IMG/VR virus record: IMGVR_UViG_2875683775_000003 | Source of the DNA: a virus | Lineage: Duplodnaviria > Heunggongvirae > Uroviricota > Caudoviricetes | Reading direction: 5' to 3' (one strand) | DNA length: 16,662 nucleotides | In this document: positions 1-16,662 of the stretch, piece by piece | How the letters are laid out: the number at the start of each line of letters is the position of its first letter | Numbering within the stretch: position 1 is the first letter of the stretch | Program-made: the position numbers and the translations under genes | The notes under the pieces: model-generated | The model's database searches: none | Seen by the model: the letters and a program-made list of their open reading frames with translations, nothing else | What the model was told of the DNA's origin: nothing

Positions 1-234
1 ATGAAATCAAAAGACACCCTAAAGTGGTTCCCTGCGCAGCTTCCTGAAGTAAGAATTATCCTAGGGGATGCTGTAGTGGAAGTAGCAAAACAGGGAAGAC
101 CTATCAATACCAGAACATTGCTTGATTACATTGAAGGAAACATAAAGAAAAAATCATGGCTGGATAACAAAGAATTATTACAAACAGCGATATCAGTTCT
201 TAAAGACAACCAAAATTTAAATGGTAAAATGTAA
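1..234 (+). CDS. ynaE: Small prophage protein of the YnaE/YdfK type (cold-shock-associated, function unknown)
   Basis: 77-aa ORF with ATG at window position 1, located next to the pinR-like gene as in my recollection of K-12 Rac. The sequence fits my memory of YnaE/YdfK but was not checked. The true N-terminus could lie beyond the window edge. Confidence 0.55.
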   Translation: MKSKDTLKWFPAQLPEVRIILGDAVVEVAKQGRPINTRTLLDYIEGNIKKKSWLDNKELLQTAISVLKDNQNLNGKM

Positions 235-550
235 TATAATAAACTTACTTTTTTATCATTTTTCCACTTTAACAACATTTTGCTCCACTTTTCCACGACC
301 AAACAACTTGAAATCTGGTTAAAATAACACGCAACACTATTCTTCTTCCTTGAGTCCGCCTGGAACTCGAAAAACAAACCGAGTTAAAGCCATTTTTCAC
401 AAAATCGATTTTGGGTCTCACCAAAATTACGGGGTTGCATACGCATTCGTTTATTTTCGAACGTGTACATACAAATATGCACAAAAATAATCAAAATTAT
501 TTTCTGAGATGCATTATGATATGAACACCAATTTCGTATAGAGTCTCACT

Positions 551-1141
551 ATGTCTCAAATTTTTGCTTACTGTCGGATATCAACGCTGGATCAGACCAC
601 CGAAAATCAACGCCGGGAAATCGAAAGTGCAGGTTTTAAAATCAAACCTCAGCAAATAATCGAAGAACACATTAGTGGCTCAGCAGCAACCAGTGAGCGT
701 CCTGGTTTTAACCGGTTGCTTGCTCGCCTGAAATGTGGTGATCAATTGATTGTGACAAAATTGGATCGCCTTGGTTGTAATGCAATGGATATCAGGAAAA
801 CAGTGGAACAACTGACCGAAACAGGTATCAGAGTGCATTGCTTAGCATTGGGGGGCATTGACCTGACCAGTCCAACAGGAAAAATGATGATGCAAGTAAT
901 TTCAGCAGTCGCTGAATTTGAACGAGACCTTTTACTTGAACGCACTCATTCCGGGATAGTAAGAGCCCGCGGCGCAGGGAAACGTTTTGGTCGACCACCT
1001 GTGTTAAATGAAGAACAGAAACAGGTGGTATTCGAACGAATTAAGTCAGGTGTAAGTATAAGTGCCATTGCCCGGGAATTCAAAACCTCGCGGCAAACCA
1101 TTTTAAGAGCCAAAGCAAAACTTCAGACACCTGACATATAA
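551..1141 (+). CDS. pinR: Serine recombinase of the resolvase/invertase family, PinR-like
   Basis: 196-aa ORF. N-terminal catalytic motif YCRISTLDQ (catalytic Ser near residue 11) and C-terminal helix-turn-helix ([17 protein letters not shown]). Length matches PinR/PinQ of E. coli cryptic prophages. Confidence 0.85.
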
Positions 1142-1238
1142 AAAATAATCTCGGTGTGAGATGCTTTACGTCTTCCAAGCCCCCTTCCTTGCCGTAAATG
1201 GAAAGATACATCTAATTATAGAATTTATATGTTTTACC

Positions 1239-1349
1239 CTACGGCAGTGCTGGCCATTCAATATCCTGTGCAGTTGACGTATCAACACGGTTCAGCAATA
1301 CCCGATACTTTTTCCATGCTTCCAGCAACGAGGTTTCTTCCTCCGTTGC
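1239..1349 (-). pseudogene. 3' remnant of a tail fibre assembly (Tfa) gene
   Basis: The last ~36 codons of the track ORF 1239..1424 read [36 protein letters not shown], which matches the conserved C-terminus of lambdoid Tfa proteins. The upstream part of that frame is unrelated, and no start codon or intact N-terminal body is present. Confidence 0.5.
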
Positions 1350-1368
1350 ATATACAGCCCACCTTTTT

Positions 1369-1662
1369 TCACCCACGATTAACCAACAGCCAGACCAGCA
1401 GACACGCCACCACCGGCACAGCAAAATCCATCAGGCTTGCCACATCCCACGCGCGCGGATCAAAACCGCCCCACCACGGCATATTCATTCGCTTGCCATG
1501 CCCGAACATTTCAATCCAGCGATATTCTGCCTGGGTATGTTCACGCGCAATGAAGAACGTACAACCGGCTATCGCTCCGTAAGCCCAGTTTCCGGTAAAA
1601 AGACCAACCAGTATCTGCGCAGCCACAGCACAAAGTGCATGAAGTAAGGGGCTTATATCCAT
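1369..1662 (-). CDS. Small hydrophobic protein with 2-3 predicted membrane spans, unknown function
   Basis: 97-aa ORF with a strong RBS (AAAGGAGG, 7 nt before the ATG), 12 nt downstream of the preceding gene's stop. Hydrophobic segments [30 protein letters not shown] and [15 protein letters not shown]. No family recognised. Confidence 0.6.
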
Positions 1663-1674
1663 TATTTCCTCCTT

Positions 1675-1953
1675 TCAGCTCCATTCCCGAAGCGGTGTTT
1701 CCAGCTCCACGACATAATCAGAGAATACAGAAACATCAAACAAGTCATCAAGAATGCGAATGTTGACAAAATAACCGTTATTCCGGATACAGACAGGTTC
1801 TCCCTCTTCAGTTACCCCTGTTTCTGTGTAGGTGAAACCAATTTCATCGACTAACAGTTTATTCTGGAGGTCTTCATCTTCCTCCCAGTCAAGAGATGAC
1901 AGGAAGGATTTAAACTCTCTGTTACCAGGAAATTTCAAAGTTAAATCTTTCAT
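1675..1953 (-). CDS. Small acidic protein translationally coupled to the tail fibre gene; possible fibre chaperone or accessory protein
   Basis: 92-aa ORF whose ATG overlaps the tail fibre stop (ATGA overlap at 1950-1953). Strong RBS AAGGAGG 5 nt upstream. Very acidic composition (DWEEDEDLQ...). No family recognised. Confidence 0.6.
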   Translation of the reverse strand: MKDLTLKFPGNREFKSFLSSLDWEEDEDLQNKLLVDEIGFTYTETGVTEEGEPVCIRNNGYFVNIRILDDLFDVSVFSDYVVELETPLREWS

Positions 1954-4175
1954 ACTGCCTCCTTGATTTGCCTGTCATTTAATTCTTTAAACCAGACTCT
2001 GAAATTTCTGATGTGTCCAAACAAATGACGCGTTCCTGCTGCGGTCTGCCCACCAAACCGGTACGATGTTGCTGTAACTCCAAATATTTTACCATTAAGG
2101 TTTGTTGTATAATTACCATTGCATATTGCATTTACTGATAAATCAGATTTAGCTCTCACACCCACAATGAACCTTTCTCCATCTGAGGAAATTTGTGGCT
2201 GAACCATTCCTACGTTGGCGCTTATCTTTCCTGTTGAAACAAACCCCAGCGATAAATAATTATCATCAATACTGTGCCCTCCAACATCAAATATCCTTGG
2301 CGCAACATTGGGCGGTGTACTCCAGTTCCTCCTTACTTCGCACAATACTGTAAAAGGCCGTGTTGACAGGTTATTCGCCGAGGGGATAGTAACCACATCA
2401 CTTGCGCGTGTTGTTGGCATTGTAGTTACAATAAATGACGATGCCGTATTGCCCAGTTCAATTTGCGGCGTCGTCATGGTTAATGTTGAGTCATCATAGA
2501 ATGGCTCATTACTTATTTTATTTGTCATATAAAAAGCACAGTTAACGGTATCAATGTCCGTATTAGCTGTATAAGTGGCCTCATAGTAGGTCCACTCGCC
2601 CTGTTGTTCAGCTTTGGCTGTTATAAGGGATGTATTACCGCTTACTGTTGCGATCCGGGTATCCAGATCAAGATAAGAGTCAGCAGAGAATGTATCTGTT
2701 CCACCAATAATAACTGAAACTCTTAACCTGCATCGTGCTTTAGCGCCTTTAACCCGGCACGAAAAAGTGAAACATTCACCACTTGCCAGCGGGAATCTGT
2801 CTGCTGCAACCACACCATGCACAGTATAGCCACCTGTTGTTCCCACTATACTTTCCGTGGGTGTCACCGTGGCATAATTGAACCCCTGTTTATCAGTGCC
2901 AAATGTTTTATTCAGTGCGGAATGAACAGTCCATGAGTCTGGTTTATTTGAGTTCCTCAGATAATTTGTCCTCTGTCCTTCAATCAATAAGCCATCGCGC
3001 TCAAATCGCGGTTCGTCAACTTCAGCAAGCTTGAGTTGGCCGGACTTATTAATATACGTTGCTGTTGAAGCACGTTTAAACTTAACAATCTTGTCGCCTG
3101 GCATTGTTATTTCATCGTCACCAATAACAATCTTTTTATAAGATGGCGAAAAACCCGTAATCATATCCAGCGAATCGTTAAACGGTATCCACACATCAGG
3201 CAGCGGCGGCACTATATTCGCACAGGGCTCTGCAGTCACTTCCGCTGCGGATTCTGCGCGGTCTGCCGCCTTTTCAGCTCGTGTCGCTGCCGACAGAGCC
3301 TCATCCTTTTTCTGCCCGGCCTTTGTTGCGTCTGCTGCGGCCTCCCGCGCTTTTGTGGTGGCGACTCCGGCATTTTCAGCGGCTGACTCTGCATTACGGC
3401 GGGAAGCCTCTTCACTGTCTGCGGAGGCTTCTTCTGACGCACGGGCATTTGTCTCTGAACGTTCTGCCGCTGTTGCTGCGTTTTGTGCGGCTGTTTTTGA
3501 AGAAGCTGCCGCTTTCGCGCTGTTACCTGCATTCGTCTCTGATGTTTTCGCCGCGTTCCTGGACGATGCCGCTGCTGTTTCTGATTTCTTTGCTGCCGCT
3601 GCGCTCTGAGAGGCGGCTTCAGCGTTGCGTGCTGCTTCTTCCACCATTGCCTCAAAACGACGCAATGCCTCCGGCATGACATCATCTTCCGTCATGGCAC
3701 CGAGAAAATCATTCAGCGTACCAGGTCTGGAACCTTCATAGACGGTAATGGTTCCGGCATGTGAAGGCGGAAAACCTTCAACCAGCAGGGTGACGCTGTA
3801 CTGGCCATACTCGACATCCATGCTGTAACGCCCGGCTTCATCCGGATTTTCAGAGGCTACCGTGTTCACCAGTACCGTGGTGCTGTTACGCTTTGCCTTC
3901 AGTTGAATAGTGCAGTTCTGTATTGGTTTTCCCGCACCATCTTTCAGCACACCTGAGATTTTTACTGCTGCCATATTCGGAGCTGACGGCCCCGGTACGA
4001 TATCTTCGGTTTTCGCCTCAGGCGCAACTGGCGCGGTTACCGTCTGATCTTTTGCTGCGGCGTCAGCTTTTGCGTTTTTTGCTACCGCAGGGATAAAACC
4101 TACCTGCTCACGGGATACAATATCCAGGGCGGTATAAATAGTCGGGATCAACCCGGTCAGGGTATTTCCAGCCAT
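1950..4175 (-). CDS. Side tail fibre protein: lambdoid Stf-like N-terminus with a divergent C-terminal receptor-binding region
   Basis: 741 aa from ATG at 4175 (RBS AAGGAA 9 nt upstream); the track ORF start at 4268 is upstream read-through. The N-terminal ~330 aa is Stf-like (MAGNTLTGLIPTIYTALD... followed by an Ala/Ser/Glu-rich coiled-coil repeat). The C-terminal ~400 aa (from ...PLPDVWIPFNDSLD... to ...HIRNFRVWFKELNDRQIKEAV) is unlike the K-12 StfR tip I recall. Confidence 0.85.
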   Translation of the reverse strand: MAGNTLTGLIPTIYTALDIVSREQVGFIPAVAKNAKADAAAKDQTVTAPVAPEAKTEDIVPGPSAPNMAAVKISGVLKDGAGKPIQNCTIQLKAKRNSTTVLVNTVASENPDEAGRYSMDVEYGQYSVTLLVEGFPPSHAGTITVYEGSRPGTLNDFLGAMTEDDVMPEALRRFEAMVEEAARNAEAASQSAAAAKKSETAAASSRNAAKTSETNAGNSAKAAASSKTAAQNAATAAERSETNARASEEASADSEEASRRNAESAAENAGVATTKAREAAADATKAGQKKDEALSAATRAEKAADRAESAAEVTAEPCANIVPPLPDVWIPFNDSLDMITGFSPSYKKIVIGDDEITMPGDKIVKFKRASTATYINKSGQLKLAEVDEPRFERDGLLIEGQRTNYLRNSNKPDSWTVHSALNKTFGTDKQGFNYATVTPTESIVGTTGGYTVHGVVAADRFPLASGECFTFSCRVKGAKARCRLRVSVIIGGTDTFSADSYLDLDTRIATVSGNTSLITAKAEQQGEWTYYEATYTANTDIDTVNCAFYMTNKISNEPFYDDSTLTMTTPQIELGNTASSFIVTTMPTTRASDVVTIPSANNLSTRPFTVLCEVRRNWSTPPNVAPRIFDVGGHSIDDNYLSLGFVSTGKISANVGMVQPQISSDGERFIVGVRAKSDLSVNAICNGNYTTNLNGKIFGVTATSYRFGGQTAAGTRHLFGHIRNFRVWFKELNDRQIKEAV

Positions 4176-4273
4176 AATTAAATATTCCTTAAAAATTTGC
4201 GTAATTGTGAATAGATGGAGTAATGAGCTATCCAGCCCTGACACCAGCTCCCATCCGGAAGCTGACAAATGTG

Positions 4274-5038
4274 TTAATCAACAATTGTGATACCGTCTTT
4301 CAATGCGTTTTGCTTACCTGCAACATCCAGTGCATCAAAAGCAGAGCGTTTCATCGTTTTCTGACCAATATCATGCTGTGTCGGACGGGAGCCGCCGCCA
4401 TTGTTGCCACTGGCTTTCAGGATGTAGTCTTTCTGAGGGTAATTTTCGACGAGGAACTCCAGCGCCTCATCAAACTGCGCCAGTTCGCCAGGCTTCGCGC
4501 GGGAATAAATTTTGTTGCCGGAAGCGTCATAAGCAACGATCTTCCCTTCTTCCACTTTGAATGCCTGCCCGAAGCGGGCTTGTAATAAATCTGCCGGGAT
4601 CGCAATTTTATCGGCAATATATTTTGAACCCGCAAAACTACCGCCAATCATAGAATCGTAAAGCTGCGTCTCCAGCATCTGAGAGCGTTGCTTTTCTTCA
4701 TCTAATTGCTGCTGAAAATTTTTCGTAATTTCTGCCTTAACCTGGTCAACCTGTCCCGCATCGATCAGCTTTTTCTGGTCGATTTTTGACAGCATTTCCA
4801 GTGCCTCGATCGCCTTCTTCGGGTCTTCGATAGCGGCAAACTTAGCCAGTTTTTCCTCTGCAGCTTCTTTAGCCAGGCGATGATTTTTTGCCTCGCCATT
4901 AAGCTCTGTAATTTTTTTTATCGCCAGCGGTGCATCGAAGCCGATTTCTTTACCATCGTCGTGCACATAAACTGGCAGGCCAGCAGTATCAATTTCTGCG
5001 TATTGTTTTCCGTTAATCTCGACCGTTTTCAGTTTCAT
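4274..5038 (-). CDS. Phage protein of unknown function, coiled-coil rich with a Gly-rich C-terminal segment
   Basis: 254 aa from ATG at 5038 (MKLKTVEINGKQYAEID...). The track ORF start at 5110 is a GTG that overlaps a terminator hairpin and is unlikely to be used. Lys/Glu/Ala-rich heptad-like middle region. Occupies the position where K-12 Rac carries the ydaY pseudogene (recollection). Confidence 0.6.
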   Translation of the reverse strand: MKLKTVEINGKQYAEIDTAGLPVYVHDDGKEIGFDAPLAIKKITELNGEAKNHRLAKEAAEEKLAKFAAIEDPKKAIEALEMLSKIDQKKLIDAGQVDQVKAEITKNFQQQLDEEKQRSQMLETQLYDSMIGGSFAGSKYIADKIAIPADLLQARFGQAFKVEEGKIVAYDASGNKIYSRAKPGELAQFDEALEFLVENYPQKDYILKASGNNGGGSRPTQHDIGQKTMKRSAFDALDVAGKQNALKDGITIVD

Positions 5039-5095
5039 ATTAGTACCTGGTTTAAGTCTTCCGACAGTTACGCTGCTCACCATCCGGATCGCAGC

Positions 5096-5122
5096 AATAA
5101 AAAAGGCCACCCGAAGGTAGCC
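5096..5122 (-). terminator. Candidate intrinsic terminator downstream of the ParB-like gene
   Basis: On the minus-strand RNA: GGCUACC-UUCG-GGUGGCC (7-bp stem with one G-U pair, UUCG tetraloop) followed immediately by UUUUUUAUU. Confidence 0.55.
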
Positions 5123-5142
5123 TGTTGTAATAAATGATTTAT

Positions 5143-5574
5143 TTAAATCCCTGCTTTTCTGAATACCTGTGCATCACGCTCACGGAGTTGCTTCAGCGTC
5201 AGCCATTCGCCTTTATCGGTGTAAAATTCATCTGGCGACATACCGCCATCCCGAATCAGCTTTGCCCGGGTTTCCCCCACAATCTGTTTTTGTCTGGTGT
5301 AAGGCTGACGCAAAAACCATTCCCTGTAGGTTGTATCTCCGGCCAGAACAATGACCGGAACAGAATCCATTTTGAGCATTTCAGCCGCCATAACACGACC
5401 GTGACCCGCAATAATTTCGCCCTTTTCGTCAATCAGCACCGGATTAGTCCAGCCGAATTGCTTAATACTTTCTACCAGTTGTGCCACCTGCTCAGTACTG
5501 TGCGTCCTGGCGTTGTGCGCATACGGTGACAATTCTTGTAATGGGCGATAGACTATCTTTAATTTCTCGCTCAT
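5143..5574 (-). CDS. ParB-like nuclease domain protein
   Basis: 143-aa ORF with an AAGG RBS. The N-terminal 80 aa (VYRPLQELSPYAHNARTHSTEQVAQLVESIKQFGWTNPVLIDEKGEIIAGHGRVMAA) has the hallmarks of the ParB/Srx N-terminal nuclease-like fold. Position corresponds to ynaK of K-12 Rac (recollection, unverified). Confidence 0.7.
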   Translation of the reverse strand: MSEKLKIVYRPLQELSPYAHNARTHSTEQVAQLVESIKQFGWTNPVLIDEKGEIIAGHGRVMAAEMLKMDSVPVIVLAGDTTYREWFLRQPYTRQKQIVGETRAKLIRDGGMSPDEFYTDKGEWLTLKQLRERDAQVFRKAGI

Positions 5575-5590
5575 ACAGCCTTGCTTTATG

Positions 5591-5625
5591 AATAAAACGC
5601 ACCCCAGCAGCCAGTGCTACTGGGG
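5591..5625 (-). terminator. Candidate terminator downstream of trkG
   Basis: 6-bp GC stem (CCCCAG/CUGGGG, 12-nt loop) followed on the minus-strand RNA by UGCGUUUUAUU. The stem is weak, so this is tentative. Confidence 0.35.
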
Positions 5626-5711
5626 GCGGAGGTGTTGCTGGTAAAGTTAGGTATTGGATCAATGAGTGAGTCAATATAATATTAAACTCACAATTATAAA
5701 TCAGCCATATA

Positions 5712-7170
5712 TTAGGAGCGCCAAAAAAAACCTGAAAACAATATAATAACAGGATAAATTTCAAGGCGACCAAGAATCATAGCTATGCACATTAAATATT
5801 TTGCAATGTCATTAAGCACTCCGAATGACGATGCAGTAGCCCCAAAACCTAATCCCATATTATTAATACATGCAGCCACTGTTGCAAATGATGTAAGAAA
5901 ATCATATCCCATACCATTTAACACCAGTATAAAAAACACCGTGAAGAGAGTATAAAGAAAAAAGAAACTCCATACAGACCTCATTACACGATCTGTAACT
6001 ATCTTCCCTCCTACATTTACACTCAACAACGCTCTGGGATGAGAAAGCTGATTTATCTCGTGTTTGCTTTGTTTGAAAAGTATAAGAAATCGAAGTGACT
6101 TAATTCCACCACAAGTTGAACCTATACATCCCCCAAAGAAACTTGACGACAGCAAAAACACTATCGTGTGCGTGGGCCAGCTTGCATAATCCTGCGTAGC
6201 TAAACCATTATCAGTGAGCATGGAGCTGGCAAGAAAAAACGAATGAATAAAACTTCCATGCAAGTCATACATACCTATATGCCAGACCTGGAAAGAGGTA
6301 ACAATGATCACCCCTAAGGCTATTAACAGAAAGAAACGAAGTTCAATATCTCTGATTAAAGGTTTTATCGTTTTCCTGCTAATAACAATATACCAAAGAG
6401 TGAAGTTGAAAGCCGATAGCAGGGAAAAAGAACCAGCCACCAGCTCAACCAAATAGTTATTAAAATATCCGATACTCTCGCTATGAGTTGAGAAACCACC
6501 AAGCGAAACTGTGGAAATCCCGTGACAAATAGCATCAAACAAAGGCATTCCTGCAAGTCTATAACAGACAATACAAGCAATACCTAATAAAGAATAAGTT
6601 ATCCACAGTGTCCGTGACGTATCGGCCAGGCGGGGAGTGAGTTTGTCATCCTTAAATGGCCCCGGCATTTCTGACTGATAAAGCTTTGCACCACCAATAC
6701 CCAATAATGGCAATACAGCAACCGCCAGAACAATAACTCCTAAACCACCTATAAAATTTAACTGTGACCGATAGTACAAATATGCCCGAGGTAATGAACT
6801 AACATCATCAATTACAGTTGCTCCTGTTGTTGTTATTCCAGAAACCCCTTCAAACAGAGCATCAATGAACGTTAAATTAAGTTCTGAGTCAATCCATAAA
6901 GGGAATGCACTAATAACAGAAAACAAAATCCAAAACATTACAATTATAATAAACCCATCACGGGTACGTAATTGAATGCCAGATTTCTTAGTTGTATACC
7001 ACGCTCCGCCACCAATGCAAAAAAAATATAACGAAAGTTATAAAGAAAACGAATAGGCTTTTTTCTTTATAAAACAATGCTACAACCATTGGTGGCAACA
7101 TTGAAAGACTATAGAGCCAAACCAGGAACCCACACATATGAGTAACAACTCTTACATGAGATGTATTCAT
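5712..7170 (-). pseudogene. trkG: TrkG/TrkH-family potassium uptake protein gene, disrupted by a +1 frameshift
   Basis: An N-terminal 50-codon fragment (MNTSHVRVVTHMCGF...FVIFF, within track ORF 6988..7188) and a C-terminal 408-aa ORF (5712..6938) lie in different frames. The frame of the large ORF is open upstream to 7037 and reads ...FFCIGGGAWYTTKKSGIQLRTRDGFIIIV. The two frames meet at an A8 run at 7019-7026; removing one A gives a single 485-aa product, the length I recall for K-12 TrkG. Low GC, consistent with a moron. Confidence 0.85.
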
Positions 7171-7307
7171 ATCTAAATATTCTTTCAATTATAACCACCT
7201 TGCTGCAATATTATGATTATACTGTATAAAATTTAACTCCTCTTAGATCTTACTTCACTGTTCCTTATGAAACAATCATCAAAATGAATCATATTGTAGT
7301 TAAGATT

Positions 7308-7772
7308 TTACTTTAAACACTGTTCGGTTATGTATTGCTGAGCACCTTCAAGTTGGGCCTGCATCATTACCAGTCGTTCCCGGAGGGTGAAATAATCCCG
7401 TTCAGCGGTGTCTGCCAGTCGGGGGGAGGCTGCATTATCCACGCCGGAGGCGGTGGTGGCTTCACGCACTGACTGACAGACTGCTTTGATGTGCAACCGA
7501 CGACGACCAGCGGCAACATCATCACGCAGAGCATCATTTTCAGCTTTCGCATCAGCTAACTCCTTCGTGTATTTTGCATCGAGCGCAGCAACATCACGCT
7601 GACGCATCTGCATGTCAGTAATTGCCGCGTTCGCCAGCTTCAGTTCTCTGGCATTTTTGTCGCGCTGCTCTTTGTAGGCGGTGGCGTTATCACGGTAATG
7701 ATTAACAGCCCATGACAGGCAGACGATGATGCAGATAACCAGAGCATAAATAATCGCGGCGACTCTGCTCAC
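7308..7772 (-). CDS. rzpR: Rz-type i-spanin (inner-membrane spanin subunit)
   Basis: Track ORF 7308..7787. The product closely resembles lambda Rz (N-terminal membrane anchor [24 protein letters not shown], coiled-coil body). The likely start is a GTG overlapping the endolysin stop, which gives 154 aa; the start is uncertain. The symbol is by analogy with K-12 Rac. Confidence 0.7.
7367..7552 (-). CDS. rzoR: Rz1-type o-spanin lipoprotein, embedded out of frame within Rz
   Basis: 61-aa ORF with lipobox LVVVGC and a proline-rich segment ([16 protein letters not shown]), fully nested in the +1 frame of the Rz gene. This is the classic Rz/Rz1 arrangement. Confidence 0.75.
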
Positions 7773-8302
7773 TGATCTATCCCCCAACAGGCTAATGCGC
7801 TTTCCTGGTCACGACGAATAACCTGTCCATAGCAGTTATTTGAACGTATGCGGCAATCGCGCCCACCATCTTTTATCCACCAGCGAATCGCCTCGCATGC
7901 ACCCTTACGATCACCGGCATTCAGCCGCTTATAAAACGTCGACGGGAAACACTTACCGGGGCCAATGTTATAGGGACAAAATGACGCTATACCCGCTTTC
8001 TGTGGTTCGGTCAGTGGTACTTTAATATTGCGCTCCACCCATGCCAGCGCCTTATCACGTTCAATAGCGTTAACCTGGTCGCATTTTTCCTTCGACAGCC
8101 TCATTCCCGGTATGACGGGCTTACCATCCACCATTGTGGCACCACGACAGATGGTCCATATACCGGAACCATCGCGGTATGCCGTTGTGTGGTTACCTTC
8201 TTTTTCATCCAGAAACTGGTCGAGAATATCAGGCGCAGGCGCACCGACGGCAATCAGTGCCAGAACGGCAGCCGACAGGCCGTATCTGATTTTTGCGTTC
8301 AT
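7769..8302 (-). CDS. SAR endolysin, T4-lysozyme-like (GH24), P21 R-type
   Basis: 177 aa. N-terminal weakly hydrophobic signal-anchor-release segment ([15 protein letters not shown]) followed by a lysozyme catalytic region ([20 protein letters not shown]). Overall resemblance to phage 21 R and DLP12/Qin endolysins. No obvious SD sequence. Confidence 0.8.
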
Positions 8303-8407
8303 GGATATTTATCAGGATTTATCGGTTTCTGAACCCTGGATATGTTTATCTGTCCCGGCCTGTTGAATCAGGCAAGGAATAGTTAAATACAATAGAGAGG
8401 ATTGTTT

Positions 8408-8680
8408 ATGGACAATAGCACCATTTCTCTACAGGAGTTGCTCGACTGCATTTCCAAGCTTCGGGATGATGTAAATGCCCTTACTGTCGCATTTTCATAT
8501 CTGGCATTCTCAATTCCCAAGGAACAAATGCAACCAACACTGGCATCGCTCCAGCTTGAATCACTCAACCCCAAATGGTCCCAGCAACAACAAAATTCTT
8601 TCAAGTGGCTGGCGGTATTACTGGAAGAAAAATATGCTGGTGAAATTACCATTTCGGCGGAGTCTTCAGTGAACCAGTAA
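8408..8680 (+). CDS. Hypothetical protein encoded antisense within the lysis cassette
   Basis: 90 aa from ATG at 8408 with RBS GAGAGG about 7 nt upstream; the track ORF begins at a TTG at 8402. Protein-like composition and no internal stops, while the minus strand of the same interval has only an implausible Cys/Ser-rich frame. Overlaps the 3' end of the 8646..8990 gene by 35 nt. No family recognised. Confidence 0.4.
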   Translation: MDNSTISLQELLDCISKLRDDVNALTVAFSYLAFSIPKEQMQPTLASLQLESLNPKWSQQQQNSFKWLAVLLEEKYAGEITISAESSVNQ

Positions 8681-8990
8681 TTCTTCCCGGCAGTTTTCCT
8701 TTGTAGGTTATCCACACACCCTGCGCCTCTAAAATTATGGGGCGCTTTTCCGGTGACTGCTCATCCCCTTCACATAACCCTGCAGCAACATCCAGGAAGA
8801 CCTGTCTGATGCTCCTTCTGGCTGCTGCCTCATAAAACTCCAGCGCGGCACCTTCAACACGGTCCAGCGAGATGTCCAGGTCTAAAATTTCACCGTCAAA
8901 GCGTTTTTTGTCCCGTAACGCTAAAGTTACCGTAACTTTATTCTCAAAATTGCGGATCCCTTTCACAATCAGTTCATAGTTTTGAGTCAT
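8646..8990 (-). CDS. Hypothetical lysis-cassette protein, positional equivalent of ydfR (DUF1327) of Qin
   Basis: 114-aa ORF with a strong RBS (GGGGAGAG), starting 4 nt after the pinholin stop. In Qin, as I recall, a DUF1327 gene (ydfR) sits between holin and endolysin. Homology is not verified, and the C-terminal ~25 aa may be an altered tail. Confidence 0.55.
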   Translation of the reverse strand: MTQNYELIVKGIRNFENKVTVTLALRDKKRFDGEILDLDISLDRVEGAALEFYEAAARRSIRQVFLDVAAGLCEGDEQSPEKRPIILEAQGVWITYKGKLPGRITGSLKTPPKW

Positions 8991-8994
8991 TGAA

Positions 8995-9183
8995 TTACTC
9001 TCCCCGTGCAGCCTTACGCTTATCTTCTTTAATCTTGAAATAAAGATTTGTCAGATACGTCAACAGGCCAAACACCAGACTACCCAGCACACCTATTGCT
9101 GCCCACTGTGAGGGCGTGACTCTATCGAGCAACTGTAAAAACCAGTAGCCAGCACTGCCTGCGGAGGTGCCATAGGCGACACC
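8995..9183 (-). pseudogene. 5'-truncated S21-type pinholin gene
   Basis: The minus-strand frame encodes [62 protein letters not shown]-stop, which resembles the phage 21 pinholin from about residue 8 onward. Upstream in frame there is no ATG/GTG/TTG before a stop; the sequence runs into the ydaG RBS and start on the other strand. Confidence 0.65.
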
Positions 9184-9205
9184 CGGCGTTAAGGGGAGAG
9201 ATAAG

Positions 9206-9340
9206 ATGGTGCATTACGAAGTAGTTCAGTATTTGATGGATTGTTGCGGTATCACTTACAGCCCGGCTGTGCAGGCTTTACGTAGCAACGACTGGGATCT
9301 CTGGCAAGCAGAAGCCTCTATCCGCAACAACAAGATGTGA
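9206..9340 (+). CDS. ydaG: Small Rac early-region protein (44 aa)
   Basis: ATG at 9206 with RBS AAGGGGAGAG; 44 aa ([18 protein letters not shown]...). Below the ORF-track length cutoff. Symbol assigned from length and position as I recall K-12 Rac. Confidence 0.6.
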
Positions 9341-9350
9341 GGTGCGAAAA

Positions 9351-9506
9351 ATGCAAAAAATCGACCTCGGCAACAACGAATCCCTGGTGTGCGGCGTGTT
9401 CCCCAACCAGGATGGAACGTTCACTGCCATGACGTATACCAAAAGCAAAACATTTAAAACCGAAACTGGTGCGCGCCGATGGTTGGAGAAGCACACAGTA
9501 AGCTAA
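9351..9506 (+). CDS. ydaF: Small Rac early-region protein (51 aa)
   Basis: ATG at 9351 with RBS GAGGTG; 51 aa (MQKIDLGNNESLVCGVFPNQDG...). The 3' end overlaps the sieB 3' end (convergent). Symbol assigned from memory. Confidence 0.6.
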   Translation: MQKIDLGNNESLVCGVFPNQDGTFTAMTYTKSKTFKTETGARRWLEKHTVS

Positions 9507-9991
9507 CGATTAAAACGTCTACTCCTGCTGTTCCAGAATAACTTCATAAAATGGGAGTATTTTTCGGTGACGAGATAATAAGAACAGTTTGCGCTATCAC
9601 TCTGATGTTGAATGATGCCCTTCCGTTCTAATTTTTTCATAACCGGGTTACGGCAAGGAGAAGTGATAATAAGATTTCCTGTTTTAAGGAAATCTTTAAA
9701 TACAGCGATTTCTTTCTCAGATAAACGAAGCAATACTCGTTGCTCTGGTAGTAATGAATAATGCTTTTGAATATGCGCTCGCAATCTTGAGAAGGAAATG
9801 GCGACCACGAAAGAAAAGGCAAAAACGATAATCTGAAAGAGCCAAGGTATTTCAGTATAAGCATTGAATGCGACAGTAAACTCTTTCGGTATCAGCCAGA
9901 GAGTGAGACCAAAAATGATAATCGTATACATAAGTCTTTCGAGTGGCTCGTTAGCAAAAAGTTTCAACAATGGAGTAAATACATCCAACAT
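9503..9991 (-). CDS. sieB: Superinfection exclusion protein B
   Basis: 162 aa from ATG at 9991 (MLDVFTPLLKLFANEPLERLMYTIIIFGLTLWLIPKEF...). Membrane protein matching Rac SieB in length and sequence as I recall. The track ORF extends to 10114 as upstream read-through. Confidence 0.85.
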   Translation of the reverse strand: MLDVFTPLLKLFANEPLERLMYTIIIFGLTLWLIPKEFTVAFNAYTEIPWLFQIIVFAFSFVVAISFSRLRAHIQKHYSLLPEQRVLLRLSEKEIAVFKDFLKTGNLIITSPCRNPVMKKLERKGIIQHQSDSANCSYYLVTEKYSHFMKLFWNSRSRRFNR

Positions 9992-10432
9992 ATCAATAAC
10001 TCTCAACTGTAAGGGTATTGAAATGTTAACACAAGCTCTCGCTGTAGGGGTATAGCCGAGACCACCGAAGCCCGGAGGTGGTGAAATAAAACCGGGCACA
10101 ACACGAAGGCGCATTTCCGATATCCATAAAGAGTCGGTCTTGTCTGTTAAATTTAAATGGTGGGAGTGCGCCTCCGGTTGTAAATAACGACATTGCTGTG
10201 TGTAGTCCTGGCGGCATCAGTTTTTTTCTTGAAGTTCGGCTGATGTCCGCCCTTTTTAAAGTGAATTTTGTGATGCGGTGAATGCGGCTAAGCGCACGTG
10301 GCACAGTTAAAAGTCATGTTAGTCCTTATTGGTTTGGGTGGGAAAGCCGACTGTAATTGTTAACTGGTTGCAGTCACCTGGAGGCACCAGGCACCGCATC
10401 AACAAAGTTCATTTGTAAAAATGGAGATAATT

Positions 10433-10654
10433 ATGATTGCACATCACTTCGGAACTGATGAAATACCACGTCAGTGTGTGACTCCTGGCGATTATGTTCT
10501 TCATGAAGGCCGGACATATATTGCCTCGGCAAACAATATTAAAAAGCGAAAACTATATATTCGTAACCTGACCACAAAAACATGCATTACTGACCGCATG
10601 ATTAAAGTCTTCCTCGGTCGTGATGGTTTACCTGTAAAGGCGGAGTCATGGTGA
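10433..10654 (+). CDS. kilR: KilR, a cell-division (FtsZ) inhibitor of Rac
   Basis: 73 aa from ATG at 10433 ([35 protein letters not shown]...), RBS GGAG 6 nt upstream. Confidence 0.85.
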
Positions 10655-10824
10655 TGACTAAGAAAATAAAATGTGCTTACCACCTTTGCAAAAAAGACGT
10701 TGAAGAAAGCAAAGCTATTGAAAGAATGCTTCACTTCATGCACGGGATTTTATCAAAAGACGAACCGAGAAAATATTGCAGTGAAGCTTGTGCCGAAAAA
10801 GACCAGATGGCACATGAACTTTAA
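10654..10824 (+). CDS. ydaE: Small Cys/His-rich protein YdaE (putative metal-binding)
   Basis: 56 aa ([56 protein letters not shown]). The ATG overlaps the kilR stop (TGATGA). Below the ORF-track cutoff. Confidence 0.7.
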   Translation: MTKKIKCAYHLCKKDVEESKAIERMLHFMHGILSKDEPRKYCSEACAEKDQMAHEL

Positions 10825-10898
10825 TTAATTGACTATTCGAAACTGAATTTATGCCAGAAATGGCAGGTATTCGCTCAACCTTAATTAAGGAGAAAAAC

Positions 10899-11174
10899 AT
10901 GATTACCAATTATGAAGCCACTGTTGTAACTACCGATGACATTGTTCACGAGGTGAATCTGGAAGGAAAGCGCATTGGCTACGTAATTAAAACAGAAAAT
11001 AAAGAAACCCCATTCACTGTGGTTGATATCGATGGTCCATCAGGCAACGTAAAAACACTTGATGAAGGTGTCAAAAAAATGTGCCTGGTGCATATCGGAA
11101 AGAATCTGCCCGCAGAAAAAAAAGCCGAATTTCTGGCAACTCTAATTGCAATGAAATTAAAAGGTGAAATCTGA
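10899..11174 (+). CDS. racC: RacC protein
   Basis: 91 aa from ATG at 10899 (MITNYEATVVTTDDIVHEVN...), RBS AAGGAG 6 nt upstream. Confidence 0.8.
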   Translation: MITNYEATVVTTDDIVHEVNLEGKRIGYVIKTENKETPFTVVDIDGPSGNVKTLDEGVKKMCLVHIGKNLPAEKKAEFLATLIAMKLKGEI

Positions 11175-11179
11175 AAGAA

Positions 11180-11204
11180 ATAGCCTGCGTATGGCGCAGG
11201 CTAT
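11180..11204 (+). other. GC-rich stem-loop in the racC-recE intergenic region
   Basis: 10-bp perfect stem (ATAGCCTGCG / CGCAGGCTAT) with a 5-nt loop, 6 nt after the racC stop. No U-tract follows, so it is not a canonical intrinsic terminator. Confidence 0.45.
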
Positions 11205-11275
11205 GAACAGTGTGTATCCGGCAAGATCATTCACTGAACAAAACGAATTTTAATCTGAGTTGAGGTTAAAAAACA

Positions 11276-13876
11276 ATGAGCACAAAACCACTCTTCCTGT
11301 TACGGAAAGCGAAAAAATCATCCGGTGAACCTGACGTCGTCCTGTGGGCAAGCAACGATTTTGAATCGACCTGTGCCACTCTGGACTACCTGATCGTTAA
11401 GTCAGGTAAAAAACTGAGCAGCTATTTTAAAGCTGTTGCCACGAATTTTCCTGTCGTTAATGACCTGCCCGCTGAAGGTGAGATCGATTTTACCTGGAGT
11501 GAACGCTATCAACTCAGCAAAGACTCCATGACATGGGAACTAAAACCGGGAGCAGCACCAGACAACGCTCACTATCAAGGCAATACCAACGTCAACGGCG
11601 AAGACATGACTGAGATTGAGGAGAATATGCTACTCCCAATTTCTGGCCAGGAACTGCCCATTCGTTGGCTTGCTCAACACGGCAGCGAAAAACCGGTAAC
11701 GCACGTTTCACGCGACGGACTCCAGGCATTACACATTGCTCGGGCTGAAGAACTACCGGCTGTTACTGCCCTGGCTGTTTCCCACAAAACCAGCCTGCTC
11801 GACCCGCTGGAAATTCGCGAACTCCACAAACTGGTTCGTGACACTGACAAAGTTTTCCCTAATCCTGGTAATTCAAACCTGGGACTGATAACTGCTTTTT
11901 TCGAAGCATACCTGAACGCTGACTACACCGATCGAGGACTGCTGACAAAAGAGTGGATGAAGGGTAATCGTGTTTCACACATCACTCGCACGGCTTCCGG
12001 TGCTAATGCTGGCGGCGGAAACCTCACCGATCGCGGCGAAGGTTTCGTACACGATCTGACGTCACTGGCGCGCGACGTAGCCACTGGCGTACTGGCCCGT
12101 TCAATGGATCTGGACATCTATAACCTTCATCCGGCACACGCTAAACGCATTGAGGAAATTATCGCTGAAAATAAACCGCCCTTTTCTGTTTTCCGCGACA
12201 AATTCATCACCATGCCTGGCGGGCTGGATTATTCCCGCGCCATCGTGGTTGCGTCCGTAAAAGAAGCACCAATTGGGATCGAGGTCATCCCCGCGCACGT
12301 CACTGAATATCTGAACAAAGTACTGACTGAAACCGATCATGCCAACCCTGATCCGGAAATCGTGGATATTGCCTGCGGTCGCTCCTCTGCCCCGATGCCG
12401 CAGCGAGTAACAGAAGAAGGAAAACAGGATGATGAAGAAAAACCGCAACCATCTGGAACAACGGCAGTTGAACAGGGAGAGGCTGAAACAATGGAACCGG
12501 ACGCAACTGAACATCATCAGGACACGCAGCCGCTGGATGCTCAGTCACAGGTAAATTCTGTTGATGCGAAATATCAGGAACTGCGGGCAGAACTCCATGA
12601 AGCCCGGAAAAACATTCCATCAAAAAATCCTGTCGATGCCGATAAATTGCTTGCTGCATCACGTGGTGAATTTGTTGACGGAATTAGCGACCCGAACGAT
12701 CCGAAATGGGTAAAGGGGATCCAGACTCGCGATTGTGTGTACCAGAACCAGCCAGAAACGGAAAAAACCAGCCCAGATATGAATCAACCTGAGCCAGTAG
12801 TGCAACAGGAACCGGAAATAGCCTGCAATGCCTGCGGCCAGACTGGCGGGGATAACTGCCCTGACTGTGGTGCGGTGATGGGCGACGCAACATACCAGGA
12901 AACATTCGATGAAGAGAGTCAGGTTGAAGCTAAGGAAAATGATCCGGAGGAAATGGAAGGCGCTGAACATCCGCACAATGAGAATGCTGGCAGCGATCCG
13001 CATCGCGATTGCAGTGATGAAACTGGCGAAGTCGCAGATCCCGTAATCGTAGAAGACATAGAGCCAGGTATTTATTACGGAATTTCGAATGAGAATTACC
13101 ACGCGGGTCCCGGTATCAGTAAGTCTCAGCTCGATGACATTGCTGATACTCCGGCACTATATTTGTGGCGTAAAAATGCCCCCGTGGACACCACAAAGAC
13201 AAAAACGCTCGATTTAGGAACTGCTTTCCACTGCCGGGTACTTGAACCGGAAGAATTCAGTAACCGCTTTATCGTAGCACCTGAATTTAACCGCCGTACA
13301 AACGCCGGAAAAGAAGAAGAGAAAGCGTTTCTGATGGAATGCGCAAGCACAGGAAAAACGGTTATCACTGCGGAAGAAGGCCGGAAAATTGAACTCATGT
13401 ATCAAAGCGTTATGGCTTTGCCGCTGGGGCAATGGCTTGTTGAAAGCGCCGGACACGCTGAATCATCAATTTACTGGGAAGATCCTGAAACAGGAATTTT
13501 GTGTCGGTGCCGTCCGGACAAAATTATCCCTGAATTTCACTGGATCATGGACGTGAAAACTACGGCGGATATTCAACGATTCAAAACCGCTTATTACGAC
13601 TACCGCTATCACGTTCAGGATGCATTCTACAGTGACGGTTATGAAGCACAGTTTGGAGTGCAGCCAACTTTCGTTTTTCTGGTTGCCAGCACAACTATTG
13701 AATGCGGACGTTATCCGGTTGAAATTTTCATGATGGGCGAAGAAGCAAAACTGGCAGGTCAACAGGAATATCACCGCAATCTGCGAACCCTGTCTGACTG
13801 CCTGAATACCGATGAATGGCCAGCTATTAAGACATTATCACTACCCCGCTGGGCTAAGGAATATGCAAATGACTAA
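11276..13876 (+). CDS. recE: Exodeoxyribonuclease VIII (RecE), full length
   Basis: 866-aa ORF with RBS TGAGG. Central acidic low-complexity region and C-terminal nuclease domain. Length and sequence match RecE of Rac. Confidence 0.95.
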
Positions 13877-14678
13877 GCAACCACCAATCGCAAAAGCCGA
13901 TCTGCAAAAAACTCAGGGAAACCGTGCACCAGCAGCAGTTAAAAATAGCGACGTGATTAGTTTTATTAACCAGCCATCAATGAAAGAGCAACTGGCAGCA
14001 GCTCTTCCACGCCATATGACGGCTGAACGTATGATCCGTATCGCCACCACAGAAATTCGTAAAGTTCCGGCGTTAGGAAACTGTGACACTATGAGTTTTG
14101 TCAGTGCGATCGTACAGTGTTCACAGCTCGGACTTGAGCCAGGTAGCGCCCTCGGTCATGCATATTTACTGCCTTTTGGTAATAAAAACGAAAAGAGCGG
14201 TAAAAAGAACGTTCAGCTAATCATTGGCTATCGCGGCATGATTGATCTGGCTCGCCGTTCTGGTCAAATCGCCAGCCTGTCAGCCCGTGTTGTCCGTGAA
14301 GGTGACGAGTTTAGCTTCGAATTTGGCCTTGATGAAAAGTTAATACACCGCCCGGGAGAAAACGAAGATGCCCCGGTTACCCACGTCTATGCTGTCGCAA
14401 GACTGAAAGACGGAGGTACTCAGTTTGAAGTTATGACGCGCAAACAGATTGAGCTGGTGCGCAGCCTGAGTAAAGCTGGTAATAACGGGCCGTGGGTAAC
14501 TCACTGGGAAGAAATGGCAAAGAAAACGGCTATTCGTCGCCTGTTCAAATATCTGCCCGTATCAATTGAGATCCAGCGTGCAGTATCAATGGATGAAAAG
14601 GAACCACTGACAATCGATCCTGCAGATTCCTCTGTATTAACCGGGGAATACAGTGTAATCGATAATTCAGAGGAATAA
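13869..14678 (+). CDS. recT: RecT single-strand annealing protein
   Basis: 269 aa from ATG at 13869 ([18 protein letters not shown]...), overlapping the recE stop by 8 nt. The track ORF start at 13812 lies upstream inside recE. Confidence 0.95.
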
Positions 14679-14685
14679 TTCAGCC

Positions 14686-14724
14686 TGGCGGTGTAATGCA
14701 CCGCCAACTTGAAATATTTTTTAT
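14686..14724 (+). terminator. Candidate terminator/attenuator hairpin between recT and ralR
   Basis: 8-bp stem TGGCGGTG / CACCGCCA with a 5-nt loop, followed 9 nt later by TATTTTTT. The spacer is longer than ideal, so this is tentative. Confidence 0.4.
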
Positions 14725-14734
14725 GAGAAAAATT

Positions 14735-14929
14735 ATGAGATATGACAATGTTAAACCATGTCCATTTTGTGGTTGTCCATCAGTAACGGTGAAAGCCATT
14801 TCAGGATATTACCGAGCGAAGTGTAACGGATGCGAATCCCGAACCGGTTATGGTGGAAGTGAAAAAGAAGCACTCGAAAGATGGAATAAACGAACCACTG
14901 GAAATAATAATGGAGGTGTTCATGTATAA
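14735..14929 (+). CDS. ralR: RalR, a small DNase toxin of a type I toxin-antitoxin pair (restriction alleviation)
   Basis: 64 aa from ATG at 14735 (MRYDNVKPCPFCGCPSVTVKAISGYYRAKCNGCESRTGYGGSEKEALERWNKRTTGNNNGGVHV). An in-frame ATG at 14723 would add 4 residues. Confidence 0.85.
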   Translation: MRYDNVKPCPFCGCPSVTVKAISGYYRAKCNGCESRTGYGGSEKEALERWNKRTTGNNNGGVHV

Positions 14930-15131
14930 AATTACCGCCACTATTGAAAAGGAAGGTGGCACTCCTACTAACTGGACAAGATATTCAAAATCTAAACTAA
15001 CGAAATCAGAATGCGAAAAAATGCTCTCAGGTAAAAAAGAAGCAGGCGTTTCCAGAGAGCAGAAAGTAAAACTGATAAATTTTAATTGCGAGAAACTTCA
15101 GCCCTCGAGAATTGCATTGTATTCAAATTAA
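14922..15131 (+). CDS. ydaC: Small Rac protein YdaC
   Basis: 69 aa from ATG at 14922 (MYKITATIEKEGGTPTNW...), RBS GGAGG 5 nt upstream. Overlaps the ralR 3' end by 8 nt. Confidence 0.75.
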   Translation: MYKITATIEKEGGTPTNWTRYSKSKLTKSECEKMLSGKKEAGVSREQKVKLINFNCEKLQPSRIALYSN

Positions 15132-15209
15132 AACTTCATAGCTGATTATTAATAATCAACATCGGGCGTCAATTTCAGTCTAACATTGGCGCCTGCCAGA
15201 GGTGATGCG

Positions 15210-15425
15210 ATGGCACAAGTAATCTTTAATGAAGAGTGGATGGTTGAATACGGCCTGATGCTTCGCACTGGTCTGGGGGCCAGACAAATTGAAGCATACC
15301 GCCAGAACTGTTGGGTGGAGGGCTTCCACTTCAAACGAGTATCTCCTTTAGGTAAGCCAGACAGCAAACGAGGGATTATCTGGTACAACTATCCAAAGAT
15401 AAATCAGTTTATCAAAGACTCATGA
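15210..15425 (+). CDS. xisR: Excisionase-like protein
   Basis: 71 aa from ATG at 15210 ([35 protein letters not shown]...), RBS AGAGGTG. Its stop lies 1 nt before the integrase ATG. Confidence 0.8.
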
Positions 15426-15426
15426 T

Positions 15427-16662
15427 ATGTCTAAATTACCAACAGGTGTCGAGATTAGAGGTAGATACATTCGCATCTGGTTCATGTTTCGAGGAAAACG
15501 ATGTCGGGAAACATTAAAAGGCTGGGAGATTACAAACAGTAATATTAAAAAGGCCGGAAATTTAAGATCGCTGATAGTTCATGAAATAAACTCCGGTGAA
15601 TTTGAGTATTTAAGACGTTTTCCCCAGTCCAGCACTGGGGCAAAAATGGTGACAACGAGAGTCATAAAAACGTTCGGAGAGCTTTGTGATATCTGGACAA
15701 AAATTAAAGAGACAGAGTTAACAACAAACACAATGAAGAAAACGAAATCACAATTAAAAACACTCAGAATAATAATTTGTGAAAGTACCCCGATATCACA
15801 TATTCGTTATAGCGATATCTTAAACTACCGGAATGAACTGCTGCATGGAGAAACGCTTTACCTGGATAATCCAAGATCCAACAAAAAAGGAAGAACCGTG
15901 CGCACAGTTGATAACTATATCGCCCTGCTCTGTTCGCTGTTGCGTTTTGCGTATCAGTCGGGATTTATATCAACTAAACCATTTGAAGGAGTAAAAAAAT
16001 TACAGCGAAACAGAATAAAGCCTGATCCGTTATCTAAAACAGAATTCAATGCATTAATGGAAAGTGAAAAAGGACAGAGCCAGAACTTGTGGAAATTTGC
16101 CGTTTACTCAGGACTTCGTCACGGGGAACTGGCAGCTCTGGCGTGGGAGGATGTGGATCTCGAAAAGGGAATAGTGAATGTCAGAAGAAACCTGACGATA
16201 CTTGATATGTTCGGTCCCCCAAAAACAAATGCCGGGATCCGAACAGTAACACTACTGCAGCCTGCTCTTGAAGCACTGAAGGAGCAATACAAACTGACCG
16301 GGCATCATCGCAAAAGCGAAATCACCTTTTATCATCGGGAGTACGGCAGAACCGAAAAGCAAAAACTGCATTTTGTTTTCATGCCCAGGGTGTGTAACGG
16401 AAAACAAAAACCTTATTACTCGGTAAGCAGTTTGGGGGCAAGGTGGAATGCAGCAGTAAAACGTGCTGGTATTCGCCGCCGTAATCCGTACCATACGCGG
16501 CATACTTTTGCCTGCTGGCTGTTGACGGCAGGAGCGAACCCGGCATTTATAGCCAGCCAAATGGGGCATGAAACTGCGCAGATGGTGTATGAAATTTACG
16601 GTATGTGGATTGATGACATGAACGACGAACAGATAGCCATGTTGAATGCGCGGTTATCGTAG
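15427..16662 (+). CDS. intR: Tyrosine integrase of the Rac prophage
   Basis: 411-aa ORF. C-terminal tyrosine-recombinase region with conserved R...H..R...Y residues (...HTRHTFACWLL... and ...YEIYGMW...). The stop codon is the last codon of the window. Confidence 0.95.
   Translation: MSKLPTGVEIRGRYIRIWFMFRGKRCRETLKGWEITNSNIKKAGNLRSLIVHEINSGEFEYLRRFPQSSTGAKMVTTRVIKTFGELCDIWTKIKETELTTNTMKKTKSQLKTLRIIICESTPISHIRYSDILNYRNELLHGETLYLDNPRSNKKGRTVRTVDNYIALLCSLLRFAYQSGFISTKPFEGVKKLQRNRIKPDPLSKTEFNALMESEKGQSQNLWKFAVYSGLRHGELAALAWEDVDLEKGIVNVRRNLTILDMFGPPKTNAGIRTVTLLQPALEALKEQYKLTGHHRKSEITFYHREYGRTEKQKLHFVFMPRVCNGKQKPYYSVSSLGARWNAAVKRAGIRRRNPYHTRHTFACWLLTAGANPAFIASQMGHETAQMVYEIYGMWIDDMNDEQIAMLNARLS

What the first reader, a model, noticed from the sequence alone, without database searches (positions are those of the whole stretch)
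1239..4175. Tail-fibre tip module swapped, leaving a Tfa 3' scar next to the recombinase
The fibre keeps the conserved lambdoid N-terminal ~330 aa and Ala-rich coiled coil, but its C-terminal ~400 aa is a different receptor-binding region. The canonical Tfa chaperone gene is gone except for ~36 C-terminal codons at 1239-1349. Two unrelated small genes occupy the space in between. This looks like a host-range cassette exchange by recombination inside stf and at the 3' end of tfa, next to a serine recombinase, where invertible tail-fibre segments (Mu G, P1 C, e14 P) normally sit. I could not identify crossover sites by eye.
Basis: partly seen in the sequence, partly recalled or inferred. Interest (0 to 1): 0.6.

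Follow-up and report, generated by a model that had tools for sequence, protein, structure and literature searches.

The report
Phage-21-type side tail fibre cassette
This is the decayed Rac prophage of E. coli B, carrying a common alternative side-tail-fibre gene set that also occurs in phage 21 and always brings along a short dead stub of the usual fibre-chaperone gene, so the finding is real but ordinary.

Summary
The window is E. coli B REL606 (100% identity), at the right end of the cryptic Rac prophage. The sequence observations hold: a fibre gene with a lambda-type N-terminus and an unrelated C-terminal tip, two small genes, a 36-codon tfa 3' stub at 1239-1349 and pinR. RefSeq already annotates the stub as a partial tail fibre assembly gene.

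- The whole stf-orf92-orf97-stub block (1293-3978) is 97% identical to viable lambdoid phages such as Lambda_2E9, and it is also present in classical phage 21.
- The orf97/stub junction is base-for-base the same in all of them. It occurs in 1,738 of 5,426 complete E. coli genomes, so the swap is ancient and inherited, not a local event.
- There is no invertible segment. No pix/gix-type site occurs anywhere in the window, all genes point the same way, and viable phages carry the same layout beside pinR.
- The tip resembles the RcGTA head-spike fibre plus a LamG-like lectin domain.
- The functions of orf92 and orf97 remain unknown.

Interest is low.

The parts
551..1141 (+). pinR, a serine recombinase. 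It is a neighbouring passenger gene of the phage b region and not part of the fibre cassette.
   Evidence: Pfam Resolvase E=2.5e-36 plus HTH_7. 38% identical to PinE. 99.3% DNA identity to K-12 Rac across 1-1350. Found beside both cassette types in viable phages.
1239..1349 (-). tfa 3' stub: 36 codons plus the stop codon, a pseudogene remnant.
   Evidence: Caudo_TAP positions 95-130/131, E=3e-16. 99.1% identical to the K-12 tfaR 3' end. PGAP calls it a partial pseudogene. In the phages an in-frame TGA lies directly upstream; REL606 has TGG there.
1350..1368 (-). Junction spacer between the orf97 stop and the first tfa-derived base. The homology break with K-12 tfaR is at 1350/1351.
   Evidence: blastn end point. 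The junction is identical in REL606, Lambda_2E9, phage 21 and PhiR49_2 (alignment A1). The junction is found in 1,738 of 5,426 E. coli genomes.
1369..1662 (-). orf97: a small three-helix, probably membrane, protein of unknown function, probably a moron.
   Evidence: phrog_1443, E=2.4e-58. 577 clusters at 90% identity and 443 at 50% identity, all stand-alone proteins of about 95-105 aa. AF2 pLDDT 92.7 with helices 4-23, 26-52 and 74-96. Also found after a P22-like tailspike, after gpJ in a Comamonas prophage, and in a non-phage context in Aeromonas.
1675..1953 (-). orf92: a small acidic alpha/beta protein, translationally coupled to stf through an ATGA overlap. Function unknown.
1950..3974 (-). 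stf: 674-aa side tail fibre of the phage-21 type.
   Evidence: phrog_1419, E=1.8e-297. 98% protein identity to Lambda_2E9, 62% to phage 21 and 54% to PhiR49_2. PGAP places the start at 3974.
3606..3974 (-). Stf N-terminal tail-attachment domain (aa 1-123).
   Evidence: Pfam phage_tail_N, E=9e-67. 88% identical to StfR aa 2-122. Matches PDB 9e7m 'Tail fiber protein', E=5.7e-49.
3234..3605 (-). Ala/Ser/Thr-rich shaft (aa 124-247). Its length varies among relatives.
   Evidence: Alignment A2 shows about 106 extra residues in the Qin/Tritos versions. Only composition-level matches to StfR.
2361..3080 (-). Tip domain 1 (Stf aa ~299-538): RcGTA head-spike-fibre-like beta-sandwich. It contains the hypervariable core (about 2061-2962).
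   Evidence: NCBIfam GTA_spike_fiber, 66.8 bits against a cut-off of 36. The family profile A3 hits PDB 6tb9 Rcc01080, E=2.5e-11. The mosaic map shows 2061-2962 is not conserved with phage 21.
1962..2402 (-). Tip domain 2 (Stf aa ~525-671): ConA/LamG-like lectin domain.
   Evidence: Pfam Laminin_G_3 is matched by 5 of 5 family members (best E=2.3e-5), but below the gathering score: 23 against 27.6 bits.
3975..4175 (-). 5' fragment (67 codons) of a coat / major head gene, fused in frame to stf by a deletion that removed the rest of the head and all tail genes.
   Evidence: phrog_283 major head protein, E=6e-17. 3974-5345 is 99% identical to the head module of vB_EcoS-666R9. The joint at GAATA is shown in alignment A6.

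Best explanation
Window 1239-3974 is the distal end of the late operon of the defective Rac prophage of E. coli B. It carries the widespread 'phage-21-type' side-tail-fibre cassette.

The cassette consists of:
- stf, with a lambda-type tail-attachment domain, an Ala-rich shaft, and a two-domain lectin-like tip (an RcGTA head-spike-fibre-like domain plus a LamG-like domain);
- orf92, translationally coupled to stf;
- orf97, a three-helix protein that is probably in the membrane;
- an untranslated 111-nt 3' stub of tfa.

The stub is the footprint of one old replacement, in which a chaperone-dependent lambda-type tip and the first ~154 codons of tfa were exchanged for this set. That junction has since been inherited and spread with the cassette.

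Inferred steps:
- The stub, like the conserved stf 5' end, serves as a homology arm for ordinary homologous recombination between lambdoid (pro)phages.
- The tip binds a surface polysaccharide and needs no Tfa.
- orf97 is a moron, not a fibre part.

PinR plays no part; it is a neighbouring b-region gene. In REL606 the cassette is a relic. A deletion at a 5-bp microhomology removed the rest of the coat gene and the genes that lay between it and stf, fusing 67 coat-protein codons to stf.
For: - Identity of the locus: 100% match to REL606 with RefSeq annotation.
- Against K-12 Rac, only 1-1350 and 5344-7000 are near-identical (99.3% and 99.6%). The first ~130 stf codons are 82% identical.
- Window 1293-3978 is 97% identical to phage Lambda_2E9. 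Phage 21, PhiR49_2, Tritos and Qin prophages share the layout.
- The junction is identical in four independent carriers.
- The junction is present in 1,738 of 5,426 genomes, against 3,404 with intact tfa over the same point.
- Phages with intact tfa-pinR lose homology exactly at 1350.
- In the phages an in-frame TGA lies upstream of the stub.
- Tip homologies.
- ATGA coupling of stf and orf92.
- orf97 occurs with other fibre types and outside phages.
- Homologous lambda x Rac crossovers have been mapped in stf and tfa (PMC3945230).
- Coat'-'stf deletion joint.
Against: - Whether the stub is maintained because it works as a homology arm, or is merely a neutral hitch-hiker, was not tested.
- About 16 of 53 phage records carry orf97 with a different 3' end. 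The three I checked have no stub, so the stub is dispensable.
- Polysaccharide binding and Tfa-independence are inferred from homology and gene content only. The LamG match is below Pfam's threshold.
- Side tail fibres are dispensable in lambda, so presence in viable phages does not prove that the fibre is assembled.
- I could not tell whether the B lineage inherited the cassette vertically or acquired it by a later exchange.
Confidence: 0.85

Rival explanations
1. One reading: a host-range cassette exchange happened at this locus. It would be linked to the adjacent serine recombinase, with the locus being, or descending from, an invertible tail-fibre segment of the Mu G / P1 C / e14 P kind.
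For: - A serine recombinase lies 97 bp from the stub.
- PinR/PinQ can invert the e14 P segment (PMC12529663).
- The older literature proposes that fibre-associated invertases drive fibre gene exchange (cited in PMC3945230).
Against: - No pix/gix/cix/hix-like site occurs in the 16.6-kb window. The best score is 14 of 20 specified positions, at shuffle level, while the e14 control scores 18-19 of 20. The published 16-mer is absent even with up to 3 mismatches.
- Inverted repeats in 1-5200 are short and about as many as I estimate chance would give.
- All cassette genes have one orientation, and there is no second tip.
- The junction is shared with phages that have no pin gene.
- PinR is only 38% identical to PinE.
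Confidence: 0.04
2. The tfa stub is kept because it has a function of its own. Candidates are a late-operon 3' end or terminator, a regulatory RNA, or a selected recombination handle. On this view it is not a neutral scar.
For: - The junction is conserved in 1,738 genomes and in phages whose neighbouring orf92 has diverged strongly.
- The stub is about as conserved as orf97 itself: 92.9% against 94.2% in PhiR49_2.
Against: - No terminator-like site was found on the minus strand across the scanned region 300-4400, which includes the stub.
- The stub is cut to 57 nt in phage 21 and Lambda_2E9, and is absent in mEp460_4F5, PhiR11_1 and Gally.
- It is not translated in the phages.
- Its conservation can be explained by linkage and by gene conversion with the many intact tfa copies.
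Confidence: 0.1
3. orf92 and orf97 together are the functional replacement for Tfa, that is, a new two-part fibre chaperone system.
For: - They sit exactly where tfa would be.
- They form a tight operon with stf.
- orf92 was found only with this fibre type.
Against: - orf97 occurs behind a P22-like tailspike, behind gpJ in Comamonas, and in a non-phage context in Aeromonas.
- In the Qin and Tritos versions an extra fibre gene separates orf93 from orf97.
- Neither model resembles a known chaperone.
Confidence: 0.15

Closest known systems
Side tail fibre locus of Escherichia phage 21 (OL657228) and Lambda_2E9-like Jouyvirus phages
   Same: - The gene order is the same: stf, then a 92-aa gene, a 97-aa membrane protein, and the tfa stub with an identical junction.
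- DNA identity is 97% to Lambda_2E9 over 1293-3978.
- Stf is 62% identical in protein to that of phage 21.
   Different: - In those phages the stub is cut to 57 nt and followed by sitABCD. Here it is full length (111 nt) and followed by pinR.
- The central tip region (about 2061-2962) differs from phage 21.
- Here the upstream tail genes are deleted.
K-12 Rac stfR-tfaR-pinR (and Qin tfaQ-pinQ), lambda stf-tfa
   Same: - Same chromosomal site and flanks: ynaE-pinR and the last 111 nt of tfaR are 99.3% identical.
- Same N-terminal Stf domain: 88% protein identity over aa 3-123.
   Different: - K-12 has a 1,120-aa fibre with a Gly/His-rich tip and an intact 191-aa Tfa chaperone.
- Here the tip is lectin-like, Tfa is reduced to 36 codons, and two unrelated genes intervene.
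Din-family invertible tail-fibre switches (Mu G/Gin, P1 C/Cin, e14 P/PinE)
   Same: - A serine recombinase gene lies next to the tail-fibre genes.
- PinR is reported to invert the e14 P segment in trans (PMC12529663).
   Different: - No crossover sites.
- No inverted second tip-plus-chaperone set.
- The fibre genes and the recombinase gene are convergent, with nothing invertible between them.
Rhodobacter capsulatus GTA head spike fibre Rcc01080 (PDB 6tb9)
   Same: The tip family profile aligns to chain residues 45-280 (E=2.5e-11), and NCBIfam GTA_spike_fiber scores above its cut-off.
   Different: - Here the domain sits at the end of a lambda-type tail fibre, not on a capsid.
- It is followed by an extra LamG-like domain.

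Membership tests
Lambda-type side tail fibre (Stf) | N-terminal tail-attachment domain (Pfam PF08400 phage_tail_N) | tested here: met
   E=9e-67, 223.6 bits against a cut-off of 26.6. Matches the PDB 9e7m fibre chain, E=5.7e-49.
Lambda-type side tail fibre (Stf) | Position in the late operon downstream of J/lom | tested here: not met
   J, lom and all other tail genes are deleted in this window; stf is fused to a coat gene fragment. The position is met in relatives: Lambda_2E9, phage 21, XJ55, Tritos.
Phage-21-type Stf cassette (phrog_1419 + phrog_1361 + phrog_1443) | Full-length match of the fibre and both downstream genes, in the same order | tested here: met
   phrog_1419 E=1.8e-297, phrog_1361 E=4e-39, phrog_1443 E=2.4e-58. 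Collinear with phage 21 and Lambda_2E9.
Phage-21-type Stf cassette | Shared orf97/tfa-stub junction | tested here: met
   Identical junction sequence in alignment A1. Found in 1,738 E. coli genomes.
Tfa tail fibre assembly chaperone (Pfam PF02413 Caudo_TAP) | Complete chaperone domain with its own start codon | tested here: not met
   Only profile positions 95-130 of 131 are present. Homology to tfaR starts at its codon ~155. PGAP marks it as a pseudogene.
Din-type invertible tail-fibre segment (Mu G, P1 C, e14 P) | Two inverted ~26-bp crossover sites (gix/cix/pix) flanking the segment | tested here: not met
   The best match in the window is 14 of 20 specified positions, at shuffle level, against 18-19 of 20 for the e14 control. 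The 16-mer from PMC12529663 is absent with up to 3 mismatches.
Din-type invertible tail-fibre segment | Two alternative, oppositely oriented tip-plus-chaperone gene sets | tested here: not met
   There is a single tip, and all cassette genes are on the minus strand.
Din-type invertible tail-fibre segment | Adjacent Hin/Gin/Cin/Pin-class invertase | tested here: inconclusive
   PinR has the Resolvase and HTH_7 domains but is only 38% identical to PinE. Inversion of the e14 P segment by PinQ/PinR is reported in PMC12529663.
Din-type invertible tail-fibre segment | Fis-dependent recombinational enhancer in the 5' part of the recombinase gene | not tested
   No scan was made, and no validated model was at hand.
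GTA head spike fibre domain (NCBIfam NF048003) | Score above the curated cut-off, and similarity to the solved Rcc01080 chain | tested here: met
   66.8 bits against a cut-off of 36, over Stf aa 330-524. The profile hits 6tb9, E=2.5e-11.
ConA/LamG-like lectin domain (Pfam PF13385) | Score above the gathering threshold | tested here: inconclusive
   23.0 bits against 27.6 for the window protein. However, 5 of 5 family members match the same region, best E=2.3e-5.

The most novel reading that the evidence does not exclude
The phage-21-type cassette would be a self-contained, chaperone-independent lectin fibre system with three parts:
- orf92 is a new dedicated assembly or adaptor factor.
- orf97 is a new membrane protein for receptor masking or superinfection exclusion. 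It has an invariant [11 protein letters not shown]...MPWWGGFD motif and forms 443 clusters at 50% identity.
- The tfa stub persists in a third of E. coli genomes because it is the selected right-hand homology arm. It would let prophages toggle between chaperone-dependent and chaperone-independent fibre types.
Probability: 0.2. Interest if true: 0.4.

Novelty: already known. Interest (0 to 1): 0.15.

Why it matters
It matters little as a discovery. Mosaic exchange of tail-fibre tips at conserved stf and tfa sequences is textbook phage biology. The stub is already annotated in RefSeq, and the cassette sits in classical phage 21 and in about 32% of complete E. coli genomes.

Three points are of practical use:
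- People who use REL606 or BL21 as phage hosts, or as recombination partners for lambda, should know that this Rac relic offers a different fibre cassette from K-12.
- orf92 and orf97 are very common fibre-linked genes of unknown function and would be cheap to test.
- PinR in strain B has no substrate in the window, and its only reported substrate (the e14 P segment) is missing from the icd site.

Tried and rejected
- **Crossover sites.** I scanned for Din-type crossover sites with a 26-bp consensus and with the published 16-mer, using the e14 pix sites as a positive control. Nothing was found in the window or around pinR/pinQ in six related loci. The only hits were a lone 15-16/20 match inside gene J.
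- **Repeats.** General inverted and direct repeats in 1-5200 gave only short matches, about as many as I estimate chance would give.
- **Signals around the stub.** The terminator and promoter scan gave nothing on the relevant strand.
- **orf92 and orf97 by sequence.** Pfam, NCBIfam, PADLOC and PDB sequence searches gave no informative hit.
- **orf97 domain fusions.** A profile search of 1.84 billion representatives found none.
- **Stf tip structure.** The homologue search for the tip returned only hits of about 99-100% identity in the list of 120, which was useless as an alignment. I therefore did not predict the tip structure and used a profile of phage homologues against PDB and Pfam instead.
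- **Frameshift idea.** I considered that the stub might be read by frameshifting from orf97. I rejected this because an in-frame TGA precedes it in the phages.
Full report
**Identity of the window.** Window 1-5700 is 100% identical to E. coli B REL606 (NC_012967.1 1420131-1425830) and to other B strains. Only 29 of 5,426 complete E. coli genomes hold the whole arrangement in one piece. The RefSeq annotation, converted to window coordinates, reads as follows:
- ydfK/ynaE, 1-234 (+)
- pinR, 551-1141 (+)
- 'tail fiber assembly protein, incomplete, missing N-terminus', 1239-1349 (-)
- two hypothetical proteins, 1369-1662 and 1675-1953 (-)
- 'prophage tail fiber N-terminal domain-containing protein', 1950-3974 (-)
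- a DUF6651 protein, then ynaK and trkG

This is the right end of the cryptic Rac prophage.

**Checking the observation.**
- The stub is real. It encodes [36 protein letters not shown] and matches Caudo_TAP positions 95-130 of 131 (E=3e-16). It is 99.1% identical to the last 111 nt of K-12 tfaR.
- The two small genes are real and have no Pfam or NCBIfam family.
- The fibre has the lambda N-terminal domain (E=9e-67). That domain matches a solved tail fibre chain, PDB 9e7m.
- Similarity to K-12 StfR is 88% over aa 3-123. After that only low-complexity shaft matches remain, and then nothing.

Two corrections are needed.
Residues 1-67 are the N-terminus of a coat / major head protein (phrog_283). 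Window 3974-5345 is 99% identical to the scaffold and coat region of vB_EcoS-666R9 and related phages. The joint with the stf start codon lies at a GAATA microhomology. A deletion therefore removed the rest of the coat gene and whatever lay between it and stf. In intact relatives J and lom lie just upstream of stf.
- Compared with K-12 Rac the difference is not confined to the tip. Only 1-1350 (99.3%) and 5344-7000 (99.6%) are shared closely. The first ~130 stf codons are 82% identical.

**What the block is.**
- Window 1293-3978 covers the whole stf gene from its start codon, orf92, orf97 and the first 57 nt of the stub. It is 97% identical to the viable lambdoid phage Lambda_2E9 and a dozen relatives.
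- Classical phage 21 has the same order: J, stf (686 aa, 62% identical), a 92-aa gene, a 97-aa 'putative membrane protein', then sitABCD. PhiR49_2 has the same order too.
- In alignment A1 the junction between the orf97 stop and the first tfa-derived base is identical in REL606, Lambda_2E9, phage 21 and PhiR49_2. Only the downstream extent of the stub differs. It is cut after 57 nt where sitD follows, and full length in PhiR49_2 and REL606.
- In the phages a TGA lies in the stub's frame just upstream, so it is not translated. REL606 has TGG there, which creates the 61-aa ORF at 1239-1424.
- A 131-nt probe across the junction is covered at 80% or more in 1,738 of 5,426 complete E. coli genomes. 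The equivalent probe across intact tfaR is covered in 3,404.

The stub is an inherited part of a very common cassette.

**Relation to the recombinase.** The same full-length stub next to pinQ or pinR is found in two settings:
- Qin-site prophages in which J, lom and stf are present upstream (XJ55 and KN12-1), with the order J-lom-stf-orf93-extra fibre protein-orf97-stub-pinQ;
- viable phages Tritos, HannyBb and PhiR63_1.

Other viable phages (mEp460_ev081, Kati, 2H10 and others) carry stf-tfa-pinR, and their homology to the window ends exactly at 1350. So pinR is an ordinary b-region neighbour of both cassette types.

Several tests argue against an invertible segment.
- PinR is 38% identical to PinE.
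- A 2025 paper reports that PinQ and PinR, which are 99% identical to each other, invert the e14 P segment in trans at its pix repeats (PMC12529663).
- I took the e14 pix sites as a positive control. They score 18-19 of 20 specified positions, while the best site anywhere in the window scores 14 of 20, which is shuffle level. The published 16-mer is absent with up to 3 mismatches.
- Inverted repeats in 1-5200 are short and about as many as I estimate chance would give.
- All cassette genes point the same way and there is only one tip.
- REL606 has icd directly followed by iraM, so e14 is absent from its K-12 site.

Nothing supports an invertible segment or a recombinase-mediated exchange here.

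**How exchange most likely works.** The mosaic map shows nested conserved and variable blocks:

| Compared with | Window region | DNA identity |
|---|---|---|
| Tritos / Qin-type prophages | 1 to ~1663-1675 | 98.3-98.7% |
| Lambda_2E9 | 1293-3978 | 97% |
| phage 21 | 1293-2061 | 93% |
| phage 21 | 2962-3978 | 88% |

- The central tip region, about 2061-2962, is unrelated at the DNA level between REL606 and phage 21.
- Conserved flanks around variable cores are what homologous recombination needs.
- De Paepe et al. mapped lambda x Rac crossovers experimentally in stf, and one third of the right-hand crossovers in the 95% homology in tfa (PMC3945230).
- I therefore infer that the stub and the stf 5' end act as the outer homology arms. 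Whether the stub is maintained for that reason or is a neutral passenger is untested. About 16 of 53 phage records carry orf97 with a different 3' end. mEp460_4F5, PhiR11_1 and Gally, the three I checked, have no stub.

**The fibre tip.**
- NCBIfam GTA_spike_fiber matches Stf aa 330-524 above its cut-off.
- A profile of five diverse family tips hits the solved Rhodobacter GTA head spike fibre Rcc01080 (6tb9, E=2.5e-11).
- All five members match Laminin_G_3 over the last ~150 residues, though below Pfam's threshold.
- The tip is thus a two-domain beta-sandwich, lectin-like module. This suggests polysaccharide binding and, since these phages lack an intact tfa, independence from Tfa. Both points are inferences.

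**The two small genes.**
- orf92 overlaps the stf stop codon (ATGA) and has a Shine-Dalgarno sequence inside stf. orf97 follows 12 nt after orf92, with its own Shine-Dalgarno sequence.
- orf92 (phrog_1361) is narrow in distribution: 45 clusters, and every hit that carries a species name is Escherichia or Shigella. It always sits directly after this fibre type.
- The orf92 model is confident (pLDDT 91), but its alpha/beta fold has no informative neighbour.
- orf97 (phrog_1443) is broad in distribution: 577 clusters at 90% identity and 443 at 50% identity, always a stand-alone protein of ~95-105 aa. It has an invariant [11 protein letters not shown]...MPWWGGFD core and three helices, pLDDT 92.7.
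- orf97 also occurs after a P22-like tailspike (Gally), after gpJ in a Comamonas prophage, and in a non-phage setting in Aeromonas.
- That pattern fits a moron, possibly for exclusion or envelope modification, better than a fibre chaperone. No function can be assigned. PADLOC has no match.

**Verdict.** The sequence features are real. The reading of a local, recombinase-associated tip swap is not supported. This is an already annotated, very common lambdoid fibre cassette sitting in a decayed prophage. Interest is low. The only open questions are what orf92 and orf97 do, and whether the stub is a selected recombination handle.

Noticed in passing
window 3972-4175 (joint at ~3974-3980): There is an in-frame fusion of 67 codons of a P22-type coat / major head gene to the stf start codon. 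It was made by a deletion at a GAATA microhomology, and the rest of the coat gene and whatever lay between it and stf are gone. Several sources therefore call a 741-aa 'tail fibre' here (for example P0209).
   Followed up: yes
window 5343/5344, inside ynaK (ORF 5143-5574): The left boundary of the region that differs between B and K-12 Rac falls inside ynaK. PGAP marks ynaK as a partial pseudogene (5332-5574), while a 143-aa ParB-like ORF is open in the window.
   Followed up: partly
window ~7300-11700 (L001 13307-17700): Rac of REL606 has a lysis cassette (essD, a YdfR-family gene, lysozyme, Rz-like lysis protein) directly beside trkG. The annotation lists no racR-ydaW immunity/replication genes between sieB/ydaF and essD. 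This is a different decay pattern from K-12 Rac.
   Followed up: no
window 1369-1662; L007 5001-5303; L008 5001-5309; L016 3456-3743: The orf97 family is a widespread stand-alone three-helix protein of ~97 aa (443 clusters at 50% identity). It has an invariant [11 protein letters not shown]...MPWWGGFD core and is found with unrelated fibres and tailspikes and outside prophages. Function unknown.
   Followed up: partly
L010 7532-8236; L011 7564-8604; L012 7306-8346: In the Qin-site prophages and in phage Tritos, an extra 'tail fiber domain-containing protein' (234-346 aa) is inserted between the orf92 homologue and orf97. This suggests a second, distal fibre component in those versions of the cassette.
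   Followed up: no
L018 30493-32169 (REL606 icd-iraM): REL606 has no e14 prophage at icd. The only reported substrate of PinR/PinQ, the e14 P segment, is therefore missing from its K-12 site, which leaves PinR without a known target in this strain.
   Followed up: partly
window 1239-1424: A single TGA-to-TGG difference from the phage copies opens a 61-aa ORF (TTG start) that runs from the 3' end of orf97 into the tfa stub. It is probably meaningless.
   Followed up: partly
L003 7954-7979, L012 12217-12242, L013 12367-12392 (gene J): A lone weak pix-like match (15-16 of 20 positions) recurs inside gene J of related phages. It has no inverted partner and is most likely chance.
   Followed up: no

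Follow-up and report, generated by a model that had tools for sequence, protein, structure and literature searches.

Two small genes behind the lectin-headed Stf fibre of the Rac prophage: a candidate fibre-tip partner and a candidate envelope-acting membrane protein

Introduction

The classical tail fibre genes of phages lambda, Mu and P2 are followed immediately by a gene of the Tfa/gpU/gpG family (Pfam PF02413, Caudo_TAP; also PF16778), whose expression is tied to that of the fibre and which moves with the fibre tip as one exchangeable cassette. An alternative for the folding of fibre ends is provided by the S74 intramolecular chaperones, which occur in the lateral-fibre loci of T5-like and T1-like phages (PMC4728585; excerpts of PMC12143355); T5 pb1, the K1F endosialidase and LtfA/LtfB of phage DT57C are examples. 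Receptor-binding genes are also accompanied by cargo genes such as P2 Z/fun, P22 gtrABC, Sf6 oac, phi80 and N15 cor, T5 llp and HK97 gp15, and the P2 Z/fun slot is a hotspot in which tail-fibre and tfa genes are swapped as well (10.1101/2024.10.15.618418).

Among T1-like, T5-like, rV5-like and lambdoid coliphages, lectin-headed lateral fibres are a common type of receptor-binding module, and host-range engineering targets them. A fibre head homologous to the one considered here has been termed 'galectin-like' or 'lectin-like', and the consulted sections of the BASEL papers treat only this head, as a candidate receptor-binding domain, and do not discuss the small gene downstream of it (PMC11990801, PMC12143355). 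Here we describe that small gene and its neighbour in a lambdoid prophage, and compare both with the systems above.

Results

Layout of the locus

The window, by which we mean the whole stretch of 16,662 nucleotides that was analysed, is the defective Rac prophage of E. coli B REL606. Its features of interest are the following.

551..1141, plus strand: pinR, a serine invertase (Pfam Resolvase and HTH_7; RefSeq annotation)
1239..1349, minus strand: C-terminal remnant of Tfa, 36 aa, a pseudogene (Caudo_TAP, E=3e-16; pseudogene in RefSeq)
1369..1662, minus strand: p97, a 97-aa membrane protein with three helices (PHROG 1443; UniRef Ybl63)
1668..1674, minus strand: Shine-Dalgarno sequence AAGGAGG for p97, in the 12-nt spacer between p92 and p97 (read from the sequence)
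1675..1953, minus strand: p92, an acidic 92-aa protein (PHROG 1361), putative partner gene of the lectin-head fibre module
1958..1964, minus strand: Shine-Dalgarno sequence AAGGAGG for p92, within the 3' end of stf (read from the sequence)
1950-3974, minus strand: stf (stop codon TGA at 1952-1950; NCBI start at 3974)
1953..3194, minus strand: Stf distal module, ~414 aa (GTA_spike_fiber, E=4.5e-18; phrog_1419, E=3e-297)
3195..3974, minus strand: N-terminal, lambda-Stf-like part of stf (Pfam PF08400, phage_tail_N, E=1e-66, and REL606 annotation)

The original prediction, made from the letters of this DNA, had described p92 and p97 as two uncharacterised genes tightly coupled to stf, and in this respect it was borne out in full, since the gene order, the ATGA overlap, the 12-nt gap and the strong Shine-Dalgarno sites all lie on the minus strand at the coordinates claimed. 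The p92 ATG (1953-1951) overlaps the stf TGA to give ATGA, and is preceded at a distance of 4 nt by its AAGGAGG (1964-1958). The p92 stop (1677-1675) is followed by the gap at 1663-1674, in which the AAGGAGG of p97 (1674-1668) stands 5 nt from the p97 ATG (1662-1660); p97 ends with a TGA at 1369-1371, and the tfa remnant starts about 20 nt further on. In the NCBI annotation of REL606 the two ORFs are the hypothetical proteins WP_000654171.1 (p92) and WP_000355360.1 (p97). The invertase gene pinR is a usual neighbour of stf-tfa modules and is mentioned for context.

Both ORFs are genes without a match to a characterised family

Residues 1-91 of p92 align to positions 1-91 of the 92 of phrog_1361 (E=4e-39), and residues 1-96 of p97 to positions 1-96 of the 97 of phrog_1443 (E=2.4e-58), both of these PHROGs being listed as of unknown function. 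These full-length matches, together with hundreds of homologues for each protein and dN/dS values of 0.16-0.35 across both genes (0.27-0.35 for p92), indicate that p92 and p97 are real genes and not chance ORFs; purifying selection acts on both.

Scans of Pfam, NCBIfam and PADLOC produced no family match for p92, for p97 or for 32 relatives of p97; what they returned was noise below the threshold (LUD_dom and PhoR, E~0.03). PADLOC-DB gave 0 families at E<=1 for either protein, and searches of PDB sequences with the fibre module and with profiles of p92 and p97 gave no match. Both genes thus remain uncharacterised, as had been expected, and neither could be placed in a family with an established, unrelated role. 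Nor is either of them Tfa-like: hmmscan against Pfam (E<=1) found no Caudo_TAP match in p92 or p97, whereas the adjoining 36-aa remnant scores E=3e-16 and is the only part of the locus matched by the PHROG tail-fibre-assembly families. A literature search retrieved no relevant paper on p92 or on p97/Ybl63.

The fibre tip is part of an exchangeable cassette

The N-terminal part of stf consists of the phage_tail_N domain followed by an Ala-rich coiled region and has a GC content of 55.5%. The distal module, which comprises a lectin-like or GTA-head-spike-like beta-sandwich and then a LamG-like C-terminal head, has 42.6%, p92 has 40.9% and p97 has 53.4%. Full-length homologues of the distal module, at 33-99% identity, are present in 218 phage records. 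The distal module is the left half of an exchangeable cassette, for which the segment 3195..3974 is the conserved left homology arm and the 36-aa tfa remnant is the right one. The stf N-terminal arm is 95-96% identical in phage 21 and Lambda_2E9, the tips of which are unlike each other, and this tfa remnant also follows p97, at equal spacing, in most IMG/VR E. coli loci with more than ~100 bases of downstream DNA. In effect, the cassette would stand in place of the stf end and of the N-terminal part of tfa, from which only the last 36 codons survive.

p92 follows the fibre tip across phage lineages

p92 is strongly acidic (pI 4.08; 21 Asp and Glu against 8 Lys and Arg), and its AlphaFold2 model (pLDDT 86) is a soluble alpha+beta fold without a hydrophobic segment. 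A search of BFVD with this fold returned uncharacterised small phage proteins only, and its structural matches are uninformative and at noise level. Homologues of p92 occur in 144 phage records, and nearly all of the annotated records listed have an adjoining fibre or tail gene. The homologues are about 90-110 aa long, and a profile search returned proteins of about 92-150 aa with no fusion among them.

In every locus inspected, whether lambdoid, T1-like, T5-like or rV5-like, p92 lies directly downstream of the tip-bearing fibre, and its start overlaps or abuts the fibre stop, so that p92 would be made along with the fibre. In loci where tblastn detected no p92, the small ORF behind the fibre nonetheless proved homologous, with hhalign probabilities of 98.2% for the myovirus EmilHeitz, 98.3% for the T5-like phage Lindwurm and 99.9% for KarlJaspers. 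Two IMG/VR loci, L060 and L076, have an 89-aa ORF after the fibre that was judged p92-like by eye, and with these included the tip is followed by a p92-like ORF in 79 of 80 IMG/VR loci. The co-occurrence with this tip on which the original prediction depended is therefore found in several phage lineages, and for the pair of small genes it can be seen in phage 21, the Lambda_ev phages and these IMG/VR loci.

The divergence of p92 does not track the variable, receptor-binding middle of the fibre (80-90% identity for KarlJaspers there versus 48% in p92), and p92, if it is a chaperone, would therefore serve a conserved fibre part. Its linkage to the conserved C-terminal end of the fibre could equally be mere adjacency; in mosaics of this kind, linkage and interaction are inseparable as sources of the co-variation of p92 with fibre segments.

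p97 is a small membrane protein with conserved polar residues

The exact sequence of p97 is Ybl63 in UniRef. The protein has a GRAVY of +0.53, and its AlphaFold2 model (pLDDT 94) has helices at 4-23, 26-53 and 74-96. The invariant residues are H8, R40, E41, W72 and P83; the core motif reads (A/G)RE(H)xQAEYRWI...MPWWGGF. If the helices pack antiparallel as modelled, a polar cluster of H8, R40/E41, Q44/E46 and D79 would lie on one membrane face together with the Trp-rich loop; topology prediction is ambiguous, and so is the side of the membrane to which the conserved loop belongs. An I-A-G-C sequence is present at 31-34, but Cys34 is unconserved in distant members, and the N-terminus has no basic n-region. 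The C-terminus consists only of 'NRG'. A simple scan of the minus strand (1100-2300) found no sigma-70-like promoter or terminator around p97, and in every phage context seen its translation is coupled to that of late genes.

p97 is found in 1,908 of 5,426 complete E. coli genomes (35%), often in several copies (median 2 and maximum 7 per carrier), which makes it one of the commonest unannotated prophage genes of this species. The family forms 437 clusters at 50% identity, and a profile search of the full library found no fusions among the 150 clusters listed, all members being stand-alone proteins of 58-146 aa. In the P22-like phage JEP4 the p97 start overlaps the tailspike stop, and an integrase gene comes next; the order in phage 611R6 is tailspike, O-antigen acetylase OafA, a fragment, p97 and integrase. 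In the P2-like phage phiHAP-1, p97 lies between tfa and the sheath gene FI, which is the P2 Z/fun slot, and in Comamonas, Acidovorax and Pantoea prophages it follows gpJ-like giant genes. Homologues also occur in Aeromonas jumbo phages (~235 kb) and at non-phage loci that are conserved within Aeromonas and within Leclercia. The chromosomal neighbours, identified mostly by eye, are pirin and RIO1 in Aeromonas, urea-transporter genes in Leclercia, ligA or pnp in alphaproteobacterial MAGs (with p97 beside ligA in two Pseudomonadota/alphaproteobacterial MAGs) and a defence-like ATPase/HNH pair in Silvania; they are heterogeneous, and no conserved operon partner of the chromosomal copies was found among them. 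For high-GC loci the maps of neighbouring ORFs were built with a GC3 filter. The 'hyp24' of Kapi1, which was considered as a further p97 homologue, was ruled out as a different, 34-aa ORF.

Discussion

Two adjacent modules

p92 and p97 belong to two separate modules, which are neighbours by chance at the 3' end of the tail operon. On balance we lean towards reading p92 as a partner or assembly factor of the fibre tip and p97 as an independent cargo gene acting on the envelope. Between phage 21 and the window, the distal module is 42% identical, p92 91% and p97 100%, and more generally p97 stays 93-100% identical where the fibre tip falls to 42%. A further fibre gene (234 or 346 aa) sits between p92 and p97 in 32 of 80 IMG/VR loci, and none of the five virulent-phage loci with tip and p92 has p97. 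The original prediction of a new fibre chaperone together with a moron therefore stands in so far as p92 travels with the tip and p97 behaves as separable cargo, found behind the receptor-binding genes of quite different phages; the two genes are not, however, a functional pair, as each occurs without the other. For the same reason it is scarcely credible that they make up a single two-component system, such as a defence pair or a membrane toxin and its acidic antitoxin. Such a system might be imagined from their adjacency at 12 nt and from the combination of an acidic soluble protein with a small membrane protein, but p92 is found without p97 in virulent phages and p97 without p92 in P22-like, P2-like and gpJ-type prophages and in chromosomes, many loci have an extra gene between the two, the GC contents are unlike, and PADLOC returns no match.

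p92 as a probable partner of the fibre tip

We suggest that p92 is a partner dedicated to a single class of distal fibre modules, those of ~414 aa with a lectin-like or LamG-like head. Tip and p92 move as a two-gene, low-GC cassette among lambdoid prophages, the 108-kb phage PhiR41_1 and virulent T1-like, T5-like, Dhillonvirus and rV5-like phages. In this cassette p92 holds the place taken by Tfa behind the classical fibres of lambda, Mu and P2, and it is most likely a cytoplasmic, non-Tfa assembly or maturation factor of this fibre end, possibly retained as a small accessory subunit. The likeness to Tfa lies in the position of the gene immediately downstream of the fibre gene, in its co-expression, and in its exchange with the fibre tip as a cassette which, in the window, takes the place of tfa and leaves a stub of it. 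In contrast to Tfa, p92 has neither a Caudo_TAP sequence match nor a fold with an informative match, goes with a lectin- or LamG-headed tip instead of a classical Tfa-dependent one, and at 92 aa is about half the size of lambda Tfa (~194 aa). To our knowledge, no separate chaperone requirement has been described for lectin-like beta-sandwich heads such as the predicted one, a point that speaks against a chaperone role.

The S74 chaperones offer a more distant comparison, p92 being a separate polypeptide with no fused versions found, and the Stf of the window ending in a LamG-like domain and not in S74. The S74-type fibres LtfA/LtfB of DT57C come without p92 (PMC4728585). S74-type domains, recognised by eye from the sequences, are present on the second fibre that sometimes follows p92. 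Closer relatives of the locus are the fibres of two virulent phages, the proximal lateral fibre gp22 of IrisVonRoten (Tequintavirus) and RBP_10 of EmilHeitz with its lectin-like head 'D69', whose C-terminal parts are full-length homologues of the Stf distal module (33-43% identity); in both phages a p92 homologue comes next, and p97 is absent.

The second fibre gene raises the question of whether p92 is a structural adaptor and not a chaperone, docking a second distal fibre onto the lectin-head fibre so that a branched fibre results. Such a gene comes right after p92 in IrisVonRoten (gp24, 574 aa), Lindwurm (586 aa), PeterMerian and KarlJaspers (225-231 aa), and the 32 prophage loci with the 234- or 346-aa gene belong here as well. 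The IrisVonRoten homologue of p92, gp23, is annotated as 'tail fiber protein' by the BASEL authors, whose model, as far as the consulted sections go, has a distal T-shaped fibre attached to the proximal gp22, the homologue of the Stf of the window. We nevertheless regard an adaptor as unlikely, since p92 is intact and under purifying selection where the second fibre gene is lacking (the window, phage 21, the Lambda_ev phages and 42 of 80 IMG/VR loci), and the same sections of the published account of gp22 and gp24 make no mention of the small protein. We give still less credence to a transient cap or inhibitor, active within the producing cell or on fresh virions, that would cover the lectin-like head or a putative enzymatic site and so stop the fibres from binding host glycan precursors or debris. 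A small, strongly acidic protein co-translated with a glycan-binding head would suit this function, and for Alteromonas phages the presence of 'chaperone caps' at the fibre tips has been proposed (Gonzalez-Serrano et al. 2023, cited in PMC11990801). On the other hand, the fold matches of p92 are at noise level and it does not co-vary with the variable receptor-binding region. An assembly or maturation factor remains our preferred reading of p92.

p97 as probable envelope-acting cargo

p97, by prediction a small inner-membrane protein, belongs to a wider proteobacterial family, and phages carry it as the last gene behind whichever receptor-binding gene they own. Most likely it acts on the host envelope and not on the fibre; it might, for example, alter or shield a surface or inner-membrane component that is used in phage entry, or, at a late stage of infection, safeguard the infected cell or its progeny. 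Its differing GC content and the positional analogy favour cargo status; that it is a moron expressed in the lysogen is a conjecture, given its coupling to late genes and the scan that found no promoter. With known cargo genes p97 shares its position next to receptor-binding genes and the character of a small envelope protein, here at the end of a lambdoid fibre module; in phiHAP-1 it occupies the slot equivalent to that of Z/fun, and in JEP4 and 611R6 it lies between tailspike and integrase, the site of the seroconversion genes in P22-like phages, and in 611R6 beside OafA. The differences from known cargo are that p97 is unrelated in sequence to any Pfam, NCBIfam or PADLOC family, that it shares the strand of the late genes and is translationally coupled to them, the scan having found no promoter of its own, and that it is also present at conserved non-phage chromosomal sites and in several copies per genome. 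Unlike the Cor and Llp lipoproteins, it has no signal peptide with a conserved lipobox cysteine, and with GtrA/GtrB and OafA/Oac it has only the position in common, as no GtrA-like, glycosyltransferase or acyltransferase_3 match was obtained with p97 or its 32 relatives.

It is quite improbable that p97 is instead a helper in virion assembly or lysis, such as a membrane-bound maturation factor for fibres or tailspikes, a holin or an antiholin. Three helices in about 100 aa are what class I holins have, the gene is coupled to late tail genes everywhere and its own promoter was not found, and in the Comamonas prophage it stands immediately before genes that, judged from their translations, resemble a lysis cassette. 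Against this, p97 is missing from virulent phages that build the same fibre and is found at conserved non-phage chromosomal loci. It has no holin match in Pfam and no long, highly charged C-terminal tail typical of them; in lambdoid and P22-like phages it lies far from the lysis genes, and phage 21 and Rac own separate lysis genes. As for p97 as host-directed cargo, the copy number in carrier genomes (median 2, maximum 7) speaks against its excluding phages of its own type, and the homologues in Aeromonas jumbo phages and at conserved chromosomal loci suggest that its function may extend beyond defence against phages.

Implications

A more ambitious and, in our view, rather doubtful reading makes both proteins founders of something new: p92 of an unrecognised family of fibre-assembly or accessory proteins for lectin- or LamG-headed fibres, common to temperate and virulent coliphages, and p97/Ybl63 of a class of inner-membrane effectors that remodel or shield the envelope by means of a conserved His/Arg-Glu/Asp site. 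If it were true, about a third of E. coli genomes would carry in p97 a new determinant of superinfection exclusion or surface conversion. p97 occupies the exact place of phage exclusion and seroconversion genes and its polar motif is strongly conserved; since it has no family assignment, a function found by simple expression or deletion would cover a large family. If p92 is needed for assembly, fibre swaps and chimeras built with lectin-headed tips would have to bring it along, as is done for Tfa with lambda or P2 tips. The locus also shows a defective prophage, Rac, storing a receptor-binding cassette between conserved stf and tfa arms.

Origin and anatomy of the locus

Window bases 1-4300 match E. 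coli B REL606 at 100% identity (NC_012967.1, 1421531-1425830, reverse strand), and from the RefSeq annotation around this stretch, the 16.6-kb window covers the defective Rac prophage of REL606, from ydfK to intR. RefSeq gives the minus-strand order stf (side tail fibre), WP_000654171.1 (92 aa, p92), WP_000355360.1 (97 aa, p97) and a tail-fibre-assembly (tfa) pseudogene, with pinR and ydfK on the plus strand beyond it; both small products are labelled 'hypothetical proteins' in REL606. The tight coupling of two small ORFs behind stf in the original prediction was confirmed in its coordinates, ATGA overlap, AAGGAGG sites and 12-nt gap:

1952-1950, minus strand: stf stop, overlapping as ATGA with the p92 start (1953-1951)
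4 nt 5' of the p92 ATG, minus strand: Shine-Dalgarno sequence AAGGAGG
1677-1675, minus strand: p92 stop
12-nt p92-p97 spacer, minus strand: includes AAGGAGG 5 nt before the p97 ATG (1662)
1239-1349, minus strand: C-terminal tfa remnant of 36 aa (Caudo_TAP, E=3e-16)

The predicted characters of the two products also held: p92 is acidic (pI 4.08; 21 D+E versus 8 K+R), and p97 is a small multi-span membrane protein, hydrophobic (GRAVY +0.53) and modelled by AlphaFold2 from its family alignment as three helices (4-23, 26-53 and 74-96; pLDDT 94). Both already have catalogue entries that assign no function: they match, end to end, the PHROG profiles phrog_1361 (p92) and phrog_1443 (p97), which likewise have no assigned function; Pfam, NCBIfam and PADLOC scans of the two gave no match. 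Their dN/dS of 0.16-0.35 against diverged alleles indicates real genes under purifying selection. Two points are new here: synteny assigns p92 to a single class of fibre tip in temperate as well as virulent phages, and p97 (UniRef name Ybl63) is recognized as a very common cargo that adjoins receptor-binding genes and has a conserved polar site.

The stf frame stays open 5' of the NCBI start (window 3975-4268, minus strand, up to a TTG at 4268), and the extra ~98 codons match the major head protein family phrog_283 (E=1.5e-15, aa 34-104). From its sequence, this stretch looks like a deletion joint of the defective Rac, at which the remains of a capsid gene became fused to stf.

p92 accompanies one class of fibre tip

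The stf-p92-p97 arrangement recurs in phage 21 (CPT_21_22, 23 and 24, the last annotated 'putative membrane protein'), in the infant-gut lambdoids Lambda_ev and 1H12, and in PhiR47_2. In phage 21 (locus L002, 536-3985) and the Lambda_ev phages (locus L005, 1-2985), directly past p97, on the other strand, comes an iron/manganese ABC transporter, sitABCD; for functional lambdoids this is a substantial fitness cargo.

By tblastn, p92 homologues occur in 144 phage records and homologues of the last 414 aa of Stf (StfC, a lectin-like module) in 218. The p92-positive phages listed include virulent ones, namely T1-like Drexlerviridae (PeterMerian, KarlJaspers, tonn, tunus), T5-like Demerecviridae (IrisVonRoten, EC104, VSe12) and Dhillonvirus. 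At the loci inspected, the start of the p92 homologue falls on, or just past, the stop of a lateral fibre gene, and the entire C-terminal ~414 aa of that fibre aligns with the window StfC at 33-67% identity. Profile comparison still recognized as p92 homologues the small post-fibre ORFs that tblastn had missed, in the rV5-like myovirus EmilHeitz (98.2%), T5-like Lindwurm (98.3%) and KarlJaspers (99.9%). The fibre tip and p92 share a low GC content (42.6% and 40.9%).

The original prediction proposed a check for co-occurrence of the pair with this tip in other prophages. p92 was found with the tip in temperate and virulent phages alike, and tblastn detected p92 in 74 of 80 IMG/VR E. coli loci chosen via p97. 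Five others carry an StfC-type fibre with no tblastn match to p92; the two that were opened both encode a divergent 89-aa p92 (MRDITLRF...GFFVNMRI...RTWA). The sole locus with neither fibre module nor p92 detected upstream of p97 (L085, 5227-5924) has an IS1-like insertion with InsA/InsB-like ORFs directly 5' of p97. A profile search places 295 clusters in the p92 family; the 120 listed span 92-150 aa, nearly all 92-93 aa, and include no fusions. The heads of two such fibres, IrisVonRoten gp22 (PMC11990801) and EmilHeitz RBP_10 'D69' (PMC12143355), are described as predicted galectin-/lectin-like receptor-binding heads, in passages on gp22 and RBP_10 that do not discuss a p92-like downstream gene; our literature search for p92 found no paper on the gene.

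A putative fibre factor

We suggest that p92 acts with the fibre itself, because synteny is strict and translational coupling is maintained across at least five phage lineages, and because p92 is kept in virulent phages, for which lysogeny genes have no use. The p92 cassette occupies the position of tfa, which survives only as its last 36 codons, and for this reason our preferred reading is that p92 probably serves fibre assembly or maturation as a factor distinct from Tfa, and may stay fibre-bound. AlphaFold2, with the family alignment, predicts a soluble alpha+beta fold (pLDDT 86). This reading has two limits: structure searches with p92 returned no informative relative, and p92 is not matched to receptor specificity, since its divergence does not track the variable fibre middle. 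The latter is 80-90% identical between KarlJaspers and the window while p92 is only 48% identical; in phage 21 the middle differs, p92 is 91% identical and the fibre C-terminal end is more similar.

A serious rival is that p92 is an adaptor for a second fibre: of the 80 prophage loci, 32 have a second fibre gene after p92, as do the phages IrisVonRoten, Lindwurm, PeterMerian and KarlJaspers; p92 is nevertheless retained with no second fibre in the window, in phage 21 and at 42 of the 80 loci. In the prophages the second fibre gene, between p92 and p97, is short (227-346 aa; for example 4918-5958 in locus L087, 5286-5990 in L089 and 5307-5990 in L060), with an N-terminus of the form MATSTVIP.../MVTKTVIP... 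and, by eye, a peptidase-S74-like intramolecular chaperone at the C-terminus. Proteins of 225-231 aa at the same position in BASEL T1-like phages, likened to it by position only, are annotated 'putative lateral tail fiber chaperone'.

p97 is a separate and widespread unit

The original prediction, a new fibre chaperone plus a moron for superinfection exclusion or receptor masking, was partly right: a fibre factor with a separable cargo gene fits the data, both functions being putative, but p92 and p97 are not a pair. p97 is a unit separate from p92. Its GC content is 53.4%, against the low values of StfC and p92; it holds 93-100% identity where StfC drops to 42% and p92 to 48-50%; another fibre gene can intervene between the two; and it is absent at the five virulent-phage loci carrying StfC and p92.

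By sequence searches its family is also much wider, with 577 clusters at 90% identity (members extend to Comamonas, Aeromonas, Salmonella, Leclercia and Citrobacter) and 437 at 50%, of which the 150 listed span 58-146 aa and include no fusions. H8, R40, E41, W72 and P83 are invariant even at ~30% identity, and G29, Q44, A45, E46 and D79 nearly so. Residues 31-34 (I-A-G-C) resemble a lipobox, and Cys34 is invariant in close relatives; p97 is probably not a lipoprotein, since Cys34 is not conserved in distant members and the N-terminus has no basic n-region. An unannotated, partial p97-like stretch (residues 41-94, 43% identity) lies directly past the last large, presumably tail, gene of Escherichia phage HC6 and relatives (locus L148, 3001-3162); it is a shortened variant or else a small gene overlooked in annotation.

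In phages, p97 is found behind receptor-binding genes of very different kinds. In P22-like JEP4 its start overlaps the tailspike gene and the integrase gene is next; in 611R6 the order is tailspike, OafA O-acetylase, a fragment, p97, integrase. In prophages of Comamonas, Acidovorax and Pantoea it lies behind gpJ-like proteins (~1,000-1,900 aa or more) and, in one of Leclercia, behind what by eye from sequence is a beta-helix tailspike. In P2-like phiHAP-1 (tfa, p97, sheath FI) it occupies the Z/fun slot of P2. That locus is a hotspot at which tail-fibre and tfa genes are also swapped (preprint 10.1101/2024.10.15.618418). Non-phage homologues lie between pirin and RIO1 in four of the Aeromonas loci (RIO1 being a neighbour in a fifth), near apparent urea-transporter genes in Leclercia, and next to ligA or pnp in Pseudomonadota/alphaproteobacterial MAGs. 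A chromosomal homologue in Silvania confinis (locus L105, 3779-5771) adjoins an AAA-ATPase and HNH-nuclease gene pair that, by eye, looks like a Septu-type defence system. In a Sphingomicrobium MAG (locus L130, 5941-7635), a 127-aa homologue stops 4 nt before a gene that by eye resembles a cyclopropane-fatty-acyl-phospholipid-synthase-type methyltransferase; this pairing, the only tight same-strand one with an annotatable neighbour noticed among the non-phage settings, might point to a connection with membrane lipids.

p97 probably has a host-directed envelope function rather than one in fibre assembly, because it sits in genomic slots like those of temperate-phage exclusion and seroconversion genes, is independent of any particular fibre and has chromosomal homologues. 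Several points counsel caution, one being that relatives occur in jumbo phages of Aeromonas (~235 kb). Exclusion of like phages is argued against by the several copies per genome: among 5,426 complete E. coli genomes, 1,908 encode p97, the copy number having a median of 2 and reaching 7; every match listed in them is annotated 'hypothetical protein'. No promoter or terminator of p97 was found, and in all phage settings seen its translation is coupled to that of late genes, so that its action may come late in infection rather than in the lysogen. Its topology is ambiguous: the annotators of phage 21 gave it two transmembrane domains (N-in/C-in) where AlphaFold2 predicts three helices, and charge counts would be compatible with either side for the conserved Trp-rich loop.

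Cassette architecture and probable exchange

The left arm of the cassette is the conserved N-terminal part of stf and its right arm the tfa C-terminal stub, with StfC, p92, an optional second fibre gene and p97 between them. The 36-aa stub lies at equal short spacing past p97 in most E. coli lambdoid loci whose downstream DNA exceeds ~100 bases (most of the 80 IMG/VR loci, as well as L086 and L087); in phage 21 and Lambda_2E9 only ~20 aa are left before the sitABCD genes. The tfa remnant is probably the right-hand homology arm for cassette exchange. Experiments by De Paepe et al. (2014, PMC3945230) showed that lambda and the Rac prophage of K-12 recombine, with the crossovers falling in precisely these homologous parts of stf and tfa, which would make the REL606 Rac remnant a plausible donor of the cassette to infecting lambdoids.

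Follow-up and report, generated by a model that had tools for sequence, protein, structure and literature searches.

The gene trkG in the stretch of viral DNA analysed here (16,662 nucleotides, hereafter the window) is divided between two reading frames at a run of eight identical bases. This raises the question of whether the gene has truly been lost, is switched on and off by a slippage-prone tract, or is intact in the strain and has been misread during sequencing or assembly, three possibilities that the preliminary description of the window had placed side by side.

Prophage setting and identity of the trkG gene

The window aligns from end to end with the genome of E. coli B REL606 (NC_012967.1, 1409170-1425830) and, on this comparison, is a B-type Rac prophage. 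Over the 16,662 bases the two sequences differ by three SNPs (positions 361, 494 and 15102) and one inserted base; this sole indel in 16.6 kb is located in the trkG tract, and no SNP falls within trkG. Once the tract is repaired to seven thymines (T7), the trkG DNA is 100% identical to REL606 trkG, annotated at the matching position. Since so few differences separate the window from REL606, a match restored by a change of one base is not a matter of chance.

According to the REL606 annotation, the genes of the prophage are arranged in the following order: ydfK, pinR, tail-fibre genes, ynaK, trkG, an Rz-like lysis gene, lysozyme, essD, sieB, kilR, racC, recE, recT, ralR, rcbA, xisR and intR. 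The annotation marks two of them, ynaK and one tail-fibre assembly gene, as partial. The trkG gene is placed between the Rz lysis gene and the ynaK/ParB-terminase genes. It is the same gene, in the same slot (Rz - trkG - ynaK), as the Rac trkG of E. coli K-12 and B, from which the window copy differs in one extra T and a product of 60 residues. In the contig MNKV01000020.1, ttcA adjoins intR, showing that the prophage is integrated beside ttcA. Compared with the Rac map of K-12, positions 9200-10450 of the window seem to lack the racR-ydaS/T/U/V/W block for immunity and replication. In this part of the B-type Rac, the holin gene essD is found near ydaF and sieB.

The repaired TrkG aligns over residues 7-485 with the Vibrio TrkH structures 4j9u/3pjz (E = 6e-121), and the 408-residue downstream part matches the Pfam family PF02386 (TrkH). 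An intact ORF of about 485 residues with all the pore repeats is not found at the locus, as the frame breaks after codon 50; judged from its sequence, the window trkG is a pseudogene of the TrkH/TrkG family (PF02386) and not a functional member.

The gene has a GC content of 38.0%, whereas the remainder of the window has 45.6%; over positions 5600-7400 the GC profile remains at 0.33-0.40, compared with about 0.50 in the lysis genes next to trkG. The trkG stop codon is followed after about 90 nt, at 5602-5625 on the - strand, by a terminator-like hairpin of 10 pairs, seven of them G-C, with a T-rich tail; this hairpin, called by a consensus scan alone (4 sites against 1.7 expected), is likely the 3' end of the trkG transcription unit. 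A promoter-like site is present at 7317-7288, such matches being no commoner than in shuffled sequences. The slot between Rz and ynaK, the low GC content and the terminator-like hairpin make it reasonable to call trkG a moron, as had been proposed, that is, a cargo gene of deviant GC content inserted between phage modules, its promoter being putative.

Reading frames on both sides of the homopolymer tract

On the + strand, positions 7019-7026 hold a run of eight A (A8, checked by regular expression) within ...CCACCAATGC AAAAAAAA TATAACG..., corresponding to T8 on the coding (-) strand of trkG. The +1 insertion falls in this run, where REL606 has T7. The normal T7 allele covers codons I48-F49-F50-C51 (ATA TTT TTT TGC) of a gene of 1,458 nt encoding 485 amino acids; the whole pseudogene in the window takes up 1,459 nt (5712-7170, - strand), from the ATG at 7170 to the stop codon at 5714-5712. 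The native frame opens with this ATG and continues through MNTSH...FVIFF for 50 codons up to the tract. Past T8, ten out-of-frame codons (LHWWRSVVYN) are followed by TAA at 6990-6988. The truncated product of the frameshifted allele (6988-7170, - strand) thereby consists of 50 native and 10 aberrant residues, and gene callers lengthen it to a TTG at 7188, giving 66 amino acids. TrkG residues 51-485 (CIGGGAWY...FWRS) lie in the next frame, which begins right at the tract (5712-7018, - strand) and is translated as CIGGGAWYTTKK...FWRS before the stop at 5714-5712.

The frames traced on both sides of A8 confirm the earlier claim that trkG is broken by a +1 frameshift in a homopolymer, and the removal of one A does yield, as stated, a 485-residue protein, identical to REL606 TrkG (WP_001097897.1). 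The N-terminal codons and a 408-residue ORF had also been said to meet exactly at the run. This is correct for the frames and the homology and incorrect for the ORF, because the first start codon of the downstream frame is the ATG at 6938 (Met78), 81 nt 3' of the tract, and the ORF extends from 6938 to 5712. No Shine-Dalgarno-like sequence is present in the 15 nt scanned 5' of this ATG (TTATTATAATTGTA ATG), which makes re-initiation at Met78, with synthesis of a functional N-terminally shortened TrkG, appear unlikely.

A second T8 run (A8 on the + strand) is located at 5723-5730, within the last trkG codons GGT TTT TTT TGG (G-F-F-W). This run is native, being in frame in both the window and REL606 and identical in sequence in the latter, and indicates that trkG tolerates a native T8; slippage here would alter only the last few residues of TrkG.

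Tract length in other genomes and assemblies

The BLAST low-complexity mask blocks seeding inside the run, and the tract searches used flanked queries of 68 and 70 nt. With the 70-nt T8 query spanning the tract, the locus was found in 1,523 of 5,426 complete E. coli genomes. None of these 1,523 genomes contains the exact T8 70-mer, and eight A are present in just two of them, NMBU_W05E18 (NZ_CP042878.1) and TK3887 (NZ_AP044767.1), so that the comparison of trkG across E. coli, which the preliminary description had called for, shows T7 in about 1,523 complete genomes with two exceptions. With the T6 query, no carrier of T6 in the complete genomes ranked higher than the T7 matches. Among 106 prophage copies in IMG/VR, examined with a T6-T9 pattern, 103 have T7, one has T6, one has T8 and one has an N in the tract.

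Exact-peptide look-ups in a collection of 15 billion proteins located the T8-specific 66-residue peptide in 11 other public contigs (Logan/ENA), in at least four prophage contexts, the T6-specific peptides in 54 contigs (14 + 7 + 33) and the T9-specific peptide in one contig. In the alignment of 107 full-length trkG copies, T8 occurs on at least 3-4 haplotypes and T6 on at least two; for most frameshifted haplotypes, and for all of the main haplotype groups, there is a T7 twin without any other difference. The recurrence of T6, T8 and T9 on several haplotypes with T7 twins indicates that the trkG tract is, by this comparison, a recurrent hotspot of ±1 slippage at which T7 is nearly fixed. The earlier suggestion of a slippage-prone tract is thus upheld in the mutational sense, whereas that of an evolved ON/OFF switch is not, given the overwhelming predominance of T7 (about 99% or more).

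The trkG genes of NMBU_W05E18 and TK3887 resemble that of the window in the change from T7 to T8 at the same tract and in being 1,459-nt pseudogenes, labelled "frameshifted" by PGAP. There are, however, clear differences between them: both genomes have C instead of T at 7053, depart from the window by 20-21 SNPs over 2.3 kb and possess another lysis cassette, rrrD/essD. The other haplotype and the other lysis cassette indicate that their T8 events are very probably independent of that in the window. A slip in the opposite direction is found in a Logan contig (DRR849131), where a B-type trkG of the same haplotype has independently acquired T6 (-1 frameshift); a junction in this contig joins window position 5205 to 2662, deleting DUF6651 and the tail-fibre region.

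The 408-residue ORF was also considered as a marker of frameshifted alleles and rejected, as 7 of the 10 places listed for it (L017-L023, from ENA ERZ761546-57 and Logan SRR1577778) stop short of the tract and are therefore uninformative on its length. In L017-L022, window positions 5697-6946 are enclosed between the inverted linkers TTAGAATTCTACTC / GAGTAGAATTCTAA. The insert is a trkG piece of 1,250 bp that opens 8 nt ahead of Met78 and closes 15 nt beyond the stop codon. A Nextera mosaic-end adapter is additionally present in L017, L018, L020 and L021, the first two of which continue into unrelated genes, and L023 has a shorter insert (5709-6946) with the same 5' linker. These sequences look like an engineered construct or spike-in and not a natural locus.

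Origin and consequences of the inserted base

The explanation considered best, with a probability of about 80%, is a genuine and very recent +1 replication slip (T7 to T8) in codons 48-51, essentially abolishing function and probably near-neutral. A change of +1 or -1 in a mononucleotide run is a classic product of replication slippage, and such slippage would have added one T to the T7 tract of this low-GC accessory K+/Na+ transporter gene. The lack of any further decay, trkG being otherwise unchanged relative to REL606, dates the event as very recent. Ribosomes starting at the native ATG would stop after 60 residues, before any of the four pore-forming repeats; with the product ending ahead of the TrkH pore-repeat region, the transport function should be lost. 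The loss is expected to be tolerated in view of the coexistence of TrkG with TrkH, the Na+ influx it brings and its partial repression by H-NS; it would probably be close to neutral, if not fully so. As a rule, E. coli possesses TrkH, a chromosomal paralogue, along with Kup and Kdp, and these uptake systems would cover for TrkG; for trkH this redundancy is an expectation for E. coli generally, the window covering the prophage only. Published work describes TrkG as mediating Na+-dependent K+ uptake and also Na+ uptake, as coexisting with TrkH and as partly repressed by H-NS (PMC9898762).

Homopolymers are classic sites of sequencing and assembly errors, and the strain could in truth have T7 and an intact trkG. 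The tract does cause trouble in some assemblies: an IMG/VR contig (IMGVR_UViG_2609460218_000012, matched at 7065-7098 of its locus, - strand) contains literal N bases, one of which closes the T-run of trkG. Moreover, the exact T8 allele is absent from complete RefSeq genomes, and the sole named NCBI assembly in which it occurs, GCA_002092895.1, is a draft described as low in quality, with 4,180 ambiguous bases (PMC6256561), although the compared region of this draft contains no N. Against an error stands the reproduction of T8, in a comparison made at the level of assemblies, outside the source of the window. Contig MNKV01000020.1 of the draft is 100% identical to window positions 3956-16662, including T8 and the SNP at 15102, and, ending inside the window, represents a separate assembly. 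A Logan contig from SRR5493702, corresponding to four samples/runs, is 100% identical to positions 3947-7412 and unbroken through the tract. T8 also occurs in contigs of other samples named in the MEGAHIT and SPAdes style (k119_, k141_, NODE_), taken from these names to be short-read assemblies, in which runs of eight are usually called reliably. A one-off assembly error is therefore unlikely. The independent assemblies with T8 may all derive from one laboratory stock, and a systematic homopolymer miscall common to them could in principle give the same picture; taken as a whole, the error explanation, one of the three put forward at the outset, is improbable. Of these three, genuine pseudogenisation is best supported, as the same T8 recurs in independent assemblies and the lesion is annotated as frameshifted in two complete genomes.

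According to another explanation, the T8 allele is a leaky or reversible hypomorph, in which some full-length TrkG is supplied by RNA polymerase slippage (U8 to U7) or by a +1 slip of the ribosome on UUU UUU U, and reversion from T8 to T7 generates ON/OFF heterogeneity in the population. A programmed -1 shift of the ribosome on U UUU UUU was also considered and discarded, because the TrkG frame, once a base has been inserted, is restored by a +1 shift or by an mRNA shorter by one base and not by a -1 shift. In E. coli, base deletion at a sense-strand T8 brought the expression of a +1-frame GFP reporter downstream of it back to about 10%, and RNA polymerase slipped preferentially on poly(T) over poly(A) (PMC6260861); a genome survey sets the usual threshold of efficient slippage at 9 nt, one more than the trkG run, while reporting runs of eight as productive in some bacteria (PMC1088944). 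The T8 of trkG being on the sense strand, with the frame restored by deletion of one base, some full-length TrkG is plausible. To the genes rescued by transcriptional slippage (Thermus dnaX A9, Shigella mxiE T9, Citrobacter tssM and the endosymbiont poly(A) tracts), trkG is comparable in having a sense-strand poly(T) run of a length at which base deletion by E. coli RNA polymerase has been measured. It departs from them in that its run counts 8 nt, not 9 or more, and in that its out-of-frame arrangement is not conserved, its homologues being in frame with T7. The natural occurrence of T6, T7, T8 and T9 and the position of the tract early in the gene recall the contingency loci of Neisseria, Haemophilus and Campylobacter, where a change in the length of a 5' mononucleotide run switches the frame, and trkG does possess such a 5' coding tract (T8, codons 48-51). 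Those loci, however, have long tracts of which both states are frequent and under selection, whereas the trkG variants are rare mutational noise: neither in the 1,523 complete genomes nor in the 106 IMG/VR copies are ON and OFF lengths both common. The T7 share of about 99% or more argues that the out-of-frame state is not kept by selection and that the tract is not an evolved switch, the T7 run itself being accounted for by two TTT Phe codons in a gene of 38% GC. In addition, the unbroken Logan contig would argue against a large mixed T7/T8 population in that run. The hypomorph explanation is accordingly rated as distinctly unlikely, and it is doubtful that T8 is other than null, with low-level full-length TrkG arising through U deletion and ±1 slips turning the tract into an accidental dimmer or reversible switch for a prophage-borne, Na+-leaky K+ transporter.

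Least probable is that the loss of TrkG was selected, for instance against Na+ influx, with the homopolymer as the easiest target. The uptake of Na+ by TrkG, the lowered Na+ sensitivity of a Na+-efflux-deficient strain after trkG deletion (PMC9898762) and the independent recurrence of frameshifts at the tract speak for such a selection. Nevertheless, a recurrence of about 0.1-1% fits mutation pressure alone, and no frameshifted allele has spread widely, each being matched by a T7 twin that is identical or nearly so.

On the favoured reading of a recent replication slip, for which loss of function, neutrality and mechanism are all deduced, the source strain should have little or none of the Na+-dependent K+ uptake and Na+ influx that are specific to TrkG. 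The gene and the type of lesion are known, and public genomes already include annotations of the same T7 to T8 lesion as frameshifted. It is an ordinary finding, a recent homopolymer-slippage pseudogene of an accessory gene in a prophage that is cryptic and already decaying, and matters little beyond annotation. As the tract is a ±1 hotspot, frameshift calls there need to be checked against reads and neither trusted nor "corrected" blindly. A mildly interesting point is the possible leakiness of the T8 allele, and the tract could serve as a natural test of how much expression E. coli retains despite a +1 insertion in a T8 run.

Two minor observations concern the draft and the remaining differences from REL606. 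MNKV00000000 is described as a 2016 draft of E. coli C (PMC6256561), and its contig MNKV01000020.1 carries ttcA-intR-Rac with the T8 trkG. In both complete E. coli C genomes, uspF adjoins ttcA and Rac is absent (NZ_CP020543.1, 2492170-2493716; NZ_LT906474.1, NCTC122, 2491242-2492788), which leaves an inconsistency in the draft, either in its accession or in its strain label. The SNPs at 361 and 494, in the ydfK-pinR spacer, are both found, at 100% identity, in a second, paralogous copy that B-strain genomes carry (REL606 1601166-1601361, about 175 kb away and probably in the Qin prophage). This match points to gene conversion between the prophage copies or to cross-talk in assembly and makes both SNPs uninformative as lineage markers. 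The SNP at 15102 corresponds to RcbA S61P (rcbA codon 61), likewise ruled out as a lineage marker, since the allele is a common one in public assemblies (213 index blocks).

Follow-up and report, generated by a model that had tools for sequence, protein, structure and literature searches.

Morons of the lambda bor and lom type are accessory genes that lie in or beside the late operon and are expressed from the prophage; bor itself directly follows Rz and is read from the other strand. Antiholins (lambda S107, the dual-start S68/S71 products of P21, and T4 RI) are membrane proteins or membrane-tethered periplasmic domains and are co-expressed with the holin. In the Qin prophage of E. coli K-12, the position between holin and endolysin is held by ydfR, whose product was reported to bind the N-terminal domain of RNase E and to co-purify with RNA, the RNase E catalytic domain being the reported target of the N-terminal ~70 residues; over-expressing K-12 ydfR changed the transcriptome little (PMC13232886).

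The window (the whole 16,662-nt stretch of DNA analysed) was matched at 100% identity to the Rac prophage of E. coli B (REL606). Its lysis genes are encoded on the minus strand and comprise a 177-aa endolysin of the phage lysozyme type (7769–8302; PF00959, E = 1.3e-24; PGAP annotation) and a 5'-truncated class II holin of the P21 type (8995–9207; PF04971, E = 6e-33; PGAP annotation). An earlier note on this DNA had described holin and endolysin as lying ~690 bp apart rather than adjacent, with an extra co-oriented gene between them, and both points held on measurement: a gap of 692 bp lies between the endolysin start codon, which ends at 8302, and the holin stop codon, which begins at 8995. 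This gap contains a ydfR-type gene of 114 aa on the minus strand (8646–8990) and a convergent 90-aa gene on the plus strand, here called ORF90 (8408–8680), the two overlapping by 35 nt (8646–8680). The 114-aa gene had been noted to match a DUF1327-type gene in position, and its product proved to be DUF1327 by PF07041 (141.8 bits against a cutoff of 25, E = 8e-42, profile positions 1–92 of 93); it also belongs to PHROG 406. A DUF1327 gene between a class II holin and an endolysin is an order found in K-12 Qin and in many phages. The window YdfR and K-12 YdfR have this position and about residues 1–70 in common; the K-12 protein differs in its length (103 aa) and in its C-terminus, which lacks the ITGSL tail described below, and its gene abuts rrrQ and faces no antisense gene.

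ORF90 appeared in the open reading frame list as 8402–8680, starting from a TTG, but its real start is the ATG at 8408, from which translation gives MDNSTISLQELL…. The ribosome-binding site, read from the sequence as AGAGAGGA (8394–8401, plus strand), carries GAGG at 8397–8400, 7 nt before the ATG. Shine-Dalgarno sequence and start codon together, GAGGATT(G/A)TTTATG, were kept in all eight aligned E. coli-type copies (five distinct alleles), and the frame was open in 15/15 family DNA sequences examined, in agreement with the good ribosome-binding site and clean frame first described. The protein matched PHROG 2411 from end to end (E = 4.7e-59, profile 1–90 of 90, the alignment covering residues 3–92 of the 92-aa translation); distant relatives also matched this family. 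Variable sites in ORF90 were distributed over codon positions 1/2/3 as 15/17/35, an excess at the third position. The earlier note had asked whether the ORF is conserved under purifying selection; it is conserved, and dN/dS was 0.17–0.58 in all (0.17–0.47 for codons outside the ydfR overlap, 0.23–0.58 for the whole ORF).

The same dN/dS values were dropped as proof of the coding strand; the antisense shadow frame scored as low or lower, because it shares wobble positions with ORF90. The strand was settled instead by the deep protein family, together with counts of stop codons. The shadow ORF itself (8383–8715, minus strand, GTG start, 110 aa), taken from the ORF list, had no Pfam or PHROG match and contained at least one stop in 13/15 family members (open in 2/15), the plus frame being open in all 15, and it is therefore a shadow and not a gene. 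The minus strand had been described as non-coding-like, which is too simple: it bears this open frame of 110 aa, overlooked in the earlier note.

Of 5426 complete E. coli genomes, 1139 (21%) carried ORF90. Three phage records had it; of the 167 that matched the interval, 164 did not. It is absent from K-12 Qin and from PhiR40_1, relative to which it forms an indel at about 8361–8650; the 90-aa gene accordingly behaves as an optional insert, which some phages carry and others of the same gene order do not, as had been proposed. All 87 E. coli-type copies collected lie between S and R, in convergent orientation to ydfR. Relatives of similar length and 26–45% identity were found in Serratia, Sodalis, Yersinia, Citrobacter, Chania, Gibbsiella and other Enterobacterales. 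In phages, the location of the pair formed by a relative and its facing gene varied: Citrobacter has it before the holin, Yersinia after tail gene I, IMG/VR contigs between tail genes M and L, and locus L099 between Rz and terminase. Stand-alone chromosomal homologues occur away from lysis genes in Serratia, Sodalis and E. coli, that of Serratia between dinI and bssS. In Salmonella the partner is kept and ORF90 has decayed to a remnant. Scans of viral contigs with the single proteins P0066, P0072 and P0074 returned nothing, and when distant members were used as tblastn queries on sequenced phages, E. coli-type copies alone were recovered.

The gene had been called unusual, which does not fit these counts: it is already annotated by PGAP (RefSeq WP_000370546.1, "hypothetical protein"; locus ECB_RS07100 in REL606/BL21(DE3)), belongs to PHROG 2411 and is common. 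What is added to PHROG 2411 here is its chromosomal members (Serratia, Sodalis) and the linkage to the partner tail. One in five E. coli genomes (B, BL21, REL606 and ST131 clinical strains among them) thus encodes a "hypothetical protein" that is a member of a real, Enterobacterales-wide family. Literature searches with the ORF90 protein accessions and the PHROG identifier, expression included, found nothing, and a search for antisense morons within lambdoid lysis cassettes found nothing specific.

In placement, ORF90 resembles the bor and lom morons: it is an optional extra of the late operon, opposes late transcription in its orientation, and comes and goes among syntenic phages. The GC content of ORF90 (44%) is somewhat below that of the flanking genes (47–52%), although the difference is small. 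Salmonella locus L104 has a Bor gene after Rz, which is exactly the style of placement of ORF90. Unlike Bor and Lom, to which it has no relation in sequence or fold, ORF90 is predicted to be cytoplasmic and not a lipoprotein or outer-membrane protein; unlike classic morons, it goes together with a conserved peptide grafted on the neighbouring gene. ORF90 is probably best explained as a moron lying antisense in the lambdoid late lysis operon and travelling in phages with DNA for the tail of its partner. With a Shine-Dalgarno sequence of its own and an orientation opposed to Q-dependent late transcription, ORF90 would not depend on the lysis genes for its expression, which would most likely take place from the prophage in lysogeny.

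The partner side of this linkage was defined by comparison of the facing genes. In the window, the C-terminal module of the ydfR-type product ends ...YKGKLPGRITGSLKTPPKW, and its conserved tail (KGKLPGRITGSLKTPPKW plus stop; 8646–8702, minus strand) has a counterpart neighbouring every phage-borne ORF90 relative examined. Each phage locus had a single match to the pattern [LIV][TF]G[SED][LI]xxP, invariably in the convergent partner, and the chromosomal loci had none. Partner genes facing phage-borne copies have unrelated N-termini and a common …ITGSLxxP end, which was the only part shared in BLASTP comparisons between partners. The conserved residues are encoded by differing synonymous codons, and the tail is therefore under selection at the level of the peptide. 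The possibility that the tail is a by-product of coding for the ORF90 C-terminus, or an RNA element, was rejected on these synonymous changes and on loci L012 and L013, in which most of the tail is located past the stop codon of ORF90. ORF90 is a true, conserved and optional gene that is linked to the tail peptide.

A conserved tail on partners with unrelated N-termini points to a mobile cassette of two parts. These would be ORF90 and the adjacent DNA of the opposite strand, the latter giving a C-terminal peptide (consensus …G-x-[LI]-x-x-x-x-I-T-G-S-L-x-x-P) to the late gene upstream, which in the window would be ydfR (DUF1327). ORF90 itself may act by binding another protein, and not as an enzyme or membrane protein, in which case the partner tail would be the obvious candidate target. 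The coupling of phage copies to a peptide of the facing gene offers a testable handle on both PHROG 2411 and the YdfR C-terminal module. For a partner confined to the lytic cycle and an ORF90 confined to lysogeny, direct contact between the two proteins would require that their expression overlap.

Other small genes occupy the same place. In Atlantibacter, the same partner N-terminus is joined to a different C-terminus without the tail and faces an antisense ORF of another kind. The YdfR of phage 2H10 (183 aa) carries ...ITGSLKTPP internally, continues into a different C-terminal extension and faces an antisense ORF of PHROG 2572. The 114-aa frame simply extending across the interval in related prophages had been raised as a further possibility; the longer 2H10 protein enters a different sequence and not that of ORF90. 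Both antisense ORFs are like ORF90 in being small and helical and in their position, convergent with the same partner N-domain and overlapping its 3' end, but neither has detectable homology to ORF90. The PHROG 2572 ORF was considered as a divergent ORF90 and rejected (hhalign probability 0.2%). The ydfR-to-R junction is thereby flagged as a hot spot at which alternative antisense small genes are swapped along with the C-terminus of the partner.

It is possible, though on balance unlikely, that ORF90 and the tail-bearing YdfR constitute a two-component pair, for instance a toxin with its antidote or an effector with its inhibitor, in which ORF90 would bind the ITGSL tail and, through the RNase E-binding N-domain of YdfR, could affect host RNA decay or phage defence. 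Co-inheritance of tail and ORF90 at no fewer than five different genomic positions with unrelated partner N-termini is consistent with such a pair, as are the peptide-level selection on the tail and the joint replacement of tail and antisense ORF in Atlantibacter. The binding of K-12 YdfR to the RNase E N-terminal domain and its co-purification with RNA (PMC13232886) would supply a route of action. However, that work used the K-12 protein, which is without this tail, and its over-expression barely altered the transcriptome; either component can occur alone; and neither ORF90 nor YdfR matched a PADLOC defence-system model at E <= 1. The pairing is not obligatory, as seen in the tail-bearing ydfR genes that are commonly found without ORF90, in the decay of ORF90 in Salmonella and in the solitary chromosomal homologues.

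A broader version appears distinctly unlikely, namely that this is an undescribed mobile cassette in which ORF90 is always delivered with the tail-grafting segment and the two products interact as a portable switch, or as an inhibitor-effector pair, directed at host RNA metabolism or at competing phages. Recipients of the tail would then include the DUF1327/RNase E-binding domain, coiled-coil proteins and a 238-aa protein.

The DNA on either side of ORF90 was searched for promoter and terminator signals. Between the endolysin start and ORF90 lies an AT-rich spacer of 105 nt (8303–8407, 38% GC) that accompanies ORF90 even after replacement of the endolysin, as in phiSTEC1575-Stx2k and strain SA53-3, which have a different lysis cassette on the left. 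The ORF90 promoter is presumed to lie in this spacer. A promoter scan around ORF90 for canonical sigma-70 sites was empty or at chance level; the sole relaxed match was TTGAAT-19-TACAAT at 8363/8388, with a 19-bp spacer, and a relaxed scan upstream of 15 homologues gave no shared sigma-70 site. As dinI adjoins the Serratia homologue, a LexA box was looked for upstream of ORF90, and none was seen by eye. The left edge of the inserted block is marked by a perfect palindrome, read from the sequence as GCCTG-TTGAAT-CAGGC (8358–8373), whose arms are conserved and whose loop varies among alleles; it is missing from PhiR40_1, which is without ORF90. This palindrome could be an operator or a hairpin.

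Downstream, a weak hairpin followed by four T residues (GCGCCTC-N9-GGGGCGC-TTTT; 8723–8749, plus strand) lies 43 nt past the ORF90 stop, within the ydfR coding sequence, and is a low-confidence candidate for the ORF90 terminator. Its folding was not significant (z = -0.92), it was missed by the terminator scan, and its stem is not strictly conserved, so that neither the scan nor folding of the downstream region gave a convincing ORF90 terminator in the window. Clearer hairpin-U tracts were present at the equivalent relative position in loci L010, L012 and L099, and downstream folding was significant in L010 and L099, unlike in the window.

Since no strong terminator was found within 600 nt downstream of ORF90, read-through antisense to ydfR and S is plausible, and the convergent arrangement with its 35-nt overlap fits a functional RNA: a plus-strand transcript over 8400–9200, antisense to ydfR/holin mRNA, that would silence leaky lysis genes in the lysogen, the ORF being incidental or secondary. 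That the product is an RNA of this kind is nevertheless very unlikely. Conservation is at the level of the protein across genera (26–45% identity), with a conserved ribosome-binding site and a frame open in every family member examined; the solitary chromosomal homologues have nothing to be antisense to; and the covariance models of Rfam 15, run over 7000–10200, gave no match at E <= 1. RNA and protein roles of the locus are mutually compatible.

The protein itself was modelled with AlphaFold2 as three amphipathic helices (residues 8–35, 38–52 and 59–77) at a pLDDT of 80.8 (77–81 across models). With a maximum Kyte-Doolittle score over 19 residues of 0.88, against 1.72 for the holin, and a net charge of -5, ORF90 is predicted to be an acidic, soluble, cytoplasmic three-helix protein without a membrane segment. 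No family match was found in Pfam or NCBIfam, a PDB sequence-profile search returned nothing, and the fold and family searches as a whole gave no informative match pointing to a biochemical activity.

These properties bear on the earlier proposal of a lysis regulator or anti-holin, by which ORF90 would tune holin S or endolysin R. Its place between S and R in every E. coli-type copy, and that of the Citrobacter and Salmonella pairs immediately upstream of the holin, speaks for such a role, but nearness to the holin is all that ORF90 has in common with antiholins: it has no hydrophobic segment and is on the strand opposite the lysis genes. A regulatory role is argued against by the absence of a membrane segment and by relatives that lie in tail regions, beside terminase genes and, away from any lysis gene, in the chromosomes of Serratia, Sodalis and E. 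coli. Most lambdoid lysis cassettes are without ORF90, and in E. coli B the gene is intact although the holin has no start codon. We consider the proposal highly improbable, and as a moron ORF90 would have no specific role in holin timing.

That ORF90 is a spurious frame or a functionless, decaying relic is scarcely tenable: it is an orphan without a Pfam or NCBIfam model or a recognised promoter, ~10% of its distinct database sequences are truncated or frameshifted and Salmonella retains a remnant, but the family is deep and conserved in length and motifs, the frame is open in 15/15 members, the ribosome-binding site is conserved and the structure prediction is confident.

The lysis operon of E. 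coli B is itself already disabled, the Q gene and late promoter having been deleted and the holin start lost. Upstream of the TTG at 9132 the holin frame has no ATG, GTG or TTG start, the start called by PGAP is ATC, and the truncated holin is fused next to ydaG; in E. ruysiae an intact holin (MKSMDKLTTGVAYG…) and Q are both present. With the operon in this state, ORF90 is among the few parts of the cassette that could still be expressed in E. coli B.

Over all 16,662 bp the window shows 100% identity to the Rac prophage region of E. coli B str. REL606, and also to other B strains. RefSeq/PGAP places the lysis genes on the minus strand as an EssD holin (8995-9207), a YdfR family protein (8646-8990), a lysozyme (the endolysin, 7769-8302) and the lysis protein Rz (7308-7772), with a plus-strand hypothetical protein, WP_000370546.1 (8408-8680, 90 aa, here ORF90), between holin and endolysin. 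The layout described in the earlier note is real: the gap from endolysin start to holin stop is 692 bp, the 114-aa minus-strand ORF belongs to DUF1327 (PF07041, E = 8e-42; PHROG 406), and its 3' end is overlapped by the last 35 nt of the convergent ORF90. On the best reading, ORF90 is a true moron, an accessory gene of the PHROG 2411 family, lying antisense in the late operon and inserted together with the conserved C-terminal tail of its neighbour; this two-part cassette is the sole part of the finding worth pursuing. Nested out of frame within Rz (here 7308-7787) is a 61-aa Rz1-type lipoprotein ORF (7367-7552, minus strand), absent from the PGAP listing of the record.

The start of ORF90 was placed at ATG 8408, with GAGG 7 nt 5' of it; the ORF listing begins at TTG 8402. 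GAGGATT(G/A)TTTATG is kept in all aligned E. coli-type copies, and the ribosome binding site is both good and conserved. The minus strand beneath ORF90, previously described as non-coding-like, is not empty, as it holds an open 110-aa frame (8383-8715), but that frame is a shadow and not a gene. Selection was analyzed on five diverged E. coli-type alleles (nucleotide divergence up to about 12%), with 15, 17 and 35 variable sites at the three codon positions and dN/dS of 0.23-0.58 for the whole ORF and 0.17-0.47 for codons outside the ydfR overlap. These values do not decide the coding strand, because the 110-aa minus-strand frame shares its wobble positions with ORF90 and scores equally low. 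Decisive instead were the 15 family members with DNA examined, in all of which the ORF90 frame is open and in 13 of which the opposite frame contains at least one stop; together with the distant homologues, this establishes ORF90 as a genuine protein-coding gene. The shadow ORF, with dN/dS as low as that of ORF90 itself, is a trap for selection-based gene calling.

Homologues were sought by a profile search of 1.8 billion representative proteins, followed by a second search with the distant matches. They are 81-106 aa long, 26-45% identical, and occur in many Serratia species, Sodalis, Chania, Gibbsiella, Chimaeribacter, Acerihabitans, Citrobacter, Yersinia and other E. coli lineages. All share the motif ELLxxIxxLRxxVNxLxxAFSYLxFS…TIxALxFESxN, and ORF90 and all its distant homologues match PHROG 2411. 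Of 5426 complete E. coli genomes, 1139 carry ORF90 (1121 at >=80% coverage), and PGAP labels it 'hypothetical protein' in all full-length matches listed; three sequenced phages have it too (Chlobot, vB_EcoS-783R2 and phiSTEC1575-Stx2k). No mention of the protein was found in a literature search. ORF90 is optional. PhiR40_1 lacks it and has ydfR (116 aa), a 63-nt spacer and then R; relative to the window, about 8361-8650 is replaced and only the last residues of YdfR are changed. The Qin prophage of K-12 also lacks an antisense gene, and its ydfR (103 aa, with another C-terminus) abuts rrrQ.

ORF90 is convergent with ydfR in all 87 E. coli-type copies among the fetched loci. In the other phage contexts the gene facing ORF90 (the partner) has an unrelated N-terminal part and, in every one, the same end peptide: YKGKLPGRITGSLKTPPKW in the window YdfR, IEGKIRNEKITGSLRVPMKL in the 238-aa Citrobacter partner, SGELYSEKITGSLFAPL… in Yersinia (71 aa), IKGNIFSEQIFGELKKPPSY in the IMG/VR partners (71-85 aa), IKGGQLRYKRLTGDILIPLES in phage locus L099 (62 aa) and INGKIRNEKITGSLRAPVKL in Salmonella and C. 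freundii (63 aa). The loose motif [LIV][TF]G[SED][LI]xxP was found once per phage locus, always at the partner's tail, and had no occurrence in chromosomal loci or K-12 Qin. Synonymous codons for the conserved residues differ between lineages, and the Citrobacter and IMG/VR tails are encoded almost entirely 3' of the ORF90 stop; the tail is therefore a selected peptide and not a by-product of the overlap. Atlantibacter has another C-terminus in place of the tail and also another antisense ORF, and partner C-terminal module and antisense ORF seem to have been exchanged together. In phage 2H10, YdfR keeps ITGSLKTPP but runs on into another C-terminal extension and is faced by an antisense ORF other than ORF90. 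The mobile unit thus appears to comprise ORF90 and the neighbour's tail-coding end.

The link between ORF90 and the tail is not absolute. The commonest form in sequenced phages is a tail-bearing ydfR without ORF90, in Salmonella the partner is kept but ORF90 survives only as a decayed remnant, and the chromosomal homologues have no partner.

Several of these loci carry features of their own. The Atlantibacter hermannii-type prophage (L106 3001-3502) has a partner with the N-terminus of that in IMG/VR contig L013 (MSLDNKVELLN…), a different C-terminus, and an unrelated antisense ORF in place of ORF90, between tail genes M and L. The antisense ORF of 2H10 (LR595862.1; L097 461-727, plus strand) is unannotated, encodes 88 aa, matches PHROG 2572 (E = 1e-53) and is convergent with the 183-aa YdfR variant, overlapping its 3' end; it was ruled out as an ORF90 relative, being unrelated in comparison, and is a second antisense small gene at the same site. 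The Salmonella enterica remnant (L104 3158-3421, minus strand) retains only the C-terminal third of ORF90 (QQNSFKHLAKELEERLGSSITIL) and adjoins the intact 63-aa partner, upstream of holin, lysozyme, Rz and bor.

The earlier suggestion of an unusual lysis regulator or anti-holin found no support. ORF90 has no hydrophobic segment (Kyte-Doolittle maximum 0.88, versus 1.72 for the holin) and a net charge of -5. Its relatives occupy varied sites: two IMG/VR phage contigs have one between tail genes M and L, and a Yersinia massiliensis prophage remnant has one following tail assembly gene I. L099 and L100 carry theirs between Rz and the terminase genes, the Citrobacter copy is upstream of a holin and endolysin that differ from those here, and other E. 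coli strains have a copy behind an AIDA autotransporter gene; stand-alone chromosomal homologues occur in Sodalis and one metagenomic genome, and in Serratia marcescens the order is pyrC-dinI-[ORF90 homologue]-bssS-solA. A soluble protein found in such varied contexts, whose gene is on the other strand from the holin, is very unlikely to be an antiholin. The S. marcescens homologue (L093 4001-4282, plus strand; 93 aa) stands alone between dinI and bssS with a strong SD sequence (AAGGAG), and related genes occur in many Serratia species; a clear LexA box (CTGTataaataaaCAG) and a terminator accompany dinI there.

The AlphaFold2 model of ORF90 has helices at 8-35, 38-52 and 59-77 and a disordered tail (81-90), with pLDDT of 77 from a shallow alignment versus 80.8 from a 54-sequence alignment. 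No match was found in Pfam, NCBIfam, PADLOC or PDB sequences. As a working guess, we infer a cytoplasmic binding protein, its target perhaps the partner tail. The first 72 residues of K-12 YdfR bind the catalytic N-terminal half of RNase E in a 2026 study, in which the protein co-purified with RNA and was not expressed under standard conditions (PMC13232886). The window YdfR shares this N-domain but not the C-terminal module.

No canonical sigma-70 promoter beyond chance was found in 6900-9300; with the only relaxed match (TTGAAT-19-TACAAT, 8363/8388), the transcript would have hardly any leader. A perfect palindrome (GCCTG-TTGAAT-CAGGC, 8358-8373) marks the left boundary of the ORF90 insert, 35-50 nt 5' of the start codon; its arms are conserved and its loop varies among alleles, and it could be an operator or an RNA hairpin. 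An Rfam search gave no match. Within ydfR, 3' of the ORF90 stop, is a weak hairpin followed by T4 (8723-8749), and Yersinia, Citrobacter and L099 have more distinct hairpin-U tracts at the corresponding position. A conserved string, GAGG(A/G)ATGGCTGAT(T/A)A(A/C)CTCT, containing an SD sequence and ATG, precedes the homologue start by about 25-40 nt in Yersinia (L010), L013, L086 and L099. In L010 and L099 it forms a 3-codon mini-ORF (MAD-stop), whereas in L013 and L086 it extends the N-terminus in frame; it could encode a leader peptide or provide an alternative start.

The window lysis operon itself has lost its promoter and holin start. The holin frame has no ATG, GTG or TTG before TTG 9132, the PGAP start being ATC at 9207, and its 5' end is lost, whereas the E. 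ruysiae frame reads MKSMDKLTTGVAYGTS…. In E. ruysiae, with the same Rac-type arrangement, the holin is intact (MKSMDKLTTGVAYG…) and a Q-like antiterminator is encoded upstream. Since the window holin runs directly into ydaG (9206-9340, plus strand), ydaF and sieB, the immunity, replication and Q region has been deleted, and E. coli B Rac thus lacks the racR-to-Q region that related prophages have between ydaG and their lysis genes. In phiSTEC1575-Stx2k and E. coli SA53-3 (L003 and L008) lysozyme R is missing after the holin-ydfR-ORF90 block, and in its place comes a second complete lysis set of two holin-family genes and an M15 peptidase, with iraM just upstream; these Stx2k phages therefore have two tandem holin systems.

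Follow-up and report, generated by a model that had tools for sequence, protein, structure and literature searches.

A probable single-deletion scar joins a truncated pinholin gene to the ydaG leader within the Escherichia coli B Rac prophage

The 16,662-base stretch of DNA analysed here (hereafter the window) is the Rac prophage carried by Escherichia coli B-type strains, from ydfK to intR. Within it, the 3′ part of a pinholin gene, essD, runs directly into the leader of ydaG on the opposite strand, and this junction is very probably what one large deletion left behind in a lambdoid prophage of the Rac type beside ttcA. An initial annotation of the sequence had proposed that a deletion cut into the pinholin gene and fused it to the RBS and ATG of ydaG, and base-level alignments with undeleted relatives confirmed this.

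Results

The Rac element of B-type strains

Bar one extra A, which relative to REL606 lies inside trkG, the whole window was matched base for base in REL606, ATCC 11303 and strain B, and likewise in some 20 wild isolates. Around the junction (window 8000-10200), identity was 100% in BL21(DE3), REL606 and other B derivatives. According to the annotation of the identical BL21(DE3) region, the element adjoins ttcA, the Rac attachment site, and it combines this site and intR/xisR with the early-left block recET-kilR-sieB-ydaFG, which places it in Rac. The next gene of the early-left block after ydaG is ydaF (DUF1391; 9351-9506, + strand), identified by annotation and Pfam. The sieB gene (9503-9991, − strand; Pfam PF14163 and annotation) has the same orientation as the lysis cassette and is now the nearest gene upstream on the holin strand. 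Its frame is open further upstream, to an ATG at 10114 (9503-10114, −, 203 codons); the annotated SieB has 162 residues and starts at 9991.

The trkG frame occupies 5712-7170 (−), and the extra base, near its 5′ end, shifts the frame and leaves an ORF of 408 codons. The window has a run of eight A at 7019-7026, compared to seven in BL21(DE3), REL606 and all 29 full-length matches; the eighth A may be a true mutation peculiar to the strain, or else the source assembly may contain a sequencing error in this homopolymer. Two segments of the window, 2663-5204 with tail-fibre ORFs and 11546-13044 with an internal 1.5-kb part of recE, are present in REL606 and missing from the BL21(DE3) lineage; therefore, the Rac element of BL21 is more decayed than the copy in the window.

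Base-level structure of the junction

The junction was searched for in 5,426 complete E. coli genomes with window 8995-9400 as the query. On its left side, 8995/9000-9185 (−) was 100% identical to the 3′ part of the intact essD of EcPNK006 (186 bases aligned). On its right side, from 9180 on, the window aligned with the sequence upstream of ydaG in K-12, MSB1_6C, EcPNK006 and ATCC 8739. It holds the last 26 bases of the ydaG leader, the only native upstream bases left to this gene, followed by ydaG itself. Homology to K-12 resumed exactly at 9180, and homology to essD ended at 9183-9185. As both parental sequences carry the hexamer CACCCG, of which a single copy is kept in the window (9180-9185, three-way alignments), the crossover was assigned to it. 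The essD-side parent reads ...CCATAGGCGA CACCCG TTGTTAACTTATCCATGGATTTCAT, the window ...CCATAGGCGA CACCCG GCGTTAAGGGGAGAGATAAGATGG, and the ydaG-side parent ...GTTAGTTCCGC CACCCG GCGTTAAGGGGAGAGATAAGATGG. In ATCC 8739 the essD-side copy is CACCTG, so the perfect microhomology is 4-6 bp long. An alignment of this region had been suggested in the initial annotation, and it yielded both the breakpoint and the microhomology.

The hexamer belongs to an extended imperfect direct repeat, CG[A/C]CACCCG[GC/TT]GTTAA (9177-9192), in which 13 of the 16 positions are common to the essD and ydaG sides. Because of this shared 16-base patch, the BLAST matches from the two sides overlap: those from the ydaG side start at 9177-9180 (query positions 183-186), and those from the essD side end at 9177-9192 (query positions up to 198). 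Neither filler bases nor mobile-element ends were found at the junction in the base-level alignments. As is typical of deletions at microhomologies, each flank runs into a separate, collinear parental sequence in undeleted relatives, a short direct repeat is found at both parental breakpoints, and one copy of it is retained with no insertion.

Nine codons of essD were lost by descent (MKSMDKLTT). The Leu-Thr codons were restored by chance from the GTTAA of the ydaG side, and the visible change in the protein is the loss of six codons and a Thr-to-Pro substitution. Thus, the earlier proposal that about seven codons are missing and replaced by the RBS and ATG of ydaG was right about the replacement, but not about the count.

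The identical junction (100%) was detected in 62 of the 5,426 genomes, and only those 62 span both sides. They comprise laboratory B, BL21 and NEB derivatives together with isolates from humans, poultry, chicken meat and seawater, and 29 of them carry the full-length element at an identity of at least 99.9%. As 62 independently assembled complete genomes agree, the junction is neither a chance match nor an assembly artefact, and its presence in wild isolates shows that the deletion is natural and older than the laboratory use of strain B. Its carriers either inherited the scar or acquired it with one transferred element, and so uniform a junction does not speak independently for selection of the short form. 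The possibility that the short holin is a conserved functional variant was ruled out, as all 62 carriers hold one near-identical element.

The interval lost from the B lineage

To find undeleted relatives, an ancestral query was reconstructed from window 8800-9185 and the continuation of the intact essD, and genomes matching it at 99.5-99.8% over its full length were found. Two of them, EcPNK006 and ATCC 8739, carry Rac at ttcA, as the window element does in its hosts, with Rz, endolysin and YdfR under the same protein accessions as in BL21(DE3). Unlike the window, both encode an intact EssD of 71 residues, beginning MKSMDKLTTGVAYG. The left arm of ATCC 8739 showed 0 mismatches to window 5344-9183, a single-base trkG difference apart. 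To the right of essD, the order in both strains is a small ORF, tRNA-Gly, tRNA-Thr, a Q-like antiterminator, the DUF1364 and DUF1367 nin genes and hok; then strain-specific cargo, DUF977, DUF1627, ydaV, a gene in the position of ydaU, and ydaT; and finally a cro-like HTH gene and the repressor, after which ydaG-ydaF-sieB-kilR...intR follow. All of the tRNA, Q-like, nin, hok, cargo, replication and cro-like genes are absent from the window. The repressor, an HTH protein of 139 residues, differs from the RacR of K-12. In the undeleted relatives the Q-like antiterminator matched phrog_753 (E=3.6e-79).

Both parental copies of the repeat are present in these prophages. In EcPNK006 (locus L005) they lie at 20381-20386 and 30663-30668, 10,282 bp apart, and the spacing is 12,554 bp in MSB1_6C (locus L003) and ~10,610 bp in ATCC 8739 (locus L006). 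The deletion would thus have measured 10.3-12.6 kb, a range that comes from undeleted relatives and not from the exact ancestor of B.

By this comparison, the B element lost essD codons 1-9 with the SD and both start codons, two tRNA genes, the Q-like antiterminator, the nin genes, the cargo, ydaV/U/T, the cro-like gene, the repressor and a PL-like promoter. No match to RacR, YdaS/T/U/V, Q, the cro-like protein or the alternative repressor was found anywhere in the window by tblastn, and BL21(DE3) has been reported to be negative for racR by PCR (PMC6765115). These data agree with three further claims of the initial annotation. The removal of the interval that holds racR, ydaS, ydaT, ydaU and ydaV in K-12 is seen in the tblastn result and in the restart of K-12 homology at 9180; the late regulator expected within the interval is present there, as the phrog_753 gene, in undeleted Rac prophages; and the element is devoid of a repressor, as indicated by both tblastn and the PCR data. 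The immunity type of the B ancestor would have been either that of RacR or that of the 139-residue HTH repressor.

The PL-like promoter, a near-consensus TTGACA-17-TATAGT (11/12), is directed towards ydaG in K-12 and stands 170 bases upstream of that gene, past the breakpoint. As depletion of RacR raises the expression of ydaG, ydaF and kilR 40- to 70-fold (PMC6765115), this sequence is probably the repressor-controlled early-left promoter, which is gone from B.

The content of the interval that B lost varies among its relatives. The cargo includes the anti-phage genes iteA/iteS in MSB1_6C (L003 7940-11333), an ATP-dependent nuclease and a cytosine methyltransferase in ATCC 8739 (L006 23780-26673), and an ATPase and a STAS-like protein in EcPNK006 (L005 24102-26059). 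The repressor is RacR in K-12 and MSB1_6C and the 139-residue HTH protein in ATCC 8739 and EcPNK006, and an IS3 element is found within the interval of MSB1_6C. The essD-ydfR cassette of MB06021 (locus L004) was also considered as a parent and was ruled out, as it belongs to another locus and is only 95% identical.

In K-12, Rac (MG1655, 1,411,899-1,434,958) is this same element, likewise at ttcA, with 99.72% identity to the window from intR to ydaG (9180-16662, 7.5 kb) and 99.4% from ynaK through trkG into the 3′ part of Rz (5344-7745). K-12 keeps racR, ydaS, ydaT, ydaU, ydaV and ydaW leftwards of ydaG, whereas B lost the block from immunity to Q. Conversely, Q, the holin, ydfR, the endolysin and the 5′ part of Rz were lost from K-12, whereas B keeps the lysis cassette. 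As the left-arm homology of K-12 stops at about window position 7745, the K-12 deletion ends inside Rz (7308-7772). The C-terminal 34 residues of the K-12 protein annotated as "YdaW" are encoded by Rz-region DNA, with 91% identity to the translation of window 7744-7643. Judging from these alignments, the K-12 and B deletions are independent, overlapping deletions of one ancestral prophage. Beside the junction, the ydaG-ydaF patch (9180-9400) was 94.6% identical to K-12 and EcPNK006, 98.6% to MSB1_6C and 97.3% to ATCC 8739, a small mosaic patch in a right arm that as a whole is 99.7% identical to K-12.

Coding capacity of the truncated holin frame

The holin remnant, essD′ (8995-9185, −), is what is left of a class II (phage-21-type) holin gene of 71 codons, namely codons 10-71 and the stop. 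It retains both transmembrane domains but neither the RBS nor either of the Met starts. The open minus-strand frame extends from 9213 to 8995 (stop 8997-8995), with an upstream stop codon at 9216-9214, and tblastn placed EssD residues 7-71 at 9192-8998. The Pfam family PF04971 (phage 21 holin S) was matched with 113.1 bits (cut-off 26) over profile positions 3-63 of 64. Residues G10-E71 are those of the intact EssD of EcPNK006 and ATCC 8739, and they include the predicted pair of transmembrane domains of the family, a SAR-like TMD1 and a pore-forming TMD2.

The S21 pinholin of phage 21 comprises the S68 holin and the S71 antiholin, and the EssD of DLP12 is also a PF04971 protein. The remnant resembles both in its 113-bit match, its two transmembrane domains, its charged C-terminus and its location upstream of a SAR-type endolysin and Rz/Rz1. 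Unlike them, it is what remains of a gene and no longer a functioning pinholin: the dual-start motif (Met1 for the antiholin, Met4 for the holin) and the SD that precedes it were deleted with codons 1-9, and the late promoter is also absent. Pinholin genes of this family come first in a late operon governed by a Q antiterminator and a late promoter, and no Q-like gene is present in the window.

No ATG, GTG or TTG is in frame before codon 27 of essD′. The first canonical in-frame start is the TTG at 9132 (codon 27 of the intact protein), and the sole earlier near-cognate codon is the ATC at 9207. From the latter, a foreign 5′ extension of the frame (9186-9207, −) would encode (I)LSLPLT plus the first two bases of the Pro codon; its reverse complement is the leader of ydaG together with the start codon. 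RefSeq/PGAP nevertheless annotates a CDS at 8995-9207, a 70-residue "phage lysis protein EssD" with an ATC start at 9207-9205. The SD duplex energy was +0.4 kcal/mol for ATC 9207 (20 bases upstream) and −2.2 kcal/mol for TTG 9132, compared to −9.1 kcal/mol for the intact essD and about −8.3 to −8.5 kcal/mol for ydaG, ydfR, Rz and Rz1. Hence no SD-backed start codon had been overlooked when the initial annotation described the holin frame as having no possible start.

On the opposite strand, ydaG (9206-9340, +; 44 codons) is intact and follows directly, as first described, with its ATG at 9206, the RBS GGGGAGAG at 9193-9200 and an SD energy of −8.3 kcal/mol. Its product, 44 residues long, has 89% identity to the YdaG of K-12 and matched phrog_14709 (E=2e-36). 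As ATC 9207 overlaps the ydaG ATG on the other strand, no intergenic room is left for an essD′ promoter. From its start region, essD′ is almost certainly an untranslated pseudogene, and the ATC-start CDS of RefSeq an annotation artefact.

On the other hand, the remnant and the whole downstream cassette carry no further inactivating mutations, and are identical to the undeleted copy of ATCC 8739, the one-base trkG difference apart. This undamaged state is compatible with a recent deletion or with continued selection.

The lysis cassette and its transcription

Four bases downstream of the essD′ stop codon lies ydfR (DUF1327; 8646-8990, −), which is intact and encodes WP_000193293.1, the same protein as in ATCC 8739 and EcPNK006. 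The endolysin gene (7769-8302, −; PF00959) is also intact; its product of 177 residues has, in translation, the lysozyme triad E35-X8-D44-X5-T50, a motif as described in PMC9239132. Residues 7-24 of the endolysin are weakly hydrophobic and rich in Ala, Gly and Ser, with K4 and R6 before them, an N-terminal segment typical of a SAR domain, so that SAR behaviour is predicted for this enzyme. The Rz i-spanin (7308-7772, −) and the Rz1 o-spanin lipoprotein embedded in it (7367-7552, −; lipobox VVGC) are intact, with PF03245/PF06085 matches for Rz/Rz1.

The initial annotation had concluded that the element should be unable to lyse the cell, as it has an intact SAR endolysin and spanins but no holin. 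The intact state of these genes was corroborated, but the conclusion drawn from the loss of the holin was too strong. SAR endolysins are exported by Sec and are slowly and spontaneously released in cells without holin, with lysis later and less synchronous (PMC9239132); therefore, the lack of a holin does not by itself bar lysis. Q, the late promoter region and all nearby promoters are gone, and it is mainly for this reason that the cassette would be essentially silent. A promoter scan of 7000-10700 gave fewer promoter-like sites than shuffled sequence, with none usefully placed for essD′ or ydaG, and the early-left operon from ydaG on has presumably been left with no native RacR-controlled promoter.

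The sole plausible source of transcription on the holin strand would be read-through from sieB across ~500 untranslated bases, which run antisense to ydaF and ydaG and then through essD′. Between sieB and the holin remnant (9503-9208, −), no terminator-like site emerged from a scan with a simple consensus, which is blind to Rho-dependent termination. Rho-dependent termination across the ~500 untranslated bases downstream of sieB is likely. It might still be asked whether the SAR endolysin and spanins are co-transcribed with sieB at a low level in B-type strains, as a module for suicide or leakage that works without a holin and is set off when the membrane depolarises. We consider this a long shot; if true, such a module might play a part in abortive infection or in the leaky envelope of B strains.

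An ORF of 92 codons (8402-8680, +) runs antisense to the 3′ end of ydfR and the ydfR-endolysin spacer. It had no match in Pfam, and it is annotated in RefSeq as a hypothetical protein in B, ATCC 8739, EcPNK006 and MB06021. Were it real and equipped with a promoter, its reading direction would be towards ydaG, which has none.

Discussion

Origin of the junction

The ancestral prophage would have carried, rightwards, trkG, Rz/Rz1, the endolysin gene, ydfR, essD, the tRNA-Gly/Thr genes, a Q-like antiterminator, nin genes and cargo, followed by ydaV/U/T, a cro-like gene, the repressor, the PL-like promoter, ydaG and ydaF. In this element, two CACC(C/T)G direct repeats 10-12.5 kb apart, each within the 16-base patch that matches at 13 positions, would have stood at essD codons 9-11 and 26 bases upstream of the ydaG start codon. 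Illegitimate recombination between them, by replication slippage or short-homology joining, would have removed everything in between. Slippage, RecA-independent joining and short-homology recombination stimulated by RecET are all possible routes, and the scar fits each of them.

In K-12, racR is essential, as its loss derepresses ydaS/ydaT, and across genomes ydaS was never found without racR (PMC5700373, PMC5700377). The deletion was presumably tolerated since the repressor went together with ydaS/ydaT: because ydaS, ydaT, the replication genes and the late activator were taken along with the repressor, the lethality of racR loss would have been avoided. A deletion of this content would disarm the prophage in a single step.

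Other readings of the region concern either the product of the shortened frame or the way in which the junction arose. With respect to the product, the RefSeq model would imply a functional, 70-residue EssD with a short or altered N-terminus, started at ATC 9207. The PGAP call of 8995-9207, the open frame and the two intact transmembrane domains are in its favour, and so are the findings that AUC can initiate translation and that phage 21 pinholins with shorter N-terminal truncations or without Lys3 stay pore-competent, and even trigger faster (bioRxiv 10.1101/063800, bioRxiv 10.1101/2021.04.20.440580). The latter finding also means that the defect of essD′ lies in its expression and not in the body of the protein. 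However, AUC initiation reaches 1-2% of that of AUG even in an optimised context (bioRxiv 10.1101/063800), and the ATC has no SD (+0.4 against −9.1 kcal/mol for the intact gene) and no promoter region, in addition to overlapping the ydaG ATG on the other strand. Moreover, the N-terminal residues are merely the reverse complement of the ydaG leader, and the form is confined to one near-identical element in 62 genomes instead of being independently conserved, all of which makes a functional ATC-start EssD extremely unlikely. Scarcely credible is a minimal pinholin of 45 residues, containing only TMD2, from the internal TTG at 9132. This codon is the first canonical start in frame, and TMD2 alone was reported to be necessary and sufficient for transient pores, although the product would equal the S21 24-68 truncation, in which the YWFLQW patch is lost and pore formation falls (bioRxiv 10.1101/2021.04.20.440580); in addition, the SD of the TTG is weak (−2.2 kcal/mol) and no promoter is evident.

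With respect to the origin, a specific mechanism, such as an IS-mediated deletion or site-specific or ordinary homologous recombination, could have acted in place of chance microhomology, as Rac encodes RecET, Pin and Int, and the undeleted interval of MSB1_6C contains an IS3 element. This is highly unlikely, however, as the junction has no IS end, att-like or Pin site or filler bases, and the 4-6 perfect bases shared (13/16 over the patch) are far too short for RecA-dependent recombination. The opposite polarity, with the B arrangement ancestral and the 10 kb gained elsewhere, or an artefact of assembly, has formal possibility alone in its favour and a negligible probability. The holin is broken mid-gene with nothing to supply its start, and the block that would have been inserted is the canonical lambdoid module for immunity, replication, nin and Q, standing where such a module normally stands; an artefact is contradicted by 62 independent complete assemblies that agree to the base. 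The concordant assemblies, together with the undeleted relatives, refuted both ideas. A single large deletion between short repeats is thus the reading retained here.

Significance for B-type strains

The scar is an ordinary, textbook case of prophage decay in a well-known genome, and will not surprise specialists in phage or E. coli genomics. A full-text literature search, with the 2009 comparison of the B and K-12 genomes outside its scope, returned nothing specific on the Rac deletion in BL21/REL606. As for annotation, RefSeq gives essD as a CDS with an ATC start in BL21, REL606 and genomes related to them, whereas it ought to be labelled a 5′-truncated pseudogene. The scar also explains at base resolution why BL21 and B strains have no racR, ydaS or ydaT, an absence that underlies the reported difference from K-12 in the toxicity of foreign regulators (PMC6765115). 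The Rac genes that remain in B (recET, kilR, ydaFG and the lysis cassette) are left without their native promoters and regulators. From the overlapping deletions of K-12 and B, plus ATCC 8739, a complete Rac can be reconstructed. Other decayed cassettes of the cryptic prophages of K-12, e.g. rzpR/rzoR in Rac, are also partial lysis cassettes that were left after internal prophage deletions; unlike rzpR/rzoR, the B cassette is broken nine codons into the holin gene and is otherwise fully intact.

Follow-up and report, generated by a model that had tools for sequence, protein, structure and literature searches.

Judged by its sequence, the main occupant of the interval between sieB and kilR in this prophage is KilS, a small RNA that has already been described in E. 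coli K-12, and the original observation on the interval is thereby largely explained. What appears to be new is that KilS joins a terminator of the DicF type to a 16-nt seed identical to that of RprA. Already known were the small RNA itself, which is annotated and verified in K-12, the near-identical interval, and the documented absence of racR from B strains. We consider it probable that the interval serves as the regulatory leader for the kil module in a lambdoid early-left operon, with KilS as its main occupant, and that kilR is governed by the KilS terminator and a structured leader in the scheme proposed below.

The prophage and its racR deletion

The stretch of DNA analyzed here, called the window, is 16,662 bases long, and over its full length it matched E. 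coli B strains (REL606, ATCC 11303 and B derivatives). Compared to REL606 there were three single-base differences (361, 494 and 15102) and one extra A at 7019. The window can be taken as the Rac prophage of E. coli B, of the REL606 type, and its orientation is opposite to that in K-12. According to the annotation of the near-identical REL606 record, the left part contains pinR, tail-fibre genes, trkG, lysis genes and essD, and the right part contains ydaG, ydaF, sieB (on the minus strand), kilR, ydaE, racC, recE, recT, ralR, rcbA, xisR and intR. That record annotates sieB, kilR, ydaE, racC, recE (866 aa), recT and ralR as intact genes, as had been claimed for KilR, SieB, RecET and RalR. The RalA antitoxin RNA was found in the window with Rfam (223 bits) and was the only match at the gathering threshold, the similarities to DicF, STnc100 and RprA all being sub-threshold.

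The absence of the racR immunity region was also borne out. BLAST, a direct comparison with K-12 and the annotation together placed the deletion junction at 9177-9207. Homology to K-12 begins at 9177, 29 bp ahead of the ydaG ATG (9206), and leftward of this point lies the lysis gene essD. The K-12 order after ydaG is racR, ydaS, ydaT, ydaU, ydaV and ydaW; in the window racR through ydaW are deleted, and the loss includes the racR promoters and trac. A published PCR gave the same picture in BL21(DE3), where racR was undetectable (PMC6765115).

The interval is bordered on the left by sieB (9503-9991, minus strand, 162 aa; REL606 RefSeq annotation and Pfam SieB) and on the right by kilR with its ribosome binding site (10423-10654, plus strand), where GGAG at 10423-10426 precedes an ATG at 10433 and a protein of 73 aa (annotated at 10433-10654). 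The long interval without an annotated gene is thus real and spans 9992-10432, which is 441 bp and not 440 as first given. It is identical to K-12 MG1655 at 440 of 441 positions, and the sole difference is located outside KilS. With an identity of at least 99% the interval occurred in 1326 E. coli records, and 4404 of 5426 genomes had it at least in part. In the original prediction, identity to K-12 combined with a lack of start sites, together with a racR homologue acting in trans, was named as what would speak against a role for the interval. The near-identity was there, but the lack of start sites was not, and the idea stands because K-12 carries a mapped transcription start inside the interval.

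KilS, its promoter and its terminator

The K-12 RefSeq record annotates the ncRNA kilS (b4833) at 1418405-1418502 on the minus strand, inside the sieB-kilR interval. In K-12, RIL-seq data led to the prediction of KilS, which northern blots then verified; blots of the wild type and an hfq mutant showed that it depends on Hfq, and it accumulates in stationary phase (PMC8175672). It was classed by Bar et al. 2021 as 'kilR 5′ UTR', with yncL as its partner (PMC8175672). All 98 nt of K-12 KilS were found unchanged in the window (98/98 identical) at 10160-10257 on the plus strand, and both published northern probes matched exactly, at 10180-10209 and at 10228-10250. The K-12 start mapped by dRNA-seq at 1418502 (Thomason data, Table S6) corresponds to position 10160 in the window, and the RNase E site at 1418471 (Table S6) corresponds to position 10191 (PMC8175672). 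By analogy with the K-12 experiments, the start site, the RNase E site, the Hfq dependence and the accumulation in stationary phase would apply to the copy studied here as well. Locus, strand, the 98/98 sequence, promoter motif, terminator and flanking genes are shared with KilS of K-12 (PMC8175672), whereas the host prophage here is without racR through ydaW. Direct observations on this DNA and its relatives are the match to the KilS sequence of K-12, the motifs and folds, conservation, and synteny.

Promoter and terminator prediction, which had been proposed as a check, gave a divided result. A standard consensus scan of 9400-10900 reported neither the KilS promoter nor the KilS terminator, because the -35 is poor (TCCATA, 3/6 matches) and the terminator loop is 19 nt long. 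The standard scan was superseded by a relaxed hexamer scan combined with folding, and this found both. The promoter has an extended -10, TGtTAAATT, at 10145-10153 on the plus strand, and the start predicted from it, 10160, coincides with the start mapped in K-12 (1418502). Upstream of kilR, the relaxed scan gave no other promoter-like site on the plus strand from which a full kilR mRNA could arise. With the racR region deleted, the expectation that a promoter for the kilR strand lies within the interval was supported. On the minus strand the relaxed hexamer scan gave a weak candidate promoter for sieB, with an extended -10, TGtTAACAT, at 10023-10031 and a start at about 10016.

KilS folded with -34.9 kcal/mol (z -3.3), and none of 200 shuffled sequences folded as well. 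The fold showed a 5′ domain followed by a terminator. The intrinsic terminator, identified from the fold and an inverted repeat, spans 10210-10257 on the plus strand, with arms at 10210-10220 and 10240-10251 (11 bp with one bulge) and a U5 tail at 10253-10257. The T-tracts that had been pointed out in the interval are there, one as the loop of the KilS hairpin (10221-10227) and the other as the tail of the terminator. Among the three elements suggested for the interval, a promoter, an operator or a small RNA, the promoter and the small RNA are present, with KilS verified in K-12, but a repeat search of the interval found no operator-like repeated sites.

A structured leader between KilS and kilR

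The sequence from the end of KilS to kilR forms a leader that resembles STnc100 (10258-10415, plus strand), as seen from its fold, a sub-threshold match to STnc100 in Rfam and its homologues. Positions 10258-10445 folded with -66.3 kcal/mol (z -4.75; 0 of 200 shuffles were as good). The leader is about 160 nt long and is closed by a helix between approximately 10259-10280 and 10393-10415, with several hairpins inside, including CCUGG-AGGCA-CCAGG at 10377-10391, and the structure stops about 8 nt ahead of the kilR GGAG. In a comparison of 12 homologues, 10 of the 37 predicted pairs kept their pairing through changes on both sides. At about 10391 the window carries the consensus base, G, which restores a pair present in every one of the 12 homologues; the A of K-12 breaks it. 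The spacer between dicF and dicB of prophage Qin, in thousands of genomes, shares about 80% identity with the right half of the interval. Copies of the kilR leader, likewise about 80% identical, precede tciA/terB in phages P7 and D6, and the leader also stands ahead of kil genes.

STnc100/PasD (Rfam RF02076; bioRxiv 10.64898/2026.05.13.724894) is prophage-borne, as is the leader, and positions 10254-10440 aligned to the model along its whole length, sharing its outer helix and its conserved CACCUGGAGGCACCAGGCACC hairpin. The leader differed from the family in its score, which was 35.5 bits (E 6e-6) and below the gathering threshold of 47, and all leader copies of Rac, Qin and P7 scored 34-44 bits. 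A further difference is the setting, since the element serves here as a 5′ leader, for kilR, dicB or tciA, whereas STnc100 is a free-standing small RNA.

Proposed control of kilR after loss of the racR region

In K-12, transcription is stopped by Rho and NusG at trac, a site within racR, and when this fails the cell dies because kil is expressed (PMC4150792). The nusG gene becomes deletable once intR-kilR has been removed (bioRxiv 2021.07.31.454578), and kilR is induced by OxyS through a decrease in NusG (PMC5793797). Displacement of RacR increases kilR, ydaC and ralA more than 70-fold (PMC6765115). All of this known control of kilR in K-12, whether by trac, NusG or RacR, depends on promoters in the racR region. 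What silencing by Rho/NusG at trac builds on, racR with its promoter and trac upstream of kilR, is not present in the window. The retention of kilR in a prophage whose repressor is gone had been presented as a puzzle, and this did not hold: the racR promoter, the Rho/NusG terminator trac and racR itself were lost in the same deletion, so that the missing repressor is no paradox. The supplements of the 3′-end mapping paper make no mention of kilR or sieB.

We propose that transcription from 10160 is directed by the extended -10 promoter at 10145-10153, and we infer that this promoter is used in the E. coli B strain. The hairpin and U5 tail at 10210-10257 would halt most transcripts and thus give the 98-nt, Hfq-dependent KilS, and a cut by RNase E at 10191 would free the 16-nt seed directly ahead of the terminator. 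The minority of transcripts that read through would carry the very stable and conserved leader of about 160 nt before the kilR ribosome binding site. Because most transcripts would be terminated and the remainder would carry a stable leader, the KilS terminator and the leader are proposed to attenuate kilR, so that expression of KilR, a toxic division inhibitor, and of the downstream recET stays low. In the B prophage, the deletion would have removed the K-12 route to toxic kilR expression, leaving transcripts that pass the KilS terminator, or stray ones from upstream, as probably the only source of kilR and recET expression.

During lytic growth, N-modified polymerase from PL would pass the KilS terminator. 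This read-through is proposed because the element lies downstream of the gene for the N antiterminator in intact relatives; phiSTEC1589-Stx1c and PhiR5_2, both intact phages, have N followed by two ORFs, a KilS-like element, kil and recE. Intrinsic terminators in lambdoid early operons are overridden by N, and small RNAs of the StxS type are made by early termination. KilS is similar to these systems in having a hairpin and U-tract in the early-left operon, downstream of N in the intact relatives, and to the StxS-type RNAs in that its terminated product is, according to the K-12 data, a stable RNA that binds Hfq. It is different in having its own promoter, and antitermination at the KilS site is putative.

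Three other sources of kilR expression, or its absence, were weighed against this scheme. It is unlikely that kilR and recET are transcribed in the B strain mainly by plus-strand read-through from upstream, originating in the rearranged lysis region and passing across ydaG-ydaF and antisense to sieB. Both ydaG and ydaF are co-directional with kilR, there is a plus-strand ORF upstream (a REL606 hypothetical protein at about 8408-8680), and transcription from the racR side reaches kilR in K-12 upon failure of Rho/NusG (PMC4150792). However, the 29 bp before ydaG are all that is left there, the known promoters are deleted, no promoter was identified, and a transcript from upstream would still meet the KilS terminator.

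It is quite unlikely that the interval is silent in E. coli B, giving neither KilS nor kilR because the KilS promoter needs a factor that was deleted (RacR, YdaS or YdaT). YdaT and YdaS are Rac transcription factors (PMC11879457), and no expression data were found for B strains. A silent relic is at odds with K-12, where KilS builds up in stationary phase while the prophage is in its repressed lysogenic state (PMC8175672), with the complete identity of the promoter and the RNA in the window (100%), and with the presence of the interval at an identity of at least 99% in the 1326 records given above.

A promoter for kilR inside the leader, 3′ of the KilS terminator, would make KilS and kilR separate transcription units, and this we regard as very unlikely. 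The relaxed scan did list AAAAAT (10417-10422, preceded by TG) and TATGAT (10432-10437), but the starts predicted from them, 10429 and 10444, fall inside or past the ribosome binding site and start codon, and their -35 elements have 2-3 of 6 matches. Moreover, the consensus scan found no plus-strand promoter in 9400-10900, and the K-12 table, whose search covered KilS and not the leader, lists 1418502 as the only start there (PMC8175672). The KilS promoter, followed by the KilS terminator and the leader, is the preferred reading for the control of kilR.

Other elements in the interval

The hairpin named in the original prediction, ACCACC followed after 10 nt by GGTGGT, does exist, 2 nt away from where it had been placed (10061-10066 and 10077-10082), but it is not statistically special. 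The repeat search showed two overlapping inverted-repeat pairs at 10061-10097, the second being a 6-bp pair of GCCCGG (10070-10075) and CCGGGC (10092-10097) that is mutually exclusive with the ACCACC/GGTGGT stem. On both strands the fold of positions 10035-10125 was matched by dinucleotide shuffles (z +0.42 and +1.06), so that the hairpin is no more than expected by chance. Structures beyond chance stand further to the right, in KilS (10160-10257) and the leader (10258-10445). The hairpin was rejected as a terminator or operator, with no U-tract after it and folding at the level of shuffles.

A function of the pair itself, as an operator, a nut/put-like antitermination site or alternative attenuator structures, is very unlikely. 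The two 6-bp stems are mutually exclusive, and the block is conserved in Rac variants both with and without sieB; it is kept in UTAK-4, which is without sieB, and an A-to-G change there preserves a G-U pair. Against this, the block is not conserved in Rac-SA53, it folds as shuffles do on both strands and has neither a U-tract nor a match in Rfam, and its position 5′ of the mapped start of KilS means that it is perhaps untranscribed on the plus strand in this strain.

That the interval is partly protein-coding, as a 203-aa SieB from 10114 or a 92-aa minus-strand ORF at 10026-10304, is hardly credible: both reading frames exist, and the former, on the minus strand, overlaps the interval, but no RefSeq gene is annotated there in any listed genome, and the Pfam SieB profile covers residues 62-201 of the long form and falls within the annotated protein. 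Because the domain begins only at residue 62, the longer SieB was discarded and the annotated start of the 162-aa protein is adequate. The additional 41 residues (MRLRVVPGFISPPPGFGG...) are located in sequence that is replaced in phage Rac-SA53, and together with the start of the SieB domain this is why the interval is taken as non-coding.

KilS and DicF have related terminators and different seeds

The arrangement around KilS in Rac (racR, ydaG, ydaF (DUF1391), in some variants sieB, then KilS, the leader and kilR) parallels that around DicF in Qin (dicA, ydfA (DUF1391), ydfB, ydfC, DicF, the leader and dicB). Shared with DicF/dicB of Qin (Rfam RF00039) are a repressor, a DUF1391 gene, a small RNA ending in a terminator, a leader of about 170 nt and a gene for a division inhibitor. 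The terminator scaffold GGCGG-ATCAG...CCGCCCUUUUU and the leader of DicF are homologous to the KilS locus, and in both RNAs an RNase E site defines a short form. In contrast, the seed is AUUGCUGUGUGUAGUC in KilS and UUUCUGGUGACG in DicF, and KilS has its own start site and a 5′ extension of 32 nt. The match of KilS to the DicF model at 10197-10252 was 39.1 bits (E 7e-7) and below the gathering threshold of 48. True DicF scored 75.8-76.7 with RF00039 and KilS-type copies scored 35-43, and a hybrid with a KilS seed and a DicF loop scored 54.7. The KilS element was rejected as a member of the DicF, STnc100 or RprA family because the similarities appear only below the curated Rfam thresholds. A dicF-like sequence in Rac may already have been reported by Faubladier and Bouche in 1994 and Conter et al. 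in 1996.

The KilS family compared here consisted of the window and Rac-SA53, MEI7BO1, UTAK-4, phiSTEC1589, PhiR5_2 and GER2, with flanks that are about 80% identical. The terminator loops vary within the family, and in UTAK-4 the KilS seed goes together with a loop of the DicF type. A third seed was found on the KilS/DicF terminator scaffold in Shigella phage 75/02 Stx. Covariation was found in 1 of 21 pairs, which is scant because the members are too similar to each other. The KilS loop is partly complementary to the ftsZ ribosome binding site (GGAGAGAAACU), and by eye about 11 pairs can be drawn, including 3 G-U pairs. Relatives of KilS do not keep this loop, and the duplex energies of the whole RNA with the ftsZ leader were no better than those of shuffles.

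A seed identical to that of RprA

The single-stranded KilS seed, AUUGCUGUGUGUAGUC, covers 16 nt at 10192-10207 on the plus strand and is identical to the conserved seed of RprA. The RNase E site (10191) is at the 5′ edge of the seed, right after a small conserved hairpin. When KilS 10182-10207 was aligned with nt 51-75 of RprA, 25 of 26 positions were identical, with a local score of 40 compared to a maximum of 25 in 2000 shuffles, and among the KilS variants up to 30 of 33 positions agreed with RprA. The seed was exact in five of the seven KilS family sequences and had one or two changes in PhiR5_2 and GER2. In both KilS and RprA (Rfam RF00034) the seed is followed by a terminator 2-4 nt on. 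The resemblance is limited to the seed and neighbouring bases, in that KilS scored 28.1 bits (E 0.55) against a gathering threshold of 70, and the promoter, the genomic context and the terminator sequence of RprA are all unlike those of KilS. In RprA the stretch CCCCUGAG pairs with rpoS. This stretch, like the rest of the 5′ half of RprA, is absent from KilS. The full-text literature search turned up a single paper that names KilS, in which neither RprA nor DicF is brought up.

In species-representative genomes, 11 of 18 sampled loci with the 16-mer were bona fide RprA, from Citrobacter to Providencia (Enterobacterales). The AUUGCUGUGUGUAGUC 16-mer was also found in at least 120 viral contigs, with 92 distinct contexts among the matches listed; by a rough estimate, a few tens would be expected by chance in the viral collection. 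Among the viral matches listed, a hairpin and T4 began 2-4 nt after the seed in 77 of 118, compared to 3 in control windows. This test misses the KilS type itself because its hairpin has a T-rich loop. The terminator that consistently stands behind the seed shows that most of the viral matches are not due to chance. At the seed, no Rfam family reached its threshold in the 15 viral loci sampled. Of 12 contexts sampled, 3 had the seed element 235-470 nt downstream of a co-directional gene for a CI-type repressor.

Possible targets were also considered. The seed can form 11 pairs with the start-codon region of dgcM (ydaM), with p of about 0.05, and ydaM is a listed target of RprA. With yncL, the partner from RIL-seq, the best duplex of the KilS seed was -19.8 kcal/mol at the yncL 3′ end, with p of about 0.02-0.08. 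Elsewhere in the window, the search for a complement of the seed gave only a site with three mismatches in intR, which was not significant.

We tentatively suggest that KilS may belong to a large and uncatalogued class of small RNAs in temperate phages, in which the 16-nt seed of RprA is placed 2-4 nt before an interchangeable early-left terminator. Phages of Enterobacterales might in this way copy the RprA seed and act on part of the RprA regulon (for example on dgcM/ydaM), or RprA itself might have descended from such a phage module, and processed KilS might be the active mimic.

Implications

For the Rac prophage, the clarification is that a deletion of the B type takes away the repressor along with the promoter and the Rho-dependent terminator. 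From this joint loss it is therefore predicted that the kilR-dependent need for NusG and Rho would be weaker or absent in REL606 and BL21. If the class of RNAs with a seed followed by a terminator holds up, it would point to widespread phage mimicry of a conserved host RNA, or a phage origin of RprA, and phage RNAs with the RprA seed could then matter more than the finding in the sieB-kilR interval itself.

The leader and its downstream genes

Compared with K-12 (L001), the interval between sieB and kilR differed only at window position ~10391, where the window has G and K-12 has A. The G was present in all aligned homologues of the STnc100-like leader (12/12) and closes a conserved CCUGG/CCAGG hairpin, indicating that the K-12 laboratory sequence is the exception.

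In two Rac-like prophages, those of strains 600029 (L005, 3240-3428) and UTAK-4 (L014, 1938-2126), an extra module separates the STnc100-like leader from kilR. This insertion was composed of IsrK RNA, C4 antisense RNA and a gene for a Rha-family regulator (Rfam scores of 68-82 bits), and the downstream cargo of the leader therefore varies. In the P1-like phages P7 (L017, 1201-1316) and D6 (L019, 1201-1321), terB/tciA was found directly 3′ of the STnc100-like leader, and tRNA genes adjoin. The two phages are a further instance of the leader preceding a gene whose annotation connects it with division inhibition or resistance.

Genes flanking the interval

A 12-nt inverted repeat (AACATATCAATA / TATTGAAATGTT, with 17 nt between the arms) lies across the sieB start codon at window 9987-10027 and could mask the AUG in the sieB mRNA. 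Folding of the repeat region was no better than that of shuffled sequences (z -0.46). At window 8994-9340, the deletion has brought together the starts of two genes, minus-strand essD and plus-strand ydaG. As a result of this fusion, sieB is now upstream of the lysis cassette (essD, a ydfR-like gene, lysozyme and an Rz-like gene) and trkG, all in the same direction. The cassette has lost its own late promoter region.

Further along the minus strand, trkG contains a run of eight A at window 7019-7026, compared to seven in REL606. The additional A splits the gene, leaving a 408-aa ORF at 5712-6938 compared to an annotated protein of 485 aa. The stretch 6900-7140 was 99.6% identical to its top match among 1549 matching E. 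coli records, and thus none of these records held its exact counterpart. Two explanations would fit the 8-A run: a true frameshift carried by the source strain, or a sequencing error in the homopolymer. The RalA antitoxin sRNA was located on the minus strand at window 14928-15106 (Rfam RF02694, 223 bits), opposite ralR/rcbA. Of the three substitutions relative to REL606, one, C instead of T at 15102, falls near the 5′ end of RalA.

The seed and its terminator scaffold

The seed common to KilS and RprA can form 11 base pairs, two of them G-U, with the start-codon region of dgcM (+2 to +14; p ~0.05 compared to shuffled seeds). The dgcM/ydaM gene (L003, from 26866 onward) is outside the window, ~4 kb past the intR end of Rac, and is close to the Rac attachment site. 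In the Shigella phage 75/02 Stx (L011, ~1480-1520), the same GGCGG...CCGCCCUUUUU terminator scaffold was found upstream of kil. There the scaffold bears a third, unrelated single-stranded 5′ segment, AUGUAUCAAUAUCCUCUU, which points to an exchange of seeds on a constant terminator.
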